The notes under the pieces were generated by a model. The model saw only the letters and a program-made list of their open reading frames with translations, ran no database searches and had not been told where the DNA came from. 64,000 bases of DNA from assembly GCF_030936135.1 (NCBI RefSeq), contig NC_082594.1:19522879-19586878 (forward strand), read 5' to 3'. The translations under genes and the position numbers were made by a program. This DNA comes from Gavia stellata. Its lineage: Eukaryota. Below, piece after piece: positions 1 through 64,000 of the stretch (within the stretch, counting starts at the first letter, position 1; each line of letters opens with the position of its first letter).

Positions 1-514
1 CCTACCTTTGCACATGGCAAACAGAACTGGAAAACTGACACAGGTTACAAGTGTTTGTTTTTAAATACATGTCAGCTCCCTAGTCTAGTTCAGTTCCTCA
101 CCTGAATAAATTTGCGCTGCATGAGCACAAGCAAGGAGGGACCACTTCATTTGGATACACTGACAGCTTAAAGCAATCACAAGTACTGGGAGAAACACCT
201 AATCACAAAGGAAAGCAACTGTTTGTTTTACACTGTCTTTTATATTTTAAATATGTTCTCCAAAACAAGGGCTCCCATCACAGCGTATATTGATCAAGTT
301 AAAATTACAGTTGGCATTTTATAAAAACAGGATAGCATTCTTTCTACAGTAGCAGTCAACTTTCAGGCACTGAAGCAATGCAGCATCTATCTTTGACTGA
401 TCAAGTAGTCTTCAGATGAAAAACACTGAATACACTATCAGATTTTAACTGGATAATGAGATTAAATTCTTCAGCTTACTCAAAGTATGTCATATGCTTT
501 CTTTCTCAACTTAC

Positions 515-638
515 CAAGAACTGCTGTCTGGCCAGATACCATGCTAAGTAGCTTCTGCTGCTCTTCCATTAGCCTTTGAAGTTGCTCCATCTGTTGTTTC
601 TTTAGCTGTTCCTGTTTCTGTTGTTGCAATTCCTTCAG
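515..638 (-). CDS. CENPJ: CENPJ/CPAP internal coding exon (coiled-coil: [41 protein letters not shown])
   Basis: Minus-strand acceptor AG at 640-639 and donor CTTG|GTAAGT at 514-513. In phase with the upstream exon. The translation closely matches the recalled human CENPJ N-terminal coiled coil ([37 protein letters not shown]). Confidence 0.75.
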
Positions 639-2682
639 CTTTTCAAACAAAAAAATAAATGTGTTAGAGGCTAGGTTTACTTAGAATGTACCACAGGATT
701 AGTGTCATCAAGACAACAGGTATTTCTTGTTTTAAAGATGTTCCATTAGGTAAGTGTAACGTGAAGGAAATTAAGAATTTTTCTATCTATGAATACATGT
801 GCTATTTCCAGTTTGCCCAGTTAACAGTTCCACTAGTCTTTAATTGAATAACCTGCAAACAATAGGAATCAGAACACTAATTTCTAGTGCATGGGAAAAA
901 ACATTCAAATTCTGCTCTTTTAACATTAACTTCTACTATGATGTGTTTTTATTAAAATGCAAAATACTTCATAATAATTAAAGCTTTAGAAAAAGTGTGG
1001 GGTAGTGGTTTATTCCCCGCCCCCCCCGCCCCAAGATCTCAGTTACAGAGAACAGTACTGATACAAAGGACCAAGAGAGGGGAAAAAGAGCATCAGAGAA
1101 CATTAAGACTCAAAGCTGCCTGAAAAAAAGAATTAAAATACTCATTAAATGCAGTAATCCAGTCTTAATTTTCCGGTGTAGCAGAAATCCCTAGCCCTGC
1201 CTCAAGAGCCATATGAAGGCAGGACATTCTGTACCCTACTAAACTACAGCAATGGGTGGTGGGCCTCCATGTCCATCTCTCTATCTTTAGCACATACGTA
1301 TGTTCTAGTTCCAGCTCCTCCAAAGGAAGGGCAGGAGGCCTGATAAAATCCTTCCATAGATCAACAATAGGATCACACCTGTCACGAAACAGGTAAGAAA
1401 AAAATTTCCCTTGAATTTCCTTTGTAGTCCCTTAAAGTTCCAGTGAAAACAGAAGTAAAGCACCATGCAAGTAGAAGCTGCAAGCTAATGATGAAGATTG
1501 AAAGATCACCTAAGTCTCACCTCCAACCCCTTCACTGAATTTATTAAAGAAATCACAATTCTACGTGTTCCAATAATAATATCCTCAGAAAACCAAACTG
1601 AGAAAAAATCTCATACATCCAAAACTACATTTGCCACTACAAGCATCATATTTTTTTTTTTTTATATTAGATTGTCAGTAACTTTCTAAGACAGGAGACT
1701 TGTAATTCCTCTTAAGAGATCATTAAACAAGCCAGTATCTGTCATTTAGCCACTGTTTGATACTGCTGACAATACTGAAAAAGTGAATAAATAATTTCCT
1801 ATCATGTAAAATACAGAAGAAAACTTTTATAGCACCGGGTAAGTTGTGGAATTCTGCTCTAGAGAGACACACACACCCACCCCCTCTCCCTCTCTCCACT
1901 TGAGTGAACAGACATAGGGATTTGTGCTGAGGTAGCTCCTAGCAGAGTGGACAAGGCGGTAAGTGAGTTCTTAAACTTTAACAGCAAGATCTATAAAAGT
2001 GCCACTGAACACTTTCAGCTAACACAATTTATATCTAGTAATTGGGAAGAGCTACGAGCAAACATACAGCCGGTTACAGTGGATTAACTGACATGCTTGC
2101 GCTGAAAAAAAACCAGTAACATCACAGTGTTGTAATTCCAGGCCTTTTTGTCCTGATATCTTGGATACTTCATGACATTCAACAGGAACATCTCACTTCA
2201 TCTAAACAAAACCAGGTACATGGGCATACATATCTATTTTGAGAACTAACAGAACATGTTGCTATAGATACAAGAACATACAACTTCACCACAGATATTC
2301 ACAACACGGTGAAGTACTACCACTGTAATGACCAGGACCCCATTTCCACAGCTTCAAGTGGAGAAACAACGGAACGTTGTAAAACTGCATGCACCTTTCC
2401 AGGCAAAAAGATTTTGAGAACAAGTACACTGCCACTGATTGCAATTTCCTTTTAAACTGGAACTTGTGCCAGCTGGAAACCACAGAAGTTAGACTCTCAA
2501 TAACTGCAGGTCATGAGGAGGACACCAACTTTTATGTGCACATAACTGAGTTAGGACTTGCTCTTTAAGCTTGCTGTGTTCTATACGTTGAAAAGAGTTT
2601 GCTTACTTCCAGGTATGACAAATCATATGCAGGAACAAAATATATCTTAATGGATGTACGTCAAGGAATTTAGGACTTTTAC

Positions 2683-3060
2683 CTGTTCAAGCTTTTGTAA
2701 GAGTGGATCACTGTGATCAGATTTATTTTGACCATCCACTTCACCATGGACAAAGTCTGTTTTAGAGGCTTCAATGTTATATGCTGCTGCTGGAAAAGAT
2801 GTTTCAGTGGTATATTGCTGAAGTGTCCAAGAGCTGCCAGACTCTTCGCACAAGGAGTCATCACTTACAGAACAGCTGTCTGAAAGATGCAACACTTCAG
2901 CAGGGAAAGCTGTGATGTTTTCAGGTCCGGATAACAAATTTTCTTTGTTGATTTTCAAACCAGTAAAGCTAGGATCTAGTAAGACTCCAGCACGTGAACT
3001 ATCGGTCATCCAATGTGCAATGAAGTTTTGTTCACTATTCAGGTCTTCAACAGTTGGCAT
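2683..3060 (-). CDS. CENPJ: CENPJ/CPAP first coding exon with start codon (MPTVEDLNSEQNFIAHWMTDSSRAGVLL...DPLLQKLEQ)
   Basis: Sits inside minus ORF 2647..3099. ATG at 3060-3058 gives MPTVEDLNSEQNF, matching the recalled human start [31 protein letters not shown]. Donor CAG|GTAAAAGT lies at 2682-2681. An upstream in-frame ATG at 3099 is an alternative start; the exon's 5' acceptor lies somewhere in 3061-3110. Confidence 0.8.
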
Positions 3061-4289
3061 CTTGTAAATTGTATTCAAATTTATTTGCTGATGTAGCATT
3101 AACTTAACAATATTATGTTATGTAGCGTTAGGACAGTAAAACTTTCAAAGTTCCAGGTATTTCATATGGATGATTACCTACTAGAAATTAAGCAGATAAA
3201 CAAAATAAGAAAACTACAGTAACGCATTCCCAGTAAAAGGAAGTTACTCTCTTATAATCGACCTAGTGTATTTATAAAAATAAGTCACAATCTACTTTTC
3301 CCTTGGCGATAAAAACAATTTGGACAATGAGTAACAAACACTTTCTGTGCAGGAAGTCAACATAATCCAACTTTTAATCTTATTATTTATTTGAGTACAG
3401 TTAATATTATCTCAAATATTATAAAGCTCTGTATAATATTCTCTTCAGTAGTACAGAGAAGGATTCAGAATTTTTTTAAAGTGCCTGCAACAAAAGAAGA
3501 GAGGTGATTTGAGAAGTTGAAAGAGAGACTTCCCACACATGACCTTCATATTAATGCAAAGTTTCAAATGTGTCCATCTAAATACAAATATTTTACTGCA
3601 CATATTTCAATGCAACACTTATCATTTTCATCACTGCCTTAGTTTCTCATGGAAACTCTACAACCATGCTGCCTGCTAGCTTCTTCCTCTCAGCCAGCTT
3701 CTTCTTTTTAAATCCATCCAAAAAGAAGCTTGAAGACTGCAGAAGTTTCAGTGATAACCAAATTCCTACAAGTGTCATAAAACATGAATGAATTCAGGTA
3801 GGAGACCCGCAGTGACTTCCTCACTTAGGAAGAAAAAAAGAGACAGAACTGCTGCCAAAAGCCTGACCACTCAGCCCTGCTACCTCAAACTAGTCCCAGG
3901 GCAACTAACTCTTCTGCCGGTGCGTAAGGTGTGTGTGTCACAGGGAACACAGAGAAAGAAGGGGCCAGGGGACAAAGGACAGACAACCACAGCAGCCCAG
4001 GCTCAACAGTCCTGCTGATCAGGAGATAACTTCTTAAAGCTTCCTTGTTCCCAGGAGACCAGTTCATGCCAGCTCTCGCTTAATCAACCAAAGCTTGAAA
4101 CGGTAACTAGGAGAAACAGCAACCAGGAGAAACAGCAAAATTCCCTTAGAAAAATGTTTTTCAACTGCCGACTGTTCTGAGACGCCACTGGAAGTTCACA
4201 ACGAGGTACAGACTGCAGGGTTCACACGCTATTTTTCCTGTCACCTTTTGGAGACCCTTTAGAGGCACCCTGCCAGTTTAAAGCTTCCC

Positions 4290-5230
4290 TTAAAGTTCAC
4301 GGGCAGCAGCACCTTCATGCCAACCGAAAGAGATGGCAGGGCTGAGGCTGATCCGTCCCGGGGAGGCGAAGAGGGCCGAAGGGATCCCCCCCAAAGGTAG
4401 CCGGTGGGGAGACAAGCACAGCCACGCACCTCAGCCGAGCCGGGGGCCGAGCCCGGGGGCCTCCCTTCCCCCGCGGACACGGACACCGCCCCAGCCCGCG
4501 GCACCCTCACAGAGGACGTCCCAAGCGCGCCGCCGGCTGCTGCCGCTCCCCCGGCCCCAAGACACCCACACCGCGACAACTCCAACCCGCGGCCCCTCAC
4601 GGGTACCGGAAAGGCAACACCAGCACCGCTCCTCAGGCCGCTTCCGCAGCAACACTCCGCTCTAGCCGCCACCCCTCTCCTTCTAATACAAACCTGCCGC
4701 CATCGCACAGCCTCCCGGCGCCACAGGCTGGGCACCGCCCCAGCGCCGGGCATGCTGGGAGTTGTAGTCCCAAGCCACTGGCTTTCCCGCCCAGCTACGA
4801 GGCGGTTCTTCGGCGCTCGAACTACAGCTCCCAAGAGCCTCAGCGGCGAAAAGGCCGTTGCGGGGCGTCAACAGTGAAGTAGGGCGCCCGCAGTAGTAGC
4901 TGCTCCGGTTCCTGCCCGCGACTGTCAGGGGCGGGAAGTAGGCGGCGGGGATCTTTTTAGGCACCTGGGCCTGCCCCTTGCTCCTCAGGACGGCCCGCAG
5001 GTGGAGGCGGCTCCTGGGTCCTCCTCGCGTCGCCGCTGGTGGCCCTTTTGGGGGACGGGGTTTCTTTTCGGGCAGCTCTGCTCCTGAGAGGCGGAAGGCC
5101 GTATCGGCGCAGTGTTCTTCAGCAGCTGTCCCGGCATGGTGTGTGAGGAGATTCCTGTTCAGTGAGCTGTCCGCAAGCCTTTCGGGGCGTGGGGTTTTCT
5201 GCAGGGGTGAGGCTTTGGACTTCTAGTGTG
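4290..5230. promoter_or_regulatory. CpG island; probable bidirectional promoter for CENPJ (-) and PARP4 (+)
   Basis: Abrupt GC- and CpG-rich block in otherwise AT-rich DNA, without a TATA box. It lies between the CENPJ start exon (3060, minus) and PARP4 exon 2 (9834, plus). The spurious overlapping ORFs on both strands are typical of GC-rich sequence. Confidence 0.7.
4960..5205 (+). other. PARP4: Putative PARP4 non-coding exon 1 (5'UTR); donor CAGGG|GTGAGG at 5206
   Basis: No protein-like ORF is present. A good GTGAGG donor at the 3' edge of the CpG island pairs with the exon-2 acceptor at 9832-9833. The TSS cannot be placed from sequence alone. Confidence 0.3.
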
Positions 5231-5584
5231 CTTTTATTGCGGCTACTTATACCCTTTTAATCTTTAAAGAGCTGCAGTAAGGGAGGAACGGAAAGAGAAA
5301 TGGGCAAAAAGCATCCCCCAGCTTTCTGACATTTTGCGCTTTAGGCATGCTCGGTCTTACTGAGAGGAATTAGTGTTTTCCTCTAAACTTCAGTAAGTGG
5401 TAGAGCATTACACGCCAAACACTTGTGTGTGGTACGTCGCTGGCTGTGACCTGTTCTTGCAGCTGTTGTGAGCAGGTATGAAACCGAGCTCTAGGTTGTA
5501 TAAACCTAGGGCAGCCCTTTCAGTTGTCTACTACTAGTTTTAATTTCCGCTGTTAGTTTCTATAGTTCCACAGGGCTCCTTCTG

Positions 5585-5660
5585 CTAAACTTTTCATCAT
5601 CTGCACTAGCCTAAACTTTTCATCATCTGCACTAGCCTAAACTTTTCATCATCTGCACTA
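5585..5660. repeat. Tandem repeat, 26-bp unit (ctaaacttttcatcatctgcactagc) x ~2.9
   Basis: Three near-perfect head-to-tail copies are directly visible in PARP4 intron 1. Confidence 0.9.
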
Positions 5661-8600
5661 ACTAGGCTTTGCTAGTTATGAATATATTGTCTACGTGATT
5701 GTCCTCAGACTGGATTCTGCATTAACAGTGATAAGCTACTGTGCTAGAAAATATAAGGGTTTGTACTCATGCTTTTGTAAAGCATGGTATCATATTCAGT
5801 CCCTTTGACATCTGTAGGAGGAAAACACAGTAGAGGTTTGTTGTCAGTTTACCTGCGCACTGAAAGCCTTACAGGACTACTGATTATTTGTGGTTTTTTG
5901 TTGGATGATAAAAATTTATTTTTGGCTCCCTCTCTGTGCTAAAAATATAATCCATTGCTAACAATGGTGTTGAATTTGTGGTTTGATCATGAAGTACAAG
6001 CTCGTGTGCTTGTGTGAAATCCTTTTGAGGCTATTGGGGCCTTATGGATCTCCACCAGCATAAACTAAAATTGAAAGAATTAAACCAGTGATAATTGTCA
6101 GCAGTTCCACTTTGCATAACTTCTTTATCTGGTGCTGCAACAACACGGTATTCCAGTTATAAAAGTTTTTATCAACACACAGATTAAATACAATAGTTTC
6201 CTATTCTGATTTTGAATTTTGGAAATTTTGCTGTTTCAAAAGAGTAAAGCCAAACATGGCTAAAATTCCTGGAGAAGTTTGGTTCTCTAGGGAAATAGAA
6301 GAGAGGCTACTATTCAGTGGTATCATTCAGCAACAATGAAAGAGAATAAAATCTTCACTCAAGGGAGAGAAAAGCTGCTGGGGACAGACTTTGAACAGGT
6401 TTTAACTCAATTTCCTGCTCTCTGTCAGGTATTCCAAAGTTCAGTTGTGCTTTAACAGTGACAACTTACTCCTCCTTCTAAATGCAGCAAGGGTTATTGC
6501 CCCTTATTGTGCAGCAGACTGCACTTTGCTTGGTTTACTTATTTGACTGGGTTGCTGTCCCTTCGGGCATTTTACAGGGAGTTATGAGTGTGTCCTAGTC
6601 CTTCCTCCCTACAACACCCAGGCTCTCCAGTTGTATTTCACACTGTTGGGAAAGCAGGAAGATCCTTCCGGGAGGGCAGCTGCCTGAGCAGGTGAGTGTA
6701 AGTGATTCGGCTCCCTCAAAATCTAAAGAGAGGAGTGGGATCAGGGGTTATTTAATACCTCGTGCTGGGAACAGAGAAGGGGGCTGTCTTTGCAGACAGA
6801 CTTGGAGGAAATGAATCGTTCAAGTTTACGCATTCCTTTCTGCTGACCTGGCTGACCTATGGTTTATTTACAAATGAGTGCTCACAATAATTTTTTTCTC
6901 AGTTCTCAGCAGCTTGATTTTCATAAGCAAATGTAATATGAAATACTTTTGTGGAGTTTTGCACCACATGTAGCTACCAATTTCAGTTCCTTCTGGTGTT
7001 TTCCAGATGAGATATGGATGTATGGGCAGGGCTGATGCTTGCAATTGGTTGTATGTATTTCATTGCCTTCCAATAAACTTTTTGTTTTGGCTGTTTGAAT
7101 AGAGTTCATTATTTCCTGAGGGGACAACTTCTGGTGATACTTTAGCAGTATCCAGAATCTGCTTTAGAGGCTATATTGAGAAAACTAGTGCACACAGAGC
7201 TCTAGTGAAGAGGGAGGCAGAGCCCACACCTATACTATGGTTATTAAAGGAAGCCTTTGGCAGTGACATGTTTGCCCTCAAATTAATCTATCTTGTTTAT
7301 AACAAGATTCAAAATCAAGCTGATAAAAGCAGCTTAAAATAAGACTTTATACCATGAAGTAGAGCTTCTTAAAGGTACAGTTTCCCACAGAGCCAAGTTA
7401 TAGCAAAGCTGCATTGTAAAAGATTTTTATCACCTCAGATAACAAAGTATCTTGTGAAAACCTCTTAGTTAAAATACAGAGACTTGGTTTTTTGTGTGAG
7501 CAGAGAGTACTTTTATGCCAAAAGCACTGCTAATGCCATAAAAAACAAAAACGAGCCACAGAATATAGGTATATAATGACCTCATGTGCCCTTTGATCTG
7601 TTGTCTGCCTGACCTAAATGCACATATTACCATTACAGAGTTGCCAGTTCTATCAGGTGTATAGTGCAGTAAATGATTTGGGCCCTTCCTACAGGTTACC
7701 TTTCTGAGATAAAATTATACAGACATTTATAAAATTGTGTCCGATAGTGCTGATTTTCCGGGTTTTCATGAAACCCCAAATTCAAATGAATTATGTTGCT
7801 CTCTCTCCTTGACTAACTACTTCTTGTTTTTTAGCTAGTAATTTAAGTTATTCCATGGTAGCTGGCCATCTGATTCCTTTTGTACTGTACTGAAGAACAA
7901 CTTTACTTGCATACATTGAAAATCAAATAGGCCATAGAGTAAGAAAATAAACACATTCCTTAAACGTGGTATAGGTAACATACTCTAAATCTCACCCTAA
8001 AATTACCTCAGGCTAATATGTTTTTGTTGGGTTTTTTTAATCTGAAACCTTATCCTAATCATCTGCTCTAGACTTGGGTCCTTGATAAATTAATCAAACA
8101 ATATTCTTATATTAAATTGCGAAGTGCTGTTGTCAGTGCCATTTAAACATTTCCTCTGCATTGTTACTGTCTCTTGGTTTATTCTCCTTCCACACTACAG
8201 TGGAATCTTTCTGCAGGGTTGATGTAAAGATTTTGTTGACCTTGTAAAGGCTTTGGTGCAATTTGACCAATACTGATTTTTAAACCAGAAGAACCTATAG
8301 GGTAATTAATTTTTTTGGGTTTAGTCCTAAGAAATTGGTAAAGAAACTGTTCTAATAAATGTTTCCTCTTTTGCACTTTCATAGTGCAGAACAATGTGAA
8401 TTGGTAAATGAATGCAAGTAGTTCAAACAGCATCTGCTTTCCTTTTTGCAGTCATTAATGTAGATGTTTATTTACAGAAGCAGGAGGATAGAAACTTAGT
8501 CAGAATTTGCAGTCTATGTGGGAGCTCTCATTAAGTTGGAGAAAGGTCATTTTTGCTCTGAATCCCCTCCCCAAGAGAGAGGGCACTTAATATCAGACAT

Positions 8601-9840
8601 TTTTTGGCTAACGCAAGAACTGCTTTCCTTTCACGTCTTTACTTTTGAACAAGCAATTTCTTATTTGTTCTGTCTCATTCTGTGAGTCCAGGATGAATTT
8701 GGAGGGGCCAAGTATTCTAGAGTGTCGGTGTTGTCCAGTTATCTCACAAATAAAATAATTTGGCCTTAAGTCACTGTAGAAAATTTACATCGTAAAGTAG
8801 CTTTTCCAGAAATACAAATAGATAAAAGTAAAAACAAAGTTTGCCAGTGATAGTGATATTAACCCTCTGAGTGAAATATGGACATGATGTACTGGGATCC
8901 AAAGAATCATTGTTGAAAAGAATTTATGACCTGAATATTTTGTTTTACAAATGTATGTTCTCTTCATGCTAGTTACTGTAGTGTTAGCAGTGTGTCTGCA
9001 TTAGCAGTTTGGCTTGGAGCAGTGATGCAATTTTAAGCCAAAATTTTTGCTTGTCAGGAGCTGCCTTATGTTGATTAAGTTCTCAAAGTGGTTTTGAGGT
9101 GTACCCTCTGAATGCTTGTCAGAGAAAACTGAACTGGGTGCTGTGCTTCAAATAAGCTCCCCTACCTCTCCATCACTTACCCTGCTACACTACTCCTTTT
9201 TGTAAATCTTTGCCATAGGCCAGAGTGTGAATTCAATCAGAAAACAGATCTGGATTAAAACTATTTTTTTGGGATTTTATTGTTGCTGCTGTTGTTGTTG
9301 TTGGAGGTGGGGGTGTTGCTGTGTTGGGTTTAATCTGGATCAGTTTTCCAAAGTTCTTTTTAAATGTTGTGGGATGAGGTTTTTTTTATATTTACAGAGT
9401 ATAAATCACTGAGTGGGAACATGAAAAGCAGTTTACATTCTTGAAAAAGAGAGTTATTTTATAATGATACAGTGTGAAAGGGGAACTGAAAGAGGGGTTG
9501 TTCCAGTCTAAATTAAGATAATTCCACATTACTAACAGTGGGTATTAGCAGCAAGAGATCAAGACAAGAGTTTGGCACTTAGTTCAAGCCATGACTTTAC
9601 TGAAAATGTAGGTCATACTAAATTTTCCACATAATTTAAAAAAAAATTAATAAAACTAATTAAGAGATGTTCTGGGTGGATTTGATTACCATGCTAATAA
9701 AATGGGATTTGTTTTGGAACCTCCAAGAGTTGCAAAGAATATATTTGGTGAGAGACTACTTAGGTGGATCGTGAGAATGAAAGTTTTCTAAGCAAAAAAC
9801 AAACAAAAAAAAAATTCTTTTCTCTTTTAACAGGAGGGCA

Positions 9841-9966
9841 ATGGCAATCTTTGAAAACTGTGTGTTCTTTATTAAAGTGAAATACTTACCCATTCAGGAG
9901 AAGAGCAGGCTGAAAGCGTCCATAAAAGAAAATGGTGGAGTAGTTAATTTTGTGCTTAATCACAAG
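9841..9966 (+). CDS. PARP4: PARP4 exon 2 (exon 9834-9966; ATG at 9841), BRCT domain N-terminus
   Basis: Acceptor tctcttttaacag at 9831-33 and donor AAG|GTAAGT at 9967. Encodes MAIFENCVFFIKVKYLPIQEKSRLKASIKENGGVVNFVLNHK, matching the recalled human PARP4 N-terminus MVMGIFANCIFCLKVKYLPQQQKKKLQTDIKENGG. Confidence 0.85.
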
Positions 9967-10689
9967 GTAAGTTCCAGATTTAGTTCTGAGATCTCAGTAG
10001 GAAAATATCAAGTGGTGCAAGTGTTGTAGAGTGTTAATCTTGCCTCATGTAGAGTAATAAGAACTGTAGAGGTTATGTCTCTTTTAAATAATTAAACGGA
10101 AATACTCAGTTTACATTTTTAATGCATCTGGCTCTGTAGTACTGAAATGTCACATAAAAAATTAAAAGCAATATTCTCCCTCCATAAATGAACCAAGGAG
10201 GTTTTATTCCTGGATAAAATTGCCATGCTGTTTTTCTTCTCTCATTGTCAGAGAGGGGAAACTCTGAATGAGATGCATCACTGAATTGCATTTTGGTTAT
10301 GTTATTGTTCATGCAAGCATTTGATTACAGAGTGAGGAAAAGATGGTTGTAGAGTTAGAAGTTTGTGATACTGCAGTTTTTTATTAGTAGATGTTGAATA
10401 CGCAGCATGGATAAATCAAAGAGCCTGTTTGCATGATATGCACAGCAATGAAATCAGTGGGCTGCATCTATACTGGTTCATTACACGCCTAGGAATGCTC
10501 TCTGGGACTGTGGCCAGCTGGCATGGCTTGGCCCACACCTATACTAGTGAATTCTCTTGGTCCTCAGGACTGAGTGTTCATACCCAGACTGCCTAATGGG
10601 AAAGGTCACGGTGATGTTCTGTCTCCCAAACTATGCCTGGAAACTGGGAGGATGTGAGTTGGCAGAAGCTTGAAGTGTGCCGAGGAACA

Positions 10690-10835
10690 TGCTAATGCCT
10701 TAACAATATAAGTATTATAAGTAATACTTACATTAGTAATATAATTATACTTACACCTTATAACTTATATTAGTAATAAGTAATATAAAAGTAATACTTA
10801 TATAAGTAATATAAGTATTCACGTGTCAGTGACAG
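10690..10835. repeat. Complex microsatellite built from AGTAATA/TATAAGTAAT units
   Basis: Directly visible repeated 7-12-mers in PARP4 intron 2. Confidence 0.75.
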
Positions 10836-12599
10836 GGACTTATCTAACTTAATAGTGAAGGCATAATACCTTGTTACTTCTGCCACTTCAAAGTGACATT
10901 TATTTCCTCCTTCCCATAGCTAGCAATTACGGCAAGGTGATAAATATTGTCATATTAGAGTGCTAACTTCCACCTCGGGGAGAAGGTAATGCATTGTATT
11001 ATGATTTCAGTTTTTTGGTTTCTCTATATACAGTTTTTTAACAACTTCTTTGAGAAGAGTATGATTAAGTGAGTTAATTTCTCCCTGTCACTCTTGTGTA
11101 ATATTTCCTAATATAGCATTGCGTGAGTTACTTTAAATCCTGCTGCTATATATAGTTCCCATAGGATAGGTGATTGTAAATTTACAAACAACAAAAATTG
11201 TATACATTGTTCTTAAGAGTCTGCAGTTTAAATTGTGCATAACATAAGGTGTTGACATTGAAGGAAAAAGACAGGAATGTGTGAAGAAAAGGAATATTGT
11301 AGATACATTATCATCTTGTTCAGAGCTCAGCAGTTTCCTGGTGACTCTGACAACGCACATCCGTTGGAGAGGAAGTGAAGAATTGAAGAATAACATACCA
11401 AGGTCTAGCAAGAGTATTCCAAAGATGTGACAGATTTCTTTGTGCTGTAAATTCAGGATCTTCCAAGATGTGTTGACACACAAACTGCTGTTCTCCAGAT
11501 ATGATTTGGGGAAAAAAGTCAAGGAAATTGCCTCGTTAAAAACAATAAACTTTAAAAAAAGCTTTGCTAAAAAAAGTTAATTATTGAAAACAGCAAATTA
11601 ACTAAGAGTTAATGCAGTACAAATATGTATTAATTTTAATCTGTGTTTTGAATTATCTTTATAAATACAGTGGGAAGAGAGATATTTCGATACCTAAATT
11701 TTGTGAGCTGTAGGATGCTGAAAACAGCTAACAAGTGGCCAACCTGTTCAGGGTAAATCTTACCCAAGGTTCAGAAGTTACGTTATGATTAAAAAGTGTC
11801 TCATCTATCTCCAAATGAGAATCTCAGAACAGGTCGGGGCTCAGTGCTGCTGTATCAGGGAAGAGCTCTTGTTTTTTAAAGCTGGGCTTTTGTCATATGT
11901 GACAAATAAAAGTACATGCATTTATCATCCTGTTTCTGAGTAAAGTAGATATAATTTCATTCTGATGTAATAACCTTTTGTTTATCTGTGACCATCAGTT
12001 CTTGCATGCTTAATGTCAACTGTTAGAGGTGCAAAATCTGCTGCCTCTTGCATATGACCATTTTATTTTATTTGACTTCTCTAAATGTTTTTATTTTGTC
12101 CTAACCACGCAGAAAGTTTTAACTTTCAGCACATATATGATTCCAGTAAAACAATGTGTGATTCTTTATAAGGCTACCAAAGCATATTATGATTATTCAT
12201 CATTCTGCTCAGCTTTTTTTTTTTTAACACTCTTACCCCATGAGTGTTTGTACCATGTTGGCCACAACAAAACTTGTCCCGTTATTAGACCTCCTGTGTG
12301 CAGCTAAAAGCTCTACAGAAAATTAGGCACCTGGTCACCTTCATATCTTTGTAGTCCCCTTTGTATAAGGGGACACACTCTGAAGATACCCATATTTTAG
12401 TTGATCTGAACTGTCACCTGAAAGAGTCCTGCTCTCTCTGCTGTCTGTGGATGAAGTGCAGAGGTACCATGTTTCTAAATTAGATGTTTCAATTAAAATA
12501 CGGTCCAAAAAGGTTGTCTGTTTTTAAGTGTTTCTTTTGGACTCTAGGATTGTACCAGTGTGAATTGCAAATAAACAGTATTTAGATTAATAATTTGGA

Positions 12600-12712
12600 T
12601 CAATGCAATCTGCTCTAGGTAAACCTGCTGTGGCGGGGGGGGGGGGGGGTTGGACTAGATGATCTCCAGAGGTCCCTTCCAACCCCTATCGTTCTGTGAT
12701 TCTGTAATATTG
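12600..12712 (+). mobile_element. CR1 LINE 3'-terminal fragment
   Basis: Shows the ...caatctgctctaggtaaacctgctgtggc(G13)ttggactagatgatctccagaggtcccttccaacccctatcgttctgtgattctgtaa hairpin plus the (ATTCTRTG) octamer tail that define CR1 3' ends. Confidence 0.85.
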
Positions 12713-12756
12713 TAGTTACATGTGCGTAACAACTGTAATTGCAACCTGTCTTTCAG

Positions 12757-12952
12757 AGTACACATGTTCTTGTGGATACTGCTGATGTCCTCAGCTGTTG
12801 TGATGTAAAAAATATTCAGAAGTATCAGCTCCCTGTTTTATGTGCAGATTTTGTTTGGAAATCAATTGAAAAGGGGAAGCTTTTACAGATTGAAGCATAT
12901 AAGATTAATAAATCACAAGACAACACTTCTGACCAAAGGCCTGACAGACAGG
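12757..12952 (+). CDS. PARP4: PARP4 exon 3 (BRCT domain)
   Basis: Acceptor tttcag at 12756 and donor CAGG|GTAGGT at 12953. Encodes STHVLVDTADVLS...DFVWKSIEKGKLL, matching human CTHIILDNADVLS...DFIWKSIREKRLL. Phase 0 in, phase 1 out. Confidence 0.85.
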
Positions 12953-14367
12953 GTAGGTATATTTGACATAGTTTATTCATCTATCAGTTACTTCAGGAAA
13001 GAATGTTTTAGAAGATGAATATTTAGAATTGGCTTTTAATGAATCAGCAACCATGGAAACTGGCAATAAAGTTGATTAGAAAAAAAGATTTTTTTTGAAA
13101 AGAAATATTAGTTCCATTCTGTGGAGTCTTTACATTGATTTTTTTTTTTTTTCTTTTAATAAAATTTAAAAAAATAAAAACGGGTAAAATATTAAAAATA
13201 ACAAAAAAGCTACTCCAATGACTGTCTTTTATTTGATTCCATTGGAAAAAAAATGACAGTAACCTGGAAGTTTTAGTTAATTTCAACAGAATGCAGTGGG
13301 CTTTTGGTGCCTTTGTATGAGGAAGTGTTATGTTTTGAAGTCAAAATTATGAGAAAATAAGATAGCTGGAGAACAGGTTAACATGGACTAGAAATACTAT
13401 GCAACATAATTAAAATAGAAGAACTGCAAGCATTCCAAAACATAACATGGTTCAGATGCCAACAACTATAATTCTGTGTAGAAGGAAAAAATACAAATAT
13501 TCTTTTAATGCTGTGAGATGTGAAAAAGAGATGAGAAAGATAGTTCTATTTAATATGTACAGTCAGCAAAAAATTATCATCCTGAAAGTTATTACTATTT
13601 TAATTCTCTTTTTTCCTACGCTTTTTATTTCTTTTTACTTTATTTCTTTTGCATCTCTTGGATTTTGCTGGGTGCTAGTCTTTCCTTTAAGTATTTTTAA
13701 AAGTAACTACTTTTGACATAATAAATTTTATTTCATGAACATTCTCATGTCATGAATCAGTATGATTTTCAGAACTATATATAAGAATAAGAATCAGGAC
13801 CAATGCATTTGTACATTTGCTGTGTCATTGAGTCTGTTAGATAAAACCGGTTTTGCACAGCAGAGGCCATGGGCATGCATGGTTGAAGCTGGGTAGATGT
13901 GTTCAGTAGCAATCCTAAATAGTTTTAAACTAAAGGTAAAACTGTGTTCGTACACTATATCTATACAACTTAAGAAAAAAAAAAAGAAAAGGTGAAACAA
14001 ACAAAGGAAAAACCCCAAAACCAGTATGAGCTGTGGAGGGATGGTTCTCGGGCTGTCTGGTCAAGTGGCACAGCATAGCTCTCAGCTCCATGTCACAGAA
14101 GTCACAGAAGTCAGGGTGGTGAAGTCCCCAGAGGGAATAAGCATTGGCATAGCCTGGGGCGGTACTAATTCTAGCAGTGAGGCAGTTGCCCTTCAATACT
14201 TGACTTCGTATCCTGCCAGTTACATGGCTGAATAAAACGTGAACTTAGAAGTTCTTAACTTGTTTCAATGTGTAAAATATTTATGAATTGTTTTTATTAA
14301 CTATTCATAAGTTAAATTAGAGAAACCAGATACTATGCCAAGTAATAAATAAATGTTTTGATTGCAG

Positions 14368-14491
14368 ATGTGGAAGACTTGTCATCTGCTGAAAATAGAA
14401 ACGCCACAAAGAAAAATGAAAGCAACAATTCCAACTTCACTGTTATTGAAGACAGTGAGAGAAGAATTGAGTCCAAAGAAGGGACTTCTAG
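14368..14491 (+). CDS. PARP4: PARP4 exon 4 (variable acidic linker)
   Basis: Acceptor gattgcag and donor CTAG|GTAAAA. Phase 1 in, phase 2 out, consistent with the flanking exons. Confidence 0.7.
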
Positions 14492-15618
14492 GTAAAATAA
14501 AATAAAATTAGAGATATGTTTTGATACATCTATGTTGAGATTTCTGTAAATCAAAAAAAAAAACCCAACCAACAAAACCCCCAAAAAACCCCACTTCCCG
14601 ATCTGTTTCAGTGACTTCTAGAGATGGCTCTCATTGTCTTAATAATGTAGTAGAAGATAAAATTATTCTTCCTTCATTTTCTGTATTCTGTGTGTATGAA
14701 TTTATAACAGCTTCTTTTTTTTTTTTTTTTCCTTTCGATCTGACTGTGGAAATTGATTTTACATTTTTCCATCTCAATGTACACCTACAGTCCAGCTCCC
14801 TAATACATGCAAAGCTTCTACCAACTCAGCAGGCATTAGTATGGCTCAAGCTTTATGATTTTCTGATTGGAGCTTTGTTTATCATCACAATCTTTTTCTT
14901 TTCTTGGTTCACACAGGTTTTTGCAATGCAGTCCAATTCATTGGTTTTAGAAGTGCTGAGCATCTCTTTCTCCCATGAAAATTCTTGAGAGAGCTGAAAA
15001 TCAAGATAACTGAGACTGCTCTTAGTTGATAGGGAAGCAGTATTGTTATAACTGTTTCTCATTATTGAGTTAACGGAACAAAACCAGCTCCAACAGTCTT
15101 AAATCTATTAAGAAAATGCAGCTTTCTACTTTGAGAAACTGCTGTTCAGTCATAGGGTAGGTATTTAGTTACTCTGTGGGAAGGTACTAGGAGTTACACT
15201 TGGTCCAAAAGTCCTGATGCTGAAGGATACGACTACACGTATATATCATGATGTGAAAGTCAGGAATAAGGGAGGGATTAGCCTCAGACAGCACAGGTAG
15301 TTGACCAAGCTATTAAAAAAGTAACATGTAACCAGGCAATGAAAATACATTTATTGTGTTGCTTCCATGGTTTTTCATGCAATGCAGATTGAAATCTAGC
15401 CTTCGTCTTCAGGTTTACACTAGACATTCTGGCCTGTTAGTGCAGCAGCTTGTCCGGGTGAGATTTCATTTCTCAAAACTTTTTTTGTTGTTATTTTGCA
15501 GCTGAAAAATATATTTATCATCTTATATTAGTTCTTACTTTAGAATGATGTTGCAGCCTGTTACAGTATGGTATTTACTGTACTGTATGTGATTTTAATT
15601 ACTCTGATTCCATTCCAG

Positions 15619-15697
15619 ATTTTACAGTGAAAATGATCAAGATACTCCTTTTTTCCCCCAAGATTTTGAAGTTGCAAAATACAGTGTCCTTGAAAAA
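15619..15697 (+). CDS. PARP4: PARP4 exon 5 (...PQDFEVAKYSVLEK)
   Basis: Acceptor cattccag and donor AAAAA|GTAAGC. Matches human HLPQDFEVAKYNTLEK. Confidence 0.8.
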
Positions 15698-16263
15698 GTA
15701 AGCCTTTCTGTTACTGTGAGAGAACGTAGGATTATCAGCAGACGAATACAAGGTTTACAGTTTTGTACACATCAGCAGTAACTCTTCTATGTTATCATGT
15801 ACTGCAATGCAAAGAGGAGTATTGAAAAGTACTTTAATGCTTTCTGTCTTTCAGTGAAGCCTAATTCTCTAATAGAACTTTTCTACTATCGCTATAGCGT
15901 TCTCACCAAAGTATTGCAGTAGAATAATGTTTGCTTCTGACAAAATACACGTTATCATGGCTGTTTTGTGTTAAATCTAATTTAACTTTTAAACTTTTTT
16001 ATTAAAAATCTTCTAAAACACAAAAATTATGGAAGTGTACAGCAATCAGTACAGTGAAGCCCTGAGAGGAGCTTCTGCTTTTTACTATGATACAAATAAT
16101 GAATAATTCTGCTTCTTTTCTGAGCCAGTCATAGCGTGTGGTTCTAAATAGGGTGAAAAAATAAGTAGGACAAGGGGAAGGACTTGGCACAATATTATGT
16201 GAATAGAACATATGTAAGCAATAAATTGGGGGTCGGGGGACTTTATTTTATCTCTCCATTTAG

Positions 16264-16377
16264 GTTAACTCCAAGGAAAGCAAAGATTTTGTAGTTATTG
16301 AATTACAGTGTGCCCAAGAGCATTACAAGTTTCCATTTCGACTATATGCACACTTCAGTGCATCAAATGGAACAAAG
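16264..16377 (+). CDS. PARP4: PARP4 exon 6
   Basis: Acceptor ccatttag and donor AAG|GTATGA. Encodes VNSKESKDFVVIELQCAQEHYKFPF..., matching human VGMEGGQEAVVVELQCS.... Confidence 0.75.
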
Positions 16378-17142
16378 GTATGAAACACTCATTGACATTT
16401 CCTGTTTGTTTCTTTATGCACGTTGAACGTACCTGTTCCAGACAGCTTCAGATGTGTTTCATTCTTATTTGCAGGCTAATCCTTAAATACAGATAATAGG
16501 TCATTCTGTTAAGCTTTATCATAAAAAGTTTGATTTATAGTTGCCTCCTGTACTCTGTGTGTTTGCTTACAACTTGCTCAAAAGAACTGTTTTGGGACTT
16601 GGCAGCAGCACAGCATGGTCCTGGATGCACCTGCCTCATACTCACATATATTTTCTTGGCAATATCTAAAATGTATAATGACATGGTTACATGCTGAAAT
16701 GCTATAGCAAGTGATATTCTGGACATACTATTAAGAGACGGAAAAGCATGTCTTGAGGGCAGCCTAAATGTATTTCTCAGCATACAAGTTATGTATGCAC
16801 CCTGGTATAGCACTTGCAGTCTGTGTCATTGTAACAACATTAGATTCAAGTCAAAGGAGCTGTATCAGGGATGAATTTTGAATAGTTCAATTGATAGAAC
16901 AAGTTATTGCAGCACACATTTAGACGAACCTATCTTGTCATTGTGGGCTTTGTATATGGAGCCCTGTGCTTGTTCTTCATGTCCCATGAACTCTCATGAA
17001 GGCACTGCCTTGCTGGAAGCGTGTTAAATCACAACCCAGAGGTTAAGTGTGGATTGTCAGCTGTTACAGCAGTGTCTGGTAAAATTGATTCTTTAAGTCT
17101 TTATATAGTTTCTTTGACTAACTTTACTCTTTTGGTTTACAG

Positions 17143-17289
17143 AATAATAAACAATTAATAACTAATACTGCTGAAGAAATAAGAGAAAAGTACGAGACTT
17201 TTATTGCAGACTTGAAGAGACAGGATTTCCTGCTCAGAGAAACTTTTCCACCAGAAGCAGAATCTTTAGCTTCTACAAAATTGCAAAAG
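17143..17289 (+). CDS. PARP4: PARP4 exon 7 (ends with apparent GC donor)
   Basis: Acceptor ggtttacag. Encodes ...FLLRETFPPEAESLASTKLQK, matching human FLLREHFTPEATQLASEQLQA. The only phase-compatible 3' end is AAG|GCTTGT at 17290. Confidence 0.7.
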
Positions 17290-18608
17290 GCTTGTACAAT
17301 TTGCATGTTTACACTTTTCTGTCCTTAATGATTTGTTTTAGTTTCCAATTTTCTGAATGTGGTAAACATTTTCTGGATTATAGTGATACAGCCATAGGTT
17401 AAGGGAAACTCTTTATATGTAAATGTTTTGAAATTATTTTTTTTTCAAAATATTGAGTGGATGTTCCCAGTACTTAAACACAGTAAAAGCAAATGTAGTC
17501 ATATTCATTATAGGTTGGGTTTTTTTTTTTCCTCAGTAGGTGCATTATCAACTAACGGGATACCTAAAAAGTGTATAGCAAACAGAATTGTTGTGTGATG
17601 TATGACCTTGATTGTTGAGTTATTCTGCGCACTATACAGATGTCACAGGCTTGATGTAGATTGTATTGGAATCGGTAACAGGACTCCCCCCAATGGCAAT
17701 AGCAGTTGGATTCTGCTCCCTAAAGTACTCTTAAGACAATGTTTTACTGCTATTTAAAATGGTTGTAGTGTGACAGAAATTTTTTCCCATTTATATTCTC
17801 ACTGTACTTTATCCACTTCTCTCTTCCACCATGGTTAGCTTCTATTATAGGGCAAAACTGGCACATAGATTATATCCAGCAATGTTGAAAGGCCCGCATA
17901 CCTCTAGTGATCTCAGAAGCTGTGCAGTTGATGCCATATAAACAAGTACTTGTGTGAGAATTGTTTAATGGCAGCTTCTGGAGTTGTAGAAGAGTGAGAA
18001 AAAGCTCAAGTAAATGCTTTAACAATGTTCCTCAGAAGAACATGAGAAAATCTGTTTTCACAACTCTTTGATGTATGAAATGCACTGATTTTCATGGCCT
18101 CTCTATTTTTCCTATAGCTTTGCTGCTCCAATTTGTTGTTTTCACAGGAATAATGTATTTCCCCCTGGAGTTTTCTGAACGAGAGATCTAGTGTCATCTG
18201 TTAGGGATGTTATAAAACACTGTCCATTTTGAACCATCTGTTCTTTTCCCAGCTGTGCAAAAAAAGGAGATGGCTGGGGTCTGCAGACTATTATGTCCGA
18301 GTACCTGATAGTACAATGTACTGATAAAGATACCAAGCAAATCAACTTCTGTTTTCTCCAAGACTTTATGTCTCAGTTTTCAAGAGAGGTCATGACCATC
18401 TGGCCTGCCATGCTCTCCATTTGAAAGAATTTATAAAAGCAAACCTTCCCTTCAGTTCAATGGGACTGAAGAAATTATACTAAGCATGAATGAGCATTGT
18501 GCACTGTATTGTTTATGGGAATAGGAAAGTTTAATTATCTGTGTAAGAACTTCACTGCCATGACTTGCATCTTTGTCTTTTCACTGAATTGTGTTTACTT
18601 TACTACAG

Positions 18609-18746
18609 TTACTTCTAGAAGAAGCCATCCATTCAAGTGCTATATGTCAGGAAGTTAGTGATTTTGTGGAATTGATCTGGGCAGAAGCTATTGGCCACCT
18701 GGATAGTTTACTGCTTGAATCAGTAAACAACATGAGCCTAAATGAT
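18609..18746 (+). CDS. PARP4: PARP4 exon 8
   Basis: Acceptor tactacag and donor GAT|GTAAGT. Encodes LLLEEAIHSSAICQEVSDFVELIWAEAIGHL..., matching human LLLEEVMNSSTLSQEVSDLVEMIWAEALGHL. Confidence 0.85.
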
Positions 18747-20302
18747 GTAAGTTAATTCTTGTTACTTGGTGAGGATGAATATGTAAATGCTGTTAGAAGT
18801 AATTTTTTCCCAGCAAACCCATATGTTGTGTTTCAGATTGGGATTGGTAATTACACTTCTGATACTCCTCCACTTCAACAAATCTATGCTTCAGAAATTT
18901 TTATCTCAAATTTTCCTTTAGAATCATGACACTAAAAACATGCTGTACTCCCTAGGGCAGATGGCTGTCTTTTCCATTTTATAGCAATTTACACAATTTT
19001 TATGGGAGGATCCCTTCCATGAGATGAGTCAAGTAACATAAGAAGAGAGTCATAGAAGGCAGTGCACAATAGCAGGTTACTATATTACTTTCACTTTTTG
19101 ATATGGAAATAATACACATTTATGTAGGTTCTGGTGAGTAAGTACACGTTAGTGATATTGTATATGTGTATTCGGAGACAGCAGTGAGCGCGTTGCATAA
19201 ATCAGCAAGGACATAAGGAAATGCTGTTTGTGGTAAATGCTTTTTATGAGGTGCAATAGTTTGGATATTAAGATTCCTAACGTATTTCGGGTAGGTGAAA
19301 TTAGATAAATATTTGATAAATAATGTTCAGTTGTTGGTAGCATTTTCAAGAGCTGAACCATAGACCTAAAAGATTCTGTATCTCAATGCATCAATCTGTA
19401 AGAACATGATAAAACTGTTTTCACTAACTCTTCCCACTTACAAATTAATTTGCAAGAGAAATAGCATTTGTATTGGAAGAAAAAACTCTGGATTTTTGAA
19501 ACACGGTAATTAAGAAGTGGGTTGCTGTTCAGTTAGATTAACCCTCCATTTTTTTTCCTAAAGGCATTTGTAAGACAGAGACCAGTCTTGGATCAATATT
19601 GAACTGCAGTAAGACATTGCTATGCAGCCTCTAATGTCGACATTTTGCTAGCTGTTGCCTGTAGTTCATGTAAATTAAAAAGCATTTTGCCTTTTTCCTT
19701 CTGCCTTGAGAAGACAAAATAATGTAGAGTATTCTGGGAAAAATTTCCAATTGAGAAGGAATATACAGATACAAGCAAATCTATATCCTCTCTGTCTGGA
19801 CAAACTGTCTAATATTAATCATTACTTTCATTTCATCTGTAGGTTGCACTTTATAACAGGACTTCTACTCTGCTTTATGTATTTTAGGATTAATTGGTGC
19901 ACTTAACCATTTAGTAAGACATTTAGTAAGAAATTTATTGTCTACTTTCTGTTACTTCATCAATGCATTAAAACTGACAATGTGAATCAACAACATGTTA
20001 AGGAACGTTATCTTTCAATCTGATTCATATTCCATTTTATTTCAGGGAGGTTATTTTACTGTCTCTTAGCTCTGCTTGAGGTACTTTGCAAGTAGCCCAG
20101 TATAAGGGCAGAATGATATGCAGCTTTTTAAATACTGTTTTCATATCTTAGCTGCCAGAAAATATTTTGTGGATATTGCACTAACAAAAGTTAAAGTTTT
20201 ATTTCAGTGTGGAATTAAATTATCCATTTTCAGTATTTATTGCTTTGTGCTCTTTCTGTAATTTTGCAATAGCTTTCAGTTTAATAATCTCTTCTTTTAA
20301 AG

Positions 20303-20476
20303 GTGAGCAAAGCAGAAGGTATTTTACTCCAAGTAAAGAATGCACTGGATGAGGGAGCTGGCGAGGTGGCACTACAAGAGATGATGATGGGATTCTATCA
20401 AGTTATACGTCACAAAACTCAAATAGACTATAAAGTTTCCAAAAAGCTGTTATCTAGAAAACAGGACCTGTGTCAG
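20303..20476 (+). CDS. PARP4: PARP4 exon 9
   Basis: ORF 20303..20497. Acceptor cttttaaag and donor CAG|GTAACT. Encodes VSKAEGILLQVKNAL...DLCQ, matching human VSKAEGILLLVKAAL...DLCQ. Confidence 0.85.
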
Positions 20477-21819
20477 GTAACTTTTCCAGACTGCTAGTAA
20501 GACCTGAACTGTGCTGTGTTACCCCAGTTTTGAACATGCTCACTAGAGAACTTGACAGGATGCTTTGCACAGCTAGTCACTGGCTGTCAGTTTAAAAAAA
20601 TAATTTATTGGAATCTTATGAATTGAGTAATGCTCATGGGGGGAATTCAGTGTTTTGAACAGGAAGACCAGTTGCTGTCCAGATGGTGACAGGAGTTTCC
20701 ATTGCAATCATTGTTGTGATGGCATCTTCAGCTGGATCAAGTGAGAATCACAGAACTGTTGTTGTCATCCAGCTGACCCTAGCAACTACTCCAGCGTATA
20801 CATAATCAGTTGCTATTGATTATCTTAAACTATATACAAAATATGTCTAAGCTATTTTAACTATATGCAAAGACTGTGTACCCTTTCCTTTCCTGGATAC
20901 GCAGGAACAGTTTCTAGAGACTATTTAAAATTAGCAGTCTATGTACATCTTGGTCTGTTCCTACATCTACAGCACAAACTGTTTGGGGGAGTTCCCTGAA
21001 CTACCTGGATTGTTAGTACAAGAAGTTAGTCAGCACGGCTAAACAGATAACACTTTTCAGCTGGTCTAAGCATAGCTGGCCTGCTTAGGGGAGTCTCCAA
21101 GGACCTACCCCATAGCTCCCCCTCAGCTCCTGTGTTAACTTAGGCAGTTCCTTCATTTTTAGGCTGGTTAGAAGTTCAGTCAATCACGAGTTCAGTTACT
21201 CTCTTGGAAGTCAGTCCATTGTCTCATCTTTGCAGAAACTAGCTGGGAGATTCTCAGCCTGCCCAGGGGATTGCCGAAAAGGTGTGCTGAGTGTGCACAC
21301 AGATGCAGCCCTTGCACCCAGCAGCAAGGGCTGGCTGCTCTGTAAGGGCAGGCGGGCAGGACTGAGGGTGAAAGTGAGCAAGGCCAGGGCAGTTACACCA
21401 CTGTCAGAGGCTCTAGTCCCATGGTACCCAAATAGGAAGAGCAGGTGACAGTGACTGCTGGTGATAGTAGCCAGGGTCAGTCCAGACTGCCTCCTCATTA
21501 TGGCTTGTCTGGCACATCGAAGGTCAAACCGGGAACTCGAGTCCATAGGATCTGGTTCAGAACCAGGGAGGTGGGACGCTGGATGCAGGCATATCAGCAG
21601 CATAGGTCAGCTGAGAGACCAGGGGCAAGAGCCTAAGCTCAAAGACATTTCTTGAGCAAAGGAGGGGCAGGAATCTGCTGAGTCTTCTCACAGCTCTCTT
21701 TCAAGGCTCCACAGCTGCGCTGTCAAAGCCAAGCTCTCTGGAGAAGCAAGAGGCAGCTACATCACTCTTGTAACTATAGAGCAAACTCAAATTTTCTCCT
21801 TGTATTGTGATTATAATGT

Positions 21820-21975
21820 AAATTCTATAGATTCTGCCAGAAATCAAGGAACGTGTGGATGAGGCATTGTGGGACATGGTTTAATAGGTATGATGGTGTT
21901 GGTTGATGGTTGGACTTGATGATCTTACAGGTCATTTCCAACCGTAGTGATTTTGTGTGATTCTGTGTGAAATAC
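21820..21975 (+). mobile_element. CR1 LINE 3'-terminal fragment (diverged subfamily)
   Basis: Shows ggttgatggttggacttgatgatcttacaggtcatttccaacc followed by gattttgtgtgattctgtgtga, which is the CR1 hairpin plus octamer repeats. Confidence 0.75.
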
Positions 21976-22656
21976 CTCTTTGTATTGGCAAAGGATATCC
22001 AGAAGTCAGTCTTCTGTAAGTTACAAAATATAAAGGGGGAGAGGTAAACAGAAGGAAGCTCCTTACTGTTCTAAAAGAACAAACATTAATAGTGCCTTTA
22101 AACTTGGCAATCTTTTGATAATTAAAACCTTTTGACATTTCTGATCTCAAAATATTACTATGTCTCATAAATCTTTCCCATGGCTTAGTGAAGTGTAGCA
22201 TTACAATCTGTTCAAAGTTAGATGTCCTTCTTTCTCCTGATCTGAGGAAATTACATGGGTACCTTGTGCTACTGCCCTAGCTGGATAGTGGCCTCGGGGA
22301 CAAAATGACAGATTCTAACAAGTAAGAATTGCCTCATAAGCAAAATCAAAACGGTAACCATGCACAAATACTGGTTTGTGGAGCTGTTACAAGCAGGCTC
22401 CATCCAAAACTTGATTTGGAGTTGTACAGAAGCAGTTTAACACTGTTTTGCATATAACTTGTCCTTCTGAATTGTTTTCATGGGATTCTACAGCTGTTTG
22501 CTCTTGTTCCAAACTGTATCTAACAAGTGGAAATGTTCTTTTGAGTATTCCATTTCATTGTTACTACACTGTAACTTCATATAATTCAGTCTGGTTTGCA
22601 TGTTTCCTTAGTTAAAACGTATGAAGTATTCATAAATTTCTGTCTGTATTTTCTAG

Positions 22657-22817
22657 CTAATCAGAGACATGCTTAATATACGTGAAACAAATATGTCATG
22701 CTCAAATCCATCATCTTTGGCCAAATACCGGGCTCTGAGGTGCAAGATTGAAGCTGTTAACTCAACGAGTTGTGAATTTCTCAATGTTGAACAGCAAGTG
22801 TTAAAAAACAATTACAA
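22657..22817 (+). CDS. PARP4: PARP4 exon 10 (start of ART/catalytic region)
   Basis: Acceptor tattttctag and donor AA|GTGAGT. Encodes LIRDMLNIRETNMS...SLAKYRALRCKIE, matching human LIRDMVNVCETNLS...SLAKYRALRCKIE. Confidence 0.85.
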
Positions 22818-25440
22818 GTGAGTGTTCAATAGTTATGCAGTGATTCCAGTAAAATTCAATGTGTAGTGCACAAAATACCTCTAAAGAGGACTGAATTACC
22901 AGGTTCTGTTACTGTGCAGTGTTGATTGCACTAGTGGGATTGCAGAGCTGGCATATTTACCATAACCTATACTAGAACAAAATGGAGGTAAATTAAAAAA
23001 ACCCTGAAAATGATAATATTGTCAATTTTGGTGTGGTTTTTTTCTGTTTTCGGTTTGGTTTTTTTTTATTGTGAAGAGCTGTCTATTTATATGAGCTATT
23101 AAAATAAGATATATGGGGACTCTGATTCTCAGCATTTATTTCCAGGCATTTTATAAAATAACTGGAAAGTAAACACAAAAGTAAAATTTACGGTTCTGCT
23201 GAGTAAAACAAATAGGTTTTTTCTGTGTGAAAAAACTTGATTGGGGTGGGAGGGAATACTTGGTCACTTTTTGATTATGTACAGAACTTGCTGTCCCTTT
23301 CTAGTTAGCTTTCAGTTGTGTGAAAAAGACGTATTTCTGGGAAGTTATTCTGCAGATGTGCCTATAATTCTGTTTAAAGTTCTTGACTTTGGCTTCTAAC
23401 TGGGAACCCAGTCTCTTTGATTAATAACATTAAAAAATGGGTAAATACAGAGAAATTAAAGAGAAGATGGTTCTAGAAATGGAATAATAAATGGTTAGAT
23501 CATTAATACAGGGAAGAATGAAGTGGGCTTCAATTATACATATAGTCACTCCAAGTTTGTTTTTACTGAGTAAATATGCTGTTAAGCAGCTAAGGTCTAA
23601 ACCTACCTAGCAACTACTGGCTACTAAGTGGTTATACCCAAATATATATTGCTCAAGTATGGAAGGAGCACTGTGCCTGGAACACGCAAACTTCTGTTTG
23701 TCTTCAGCAAAGTTCAGTAGCTGACTTTCACTTAACGTTTTGTCTAAATTTTTAAGTAATTTTAAAATTAATAGAACAATAGTTTTTGTGACTTTGTTCC
23801 ACCTTATAGTTCTTTGTGACAGAAACAATTTTTGGGGAATTTGCTGTTACCTGAACCCATGGGACTGCTCTTTGTAGACAGCAGTTATCTATGTTAGGGC
23901 CTATATACTAACTCATAAACTAATTAAGGACAGGATTTTCCCGCCAAACTTTGAATCTACTCTTATACATAGCATAATGACATGGCAAGAATTGGAGTAT
24001 GTTTATTCCCTTTCAGTCTCTGCATTTACAATCTTAGTTTTTAATCTAAAAACAATTTTAAAAAACTTCAACTGCAGTAGAAGCATGCTGAAGGATCAGG
24101 GTTCAAGTAAGGTTCTTAAAAAAAAAAAAAAAAAGAATCGAACAGCCAAAACAAACCAAAAAAACTCCTTCATATAAAAAAAGTTCATATAGTAACTTCA
24201 TAAGTTAGGACATAATATATCTCTAATCCTCAACAAAAGAAACCACACAGTTTGTGTGAAGTGTTCAAAATTACAAAGAGGACAGGTCCTATTTACCAGT
24301 ATTATTTTAGCATTTAGGAACTTGAAGCTTGACTGAAGCTCATTGAATCTTGAAAGCATAAAAGTTTGATTTGTAAACAGGGCTTTATGCTTTTACTTTC
24401 CAGGTACTGGAAATACTGGCAAATACTGGAAATTAAATACTTTCAATATTTAAATGTAAAATTGTGATCCTTAAGTCCTCTTCTCAATTACTTTTTAAAT
24501 CTGGAGGTTCCTCACTGTGTGACAGTTAGGAATCCTAGAATCCTAAAATTATCTTCTGCGTATTTCATAGGGTAGCACTGTCTTTACACTGTTAAGCAAC
24601 TCAGTCCTTAGTCCAGAGTCTGTCATCTGAGGAAGTATATTCTGAGCATGTGTACACAGCAGACTGCTTAAGCAGAGGGAAGGTGGGAGGCACACTGTTC
24701 TCCACTCAGACCTTTACACAATAGCTAAATAGAGCATTCAGCTGGCAAGGATAAAAGTAAGAAGAGGTAAAGAATCTGAATCTTTTGTTTTGTGTAATCA
24801 CAAGAAGGGAAGGACAAGAATCGTGGTTGACAGCTCTGTCCAGTAACTACTGTATGTAAAATGCATAAATCTTGCTGCAGACAGGACTGCAACCCAAGTT
24901 TTCCTCCTCTAACGTGTATTTCTTAATTGGGAAGTCTTTCTTAATTGGGAGTTACTACCTCCAGATAGCGTGAACTGTGGTGCTAAGATGTTTGTAGTTC
25001 AGCCAAGACAATGAGGTACCTGAGTACTCTCAGTAAAAGAATTTTTAGTACAAGATAAATTTGCTGGCAATAATTTATATACTTACAAACTCTGAGTTGC
25101 ATAGTTATATGGGGTTTTGTATGTCACATCTTTGAATTTAGATCCCACAATGTCAAATAAGATAATTTCATATGTCTTTAAGCATGAAAACACATTTTCA
25201 ATTTCTCCCTAAAAGTCTAAATAGGTCTTGAACTTAGTCATTAAGTTTTTAGTATCTCTGGTGATTGTTCTCTTTTGCTATTTTTTTCTTTAATAATTGC
25301 CACCCGTATTGCTAACAACAACAAAAAAGTTGAGCATTACTTTGAGATTTAGAATATGGCTTTATCTTTTAGCAGTATATTGATCTTAAATGCACTTTCT
25401 AATTCATGAGATCTCAAAGATGATTTCAAATTTCTTGCAG

Positions 25441-25578
25441 TGACTGTCCAGTGAGAATTTTACAAGTGTATAGGGTTGGCAGAATAACTGAAACAGCAGA
25501 ATTTCTGAGCAGTCTTGGAAACATTCGATCCTTATTCCATGCATCATCTGTGCGCAACTTCATGGGAATTCTCTCCAG
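25441..25578 (+). CDS. PARP4: PARP4 exon 11 (catalytic; His of the H-Y-E triad in LFHASSV)
   Basis: Acceptor tttcttgcag and donor CAG|GTAAAA. Encodes ...ILQVYRVGRITETAEFLSSLGNIRSLFHASSVRNFMGILSR, matching human VLQIFRVGRVNETTEFLSKLGNVRPLLHGSPVQNIVGIL. Confidence 0.85.
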
Positions 25579-26850
25579 GTAAAAATTTCTATTCCCTTTT
25601 TTGTGGCATTGAATCAGGCTTAACTATATTGTTAAATATATTTTGACTTTTTTTTTATGAAGTTCTTTTGCATTATGTTTAACCTAATTTTTACTTTTAA
25701 CATTTATATGAACATTCATATATTTCTACAGACCTCTGGAAGGAAAATCAGTCTTTTGTAATGATAAGTTTAATTACTCTCCAGGCAGATTAGACTTGAG
25801 ATGCAGCTATTTGGATATGATGGTGAGGACTGTGGTTTAAATCCAGATGAAGGATGACAAAATGGAGAGAGTAGGAGAGTAATGGCTGTGTGGAAAACTT
25901 ACTCTGTTTTAGGAAAGAATTGCATTGATGATGTCCTCCTTCCCCAGGACTACTTTATTTGGTATATTTTTAGATTATCATAATTTCCTGGAATAAGAGA
26001 ATATCTAGTTCTATGACTGAATACCATGGATTCACTCAAGCATGGTAATAATACTAAAATAATATAACCTCTAGTAGCCTGATGTATTTAAATCCTCGTC
26101 ATAGCATGTATGCAGTGAATACCAGCCACTGAAAAATTTAAGGTTATTTTAAAAAACATATCTGACACATAACACCATCAGAGTTAAAATACCTCAAAAG
26201 TCATATTAGCATTCTGTTTTCCTCATACTGCACCTTTTAATTGTAAGTTACAAAACTGTTGAACTTACTTAAATACTGTGTCTTTTTACATTCTTTATAT
26301 ATAAAATGTTTTCTGTGGACATCAACTGTGAGTAAATCAAATGTCTCATAAACAGTCTAAGGATGGTATCTCTACACTTAATAGGTTTGCAAATCAAATG
26401 CTGGAAAAGTTTCCAAGTATCCATTCCCCAGCATTCTACCTTTAAAACTCATACTATCTCTTTCTTAGATACAAAAATTTCATACTTTTTTTTTTTAAAT
26501 TGAATACAGCACAGTAGCTAGAAATGTAAAACTACTCATCTAATAACCAAAAAATTCTTTTGAATGTTTGGCAATGAATCTGGAAACCGCATTGTTTTTC
26601 TGCTAAATGAAGAAAAGCTAACAGTCTTTATTGCTTGTGTAATCACTGTCTTGGTGATTAATATCACTTTGGGATTTATTTTTTTTGTGTGAAGAGACTT
26701 TATTTCCCTTGAGTGTCTATGGATGGTTTCTGTAAAGCATATTTTGTTTTAATCCTCTGTGGTTCGTAACTGCACAATGTGTATTAGCCCACATGCTATA
26801 TCCAGAAGAATTTTGTACTTCATTCATTGTGTGACCTTCTTTTTCTCTAG

Positions 26851-26949
26851 AGGACTCCTAATGCCAAAAGTGGTTGTTGAAGATCATGGCCTGGAAAGAA
26901 CTGACACTGGGAATCTGGGCAGTGGCATTTACTTCAGTGATTCTGTTAG
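26851..26949 (+). CDS. PARP4: PARP4 exon 12 (catalytic; GNLGSGIYFSDS donor loop)
   Basis: ORF 26759..26959. Acceptor tttctctag and donor TAG|GTCTGA. Near-identical to human RGLLLPKVVEDRGVQRTDVGNLGSGIYFSDS. Confidence 0.9.
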
Positions 26950-27165
26950 GTCTGAATAATGACAACATCTCTTTATTTTATCCTTTGTGTATTCTTTTTA
27001 CTTTTGAAATTAAGTAGATATAATGCTTAATACTTTTAAGGTAATTTAATTATAAAGTTTATCCCTGTCCATCTGTTCAGAAGTACTTATGTATTCTTAA
27101 ACTCCTATGATGTTTACATTAATATAAATTTTAATAAAATGCATATGATCTTTCTTTACATGTAG

Positions 27166-27349
27166 CGCAAGTATTAAGTATTCATCACCCAGTGAAATGG
27201 ACGGAACCCGGCTCCTGGCAGTTTGTGACGTGGCACTTGGATCGTGCTTAGATTTGTATGAACGAGATTACTCGTTAAATAATGCACCATCAGGTTATGA
27301 CAGTGTGCATGGAGTCCGTAAAACAGCAGACATCTCTTCAGACTTTGAG
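27166..27349 (+). CDS. PARP4: PARP4 exon 13 (catalytic; YDSVHGV)
   Basis: ORF 27197..27466. Acceptor ttacatgtag and donor GAG|GTACTG. Encodes ...DGTRLLAVCDVALGSCLDLYERDYSLNNAPSGYDSVHGV..., matching human DGTRLLLICDVALGKCMDLHEKDFSLTEAPPGYDSVHGV. Confidence 0.9.
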
Positions 27350-28114
27350 GTACTGATCCTGCAGTATTGGGCACCTGAAAAGGCATCAGATTTTGGATTT
27401 ATTATACCACTGATAGATAACAGAATGAATGTAACCTGCATTTCAGTTCAGACACTAAATCACTAGACAGTAATGTGTAAAATCGCTTTTGTCTGTCTTG
27501 CAGCCCGTAAAGTGCGTATAAAACTTCTAAGCCTCTAAATTACTATTTGTAAAGAATTCTTGCAAGAAAACAATACTTAAAAGAAAGGTGTAAATACTGT
27601 ATTTTATTATAACTGAAGCACCATATGAATATCTGGTCTGTGATATTTACATTGTTATTTGGAAGTGATATTCTAGTTTGCATGCAATAAGGAATCACTA
27701 CCATGGAATGTTCATGGTTTTGTAAATGAATCCAGCTAATAAAAATCCCTGTCTTTATAGGTTGGTACTCTAAGGCAGGGATGATAGCTGTAGTAGCACA
27801 GTAACAGATACAGTTACTCTCTAGATATCCACCAGTTTTTTACTTTTTTTTGTTCTTAGTTATTTTGAGGAATGATTGTGCTTTATGGAGAAGAGGAAAT
27901 AAAAGGAATGTGGAGAATACAAAGTGAGAAGATAAGAGGTGTAAGTGGTGGTGATATAGAGAGATTAGGGGAGTGAAAATAAAAGCTGTCAGATTCTTAC
28001 TGTTTTTCAAAAATGATATGTCATTTAGGTTCACTTCTTAATCAATTTGGATTGGTTTAGATATTATCTATAGCTTTGTTTTTATTGTAAAATACCTTTC
28101 TTTGTTTCTACCAG

Positions 28115-28277
28115 GATGATGAATTTGTTGTGTATAAACCCTGTCAGGTTAAAATTAGATATGTTGTTAAGTTCTGCCTTGCTGAAGATCAAATAAAACC
28201 ATTTCAGCCTGCAGTTGGCATGGAACTGGAGCAAGATAACAATGAGCCAGAGTCACAATGTCATTTACAGCATGAGA
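28115..28277 (+). CDS. PARP4: PARP4 exon 14 (catalytic C-terminus; DDEFVVYK)
   Basis: Acceptor ttctaccag and donor GAGA|GTAAGA. Matches human DDEFVVYKTNQVKMKYIIKF. Confidence 0.85.
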
Positions 28278-28820
28278 GTAAGAAATGTTTTCTGTTTGTA
28301 TATTGACTTGCTTCCAGAGTTTCCTCAATACTTGTCAGAACCCTTTTTAGAGTACTTGTATGAAGATAACATAATAAAAAATAATTTGTAGTTTATTTGC
28401 GGATGTTACTAAATTAGTGATTACCATGTGGCATCTGTGTAGCATCTGTTTAACAGATTTCCTATAGGCATAATGACCAACAGCAGTTGCAACTCCTCCT
28501 GTCACAGTGTGTTTCAAGAGAAGCACAGGAAGCACTTTTGCATAAATCATCAGATGGTTGTTAAATAATTCAAATGCAAGGTTCTAAACAAAGACTTTGT
28601 AAGACCTTAAAGAACTACCATGAACTCTTGATCCCTTAGACAGACAGCCTACAGCTCAGCAATACAACTCAAGTATTCATAACAGAAACTGAGTGTTACT
28701 TTTGTGTTGTGAATTGCATAAACAAACATGGGCCTTTGATGTAGAATTACTTTCAATCATCTTTCCCGAATGTATATTTCAAAAAATATCTTTTTAATCT
28801 TTTATAAACTCTTTGTTTAG

Positions 28821-28945
28821 GCTATGCATTACCAAATGCAAACCTTTCGAATCCTGTAAAAACTGGTCTTCAGGACAGATTGGGAAATCCTGTCCCTCTG
28901 GAAGGTGTTTATATCAAGGCAAGGATAATAGACTTTGTAGCACAG
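28821..28945 (+). CDS. PARP4: PARP4 exon 15
   Basis: Acceptor ctttgtttag and donor CAG|GTAGAG. Encodes ...GLQDRLGNPVPLEGVYIKARIIDFVAQ, matching human AGLQDASGNLVPLEDVHIKGRIIDTVAQ. Confidence 0.85.
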
Positions 28946-30721
28946 GTAGAGTATGCTATTTACTTCCTTTTCCATAACTCAGCCATGAAAAATTAATCTG
29001 TTTGTTAAATAGTGTTTTAGTCAAAATGCTATTTAGCGTTTAGTTAATTGCACATACACAAAAAAAAAAAAAGAAAAGGCAATTCAATCTCTAAATGAAG
29101 GAGAGTCCTGAAACTGAGTGGAAACTGAGATGTATAGTCAAACAAATGCCAAAAGCTCTCTGGACAGTGAAGGGCTGGGTTTTATTTTTAAGTTTGTTTT
29201 CTGCCTATGCATAATCATATTTTTAAGTTTGTTTTCTGCCTATGCATAATCAAGTCACCATTGTAGAGAAACTTTCTGCAGCAGTGTACGCGTCCTGTTC
29301 CCTTTAAAAGACCTTCTTGGCGACCTGTTTGCCAGCTGAATTATAAAACAGTCAGTGAGGAATAACTAGGGTGATTAACGGTTTATGGAAACGTATTTGC
29401 GTTTTATTTTTTACTTTGGTTAGACAACCTAAATTAGCTGTCACAAGTAAAATATCAATCAATACAGAAGAACTTGCTGAAAATTAGCTAATAAAAGTTA
29501 GCTAAGGAGGCTAAAATAAGGGCTCACCTTGTTTTTTAGTACATATGCCCTAAGAACACATTCTGTCAAGTCACAGGTCTTCTACAATCCTGGGGCATAA
29601 TTCCATAACCTCCTCCCCCTTCAACTGCATCCTGCCTGAAGCAGTCTCGAACATGCTAAAGGTGTGACTTTACTGAGTTCTGTCATATGTGTGTCTCTGC
29701 ACAAGAATCTGTATTCAGAGTTTCCAGTACCAAAGTAGCTTCGTGAAAGTAAATAATGTTTTTTATATGTTGTTGCTAAAGCCTTAAAGAAAGCAGGGGA
29801 AAACAGGAGAGAAAAGTGTTTGAAAGAATTGTCTGCAAGTGAGTCTGTGCTTAAACTATTCTGACACTCACAAATGTTGTCTGATCAGTCTGATTCCTTT
29901 GAACAACTGTTCTTCTCATGAGGGATTGTTGGGGGTGTTTTTTGTTTGTTTTTTGTTTTGTTTTGTGTTTTGTCTTGTTTCCTATGGAATGAATTACTAT
30001 CTAGCGGCATCTGTTCTATGACCCAGTCCATCAAAGCAGAAAACAGTCTATAAAGCTGAGGTACAGGGCATAAATCAGGAATGATCAGATGACAAGGGAC
30101 AATAAGAATGGCAGCAAAGGGGAATGAGGAATTGCTAGAGTTTTGTTATGACACATGGGAAGTAAACAGAAGAGCAGATGTGAGAAGAAAGTCAGATGCA
30201 ATCTGCCACCTCAGAGACAGAAATTCTGTCATTAGAAGATGGATACTATACACGTAGAAGTAACATAGGCTTTTCAAAACATCCCTTTTAGTGTATCGTA
30301 AAAATAGACTGATTTTTTTTTGTGGAGGTTTACTCTTCCTTCTTGTTTAGTCCTTACTGGCTTAAAACTATTACAGGCACATTGCAGTGGTGACTTCTTT
30401 TGCAGGCAATAGCTTGACAGCTCCAGCTCTGCCAGTATATCAGATAACCTTTAGCAGGTCATGGTTTACTCTTCTTCTGGAAGAGATTCAATTAATGATT
30501 TAAAGATTAAAAATTCTACAGCTCCTTGCATGTTTCTGGAGATATCTATTTGTGAAGCACAGATGAATGTTATACCTTCGTTTCTAAGGTACAAATTAAG
30601 TTCCAGTTGTGGCATGCCTATTGATGTTTTGTGGTGCAAAGCAGTTAAGCTGTTACACTTGAAGTATTGATGTTTTAATAGCATTTTAACATTACAGTTA
30701 CACAAAAAATATTAATTTCAG

Positions 30722-30853
30722 GTAGTAATGTTTCAGACCTACACCAATCAAACCACTAAACCAATTGAAGCTAAATATGTCTTTCCTTTGGATGATAAAG
30801 CTGCTGTTTGTGGATTTGAAGCTTTTATCAATGGAAAACACGTCATTGGAGAG
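30722..30853 (+). CDS. PARP4: PARP4 exon 16 (VIT domain)
   Basis: Acceptor attaatttcag and donor GAG|GTAAAA. Encodes VVMFQTYTNQTTKPIEAKYVFPLDDKAAVCGFEAFINGKHVIGE, nearly identical to the human VIT region. Confidence 0.9.
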
Positions 30854-31077
30854 GTAAAATGTTATTGTACTTTGCCTTTGACGTAGCTCCTTCAATCTCA
30901 AGATCTGAAAGCACTTAATTAATAATGAAGATATGCAACACTAATTTTGGTTTCTCTCATGTCCTTTGTTGTTACCGCTTGACTGGATTTCAAGGTAGTA
31001 ATGTCATTTAAGAGAATATCGGTTAAGTTTTCTGCCCATAGAGATGAAATGACTTATTTGGGAACAATCTTTCATAG

Positions 31078-31164
31078 GTTAAAGAAAAGAAACAAGCACA
31101 TAGGGAATATCGGAAAGCTATCAGTCAGGGTGATGGAGCTTATCTAATGGACCAGGATGCACCG
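31078..31164 (+). CDS. PARP4: PARP4 exon 17 (VIT)
   Basis: Acceptor tttcatag and donor CCG|GTATGT. Encodes VKEKKQAHREYRKAISQGDGAYLMDQDAP, matching human IKEKEEAQQEYLEAVTQGHGAYLMSQDAP. Confidence 0.9.
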
Positions 31165-31628
31165 GTATGTTGAACATCGTGGTTTAGTACCTACTTGAAA
31201 ATTTTGTTGTCCAATTACAGATCCTTTGCTGAATCATGTCTTTGTTGGGAAACTCCTTTTTAGTAGAACTTATTTGGACCATATGTTTGATCACTTTTAA
31301 AAACAACCATTGTTTATTTAAATATGTGCTATGGCTTACATAAAACAGCTATTTCTCTTTCAGGTGGTTTCCTTTTTTTTTTTTTGTGAAAGATTGATTT
31401 ATTCCGTTACTATTGATCAGTTTTTGCCAGAAATTAAGGAATTATTGAAAGTTTGACATTTCATATCATAGTCCCATTTTTTCTTACACTTCACCAAAAC
31501 CAAATAGTAGTTTCTGTGTTAGCATTTGGTTTCAGTGTGCCTAAACACTAATTAAATTACTGTTTTGGAAAACATAGGCTTTAATGATGTCATTAAAAGT
31601 AGTTTGTGGTTTTTGCTTTTTTTTTAAG

Positions 31629-31793
31629 GATATTTTTGTAATAAGTGTGGGAAACTTATCTCCAAATTCTACAGTTGTGATCAAAATCACCTATATCACT
31701 GAACTGAGTTTTCAGCATGGTTGTATCACCTTTCATATGCCTGCTTCAGTGTCACCATGGCAACAGGACAAAGCATTAAATGAAAACACACAG
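31629..31793 (+). CDS. PARP4: PARP4 exon 18 (VIT)
   Basis: ORF 31584..31802. Acceptor tttttttaag and donor CAG|GTTTGT. Encodes DIFVISVGNLSPNSTVVIKITYITELS...PWQQDKALNENTQ, matching human DVFTVSVGNLPPKAKVLIKITYITELS. Confidence 0.9.
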
Positions 31794-32647
31794 GTTTGTT
31801 AAAATACAATCTTAAAATAGCACCTTCTTGGTTTGAAGCAAAATTTCTGTGCCTAGGGGATTGTAGTTGCACAAGAGGCTTCGGTAAGTTTATGATTATT
31901 TTCCTTTTCATTTCTTGTCTTTTGTTAGAAGATAATTGTTTGTAACCATTCTTGTCATGAAGCAAAGAGAACACTAACTTAGGAATGCTGTGATTGGTAG
32001 AAAGTCTCTAACTATCTCTGAGGATGTATTTGCTCCTGTAGGACTTAGACAGTTGACTTGAGTTGGCACATGTTAGATCTCATATTTTGAGTTATCTGCT
32101 GTTTCTGTGCTGCTGTTCCTCCTTTGGCTTGCAAAGACGTTGTATTGTCTCCATCATGAAACAGCAGCTGAGCATCTGCTGAACACTCTGATATTACCCT
32201 TCTCTGCTTCAGGGACAAGGTTGCCCATCCGTTTCTTTGAATGCCTTTGATGTCTCCTGAATTCTCTAGGTGGGAGGGGAGGTTATCTCTGTGTTTAAGT
32301 GCTGGCAAAGAGCCAGAGATGGTCCTTATGGTCCTAGTCCCTGTGAGATCGTATAGCTGTATCGTATGTCTGACTGTTCAACAATCATGCCTTCTGCTTC
32401 AGAGCTGTATTATACTGAGTTCTGAAGTTCACTGTGTTCTTGGGAGAGAAACATGCACGCATTCATCTGAATTTTAGCTGCTATGACGCTCCAAAGCTAT
32501 ATGATTAAATGAAGTAAAGAGGATTCCATGCAATCCCAACTCAGTGATAGAATAAGAGAACGGAGCTCCAGGGCGATAAAAGTGTCAGGAATAACATACA
32601 AATATTTCATAACTGGTACAAGTAAAAAAATTTTTTTTTCTTCGTAG

Positions 32648-32694
32648 GATACAATAAAAAAGGTTTGTGTTAAACAAGTAAAACCACAGAAAAA
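32648..32694 (+). CDS. PARP4: PARP4 exon 19 (47-nt micro-exon, DTIKKVCVKQVKPQK)
   Basis: Acceptor tcttcgtag and donor AA|GTGAGT. Matches human DTVEKICIKEIGTKQ. Phase checked against the overlapping minus ORF. Confidence 0.8.
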
Positions 32695-34347
32695 GTGAGT
32701 TGCCTTCATTAATATTTTTATCTGCTTTATTTTATCAATAACTTAAATAATTAAGTTAAAACATTTAAATTTAACGTTTTTTCTATTTATATGGAATATT
32801 TGATGGTAAGTGACATTATCAAAAAACTAATTTAATTTCAACTTCCACTCTAATCTGTTGTTATCCTTAGATAGGTAATATCATAGGGGAATAACTTTTA
32901 ATTATTACACTCTTTTTTTTCTACAGTAAATCCTTCCTTTTGTTTCAGAAACATTTCTGTTCTTAAGGTTTATATATAAATTCCCAAGTCACAAAACTTA
33001 ATGAGACCATGATCTTAATTTCAATATCACTGCACTTAATATTTTAGCCTGTCTTTGCATTTACATATTAAATAAAAATTTACAGTCATCTGAAACTGTG
33101 ATAGTGGTAAAGTAAGACTTCTTGGAAACTAAGTGTTATAATTTTATTCCCAGTAACCTCTCTGTATATGGCCATTCTCAACCAGAATAACAAGCAATGC
33201 AGGTGGTAGTAGCAGTAAATGTGTCAAAACTTAATGCTATTCATATTTCCATATTAAAACCCATGAAAAGTGCTTTTTATGAGCATGTCCTAGTTTCTCC
33301 TCTGTTCTGTCTGCAAAGCAGGCACAAAGACACATCTGTTATAATTTTCTAAAGTTTTATTTAATCCTGAAATAGTGTTTCCTATTATTAACTTCCTTTT
33401 ATTCAGTACAATTACTACTGGTTAGTAGAAATATTATACTGATACTGATCAGCTAAAGATTTGATGCTATTTCTGCCATATATCAGGAATAAATTAACAA
33501 GTTCATACAGTACACATCCAGTTGTAGAAAAGGTACTTAAAATGATAATACAATTTAATTTTTAATCTTAAGGGAAAATTCAACTAGAAAATATGAATAA
33601 AAATTGGGAAACACTTAAGAATAGTTATTGTGTGAGGATAGAGATCAGGTATCTCTGTCTCATTCTTTCCAGCTTCAAGTTCTAGAGGGAGCAGCACAAA
33701 GACATTCAAGTTAGCTGCAAACTTATTAATATTATATTAAAAACATAATACATTTTTTCTGGCTGCAGACTGGTTCTCTCTGCAGATACTTCTGTATGCT
33801 ATCTTGAGACTTTTATGTATCTTGTATTGTATGATTGTACCTATCAAATTGCTTTTTAATGTCATTACCTAAATAAACTAAGAAGCAAAGACTGGAAATT
33901 AAAGCTGAATAAGAAAAAAAGATATGCATTTTAGCAGTGAGATCTGGAACAGTTAGCCAGAGAAAATAATGAACTTGCCTTCTCTGAAATCCAATTTAGC
34001 TGTCTGTTATGAAGCTTTGCTTTAGAAAATAAAACATTAGGTTAAATGAAGAGCTAATTGGCTAAAATGTTATGTAATGTGTTGTAGAAGAGATCATGTC
34101 AAATGGCCTCTTGATCCCTTGTAACCTTTCAAACTATGAATACCATAGTGAATCAGCATGGTTATTCTTTGGGTATCCTAGGGACAGAAACTTGTCTGTC
34201 TAGTTCAGTATTCTCCACTTTCATCCAAAGAGTTAAAAAGGACAGGAAACATAGCTCCTTCTCCTGGAGATGTCATGGCATGCAGATTAAACATCATCTT
34301 CCCTGGACTGCATTCAGTTTTGGTTTTTTTCTTTTCTCTTTATTTAG

Positions 34348-34429
34348 TGGATTTTCCGTGGATATGTCTATTGAGATGCCGTCTAGTATTGAACGCATAC
34401 ATAGTTGGACACATAAACTTAAAATAAAG
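34348..34429 (+). CDS. PARP4: PARP4 exon 20
   Basis: ORF 34136..34438. Acceptor ctttatttag and donor AAG|GTAAAT. Encodes GFSVDMSIEMPSSIE..., matching human SFSLTMSIEMPYVIE. Confidence 0.85.
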
Positions 34430-34619
34430 GTAAATTAATTTCACTGTAATTATGTCTCTGCCTTGGCAGTTCTGCTATGTATTTAAAATGGAACTTTTAT
34501 CCTAGAAAACGCTTGTGCCAGATCGGTCTGGCTTTGTTCACTGTTTGTTCTGCAAACAGCTTGGTCCTCTGTTTTGGGACTGCCCCTATTAAATCTGCCG
34601 TCATCATTCCTTGTTCTCA

Positions 34620-34745
34620 CAAAGTAAACAATATTCACTGTATTGTTATTATATAAATATTATTATATAAATATTTTATATTATATTCATATATTTTATA
34701 TTATATTTTTATATTTTATATTTATATTATTATATAAATATTTAA
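34620..34745. repeat. AT-rich minisatellite/low-complexity block (tatta/tatat units)
   Basis: Directly visible, and it ends ~20 nt upstream of the exon-21 acceptor. Confidence 0.8.
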
Positions 34746-34766
34746 ATGCCTGCTTTTCTTGTCTAG

Positions 34767-34904
34767 AAAACAGACTGCAAGGCTGTAATTAAGACTGTGG
34801 AGAACAGCTCCTTGGACATTAGTGGCTTTGTTCTAGATATCTGGATTTCTCAGGTCTACCTACCTCGAATGTGGGTAGAGAAGCATCCCAACAAAATGAG
34901 TGAG
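34767..34904 (+). CDS. PARP4: PARP4 exon 21
   Basis: Acceptor ttcttgtctag and donor GAG|GTACTG. Encodes KTDCKAVIKTVENSSLDISGF...YLPRMWVEKHPNKMSE, matching human RTDCKAVISTMEGSSLDSSGF...YLPRMWVEKHPEKESE. Confidence 0.9.
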
Positions 34905-36601
34905 GTACTGCATAACTTGTACTGTTCATGAGGTAATACTGAATATGCTAAAACATAATAAACAGGAACAGTTTAGTTTTGATGGGTAAAAGATGAAGAA
35001 AAATTTCACACCATGGACAGTGGTCAGTTTGATCTGTTTTATTAAGCTGAGTATTCTCCAGAAATTAGTTTTCTTTTCGGTTGCGTAGAATCTTGTTGCT
35101 TTTGTTTTATCCTTTGCCTTGGAAGAGAGTAAATGTTTCAACACAGTATCTAATAATTTCTGTTAAAACGCTTTTTTCTAATTGTTGTGCTGCTGTTTGT
35201 ATTTCATAGAAATGTGACTACAGTGTTTGATACATTTGCAGCAGTGGAAGTGAACAAATAAGTCATGGCTGAGGCTGGAACTAGGTAGCTTCAGAGTAAT
35301 GCAATCGCTATACTAATTAAAAATAAGTAAAATTTTAAACAATTAAATTTGTAGGGCTGTATTTACAACTTACACACAAATATTTATAGAATCAGTCAGT
35401 GTTTTATTTTAAGGCATCTGGCCTTCCTAGAAGATTTTGCATTCTGTTGTAGTTATTACTGCTGCCGTGATTATTCTCAAAGGCATTTGAACCTTTTCTT
35501 TTTCACTAATAAGTGAAAAAGACATAGCTAGCACTTCTAGCACTCTCGATCACCCAGAAACAGTATCCAGTTGTGGCTATGTCACAGAAGAGCTCATTAT
35601 CACCACTGGAAAACATTAATAAAAGGTTAGGTAGGAAAGGAAGGATCAGTTCAACCCCCTTTACCTTCACCCACAGTAACATCTTGCCCAAGAAATACAT
35701 TTAAAACTTAAAATATGTGATTCCAGGTTATTAGAAGCTGTTTCATTCTCCCGCATTTTTTATCAAGTCCCTGGCATTTTTAGTTATTTTCAGCTCCTTT
35801 TTAGGTATTTTTTTTTTCTTAAATAAGATAAAATGCTGCAGAGGTGAAATGTAAGGTCTTGGTGTTACCAATCTGTCAGTCCAATGTTGAAATTTATTAA
35901 AATAAGTAAAATGACAGATAAGATTGTTTTCTTTCTGACAATGATGTATTTTATTTTTCTTCCTTTTAATCACAGTTGCTTAGTTTAAATGTATTAGTTT
36001 AGGGATTTCTTTCTGATGACTGCAATAATACTGATATTCCCCCAAGGAACAGAGAAGGTAAGAGATTCCTGTTTGTGTTTCCAAACTGCAAACCTTTCCT
36101 TCCCTATTGGAAACACTTTCACTCCTTCAAGCATTTAATTTTTCCACTTTTGAAAGCCTATTTTTTTTTTTTTTATAGCATCTCTGTTCATAGCAAGGAC
36201 AGTATGCACTTCTGGTTTACGTATTTTTCCTAATTCTAGTACTTCTCACAAACTGATGGTGGCAGTGATGATTGTAAAAGATGATATCCATGATTTTTTA
36301 TTATTTTTTCTTAACTTGTATAAAAGAATCCAGTGCTGTTTGCAGAAGAGTGAATAAGATAGGAACACAAAACCACAAAATTCCTTTTTCAGTTTTTCAT
36401 GTGAGACCTGGGTTATAGGTAAAGGACAGGGAAGTTATACTTTTAAGGCATTAAGAGTAAATTACATATATTTGTTAAAACTTTGAAATATGGCTATATT
36501 CTGCTTTCATTCCATAATAAGAAAAATTAAGATGCTTGGGTACACTTCTAATGAAATAGTATTTGTCTACTGCTCTGATGATTTTGTTTCTCCCTCTATA
36601 G

Positions 36602-36797
36602 GCTTGCATGCTTGTATTCCAGCCAGAGTTTGAAACAGCATTTGAAGAAGAGCAGCTGTCCAGTGAAATTATTATTTTACTAGATTGTTCAAATTCTATG
36701 GCAGGTTCAGCTCTACACCAAGCAAAACAGATTGCTTTACGTGTTTTGGAAATATTTTGTTTCAGACAAAGAGTGAATGTAGTCAAATTTGGCACAA
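36602..36797 (+). CDS. PARP4: PARP4 exon 22 (vWA domain; MIDAS DCSNSM)
   Basis: ORF 36608..36826. Acceptor ccctctatag and donor ACAA|GTGAGT. Encodes ACMLVFQPEF...SEIIILLDCSNSMAGSALHQAKQIAL, matching human ACMLVFQPDL...SEVIICLDCSSSMEGVTFLQAKQIAL. Confidence 0.9.
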
Positions 36798-37035
36798 GTG
36801 AGTTTCCCTATTTCCTTTTTACCTGAAAGCCACCTTTTACCTTCTTGTCATGGCTTAATTTTATGCACATCATTATTATCAAACCAGCATAATACACTGA
36901 ACTGCAACCAGAAACATGTAGCAGTATGGAATATTTATACTCTGATATTCTAGTCATAAAACTTAAACTTGTGTTTCCATATTGTTGCTACATGTTTAAT
37001 ATTTCAGTGCTCTTAGTATCAATCTTTATTCATAG

Positions 37036-37103
37036 ATTTCGCAGAATTTTCTTTTGCAATGAACATCATGAATGATTCGGCATCACTGAAGGAGTTTATT
37101 ACA
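37036..37103 (+). CDS. PARP4: PARP4 exon 23 (vWA)
   Basis: Acceptor attcatag and donor ACA|GTAAGT. Phase 1 in, phase 0 out. Moderately similar to the human vWA segment. Confidence 0.7.
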
Positions 37104-38508
37104 GTAAGTAAATCAGTTTTGTTGTATTCTAAAGAACGCTTCTTTGTATAGGATGCTTATCATTGCAAAACTCTGTTATGCAACTTTTCCTCTTTCTTTC
37201 TTTTTATTTAGGCCAGCTTCTAAGATTTGTCTGTAATTTAGTCAGTGTTTCCCCCTAAATTTATCTTTGGGAGTCTCATACCTCTCATTGCCTACTCACA
37301 GAAGAAAGAGAGGAAATTATTGACTTCCTTCTGGAAATCTATAATTTGTAAGTGAAGGCAGCACTTATGCTAAAGGACTTTCAGTGAAAAGGAAAGTGCT
37401 TTTGGCACCAGAAGATCAGATGTAGATTACTTAGGACAACAGGTTTTGCTTAGTGCTATATCTTGTCAGCGCCAGAAGTAGGCTTCTCATATGTAACCAA
37501 AGCTCCTTGATGTTAGCATAATGCTAATACTAATATAATGGATGTCTTGAAAATGGGATGGTAAGATGCAAATGGTGATCAACGCAGAGTAACGCAAAGG
37601 GGAAAACAACATTAACTATACCTGTATAAAGTTGGGGTTTAACCCAGAAAAGAGATACTGGAGCCATTGTGAATCGTCCTTTTTAAATGGTAGCCCAGTG
37701 TTCAGCAGCAGTCAGAAAGGAGAAAGATGAACACTTATATAGCTGTATAAATCTGTATTGCTATGGCATCTTCAATACTGTATATGTTTCTGGTCACTCC
37801 ATCTCAAATTGAAGAGCTAGGGAGACAGAAAACAAAGATGGCCAGATACATGGAAGACCTGCTGTACAGGGAGAGGACTCGTCCTGATTTTTTTTAGCCT
37901 CTGTTGAATCCTTACACAGTCATCTCTTTTCCAGGATAAACAGAGGAAAAGGGGAATAGGGGTGGTTACTTGCTGTTTCTCACCTCTTAAGGATCATAGG
38001 ACACCCAGCAGAATGATCAATCAGCAGATTTAAAACAAAAACCAAACAGTCCTTTTCATGCATAATAAATAGCGGAACTTCTTCTCGTGCTTGATGTTGA
38101 GGCTAAACTGTAATTCAATTCAGAAAGTGGGTTAGGCAAATTAAAACTAAGAGCTGTAAATATCTTTTGGATGCAACAGTCTGGATGAAAACTCCAGTTC
38201 AAGAAGTCCCCCCAAACCCTGGTTACTGAAAGCTCTGAAAACAATGTAGGGGTAGAATTTACCATTTTTCTTATCTATTTTGCCTGTATCTTTTGCCTAA
38301 GCCAGAGAAGATACAGGACTAGATGGACCTTAAGCTCTATCTTTAATAGTAATTATAGAAGAACAGGAACAAATAAAACTTAAGAATTAATTATTTGTAT
38401 TTGAAAACCAGGAGTCATGTATAATGAAATAACATATAATGTATAATTTAATCTTTATTTTAGGGAAAAAATAAATTCAGACTAAAATTGTAATACTTTA
38501 CTTTTCAG

Positions 38509-38696
38509 TCTGCTACTGCAACATTGGGAAACACTGATTTATGGAAGACATTACGTTACTTAAGTCTGCTATTTCCTTCTCAAGGACACCGTAACATTCT
38601 TCTTATATCAGATGGACACATTCAGAATGAGAGTGTGACCTTTCAGATTGTGAAAGATAATGTCCAACATACAAGGTTATTTACATGTGGTGTTGG
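38509..38696 (+). CDS. PARP4: PARP4 exon 24 (vWA)
   Basis: Acceptor cttttcag and donor TGG|GTAAGT. Encodes SATATLGNTDLWKTLRYLSLLFPSQGHRNILLISDGHIQNES...HTRLFTCGVG, matching human SATPTMGNTDFWKTLRYLSLLYPARGSRNILLVSDGHLQDES...HTRLFACGIG. Confidence 0.9.
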
Positions 38697-40853
38697 GTAA
38701 GTACAAAGTTAGCTAGCAATTGCATTTGTTTAAAATCACTGATAATTTATTCAAAGTGAGCGGTTAATAAGCTGAGAACTGTCACATGCCTGAGTGTACT
38801 GTCTTAAATATATGTGTATGTTTAGATTAAATGCAGAAATATTTGCCTACCTGTAATAACAGAATGGAAAATCTGTAAGGAATTTCAAAGGTAAGATGCC
38901 TACAATAATGTTAATTCCATATCCAGGTAGTCTTACCTATTCAACTACTGTTGAATATATAACTACTATAACTACTATAACTACTATATAACAACTATAC
39001 TATTTAACAATATAATTGGAAAATACAGGAGTTAACGTTTTAAAACTTTGCATTTCGTGTTTTGGTATAGTCTCATTTTAATAGTGCAATTTCAATGCAA
39101 CATTAGTAGTTGTATAATTTTATTATTTAATTTTCATTTGGTTTGTAAGGTAGTTACTTAAAGACCAAGTAAGCACTAGACTTCTCAACAATCAGAGGAA
39201 CAGGCAAAACCTCACTGAAATTCATTGCAATGCAGTTTGGCTGTTTTCAGTAACAACAAACTAGAAAGATATGTACATGACTGAAATGACTTTTTAAAAA
39301 AGAACTGGGTTGTAGTTACACATCTCAGGTTGCGAGGCATAAATGCAAAAGGGTCAGGGAGGTGTTAGGTTCTTACTGTGTCCTGGGAGGACTGGGAAGG
39401 ATACATCAAAATAAAGACCAGTAGTGAGGGTCATGTTCTTCTAGGACTGTTTTTTTTTAATGACACCTTCACCATAGCTCCCGCAACATTCCCCAGATCT
39501 CCCAGCTGTGGGCCCTTTCCCAGCACTGGGCAAGCACACCCTTCAGGCCACATACCAGACATCCCAGTGCTCTTCCAGAGTAATCATATGTTATGCCTAT
39601 AATAGAATTTGCATCAACACACAATAAAGAACAGATGAAATGTGTCCATTAGCAGCACACTGACACCATTTTCAACATATTTACATTCCTGTTATGTTCA
39701 TGTTCAGCATATTTACATTCATTGATTATTGGTTATTGATATGATGGAACTAGGCCTGGCAATGGATTACCTCAGTGCTGGTAGTCTGAGAGGGCATGGC
39801 TTTTAATGGTTCCTCTAGACCACTAGCATTAATCTGCTAGTGTGCAACAATCTGCTTTGAGTAGGCAGGATCTGTATTTAACATGTTACATCGGTAAAAG
39901 AATAATGGTGAACAGGTGTAAAAGAGACGTTCACTCTGGTTCATACTGTTGTGTAGACAAAGAGTGTTTTCTAGAAGGCTGAATTAATAGAGAATACTAC
40001 ATCTGTTTTATCTGTGATAATTCTCTGCAGGTAAATGAAAAAAAAATTTTTAAATAGTGCAAGATTTGTACTTTACAGACTTGTACAAGGCAGCAAAATC
40101 TATAAGAAGACTTTTAAAAGAGCAGTAAACTTTAAATCCAATATGTTATGTGTTCTTAGCATAGATACAATTGTACTATTTAATTTTGCCTTGAGGGATT
40201 TTGGTGAGGATTCACTAGGTCACTAAGACAGTGGTATGGTCCTGTTGAGGAATGAGTCTACTTTCTGTCCGACAAAGATTCGAGACGTACTGTGTTGTTT
40301 CTCACCCAAAAGAATTCTTATCTGCTTAATTGTTCTCCTTTAATGCTCTCATTTTTATATATACCTATGAAATACCTTCACAGTAGTCAGGCTATTGATG
40401 AGCAGAGCCTGCATTTCTATCAGGCTAATAAGTGTTACCATACTGGTTATTTCTGTGTTGTTCAGATAGTAACATTCCCTAGCTGACACTGGACTTAGCT
40501 GTGAGATAGCTGTGTCCACACTAAATGGCTCTGCTGAGATTGAGGTTAATTAGTTCAAGATCAGGATCATTTTGATGCAGTCTTATTGGTGTTTGAACCT
40601 AAGTTAATTTCTCTGCATAACTCTGCACTGTGACATGTAAAAACTTGTGTATCATGTAATTTCCTTGAATGTTATTAGGAAATCTCTAATACAGCAGCAC
40701 ATTCATTGGCTCAGTTGGTCTATCCCCTGAAAAAGGGATAGAATTTTAAAAATTCAGATTCAAAAAGCTTGCAGTACTGATTAAAAACATTTATAAATAG
40801 TATCAGATGAACAATTTAATTCTATAATTACATAAAGAATTTTTTTTTGTTAG

Positions 40854-40953
40854 TTCCACAGCAAATCGACACATGCTGAGATCTTTGTCCCACTATGGTG
40901 CTGGAGCATTTGAATACTTTGACCCAAAATCAAAGTATAACTGGGAGGCAAAG
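40854..40953 (+). CDS. PARP4: PARP4 exon 25 (vWA C-terminus)
   Basis: Acceptor ttttgttag and donor AAG|GTACAT. Encodes STANRHMLRSLSHYGAGAFEYFDPKSK, matching human STANRHVLRILSQCGAGVFEYFNAKSK. Confidence 0.9.
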
Positions 40954-42065
40954 GTACATTTATAAATCTTGACTATATTCAGCATGTGATCATTGTCTGA
41001 TATATCAATATCTGATACTGTATATCTTCAGTATCTCAAAATGGGAATTACTACTTTTTGTGGGATCATGTGGCTTTGCTATTACAATAAGGCAGTTCAA
41101 GAAACATTTGCTAGAAGGTGGAAGGAGAGATGCTTGTCTATTAAGCCTTCTTTTATTTTAAATATAAATTGACACTAAGTGAGAAAGAGAAGTATTTAGT
41201 TTGAGTATTACAAAGGTGCCTTATTTTCATCAGGAACACATGTGCTATAGGAAGATATAAGAGAGCTGTAGAGAACCCTCAGTTCTTCGATAAGGGAGGG
41301 AATTTGTCACTGTAGTTGCCCTACCTTCTCATTCAGATTAGTCACTGAATGTGTAAAAGAAAACAAGAAAGCCATAACTTATTTTTTCTATTCTTTTTGA
41401 TAGAGCTACTGTACTTTTCCTGGTAAGTGCTATATAAATAATTGTCCCTGGTTGGAAAAACTGGCTTTACTTCTGTCATAGGTCACAGTCCATCTACATT
41501 GTCCTTGCTATAGTGATGAGGCCTGTAGCAGTTGTGTTCTGTAACTTTTCACTGTTGGTGCATCTAGAAGTTTGAGGCAATCTAGGACCCCACATGTGGT
41601 GCTTTTCAGGTTTCCTCTATAGTTATGTGTCTACAGTGCTATCCTGTGCCTTGAATCTGATCCCTCCTGACACAGTGACAATAGGGAAGGTGCTGCAGCA
41701 AGGCTAGTATCTGGTACATTTTTGCCTGGGGGAATGGATGAAAGCATCTATTTCTCCTCTTGCTATTCTGGCTGTTGTTTGAGTGATATGTGCAGAACTA
41801 TCAAGAGCACACCATGGAGATGTGCAGAACTGTTCACATAGCTCAGAGTTCATATGCAGGAGATGGTGCTAAGTGTAGCAGGCCATATGCCCTAGCCTGT
41901 TTGGCAACCCTGATGGATAGAAACTTTACTCTCAAATTTCAGCTTTTACTTAAAAGAAGTTTCATTATTCCAGAAGCCAGTACAATAATGGCCGAGTGAT
42001 TCTGCTTATTAACTCCAAACGTTAGACTCATTTTACCAGTAATAATATGTGGCTTGTTTTAGTTT

Positions 42066-42071
42066 GTTTTG

Positions 42072-42104
<33 letters not shown>
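42066..42104. repeat. Homopolymer pair T13 then A21
   Basis: Directly visible in the intron before exon 26. Confidence 0.9.
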
Positions 42105-42214
42105 GAAATTAGTTCCATTCACATGGGAAATATGTTATTTTCTATTGAGAGATTATGTTTTCTTTTGAAAGCCTGCTAGCAAACAGAGCTAATTTGTTTT
42201 GCTTCTTTACACAG

Positions 42215-42385
42215 ATACAGAGCCAGGTATCTAGAATATTTTCTCCAGGATGCAGTTCAGTTTCTATTAAATGGCAACAGTTTAATACAGGTGCACCAGA
42301 GCCAATGCAGGCTCCTGCTCAAATACAGTCTTTATTTAACAATGAGAGACTTCTTGTCTATGGATTCATCCCTCACTGTACTCAG
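42215..42385 (+). CDS. PARP4: PARP4 exon 26
   Basis: ORF 42155..42433. Acceptor ctttacacag and donor CAG|GTAAAG. Encodes ...SIKWQQFNTGAPEPMQAPAQIQSLFNNERLLVYGFIPHCTQ, matching human SVKWQQLNPDVPEALQAPAQVPSLFLNDRLLVYGFIPHCTQ. Confidence 0.9.
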
Positions 42386-42792
42386 GTAAAGACTGGAATG
42401 CACATGCACTACTGGATAGAAATTCACATGTAAAACAACCACAAAGGAAATATTATATTGTATTATATATCCTCTATGCAGCATGCACTTAGCTTCTTTT
42501 TCATTGCTAAATATAATAAAGTTACTATTTAATTGTCATTATTAGTCTTCCCTCTAAGAAGTAGAGAGGAAAGAGTTATCTAATTTAATGTTCTTATCAT
42601 TGTGCTTTGATAAATACAGGATTCCTTTACTTGTGACTGTCCCCTTGTTGTAAGGGGAAATATTTATAAACCTAGATATGCAAAGATTTACAGATTTTAG
42701 TTATATTTGGGAGACAGAACAGAATGCATGTGTGCTGGTAACATAGCATGAGAAAGAAAGAAACAGTTCTTTGGTTTTTTTTTTCCTTTTAG

Positions 42793-42873
42793 GCCACCTT
42801 AAGAGCAGTAATAAATGACCAAGAACTACAGACTGTGGTGTCAACTACTGAACTACAGAAGACAACAGGAACA
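42793..42873 (+). CDS. PARP4: PARP4 exon 27
   Basis: ORF 42835..43068. Acceptor cctttttag and donor ACA|GTGAGT. Encodes ...QTVVSTTELQKTTGT, matching human RTMVSTTELQKTTGT. Confidence 0.9.
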
Positions 42874-44707
42874 GTGAGTTTGGCCAACATTATTTGTATA
42901 TGCCATAGTGAGACAAGCTGTTTTAAACAACTATGTGCTGCTTCATGCTCTTCTGAAGGAATTGAAATCCCTGTTTTCAGCAGCTCTTGCATTTTTATTT
43001 TTGTTTCTGATGTTTTAACACAGACCTTCAGTTTTCAGACTTTTATATGTAAAACAGCTTCCCTTTAACTGTCACCTTTCTCTGTGCTTTCTAACACAAA
43101 ACTTAAGCTTCTCAGAATAGGAAGTGCTGCTTCTTATTTTGGCATCCTGTTTGGGCTCTAGCTTTATTCTTGAGTTGGCTGTTCTTCAGGCAACCTCTGT
43201 GAAGAAGCTGCTGCAGCATTCTTTTTCATGTTGAAAATTGTGGCAAATTGTTGCTATGTGCTATTGCTAGTCTGTCATCTCAGAGACAGTAAAGTGTTAC
43301 TAGCCTTTCCTCTGCTTCAGTAACAATGAAGTAAGGAGTCTTTTATGCAGAGGGAAGCACAGCACCCATTCTGAAAAGGAAAACAAGCTAAAAAGAACCA
43401 TTTATTAAATCTAACAGGTGTCTACACTTGAAAAATCAAAATAACAGTTAACTTTCAGTAATAATTCTGATATGACTGTGACCCCTTCCCCACTACAGGA
43501 AGCTGATTTGTCTTCAAATAGAAATTATTTTGTTCCCTACTTAATATAATCCACTGTGAAAACCACTATCATGGGTTGGTTTCCATGGACATGTTGGTTT
43601 CCAGGGCCGCGTCCTTCTACAGGCAAATAAAATTGGCAAGCAAAAGCAATGTATTTGTGTGCCATAATGAATTTTTGCTTTTAGAAGAATACCTGTACTA
43701 CAAATTTCAGGTGCAGTTAAAAAAAAAAGAAAATTTTGAAAGGTGTGAACTGAAATATCAAAATGATAAAAAACAGGGTCAAAATTAGAAAAAAAATATT
43801 AATTCTTGATGCTTTAGATGAACTCTGAGAATTCCTACCTGTTTCTTTTGCCAATTTACCTTAGCTCAAAAAGTAACTATTTGCTTAAGAGGTTTTCTTC
43901 AGAAGTGGCTCTCTTTGGTATCTATTATATTCTTCCAAAAATGAGCCAGTGGGAATGTTTTGGCAATTGGAACTGGAATATAACTGGACTTTACCACATT
44001 GCCCCCACAAAGCTTCCTCTCTTTGTTACCTTTAACGTATTGAAGAGACCAAAATTGTTTTTCTTTTCTATGAAAGACTGGTTTAGTTCAAAAAAGTAAT
44101 TTCTGGTTAGTACAGTTCAGTATTTCCCTTTTCTGCGTATAGCCCCTCAGGTCAAAAATTACTTGATTATGACCTAATGATTTTTTTTAAAGTTGAACAC
44201 TCTAGACTGAGTTTACTTTTTCCCCAAATTCTGTATTTTTATGGACAGGATTAATTTACCTAACTTCACCTATATAGACACTGTTAAATCTGAGGTAGTT
44301 GTCCAGGCTCTGTTTACAGTCACTGGAGAAAAATGTGTACCTCCAGAAGGGGGTTTTTTCCTACTTATTTTAGTTAGCCGTTTCAAGTTGGGATTAATTG
44401 CCCGGTGGAGTTGTTCTATTTGTTTGCATGCCTGCCTTTTTTTCCTCACCCTTGACTCTAGAGAGAATGTGCACAACAAGTAAAGATCTGGGTATTTTTT
44501 AGTTTGCTGAAATTCAGTGAAATAAAAATGTATCTTAGGTGCAGGTTGTGATTCCTTTTCAAATGGAAAATTAGCTTGACCCTTCCTTAGAGAATGGGAT
44601 TCTGTGTAAATACGGAAGCTAATTGCCTGAAGCTTGACCTCATAAATGAAAGCAAGAATTAAAAAAAAAAGTTACTACCCTTATCATCAGTTTTATTTTC
44701 TTTCTAG

Positions 44708-44788
44708 GTGCTGCACAAACTTGCAGCAAGAGCTTTCATTAATGACTATGAAGATGGGATTCTTCATGAGAATGAAACAGAACATGAG
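44708..44788 (+). CDS. PARP4: PARP4 exon 28
   Basis: Acceptor tttctttctag and donor GAG|GTTTGA. Encodes VLHKLAARAFINDYEDGILHENETEHE, matching human MIHKLAARALIRDYEDGILHENETSHE. Confidence 0.9.
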
Positions 44789-45584
44789 GTTTGATAATCT
44801 GAAATAAACCATATACATTTAAAATGCTAAATAGCAAACACTTCAGTGGAATAGAGAAGATTTTCTTGCTTTGTTAAACATAACTAGAAGGTTGCAATTC
44901 TAATACCATTTTAAGGTTGAAGTGACAATATAGTAATATCCTCCCAGATAAGATTTTGAAAAATTTGGGGATAGCCTTTTCTTCTTCCCCACTATAAGAA
45001 TGTCCTCTTTTGGCATAATGTGTACATATTTTTCCTAATCTATACCCTGTCGTTGTAAGCCATTGGTGATTCTTCCTTTCCTGTGACATATAACATTTTA
45101 GTTTTGTGAAGATCAATACATATTAGTCCAGTGAAAGTCCATAGCTTTTGTATAGGATATGGTGGAAAATAATGACTTGTGTTTTACAGATAGACAAACT
45201 TAATGATCTAATGATCTGTTAAAAAAATGGCTTTTAGCTAGTCAAAAACTTACCATATTGCCATCTTGGCTTATTTGAGACTTCAGACTAATTCTTCTTA
45301 CAAAATACATCTGCTTCTTACACTAGAAGAAGGATAGAACCAAAAGAAGTGTAACTAGAGGAAATGCATATCCCTGCCCAAAGTTGAGTGAGGGAGTAGA
45401 GAAAGTTAGAAGGGAGTAGACAGATAGGCAGGCCAGTATATTCACATGAGCTATTCCATTTACATGTCCCTATTTAGAGTGCGTAAGTGTGTTTATAGGT
45501 ATGTGTTCAGTTTTGACATCAAAGTTTCTTTTAGCTGATCATATTTTTTCTACCTGTTCCATTTGTTAATACCTAACAATCTAG

Positions 45585-45680
45585 ATGAAGAAACAAGTCT
45601 TGAAAAACATGATTATTCACCTCAGCTTGGAGAACTCAATTATAAGCCAGTTTACAAGCTTTGTTGCAGTTGAGAAAAGG
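45585..45680 (+). CDS. PARP4: PARP4 exon 29
   Basis: ORF 45585..45785. Acceptor caatctag and donor AGG|GTATGT. Encodes MKKQVLKNMIIHLSLENSIISQFTSFVAVEKR, matching human MKKQTLKSLIIKLSKENSLITQFTSFVAVEKR. Confidence 0.9.
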
Positions 45681-46649
45681 GTATGTTTTCTATATAATAC
45701 CGTGTTCCCACTAGCTTCTCTGTCAAAAGACTCTAAATGCTGTAACCTTGTACGTATCAAAACCAGTCTTCCTTTTGCTGAATAATTATTATTCTTTCAC
45801 AGTAGAGCTAAAACTATTATTTTTGTCATTATTTTGGTTTCTTCTGCAATATAGCAAGTTATTTTCTTTTTCTATCTCTCGTATTGCTTGTCCTTAGTTT
45901 ACAATCAAAGTTTGTTAATCTGTGTGTTCCTGTTGTGATTTGCTACAAGGGTTTGTAATTCCTGATAGCGCTGTGGGAGCAAGACAGGTCAGAGGACAAG
46001 GCTAGATGAAGAGTACTCTTCAATCCTTGGTGCATAAGCCACAGAACCCTTTCTTATAGAAAGTAAGGATGCCGAACTATAGCAAACTGGCCACTCTAGC
46101 CATGGATTGCTGAAGTAATGGATTTTGTATTGGCAAAAGTCATTCTAGGGAAGTCTGTGTCAGGTGGAAGTCACAAGGAATGCAAAACCTGAAAAATCTC
46201 TCTTTAATACTGCAGTAAACTATGGAACGTCTTCATTTGTTCTCAGTATTAGAACAGTGCTAGGAGAAACAACAGCTTTGCAGCAAATGGAAAGAAATAC
46301 ATATAAATGACAACCTTGAAATTCAAGGGTCAGTAAGAAGAGTTTTCAAATGGAAAGCTCTATCATGATAAGCAAGATCATATCAGTTGGATTAAGTATT
46401 AGACAGGGCACAGAGAACGGGAATTCATCTGACCAAATACGTGTGTGTACATTTAGCAATAAATCAGTTACATTTGCCTTCCTCTCATGATCAATGGAAA
46501 TAAAGAGATATTTCTAGAGCTTGATTCATCTCATCCTAAAGTTAAATACCTAAAACAGTTCAGATTAATGTTCTCAAGAGGTCTTCTTCTCAGCACTGAT
46601 TATAGTGGTTACCTATAGTCACTATTTCAGATTCAAGGATCACTTCCTC

Positions 46650-47935
46650 CAAGCTCAAGAGCACTCTATCCCAATGAACAGGAAGTCAGGCAAAAATGCG
46701 AGGAGGCCTGGTGTGAACATGGATGAACAAGGAACTCCTGGAAAAACTGAAATATAAAAGGAATTATACTGACAGTGGGAAGCAAGGACAGGTAACCTGG
46801 CAGGAATATGGAGGCACTATCTGAGCATGCAAAGACATCGTTAGGAAAGCCAAAGTCCACATGGAGTTGAATCTGGCAAGGGATGTCAAAGACAATGTGA
46901 AGGGCTTCTGTAAGTACGGAAGTGGCAAAAGGAAGACTGGGGAAAATGTAGGCCTGCTGTTGAATGGGGCAGGGGAACTGGTGACACAGGACATGGAAAA
47001 GGCTGAGGTACTGAACACCTTTGTTGCCTCTGTCTTTACTAGCAAGACCAACCTTTGGAAAATCAAGGCCCCAGAGACCGGGGGGAAGTTTAGAGTAAGG
47101 AAGATGCACCCTTGGTGAAAGAGAATCAGGTCAGGGAATACTTAAGCAAACTGGACATACATAAATCCATGGACCCTGGTGGGATGCACCCACAAGTGCT
47201 GAGGGAGCTGGCTGATGTCATTGCCTTGCACTTTCAAAAAATCTTTGAATGATCATGGCAATTGGGAGAAGTGCCCGAAGACTGGAGGAAAGCAAGTGTC
47301 ACTCCTATGTTCAGGGAGGGCAAGAAGGAGGACCCAAGGAACTACAGGCTGGTCAGCCTCACCTTGATCCCTGGGAAGGTGGTGGAGCAGCTAATCCTGG
47401 AAACCATTTCCAGGTGTATGAAGGAGAAGAATGTCACCAGAAGTAGCCAGTATGGATTCACCATGGTAAAGTCATGCTTGACCAACTTGATAAACTTTGA
47501 AAACGAAATGACTGATGTGGTAGATGAGGGAAGAGCAGTGGATATTCTCTGCCTGGATTTCAGTAAGGCTTTTTGACACTGTCTCCCATATGATCCTCAT
47601 ACAGAAGCTGATGAAGTATGGGCTGGATGAGCAGACAGTGAGGTGGATTGAAAACTGGCTGAATGGCCAGGCCCAGAGGGTGGTGATCAGTGGCAGGAAG
47701 TCTAGTTGGAGGCCAGTGACTACTGGTGTACCCCAGGGGCCAACAGTGGGGTTTGTCCTGTTCAAAATCTTCATTGATGTTCTGGATGATGGAACAGAGT
47801 TGTACCTTCAGCAAGTTTGGTAATGATGCAAAACTGGGAAGAGTGGCTGATACACCAGAGAGTCATGCTGCCATCCGGAAGTACCTCGATAGGCTGGAGA
47901 AATGGGCTGACACGAACCTTATGAAGTTCAAATAG
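46650..47935 (+). mobile_element. CR1 LINE internal fragment (ORF2 reverse-transcriptase region), degenerate, both ends truncated
   Basis: Several plus-strand ORFs (46861-47118, 47262-47576, 47524-47823, 47726-47935) carry RT-like motifs (FREGKKEDPRNYRLVSLTLIPGKV..., [20 protein letters not shown]). They are split by frameshifts and stops. No CR1 3' hairpin or octamer tail follows. Confidence 0.8.
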
Positions 47936-49166
47936 GAGAACTTTTACAGCTTTTTATAGTGTCCAAAACAGTTCTTTCATGATCCAATTTACTATTTCAT
48001 ATGGTATATTAATATAAATAAAAGTAGGCCTGAAGGAAGAATTGAATGGAGATGCTGGATAAAACAAGGATACCTTTTCCTGTTTTTACTGTTTCATCTT
48101 CATGTCTACATTATTATGAAAAAAACAATACCAGTAGCATATGTACATTATAAGAGTTAGTTTTTTCTGGAAGTATTGCTTTCCTGAGTAACGACTACAA
48201 CATTTGCAATTAAAGATCAAAACAGAGACATGCATTCCAAAAAACATCTGATTAAAAAGCAACTATAAAATGCAATGCTGTGAAGTTATTGGAAATTCCC
48301 AGGTCAAGGACTACTTTTCAAAATAAGGTAACTCAACTGAATCAATTTAAATATCTTTCTGTAATGCACCTGAATATTCCATCTAGTACATAACAGAAGC
48401 AATATTCAGAGGAAAAATTATGTTACAGATTAGTAAGGGAACACCTGTGTAATTTCATGAACTAGTTGTTTGCAAAGGGTGTCTGTCATTCTGATTTTTA
48501 TGTATCTGTTTTTTCAATTCTTCAAAAGATTCAGTTTCCTCTGATGATGCCTCTCAAGAAACAGACTTCTAGAATGTTATGTTTTAACATAAACTGTAAA
48601 TATAATAGCTTTAATCTCATTTCTAGTCTAGGATGACTTTTGACCCAGTGGAACAAAACATTGCAGACATCTTAAGGCAAAAGCACATATACAACACAAT
48701 GCAGTACCGTGCAGAAATACCCAGACTAGCCCATTCAGCTTGGGACTATATTATGCTATGTAATTTGTCTTCTTAACATGATTTTGCAGAATGCTATGTA
48801 CTTTAAGCACATCTATAATAATGGTTATGTTTGCTTTCCTTCAAAGGGTGGCAATAGGATTCTGACAAAAAGAACCGCCCAAGATTTGGATTTTATTTCA
48901 ATTATGTGGATTTGAACAAATTATACATACAAATACATACTGTCCACCTTTATATTTCATGTGAATCTAATCACATTGTCCCTCAATATAGTAAAAAATG
49001 TGAAGTTACACTTACTGGTTTTTTGTATATACTGAGTATTTTTAATGTACTGCGTTATCTGCTTATTCCCTGTTTTCAACACATTTCAAACTCACAAAGA
49101 AAAAAGCACTGTCTCTATAATGCCAGAGAATTTTCAGGTTTGTAACTGTGGTGCATTTTAATTTAG

Positions 49167-49316
49167 GATGCTAATGAAACTTTTTCTGCTGATACTCCAA
49201 ACATCCTGGAAATTATTGCTCAAGAAGATGTAGATTTTTTACCTTACATGGACTGGGACCAAAAGTCAGTGGAATCTGGCTTCTTATTTTCAGAAGAAAT
49301 TGCCTTTGGTGCCCTG
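49167..49316 (+). CDS. PARP4: PARP4 exon 30
   Basis: Acceptor taatttag and donor CTG|GTAACT. Encodes DANETFSADTPNILEIIAQEDVDFLPYMDW, matching human DENESPFPDIPKVSELIAKEDVDFLPYMSW. Confidence 0.85.
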
Positions 49317-50464
49317 GTAACTACATTTCATATATGTTCTTACTGCTAACATTTTTGGTATATTACCCAGTTGTCGTGCTGTATTGTATGTGTAACCATA
49401 TAATAATTGTTCATGAAATCTGTTCAATTTTTCATTATTTTGAATATAATTAATGCCACACAAGTAGGGTGTGGAATTTTACTATAAACACAAAAATTTG
49501 GAGGAACCTGTCCCAAAAATAAAGTACACTTAAAAATACCATGAGTGCAGCAGAACTTTTGAGAGACAATATGACAATACAGACAACTTCTCCCTTCCAG
49601 AAGAAACTAACACCTGTTAGAGCATACTCTTATAAGAATATGCTAGTGTAGATGAAGCTTTAAATTCAGCTCTAAGAAACTGGGGGCAGGGCGGGGGGAG
49701 TTTCAAGGAAAATCAAGGTACTGATGCATAACTAAGTCTCCACTAGCAGAGGGGTACAGCCAAAGCAGACTACTGGGAATGGGGTTAAGCATGACTGGAA
49801 GAAGAGGACATATTGCTAGCATGCAATGGGACAATCTCTTCAATGAGGGGGGAGCAGTGAGAGAAACTTGAACTAGTGAAATGGATGTTTGCTGGTTATG
49901 GTACCTCTCTCTTGACTTTGGAAACTACAGGAGATGCCCGCATCAGTTAGCCAGCAGATATAATTCTGTCACTCTGTAAAATCTTAAGAGATTAAAGCTT
50001 TACATCTCCAAATTGTGTAGGAGACTCAAGAAAATCACTATTTGTCTGTTAAATTGTGTTGTGCATGACCATGATGTGCATTTAATACAACTCAGGAGCA
50101 TCGTCTCAGCCTGTAGTCTGTAATGTATTAAGATTGGGAGCTATTTAGAACGGTATCTGGGTGTGTATTCTATAACTTAGGTCAACTCATATAAAGCCAT
50201 TTTCCTTATCCTTTGGCCCAAGAATTCCTAGGCAGAAGAGTACAAGACGTCTATGGTGGTGTATGGTGGCAGTATAGCCCAGGCTCATTAGCTTGTATGC
50301 AGCAGCTACTGACCTCAGGTGGTACATGTGCTGAAATTGCAGCACAAGCAGGAGCCACGCTTCGCTTTGTGCAGATCTATCTTCTGTGTATGTACAAAAG
50401 TATTGTACAGTGGAACTTGCTTGGCTCATAATCATCGTTATGTTAATAATTTTTATCTTAATAA

Positions 50465-52132
50465 TGTGAAATACCTCTCCCCTCATATTTTGTCACAGTC
50501 AAATTCTCCTCTGAATTTGTCCAGTGTAAGGTAGAATAGGGTAAGACATTTTTAGTTTAACTGATATATTATTTTCATTTTGAACATATGAATGACAGTA
50601 TAATGACACTGCACACAACATAAGAAGAAATGCTGTTTTGATTAAAAAGAGAAAAATATCTTAACTAATTCTGGAATTATTTTGTTTCCTTGTAATTTTA
50701 CTAAACAGGCATGTTGCCCAGCAGTAGATGAGATTTATTCAGCTGATTTCCTAAGTGAGAAAGGTGAACCTGAAAGCTTCCAATTTCAACCTGAAGAAGA
50801 TTCTGTTAGTCAAAAGAACATCTCACCAAAAAACATGGCGCAGGGCTTTGTAAATGTTTCTGAACTTGGAAGTAGTATTTGCGGTCTCAAATCAAATTTC
50901 AGTTCTGATAGAGGTATCACAAAGGAAAGATCATCTGGAACAAGGGCATCTTCACCATATGACCTTCATCAGCTGGAAGCTGCTGAACCTTTCTCATTCC
51001 AAAACTTTGGTTTTAAACCTAAGCCAGGAGAAGGAATTGATCTGACTCAGCAAAAATCACTTCAGACACCTGCACTTACAAAATTAGATGTTTGTGTGGA
51101 TGTTCCTGAACCTGCTCCTCCTCCTCCCCCTCCCTATTGTTTTCAAAAATCAGTGGGAGGCACGAAACAAGTTTATTCTTTTTGTGCTGCTCCAGTGCAG
51201 GGTTTATTCTCGTTTGGTTCACCTACCCCTACATGCACAAATTTTGAAAAGACTAATGTTGAAAAAGAAGTTACTCCCAAATTTCCTGTTTTTCAAGCTA
51301 ATAGAAAAGAAGCATTGCCACGGTTAAGGTGTAAGAAAAAGGCAATACATCAGCATGATATTACGGCTCCTGAAGAAGAATTTACTGAGAAGTTTAAGGT
51401 TGTGGTAAGTCTTCCGTCAGTCGTCTTTTATATATAGGATGCTACACATGTCATGTTGAAATCCAAGCTGCATTCAGCTGATGAAAGCTGCCTTAAACAT
51501 TTGTGTTTCAAGGTTCATGGATGTACAGCCAAAAAAGAACATGGTAAGATGGTAATGAGGCTGCTTTCCAAGTCAAGAAATCTGAACCTGAAATGCAGAA
51601 AGCATTCTTTTTGTCTGGTTGGTTTTTAGTTATTCTTTTTCAAAGTGATAAATCTTATAGTCTGAATTCTGCCACTTGTTCCTTACTACTCTAATAGGTG
51701 ACTTTTAAATTGAATTACTTTGTATCATGAACTAGTAGCTATATGGGTAATGGTGGTAGAATAAGATTCTTAATGAACATTATTCTGTTTGTTCAGGAAC
51801 AACCTTACTGTTTTATGCCAACACAGAGGATTCAACAAGGACTTCCGTTCAGTTCAGTAAATAGGAATGAAATTCCTGAGCTCCAAAATCAGGTGCAGTA
51901 CCCATCCTCTATTCATGCATTACCTAAAAATAAAATATGAGTAGAAGGAAAAATTATCTTCAGCCCTGCCCTGAGATAAACATTTTGTACATGATTTTGT
52001 TTTCTTTGCTTTATAAACTGGTTTTATAAAGAGCATAATGACATCAAAGTCATGCTATTTTTTGTTCCTTTCATGGGCAATCCCTCATGCTTAAGAAACA
52101 GTATAAAATCAGAGCCAACAAGTGGTAATAAC
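50465..52132. repeat. Tandem duplication unit A (contains PARP4 exon 31)
   Basis: Clear homology by eye between 50519-50708 and 52164-52353 (offset ~1645) and between 51703-52132 and 52480-52905 (offset ~777). Confidence 0.8.
50709..51404 (+). CDS. PARP4: PARP4 exon 31 (696-nt low-complexity S/P-rich exon)
   Basis: ORF 50682..51437. Acceptor ttactaaacag and donor GTG|GTAAGT. Phase 0 at both ends. Corresponds to the long divergent exon of human PARP4. No motif-level conservation is visible, as expected for this region. Confidence 0.75.
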
Positions 52133-52905
52133 ATCTCCAGAGTCAAATTTTACTCTGGATTTGCCCTGTGTAAGGTAGAACAGGGTAAGAAATTTTTATT
52201 TTAAACAATATATTTTTATTTTCATTTTGAACATACAAATGACAGTAAAATGATAATGTGCGTAATACAAGAAGACATACAGTTTTGCTTAAAAAGAGAA
52301 AAATGTCTCACTAACTCTGGAATTATTTCATTTCTTGTAATTTTGCTAAACAGGAAGTTTCTCCAGCTGTAGCTGATGTTTGTGCAAATGCTTTCCTAAG
52401 TGGGAGAGAATGAATCTTTTTCAACCAGAAAAAGAGGTTTCTTTTTAAAAAGAGGAGTGTTTTTTAAACTTTTAAATGCAATTAGTTTGTATCATGGTGT
52501 AGTAGCTGCATGGGTAATGGTGGTACGATTCTTAGTGAACATTATCCTCTCCAGGAACAATCGAGGTGCTTTATAACAACAGAGAAAGAAAGGATTCAAC
52601 ACAGAATTGAGTTGACTTCTGTAAACTGGAAAGAAATTTTTGCGCTCCAAAATCAGGTACAGCACCCCTAGTCTCTTTGTGCATTACTTAAAATATAGGT
52701 AGAAGGAAAAAATAGTTTCACTTCAATCCTGTCCTGAGATAAAGTAAAATACATTTATAAAATGTTTATGAACAGATTTTACAAGTGTATGATGACATCA
52801 GTCATACTATGTTTTATTGCTTTCACGGGCAACTCAGCAATGGATATGTAAGGAACAGTATAAAATCAGGGCCAACAGGTAGTAATACACCTCCAGAACC
52901 TTTTT
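52133..52905. repeat. Tandem duplication unit B (degenerate copy with ~870-bp internal deletion)
   Basis: Shares the unit-A 5' intronic flank, the acceptor and the first ~90 nt of exon 31, then jumps to the unit-A downstream intron. Estimated ~80-85% identity. Confidence 0.8.
52354..52440 (+). pseudogene. Decayed duplicate of the PARP4 exon-31 5' end (pseudo-exon)
   Basis: ttgctaaacag|GAAGTTTCTCCAGCTGTAGCTGATG... parallels ttactaaacag|GCATGTTGCCCAGCAGTAGATGAG.... It has an in-frame TGA after ~20 codons, and the remaining exon sequence is deleted. Confidence 0.7.
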
Positions 52906-53228
52906 ACAGCCTCCATCAGTTTGCAGCTTGGGGACTTCCTGGGACAAGTATAAGAACATATAGAGGAAGCTACATGGAAGAAGTGGATGCAAATAATGGA
53001 CATTATGCAAGAAAATAAAAAGTAGTTCAGTCTTGGGAGGATTGGACTGAGAGACGTTGCAGCAGGAACTTCCCCTGGACAGTCAGACCAATTGCTAGGG
53101 AAACTGAATGAAACCATACTGTCCAAGAATCCTGCAGGTAGGAGTCAGAGCAGGTAATGTTTAGCTTTGTTGTTTTGGAATGTCCCTTGCGGTGGGAGAA
53201 GTCCCTGTTCCACATAACCCATTGCCAG

Positions 53229-53303
53229 TTTGCTGAGCTTACCAACTTAAGGGGTGAGGTTGTGATCAACAATCAGATACTGTGGGTCGCACAGTCAATA
53301 TCT
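53229..53303 (+). CDS. PARP4: Candidate PARP4 exon 32 (FAELTNLRGEVVINNQILWVAQSIS)
   Basis: Acceptor cccattgccag and donor TCT|GTAAGT. Phase 0 to 0 is compatible with exon 31 (out 0) and exon 33 (in 0). Only weak similarity to the human segment before EDGFWKL. Other small exons may exist in 51405-54693. Confidence 0.3.
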
Positions 53304-54693
53304 GTAAGTAATAAACAGAAGGAAGTCTTCAAAAGTATTACATGATCCAAGTGAAGAAGCCACCATGGGATGCTCTCAGTGGAGACTCCTGTTGTTTATT
53401 GGCAGAGATTGGCCATTCAGCATGGTGATATATGGAATTCCCTTTTGCTGGGAATACATCCTGTACACTAGATTCAGTAAGTCTTCCAGATGCCGCAGCT
53501 TTGTGTTCCTTTGTGCAGCAGAATCCACCTAGTATTTGCATCTTCATAACTCTTTCTTGCTATTTTTTTAAATGTAATTTGTGTAATTAATGTGTAATTA
53601 ACTTTATTTTATGCATGAAGTTTGTATGTGAAAGTACTAAAGTATAGCCAACCTCAGCATCAAGAAGAGATATATTTTTCCTGTATTTTTGACAGGTCAC
53701 ATTTGTCAAATTGTTTCTAAACATTGAACCATTACCATATGCCACATGGATACAGTGGGAATTAGAGTAGTAGACTTGTGATTGACTCTTCTGGGAATTA
53801 ACTCCCGAAGTGCAGTTCACGATTTCTTCTTTTTCAGCAGAATTACCAATTGATGAATTTTAAAAAGAAAAGTTTCTCATGTTTTTTTATACTAATTAAA
53901 AATAATTTGCATAATTTGGATAATTACTATCTAAACATCCATATAAAATCATATATTATCTTCTAAATTACCTTAAATGAATGGTTATAAATTTGTGTCT
54001 ACAGTTACAGTTTTCTAAGACATAAAGTTGCAAGTACAGGTAGAGTTTCAAAAGTGTTTAATATTGAAGAATAAGTACTTGAACATCCTGTTGAAAGCCC
54101 GTCTCCCATCTGACCTGAGGGTAGCAAACCATTTGGCAGATAATTTTAATCATGAGTTGTCTAATTTTTGTCAGGGTAAGTCAGATAAAATAGGATTGGT
54201 TTTGTTAATACTGCATTTAACAACATATATAGTAAATGTAATAATTTTATAGAGACTTCGCATTCGCAGCAGAGGAGAGGGATCCTTTATTGTTTCTTTT
54301 GAGTAAGAGGAATGCTTATTTTTTAGCGCCTTTAAAAATAGTTTTCAGAAGGAATTTTTTTGAAATAAATTTGAAAAGGCCAGTGTTGTCATTGTGCATA
54401 CTTTATATGGGAGTGATTTCAAAATGACTTTGTTCTTACTGTTTAAGGGTTTTTTACAAGGTAGGCTAACTACAACATTCCAGGTCAATTACAGACATTT
54501 GATGGTATATCAAAGATTTTTGAAGTTTAATATTTGAATCACCTAAACTGATTATGTGGTTTTCAGTTTTTGTCTTTGTGTAAGATTTTTAAAAAATATT
54601 TAAGGTAATTCTCCTATGTCTTTTTCATTCTTGCCAAATACATTTTCAGCATTCTGAATCTTTGGCTTATCCATATCTTTGTTTATTCCATAG

Positions 54694-54796
54694 GATGGCT
54701 CTTGGAATCTCAGTCCACAGTTGGGAAAAATCTTGAAATTTGATGTTGATCATTTAATTAACAACTTCCTTATTAGAAAAGGCATTCAGTCACTTG
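54694..54796 (+). CDS. PARP4: PARP4 exon 33 (C-terminal MVP-interaction region)
   Basis: Acceptor tattccatag and donor CTTG|GTAAAT. Encodes DGSWNLSPQLGKILKFDVDHLINNFLIRKGIQSLG, matching human DGFWKLTPELGLILNLNTNGLHSFLKQKGIQSLG. Confidence 0.85.
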
Positions 54797-55673
54797 GTAA
54801 ATACTTTTCTGTCATTAAAAAGCAGTACATTGTATTATATTTCTTATCTGTGTGTGTTATTACTCTATACGTCTAGTGGAACTCTCAATAAGATATGCTC
54901 AGAATTTAAATGGATCTCTTAACTTAAAGTTTTCAAAAGTGCCTGATTTTAATAATACAGTTTCTTCTCAGCTTCACTCACCATATAGTGTCCTGATTGC
55001 TAAGCATATCTCTTGGAGAAATATATGGAGGATGTGAGATAGTTGGAGTAGCAACAGAGGTTCTTTTATCTAAATTACTGTATCTGCTATATTAATATCT
55101 GCTAAAGAAAAAAGGGGAAGAAAAGTCTCTCCTAGGAGAGAGGCAGAGATCACTTCTACTTTTCACATTTCAAATAATACTTATATAACTCTTCCCCACA
55201 CACACACACACTGTCTGCAGCGTTCAGTATGCACTCCGCCTATACACACTTTGCAGTTTAATTCTGTCAATTGGTGTTCTTTGCTGGCAGCAGACCAGAA
55301 AACTAGGGGGGGCAAAAAGGCAATTCCTTCTTTCTAAATTACTAGAGGGCGCAATGCTTCGTCAAAGGACAAAAATCTTACAAGTTTCCCTTTATTGCAT
55401 GTATTAAAAGCAAAGAAGATTTAAAACCAAGCAAACACAAACTGCAGAAATCCAAAGCAAGCATTACCAAGTTGAAGTTTGAAAGCCAGGAGCATGTTTG
55501 TCAAATCACTAATGTGAATACTTTTGATAGTAGTGATTGTATGGTGAAACAATTACATAGCATTAGGACAACTGATGTTTTAAAGTGATATGGAGTACTT
55601 TGCAGAAAGTACCTTTGCTGTTGTCAAGAAATCATTAAAATACTAATACCGCTTCCCTTTTCTTCTTCCTTAG

Positions 55674-55806
55674 GCCCAAATGGAAAAGAAAAGCTCCTGC
55701 AATTGATTGCTACTCTTCTTGTGCTACAGTTCATACGCTGCACAAAAGAATTGAAAGGGATAGTTTTCAAAACACTGATGAAACTGGATGATTCATCTAA
55801 TTCAAG
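55674..55806 (+). CDS. PARP4: PARP4 exon 34 (MVP-interaction region)
   Basis: Acceptor cttcttccttag and donor AAG|GTGTGC. Encodes PNGKEKLLQLIATLLVLQFIRCTKELKGIVFKTLMKLDDSS, matching human VKGRECLLDLIATMLVLQFIRTRLEKEGIVFKSLMKMDDPS. Confidence 0.9.
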
Positions 55807-56089
55807 GTGTGCTTTTAAATAAAATCTTGTAATTTAATGTAGTAATATAAACCTCAACATACAGAAGATTAATTTCGTTATGGAGAGTCAATGACTACTA
55901 CAGGGTATGGCTGTAGAAAAGGGAATGAAAGGTATTAATCATATTGGTGGCATGTGGTTTCTTTTAAGAGGATTGATGGAGGAAGGAATACTTTGCAAAA
56001 TGAGATAAAAAAAAAAAGGGAAGTATAGAAACTAGTAAAAGATATTTTATACTTCCTGTTAGAATTATTGAATAATTCAGGTTGGATAT

Positions 56090-56240
56090 GACCTCTGAAG
56101 GTCATCTCTTCCTTAAAGCACGGCCAAGTCAGATGGATATGTTGTTGAGGATCTTGTCCAGCTGAGTTTTAAGTATCTTTAAGGATGGAGATTCGTCAAC
56201 CTCAACTTTTTTAAGGGCAACCTTTTCCAGTGTTTAATAT
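56090..56240 (-). mobile_element. Old CR1 3' fragment (reverse orientation)
   Basis: The plus strand reads like the reverse complement of the CR1 3' consensus (gagttttaagtatctttaaggatggagattcgtcaacctc...ccttttccagtg versus ggttttgaatatctccagagaaggagactccacaacctc...cctgttccagtg). Confidence 0.55.
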
Positions 56241-57182
56241 CACTTATTTTAGAAATTAGTAAAAACTATTGGACTTCTCCTTCATGTAACTTATGCTTGT
56301 TGGCCCGCACCCTTTTTTAGGATTATATTTATAGCTTGGTGTTCTTCACAAGCATACACCATCAGATATTCTGGACAAGACTTTTGAAACTATTAGAGCG
56401 GATGATTCTTCACAGCACAACTTCCACCCTTGCCTTTAGCTGTGGGGAATGCTGGTACTGGCTCATTCTGAACCACCCCACCCCCACCACCCACCCCCAC
56501 TTCTGTACGTCCCAGTGCTCTATTATCTTTTGAATATAGGGTCCCTGTGTCTGGAAATTCCTTTTCTTTGGGGGTAAAGTGAACAATTATCAGCTGGCAA
56601 GTGTTTTGGTATAGAGGAAAGACAAAGGTCTTAAAAGAAGCATGAAGGCATCCAGTGAATCTGCATTGCCCCAGCCACCAACAGATTCTTTATGCCAAAA
56701 TGGGAAGCTTTACACACTTCATACTGTACAGGGCATGTAGGAACAGGATAAAGAAACAGCCAGGAGAGCCCTGGAAATCTTCTCTCTTTTGAAACTTCTC
56801 GACAGAGGGAAAAATTGGTTGTATGATTTTGGGTACTCTAGTCAGGAATCCAAATAAAATTGCATTGGCTGCTGGATGAAAGCAATTCTAACGTGAGTGT
56901 ACAAAGGAAGAGTCAAGTTTGCTTTCATGAAATGCATAGTACTTCACTGCGGTGATTGAAATAGTGCAAATAAATGCAAGTAATGATTATGAGTCTACAT
57001 ACTTCCCATGCGGAAGATTCTAAAAAGACAGGGCAGCTCATATGATGGAGTTTTCTGCATTAAGTGTTATTTTATACATAGAAAATTTTCAAACGATTAT
57101 CATTAGAATAAATCATTTTCTTCTAGCTCCTTTGGTGGATTTACAAGATTTTATTATAATAAAACTTAATTTCTACACACAG

Positions 57183-57333
57183 TGGTGTTCATTGGGCTTT
57201 TGAGTTGATCAAGAAAGCAGTAGAGTGGGTAAGAAGAGTTGAGAGGCGATTTCCATCTATTTGCTATCGACTTGAACTTGGGAAAGACTGGGATTCTGCC
57301 ACCAAGAAGATATTGGGTATCAAGTTTATCTAA
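57183..57333 (+). CDS. PARP4: PARP4 terminal coding exon (stop TAA 57331-57333)
   Basis: Acceptor ttctacacacag. Encodes ...WAFELIKKAVEWVRRVERRFPSICYRLELGKDWDSATKKILGIKFI*, matching human WAFEAIKQASEWVRRTEGQYPSICPRLELGNDWDSATKQLLGLQPI. Confidence 0.85.
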
Positions 57334-57775
57334 CATCAATTCTCTTTCTACTTAAAATACTTAATCACATAATTCTTTAAAATAATAGCAGAGTTAGCAT
57401 TCCTTGCAGTTTTACATAAAATGTTTACCTTGAGGACATTTGATCTTACATGATTACTGAATAATAATTCTCATAGTCACAGACTTAAAGGTATGGAAAT
57501 AAAGGGTCTTACAGTTACTAAATCTTGATTTTACATATATGTAGTATTTTACTTACCTGTAACTTAAAAATACCTTAATATTTCAATTTTTTACATTAAT
57601 CTCTTTGGTTCATTGCACATTATAAAAGTACTTTTATAATACCTTTGTTTTGATTTCTCCTAAAATCTTATGTACTTCTTTTTAACAGCATGGGAAAGAA
57701 AGCATAATGTAGTAATCCAGTTAAATATGGGAGGAGATGTTTTGACAGATACAAGAGTGTGATAAACAAAGAACT

Positions 57776-57781
57776 AATAAA
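57776..57781 (+). terminator. PARP4: Candidate PARP4 polyadenylation signal AATAAA
   Basis: First canonical AATAAA, ~445 nt after the stop codon. Other AATAAA hexamers further downstream (e.g. ~58752) are equally possible. Confidence 0.3.
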
Positions 57782-59279
57782 TATCTTCATAACATATCAG
57801 TGTTTTGGATGGTTTTATAATTCCTACAGTGTGCCTTGAAATGCAAACAGCAGTACAGTTATTGTTCTCCTGCACTGGTTTTGTTATTGGTCATAGGTCA
57901 ATTTGTGAATACACAGGTCAGTTTTGTTAGGAGGAATGAGTTCTCTCTTTTTTTTCTGCTGTTACTCTGTATTCTGATTTTATTCTGATGAAAACTAACT
58001 GCTTAGTTGTATTTTATACCGGACCAAACACTGAAGCCTAATAACAAAACCAGACTAAAAGTGATTTATTTTAATTTAATGGGCTTTTCACAGGTGTTTG
58101 AATGAACACATTACCTCTTCTAAATTAAGGAGCTGCACAGAATCACACTTTGGTACTTTGTGATCTGAGGAAATGTAGTGGGAGACTTAATACAGTAGCT
58201 TGCACTGAGGCAGGATCCAGTGTGTACAGAACATATGCCACACTTTTTTGTTCAACCACTGAAAATACTCAGAAGCAGGAGATTCCACAGCCACCATAGC
58301 TGATGTGTTACACTGCCCTAGCAAACAGAGAATGCTCCTTAGCAGTAATAGAAAAGTGTTGTAAGAGGTTACTAAGGAAAAGTGTGGAATCTCTTTCACA
58401 GAAGTTTTCACAAGAATTTAAGCCAACATCTGCCAAGGATGGAGTAGATACGCTTGATCTTGTAATGAAGGTTGCTAAGAGGGATATCCTGAAGTCCTTC
58501 AGTTTCTAAGGTGCTCTGAATTGTTTTCACTTGTGTAAGATACTGGCTTTTCTTAGTAAATAATACAAAGGAAAGGTTTGTACTACACTTACTATTTGAG
58601 AAGAGCTAGGATATGGGTTTCTTAAGATCTGGAAAGACTCTTTAATGTAGACAATGATAAACTAGCTTCTCAATCTGCTCTTAAGTCTTTGTATGGTCAA
58701 TTGCTGCATTACTTAGCGTTACCTTAGAAAGTAAGTGCTGGCAAAATTACGAATAAAATAAATTTATTTTTTCCTTCACTGCAGTTAATTATTCAAATAG
58801 TTTGGTGTTTGCACTGTTACAATGATACATCCTGTATGGGTATGTACAAAAAGTATACATTCATTCTAAAGCCTGAGTTTTATTTGAGTGCTGTGTGTTC
58901 TTTAAGGAACTGTTTCTGAGATACACTATAACACTCTGGCTCTAGCAAAGCCAGCTGAATAAGCAAATAGGGTGTGGTTTATTTGCTTTTTCTTACAAGA
59001 TTGCCTTTTTTTCTCCTGCATGTTATATAACAGTAGCTGCGCTTACCTATAGGCAATTACTTTAACGTGCAAAATACTATGAACTGTAAAAGGATTCTTT
59101 TTCCCCAGCGAGAAACCCCATTCCCCAGCAGGACCTGAGGTGTCCGTGTACATCCTTCCTGTGTTTCCCCAAAGCCCCATCCGGCTGGGGGCAAAGACTA
59201 CCTTTGTTCTGAGATATTCAGCATGCTCTGTCTTTATTTGGACAAGCCGGGCCCACCCGGGCACCGTATCTCCTTGGCA

Positions 59280-60560
59280 GAAAGGTCAACAGCGTGAATG
59301 TGCCTTTCGGTGCCTCCAGTCACCGGTAACCACCCCCCTTCTCCGGAGAAGGGCTACCGCGCCAGGCAGCGAAACCTCACACGGGGGCCGAGCGGGGGTT
59401 CGGTCACGCTTTCGAGGAAGGGGCCTGCGGGCCAACGTCCAGACAGGCAGCTCCGGCAACCACCCGGCGCTCGCCCCTCGCCGTAGTGCCGAGACCCGCG
59501 ACGGGCAGCACCGGCGGGCGACAGCGGAGCCTGGCAGGAACGGCCCGAGCGGGACGGCACCGGGCTTCCCGCTCCCGCCGCCCAGCTCTGCGGCGGGCAC
59601 CGAGCGGGGGGACAGCCCGCCCCGGGGCGAGCGGAGCCACCGCCTTCGGAGGGCGGGCCCGGCGGGAGCCCGCGGCCACCGGCAAGAGGCCGGGCCGCCC
59701 GCAACCCCCTCCGGACCCTGCTGGGGCCTCCTGCTGCCGCCCCCACCCATTGGCTGCCGCGGGCCGCCGCGCTGAGGGCACGAAGGCCTCCGGGCTCGGG
59801 GCCCCGCCCCTGTGCGTCATGGGCTAGTGGGGCGCCGATTGGCTGCGGCAGCTGCCTCGCTCCCTCCTCGGCCGGCGGTGGATGTCGCAGCCGCTTTTCA
59901 CCGTTGTCGTTTGAAATTCGGCCCAAAATGGCGGCGGCGGCCGGGAGCGGGGCTGAGGCGGCGGCGGCCAGGCTGGAGGGGGCGGAGGAAGAGGAGGAGA
60001 CGGCGGCCGCGGCGGAGGATGAGGAGGACGGGGAGGAAGACGGCAGTGGGGCTGGCAAGACAGCGGGCGCGGCGGCGGCAGCCGGCGGCGGCGGCGAGAG
60101 CGAGGAGGAGGAGGAGGAGGACGTGTTCGAGGTGGAGAAGATCCTTGACGTGAAGACCGAGGGGGTGAGTGCGCGGCGCCGCCGCCTGTCAGCGCGGCGC
60201 CCCCGGCAGCTCTCGTGGGGCTGCGGCGGGGCCCCCAGGACGGTGCGACGGCGGCGGGTCCCTCAGGGAGGCTGCTGCGCCGTGAGGCGGCGGGGCTGGC
60301 GGGCAGCCCGGCCGCCCCCAGATTGTGGCCGGCGGCTGCCCTGGGGTCGGGTTTCGCCCTGCGCCCCGACGAGGTGCACGGCAGCACGGGAGTCGGGAGC
60401 GGTTGTTGCCCGTGCGCTGGCAGCAGGGTGGGCCTGCGTGCGCCTGCTCGTCTCGTGCTTTTCCCTCGCTTTCTGTGCGCGCAAGGCTGTGCAGGCTGCG
60501 CAGGCAGAGACTGCTCTTCAGGCAGGTTTTCCTGCACGGTTCTTCTATACTTGGGCGAGA
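59280..60560. promoter_or_regulatory. MPHOSPH8: CpG island / MPHOSPH8 promoter and exon-1 region
   Basis: ~1.3 kb of GC- and CpG-rich sequence surrounding the MPHOSPH8 start codon. The many overlapping ORFs on both strands are GC artefacts. Confidence 0.75.
59928..60164 (+). CDS. MPHOSPH8: MPHOSPH8 exon 1 coding part (Ala/Glu-rich N-terminus plus chromodomain start EDVFEVEKILDVKTEG)
   Basis: ATG at 59928 within ORF 59904..60575. Donor GAGGG|GTGAGT at 60165. Encodes ...EDVFEVEKILDVKTEG, near-identical to human MPP8 EDVFEVEKILDMKTEG (chromodomain start). The poly-Ala/Glu N-terminus mirrors human MAAAAAAAAATEAGEAEDA. Confidence 0.85.
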
Positions 60561-62599
60561 ACTATACAAAAATAGTAGTTCCGTTATAATTGTAATTTAA
60601 AACACGTTGTGCATAATTTTGCAAGGAAGTTTTTTGTATCTTACAGTTTTGACTAAAGAGACTAAATCTGGAGTATCCTTACTAGGGTTTTTTTGTCTGC
60701 ATTGTTAAACTGGTCTTTGCTCTTATGGCTGAATCGCAGTAGTGTTTTGATTTAAAGTGTTTGAGTGCAGAAATGGGCAGGATTGAATATAATGGAGAAC
60801 TTGGAGGTGGTTTCAAAGTATGTTTAGTGAGACTATATTTACTGGTATATAAAATGTATAAAGACTTCTTAAGAGAGACTTCTTCCAATTGAAATAACTA
60901 GCTGTAGTCATCTTGGCCTTGTTTAGACAGAAATATCATACCTTCTCATCTTTCTTTGAAAGCAGCCTAGACTGGTTGAAGTTCTTCTAAAACTTCCTAA
61001 GCCTCAAATACAAAAAATAACTAACACAGCCTTTTTTTTTTTTTTTTAATGATTTTGTGTCTGAAAATTGTTTATTTTAACTAATTTATGGGTTTCATTT
61101 TAGGCTTCAGTCAGGTACGTGATAGTACAGAATTCTGCCTGTTTAGTGTAAAACAAGAGTTTTGAAACCCTTAGGTTGGAGAACCTTCAGAACAAGAATT
61201 TTTTAGATATTTGTGATGATATCATGATTGGACTGTGTCTTGGCTGAAATATCTTGATGACTTAAGAATGTTATGCTTTCAACGTAATACAGTATTTATA
61301 GCTTTACCTGTATGAAGTATTGGTCAAAATAATAAGTCAGGCATGAAAACAAGAGGACTCCTTTTTTTCTTTTTTCTTCCCCCTCCAGTGATGGAACCTA
61401 AAAACTGCATACTGGCAGTGGGGGAGGGAGTCATACATTCCAGACACTTATAAAGAGTACCAGAATACATCAAGTAACATCTCTTAAAAATGTCATTGGC
61501 ATGTGCTGGTAAAAAGGTGTGTTATGCCCCCTCTTTCTATCCTCCTCCTCCAAACAGCCCATTCTGCTGCAAGTTCTGAGCTGTATGCACTTGAGGTTTC
61601 CAGGCTGGGTCAGTGCAATTAGCTTTACTGTATACGTGTGCGTTACCTGGTATGTGTTGGTTGTAGCTTTGTAGCCTGGGCTCCAATTGCATCAGGTCAC
61701 CTTTCTGTTGCTCTTCAATGGGGGCCATGCTCCTGTGCAGGGCAATGCTCACACCCAGTCTCAACTTCTGAAATGGCTGCAAAAAGCTGTGTGTTACATT
61801 CAGTGGAGTATATTTTAGACTGCTTTGGACTAGTGGTTCCCAGCTTGCAGGTTCCCAAGTCTGGTACAAAGTCCAAGCAGATACACCGAGTTGACCACTG
61901 TCCAGCACAGCATAAGGCCAGTCAGTGTGTTCCTGTGTCACAGTTGCAGAAGTGGGAGAGCTGGAGGGCACCGCACAGAGAAGCTCTTGTCATTCGCAGT
62001 CCTGATGTTGCTGGAGCTGGTAGTAGTGGTAGCATGAGAGACAGCACCCCTGGGATGGGACTGGGCTGAGGAGTTAGACCTGCTGATAAATGAAACATTA
62101 ACATGGCCTACTTAAGAGAACAAGCAATAAAAGTTTGGAAATGTTTCCTCTCTATATAGAAAGCCTTTCATACTGCTCTACAATGATACTAAAACAATAG
62201 GCTCCAATACAAATCATGACATTCCCCAGTGGAAATGGGTAACCTTAACTCTGCTCTTTAATGACATGGTGATACCCCTTTCCATAGGAGTTGGTTCTAG
62301 CCCATCACTAGTTCTCGCAGAAGTTAGAGCAGTATAAAAATGGTTGGAAGTGTTCTGTTATTTGTAAATGGTAGGAAAGAAATAACAACGTTGAGTAAAA
62401 TAATGTTGACAGGTGAGTGTAAGGCTGTGTATTTATCTTTAGTATGATGATCAATTTCCTGTCTTCACTTAAGCTGCTTTTTTGTATCACTCTCTATGTA
62501 CTGGATGTAGAGTCATTCAACAGCCAAATAGTCTTACGTTTATAATAGACTATATTTTATAGAGCTTTCTCAATTATTTAAAAAAGGACTTCACATTCA

Positions 62600-63290
62600 T
62601 TATTTACCTGAGTTACAAGGGTGTAACAGTAACTCTGCAGCTAACTGAAGTCCTGCATCTGCAATGGCATAACCCTGTACCACCAGACAGGTGAGAGGCC
62701 AGCTGGCTAGGAAGCAGATTTGCGGGAAAGGAGCTGGGAGTCCCTACAGGCAAGTAAGTTGAACGTGAGTCAGCAGTTCTTGCAGCAAAGAAGGCCAACA
62801 GCATCCAAGAGTGTAGCCAGCAGATGGAGGGAAATGCTTCTTCCTCTCTTCTCGTCACTGCTGAGATTCATGCAGAGTACTGTGACAAGTTCTGAGCTCC
62901 CCAGGACAGAAAAGACATGGACAATCTGGAGTAGAGGGTTATGAACACAGTTTAGGGAGCTTGAGCACAAGAGACTGAGAGAACTAGGTTTGCTTTGCCG
63001 TAAGAAGAGAAGAATCAGGGGTGATCATAGTGGTATCTGTATCTACTTAATAGGAGGGTGTAGAGAGGACAGAGTCAGATCCTTCTCAGACGTGCACAGT
63101 GAAAGGATGAGAGAGGCAGTGGACACAAGCTGAAACACAGGGAAATCTGAATAGATACACTTGACTGAGCAGATTTCTGAGCCGCCTGATCTAGTTGGTC
63201 CTGCTTTGAGCAGGGCATTTTACTTGTTAGTTCTGGGGATCCCTTAAAACCTAAATTATTCTTTGACTGTAATAAGAAAGCTACTAGTCG
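62600..63290 (+). mobile_element. CR1 LINE 3' portion (ORF2 C-terminus plus 3'UTR)
   Basis: ORF 62720..62944 encodes a CR1 ORF2 C-terminal-like peptide (...SKSVASRWREMLLPLFSSLLRFMQSTVTSSELPRTEKTWTIWSRG). It is followed by the CR1 3'UTR motif gccgcctgatctagttggtcctgctttgagcagg. Confidence 0.75.
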
Positions 63291-64000
63291 CTTCTTTTCT
63301 GAGTAACCCGGTTAGAAGAAAGAGAGAGAGACAGGCGAACATGATTTTGAAGAATAATTCCTGAATCAAGAGTGTATGGTTAATCTAAATTATAAGAGGA
63401 GACGTATTACACTAATGTATCTGAATATAGGCTATTTATTTATATGTCTGTGAAGCAAAATACAGAAGATTGTAAGTAGAGTTGATTGCTAAAGTTTAAT
63501 GGGATATATACACTTGGTAAAAGGTTAATAGTGCTCTGGCAAAAATGTAAATTTGTCAATACATTTAATAGTAAGTGTCAAATAAGTTCTTTTGAAGCTT
63601 TCCTCCTCCAGGCTTGTTTAGCAATGTAGGATCTTTTAGACCATTATCAATCTATTTCTGAAAGAAAGAGATACTATTATTTTGCCTCTCCAAAGGTGCT
63701 TTCCTTAGTATGTTTGCTAAAACTTATTTACAAAAGAAGTTCAGGAATGGCTGTATTACCTGGTATTCATTGTTAGCTTTTTAATATGGAAAATGGATTT
63801 TCTTAAGTTTGGTGCTAGCTTTTGTCATACATCTGTTTAAAGAGACTGCAGGTTTAATCAATAAAGGTGACCACATTGATTTCATAGGACATGTCTCTGC
63901 TTTTCAGTTAAGCTTGGTGCAGGAGGCCCTGAGTTTGCCACTTGTCTGTCTATATCAGCAACATGCGGAGTCCAAGCTAATAAGCCTTGCCTCTCAACAA

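Follow-up and report, generated by a model that had tools for sequence, protein, structure and literature searches.

Tandem exon duplication is common in animal genes, where it leaves unannotated duplicate exons or pseudo-exons in introns, and it is the source of many mutually exclusive exons. The PARP4 locus described here resembles such cases in that exon and flanking intron were copied head-to-tail within one gene, with phase and splice signals kept at the outset and decay following. It departs from the usual tandem exon duplication in that the copied unit comprised a pair of exons that differ greatly in length and in that decay was complementary; because the inner copy of each exon has been lost, the working gene is most likely a chimera that takes its large exon from the first copy (unit A) and its small exon from the second (unit B). 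There is also a likeness to duplication-degeneration-complementation, in which each copy loses a different part and both are then needed for the original product. Unlike in that scheme, the exons of PARP4 belong to one transcription unit rather than to separate genes or regulatory modules, and nothing new has been partitioned, the ancestral mRNA being most likely restored. The locus is a new instance of a common exon-duplication history, slightly unusual in its complementary loss of two exons and in the relics that allow relative dating.

[quoted passage not shown] 2014 (PMC4038475) report positive selection on the counterpart of human exon 30 in primates, bats and other vertebrate pairs, as well as variation among vertebrates in both the sequence and the length of this exon. 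The bird large exon is the same exon, likewise with a dN/dS above 1 and with variable sequence and length. Neither intragenic duplication nor pseudo-exons in PARP4 are mentioned in the passages of PMC4038475 consulted. At the C-terminus, human PARP4 carries the MINT (MVP-interaction) domain, which spans residues 1562-1724 (PMC12280208).

We analysed a window of 64,000 nt, the whole stretch of Gavia stellata contig NC_082594.1 under study, to which all positions below refer unless another sequence is named. Self-comparison of 50000-53600 revealed direct repeats only, lying on two diagonals, and no inverted repeats. On the first diagonal, 52138-52408 of unit B matches 50494-50763 of unit A with 80.2% identity over 273 columns at an offset of 1644 (blastn E 5e-67); on the second, 52468-52887 of unit B matches 51701-52130 of unit A with 71.5% identity over 446 columns at an offset of ~765-767 (E 5e-61). 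The original prediction had postulated an old tandem duplication inside PARP4, to be seen as diagonals at offsets of ~1645 and ~777, and the significant diagonals found at 1644 and ~767, with a K80 of ~0.31, bear this out. Its coordinates were right to within a few tens of bases, but the left edge lies at 50494 instead of 50465, the junction at 52137/52138 and the right edge at ~52897; the identity of ~80-85% that it gave holds for the first block (80%) but not for the second (only ~71%). The repeat is genuine: adjacent copies on the same strand, similar far above chance, form a two-unit tandem segmental duplication inside PARP4. Its outline is as follows.

50494 to 52137, + strand: unit A, located by the blastn diagonals, with edges set by pairwise alignment.
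52138 to 52897, + strand: unit B, ~880 nt shorter than unit A.
52453 to 52467, + strand: internal deletion junction of unit B, inside an 18-nt tandem repeat; the same junction is found in the bird sequence L007 (see below).

Homology starts with CAGTCAAATT (at 50494 and at 52138) and ends with CTCCAGA (at 52137 and at ~52897). Since these edges are sharp, the duplicated unit is 1,644 bp long and was copied head to tail without spacer; pairwise alignment of the junction at 52137/52138 gives a microhomology of at most 2-4 nt and no flanking repeat. Unit A comprises the 3' portion of the preceding intron, followed by the large exon, an intron, the pseudo-exon A2 and ~245 nt past A2, and unit B is without ~880 nt of this, approximately the equivalent of 50820-51700. 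The 18-nt tandem repeat (AAAAAGAGGAGTCTTTTT, 2.2 copies) occupies 52429-52468, exactly at the deletion junction of unit B, and is kept in other species. When both units were searched against the 64-kb window, no third copy of either was found. A 34-nt similarity between 50742-50775 and 51560-51593 (family D7) was considered as an older third copy and rejected as a chance match, as it has no blastn support.

The exons and exon copies of the two units, together with the coding exons of PARP4 that follow them, are listed below.

50709 to 51404, + strand: functional large exon, 696 nt, phase 0-0, open in frame 0, AG/GT.
51797 to 51892, + strand: A2, the counterpart of the small exon in unit A, 96 nt, open, phase 0-0, bounded by cag and gtgcag; translation EQPYCFMPTQRIQQGLPFSSVNRNEIPELQNQ.
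52354 to 52452, + strand: B1, defunct duplicate of the large exon covering its first ~100 nt, acceptor kept, TGA at 52411-52413, donor lost.
52555 to 52656, + strand: B2, functional small exon, 102 nt, phase 0-0, AG/GT; translation EQSRCFITTEKERIQHRIELTSVNWKEIFALQNQ.
54694 to 54796, + strand: next PARP4 exon (DGSWNLSPQLG...), from the downstream frame scan and the joined frame.
55674 to 55806, + strand: penultimate PARP4 exon, likewise from the downstream frame scan and the joined frame.
57183 to 57333, + strand: last coding exon of PARP4, with its stop TAA at 57331-57333.

Unit B past its deletion had been taken for intron only, and the unit for part of one exon. Both points have to be revised: the stretch after the deletion holds B2, the real next exon, so that the duplicated unit was a two-exon cassette, whose other small exon, A2, had been missed. 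The large exon, B2 and the three downstream exons join into a single open frame of 394 codons ending in TAA. The C-terminus of this joined frame aligns with residues 1564-1707 of human PARP4 (E 1.3e-48), and the alignment starts inside B2; the human PARP4 matches include PDB 11jf (chain 11jf_P), 9bw6 and 9bw7. B2 is orthologous to the human exon and encodes the end of a linker and the first residues of the MINT domain. Because the human match begins inside B2 and the MINT domain spans 1562-1724, B2 is a functional exon that marks the start of the vault-docking domain. Its AG/GT boundaries and open frame are intact in all six sequences that reach it, and B2 shares its motif W-x-x-(I/L)-F-x-L-Q-N-Q with the PARP4 C-termini of turtle, lizard, snake and tuatara, in which W-x-x-(I/L)-F-x-L-Q-N-(Q/E)-D-G-F-W runs across this exon junction. 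In L007 (positions 1777-1878 of that sequence) the Trp of the small exon is replaced by Leu (NWKEIF to NLKEIF), the exon being otherwise intact with AG/GT; the conserved Trp is not absolutely required, since Leu occurs at this position in L007.

A Pfam scan of the spliced C-terminus returned no family at E values up to 1; homologues of the C-terminus in the protein collection carry PF26156 (PARP4_MVP-ID). With a C-terminal MINT domain homologous to the human one, the gene is PARP4. At the orthologous locus of Limosa, the gene model immediately upstream lists BRCT, WGR-like_PARP4, VIT and VWA domains. No spliced bird PARP4 product covering the junction of the large and the small exon was found in the protein collection. 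Elsewhere in the window, 4001-6000 and 58001-62000 have a G+C content of 0.49-0.54 against ~0.35 in the remainder and flank the gene on both sides; they are probably the CpG-island promoters of PARP4 and of a downstream gene on the + strand, the Limosa orthologue of which has Chromo and Ankyrin domains.

Orthologous sequences were obtained from two Logan contigs (L001 and L002), from a JGI contig (L003, with L004 and L005 from the same species) and from KZ506694.1 of the shorebird Limosa lapponica baueri (L006). The first three were found through large-exon ORFs on bird contigs in the protein collection and L006 by a search with the C-terminus, and a profile search added L007 (P0014, in five sequencing runs) and L012 (P0015). 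A metagenome scan for further species yielded only two more contigs, both from the L003 species. L001, L002, L003 and L006 share 85-89% identity with the window across several kb, and in all of them the duplication gives paralogous secondary matches; L007 and L012 are 89% identical to each other and 73-78% identical to the window. As no more than a guess, from its depth in the tree and its occurrence in five sequencing runs, L007 could be galliform. The duplication or its relics are present in all six of these other bird sequences, as the full arrangement in L001, L002, L003 and L006 and as relics in L007 and L012. The full arrangement comes from independent assemblies: Logan supplied two contigs, JGI three from a single species, and NCBI the Limosa scaffold KZ506694.1.

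L007 shows a single large exon and a single small one, without internal repeat. The interval between them retains two remnants of unit B, namely ~40 nt of its version of the upstream intron and the end of B1, where both the TGA and the deletion junction are those of the other birds; L012, which is 1.1 kb long, ends in the same ~40-nt relic. The retention of these unit B relics indicates that the L007/L012 lineage descends from the duplicated state; it subsequently lost the sequence corresponding to 51714-52288 (A2 with the unit junction) and to 52331-52384 (the B1 acceptor). Two other length differences were seen at the locus. A stretch of ~1.16 kb (53392-54552) is present in L001 and L003 and mostly in L007 and is missing from L002 and Limosa; its absence is probably a deletion shared by sisters, because L002 and L006 have the same GT to GG change at the A2 donor and group in trees. 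The stretch 46001-48000 is a compositional outlier (GC 0.44, GC skew +0.16, AT skew +0.13), and 46863-48006 may be a lineage-specific insertion, as it has no counterpart in the Limosa locus.

In both blocks, units A and B are separated by a K80 of 0.31-0.33, about three times the 0.08-0.14 measured for orthologues. Even the closest A-B pair (0.25) is more distant than the most divergent pair of orthologues (0.17); there was thus one event, with no sign of gene conversion. In the neighbour-joining tree of the second block, the A copies are split from the B copies plus L007 with a bootstrap of 1.0. The region had been called clearly duplication-prone, which is not supported: what we find is one event common to all birds examined, with the A copies clustering apart from the B copies and no recent copy. 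We infer that the duplication goes back about three times as far as the divergence of the five closer species and that it precedes the branching-off of L007. It would predate much of crown-bird diversification if the closer species belong to different neoavian orders and L007 lies outside them. The comparison with orthologous introns that had been suggested as a means of dating has given a relative age from six other bird sequences, with an upper age limit set by a rough clock argument.

The large exon of unit A, rightly recognised in the original prediction as a real exon of 696 nt and called exon 31 there, is bounded by cag/GCATGT and GTTGTG/gtaag and encodes a disordered, fast-evolving region. 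It is open in L001, L002, L003, L007 and L012, and Limosa L006 has an assembly gap there. It evolves faster than the introns around it, its mean pairwise identity being 0.82 and theirs ~0.92, and among the window and L001-L003 its dN/dS is 1.3-2.5 in all six species pairs, with p<0.05 in four of them. These values fit the positive selection reported in mammals and other vertebrates (PMC4038475). The large exon of L002 (~1100-1225; aligned with ~51190-51211 of the window) has ~43 extra residues, in which a unit of ~14 residues, SATRSVAPMQGFxFG, is repeated in tandem three additional times.

In unit B, the copy takes in 216 nt of upstream intron and goes on through the acceptor aaacag (52348-52353) into exon-like sequence of ~100 nt. 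The original prediction had placed a dead duplicate of the large exon's 5' end here, with its acceptor kept, an in-frame stop and a deletion of ~870 bp, and this agrees with B1 except that the deletion is ~880 nt. The TGA at 52411-52413 is common to L001, L002, L003, L006 and L007, and with the donor lost in all species B1 carries the lesions of a pseudo-exon; in L003 the acceptor itself reads CAA. Cryptic use of the 52353 acceptor, leading to nonsense-mediated decay, had been thought conceivable. The acceptor is indeed kept in the window, but its use would need a new donor, because the ~880-nt deletion removed the original one, and A2 is the likelier candidate for cryptic inclusion. Being in frame (96 nt), A2 would not trigger nonsense-mediated decay if included. 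B1 was also considered as a conserved functional decoy, and this was rejected: its identity of 0.951 against ~0.92 for intron, over 94 columns, lies within sampling noise.

A2 is most likely a pseudo-exon, although the A2 of the window, alone among the sequences compared, has no lesion. Its splice signals in the window (ttgttcag/G ... CAG/gtgcag) are equal to those of B2 (ctctccag/G ... CAG/gtacag). In the other birds, A2 has a 1-nt deletion in L001 that causes a frameshift with stops, a donor changed from GT to GG in L002 and Limosa L006, and a 16-nt deletion of the polypyrimidine tract in L003; it is deleted altogether in L007, and L012 is too short to show its state. In total, four of the six other bird sequences have an A2 that is disabled by frameshift or donor loss or is deleted, and in a fifth its polypyrimidine tract is gone. 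The L001 frameshift and the L002 donor change come from short-read Logan contigs, and the donor change is independently confirmed in the Limosa assembly. Where B2 has Trp and Phe, A2 carries Arg and Pro in all Neoaves-like species. The pN/pS values of A2 (0.61) and B2 (0.71) are based on small counts, and substitution patterns do not separate the two.

These observations bear directly on the possibility that A2 is a working alternative exon in this species, either as an in-frame cassette of 32 residues or mutually exclusive with B2. Mutually exclusive exons have classically arisen by tandem duplication of exons, and A2 has much of what would be required: it is open in the window, close to B2 in length (96 versus 102 nt), in the same 0-0 phase and flanked by AG/GT signals as good as those of B2. 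Against this, the two copies are not both intact across species, given the A2 lesions just described; the pairwise identity of A2 (0.864 versus ~0.92 in flanking intron) is no better than that of an intron; and the conserved Trp and Phe are lost. Nor is the chance survival of a neutral 96-nt frame improbable, with P at 0.2-0.4 for a comparable branch free of lesions as a rough estimate from the lesion rate in other lineages, and the intact state of A2 in the window is compatible with chance. We regard a working alternative exon as distinctly unlikely, and the claim that A2 is still spliced in this species, and perhaps in that of L003, as about equally so. Were the latter true, PARP4 would have an isoform with the first MINT helix duplicated or replaced by a variant without the conserved Trp and Phe, and such an A2-containing isoform could alter the docking of PARP4 in the vault; mutually exclusive use of A2 and B2 in particular would change the first MINT helix of one isoform and might weaken its binding to the vault.

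The reading closest to the original prediction, that duplication yielded no more than a dead pseudo-exon made of the large exon's acceptor and 5' end and that the remainder of unit B is intron homologous to the downstream intron of unit A, describes B1 well (acceptor, ~100 nt of exon-like sequence, TGA and deletion). As an account of the whole repeat it is very improbable, and as stated it is refuted by the joined frame and the human alignment: the second homology block holds an exon in both units, and B2 is required for the frame into the MINT domain, matches human PARP4 from residue 1564 and is intact in all species. False expansion of the repeat in this assembly, which had been named as a possible error, deserves practically no weight. 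Nothing was found in its favour, the copies differ by 20-29%, and it is refuted by the recurrence of the same arrangement in independent assemblies or contigs of four other species, with relics in two more. Equally negligible is an interspersed repeat or transposable element that resembles an exon by chance, as the prediction had already held; nothing was found to speak for it either. The copies are strictly adjacent, on the same strand and collinear with the intron-exon-intron-exon order of the gene, where a transposable element would be expected as dispersed copies without collinearity with host exons; there is no other copy in 64 kb, and an Rfam scan of the whole window gave no match.

We favour, with a probability of roughly 0.87, a two-exon tandem duplication of 1,644 bp that was resolved by complementary decay of the inner copies. 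One old non-homologous head-to-tail duplication would have produced the order E-large, E-small, E-large', E-small', and since all four exons have phase 0-0, their full inclusion would have been in frame. Before the split of L007, E-large' (now B1) would have gained its TGA and lost ~880 bp including its donor. After the loss of B1, the only product with an intact MINT domain would have needed splicing into B2; E-small (now A2) would then have been redundant, losing its conserved residues before being disabled or deleted independently in each lineage. In the mature mRNA, the large exon donor (51404/51405) would be joined directly to the B2 acceptor (52554/52555), and the present intron of 51405-52554 would hold both relics and the duplication junction. 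That the large exon is spliced directly to B2 with A2 skipped is most likely.

The locus matters mainly for annotation, since gene predictors and human readers alike can be misled where acceptors and small exons each occur as a similar pair inside 2 kb. The most likely gene model joins 51404 to 52555, and A2, as a decoy in frame, might be included by mistake. In Limosa KZ506694.1 (L006 1-12408), the public annotation breaks PARP4 up into a 1129-aa and a 133-aa model separated by an antisense model of 142 aa; there is a gap of Ns in the large exon, and B2 is in neither PARP4 model.

Knowledge of PARP4 or of vault biology is unchanged by these results. The exon involved is one known for positive selection; as a wider form of the distinctly unlikely reading above, the ancestral duplication may once have doubled a fast-evolving, presumed pathogen-facing disordered exon before decay set in. 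With relics across birds, the PARP4 locus shows cleanly, and in a form that can be dated, how complementary decay followed the tandem duplication of two exons.
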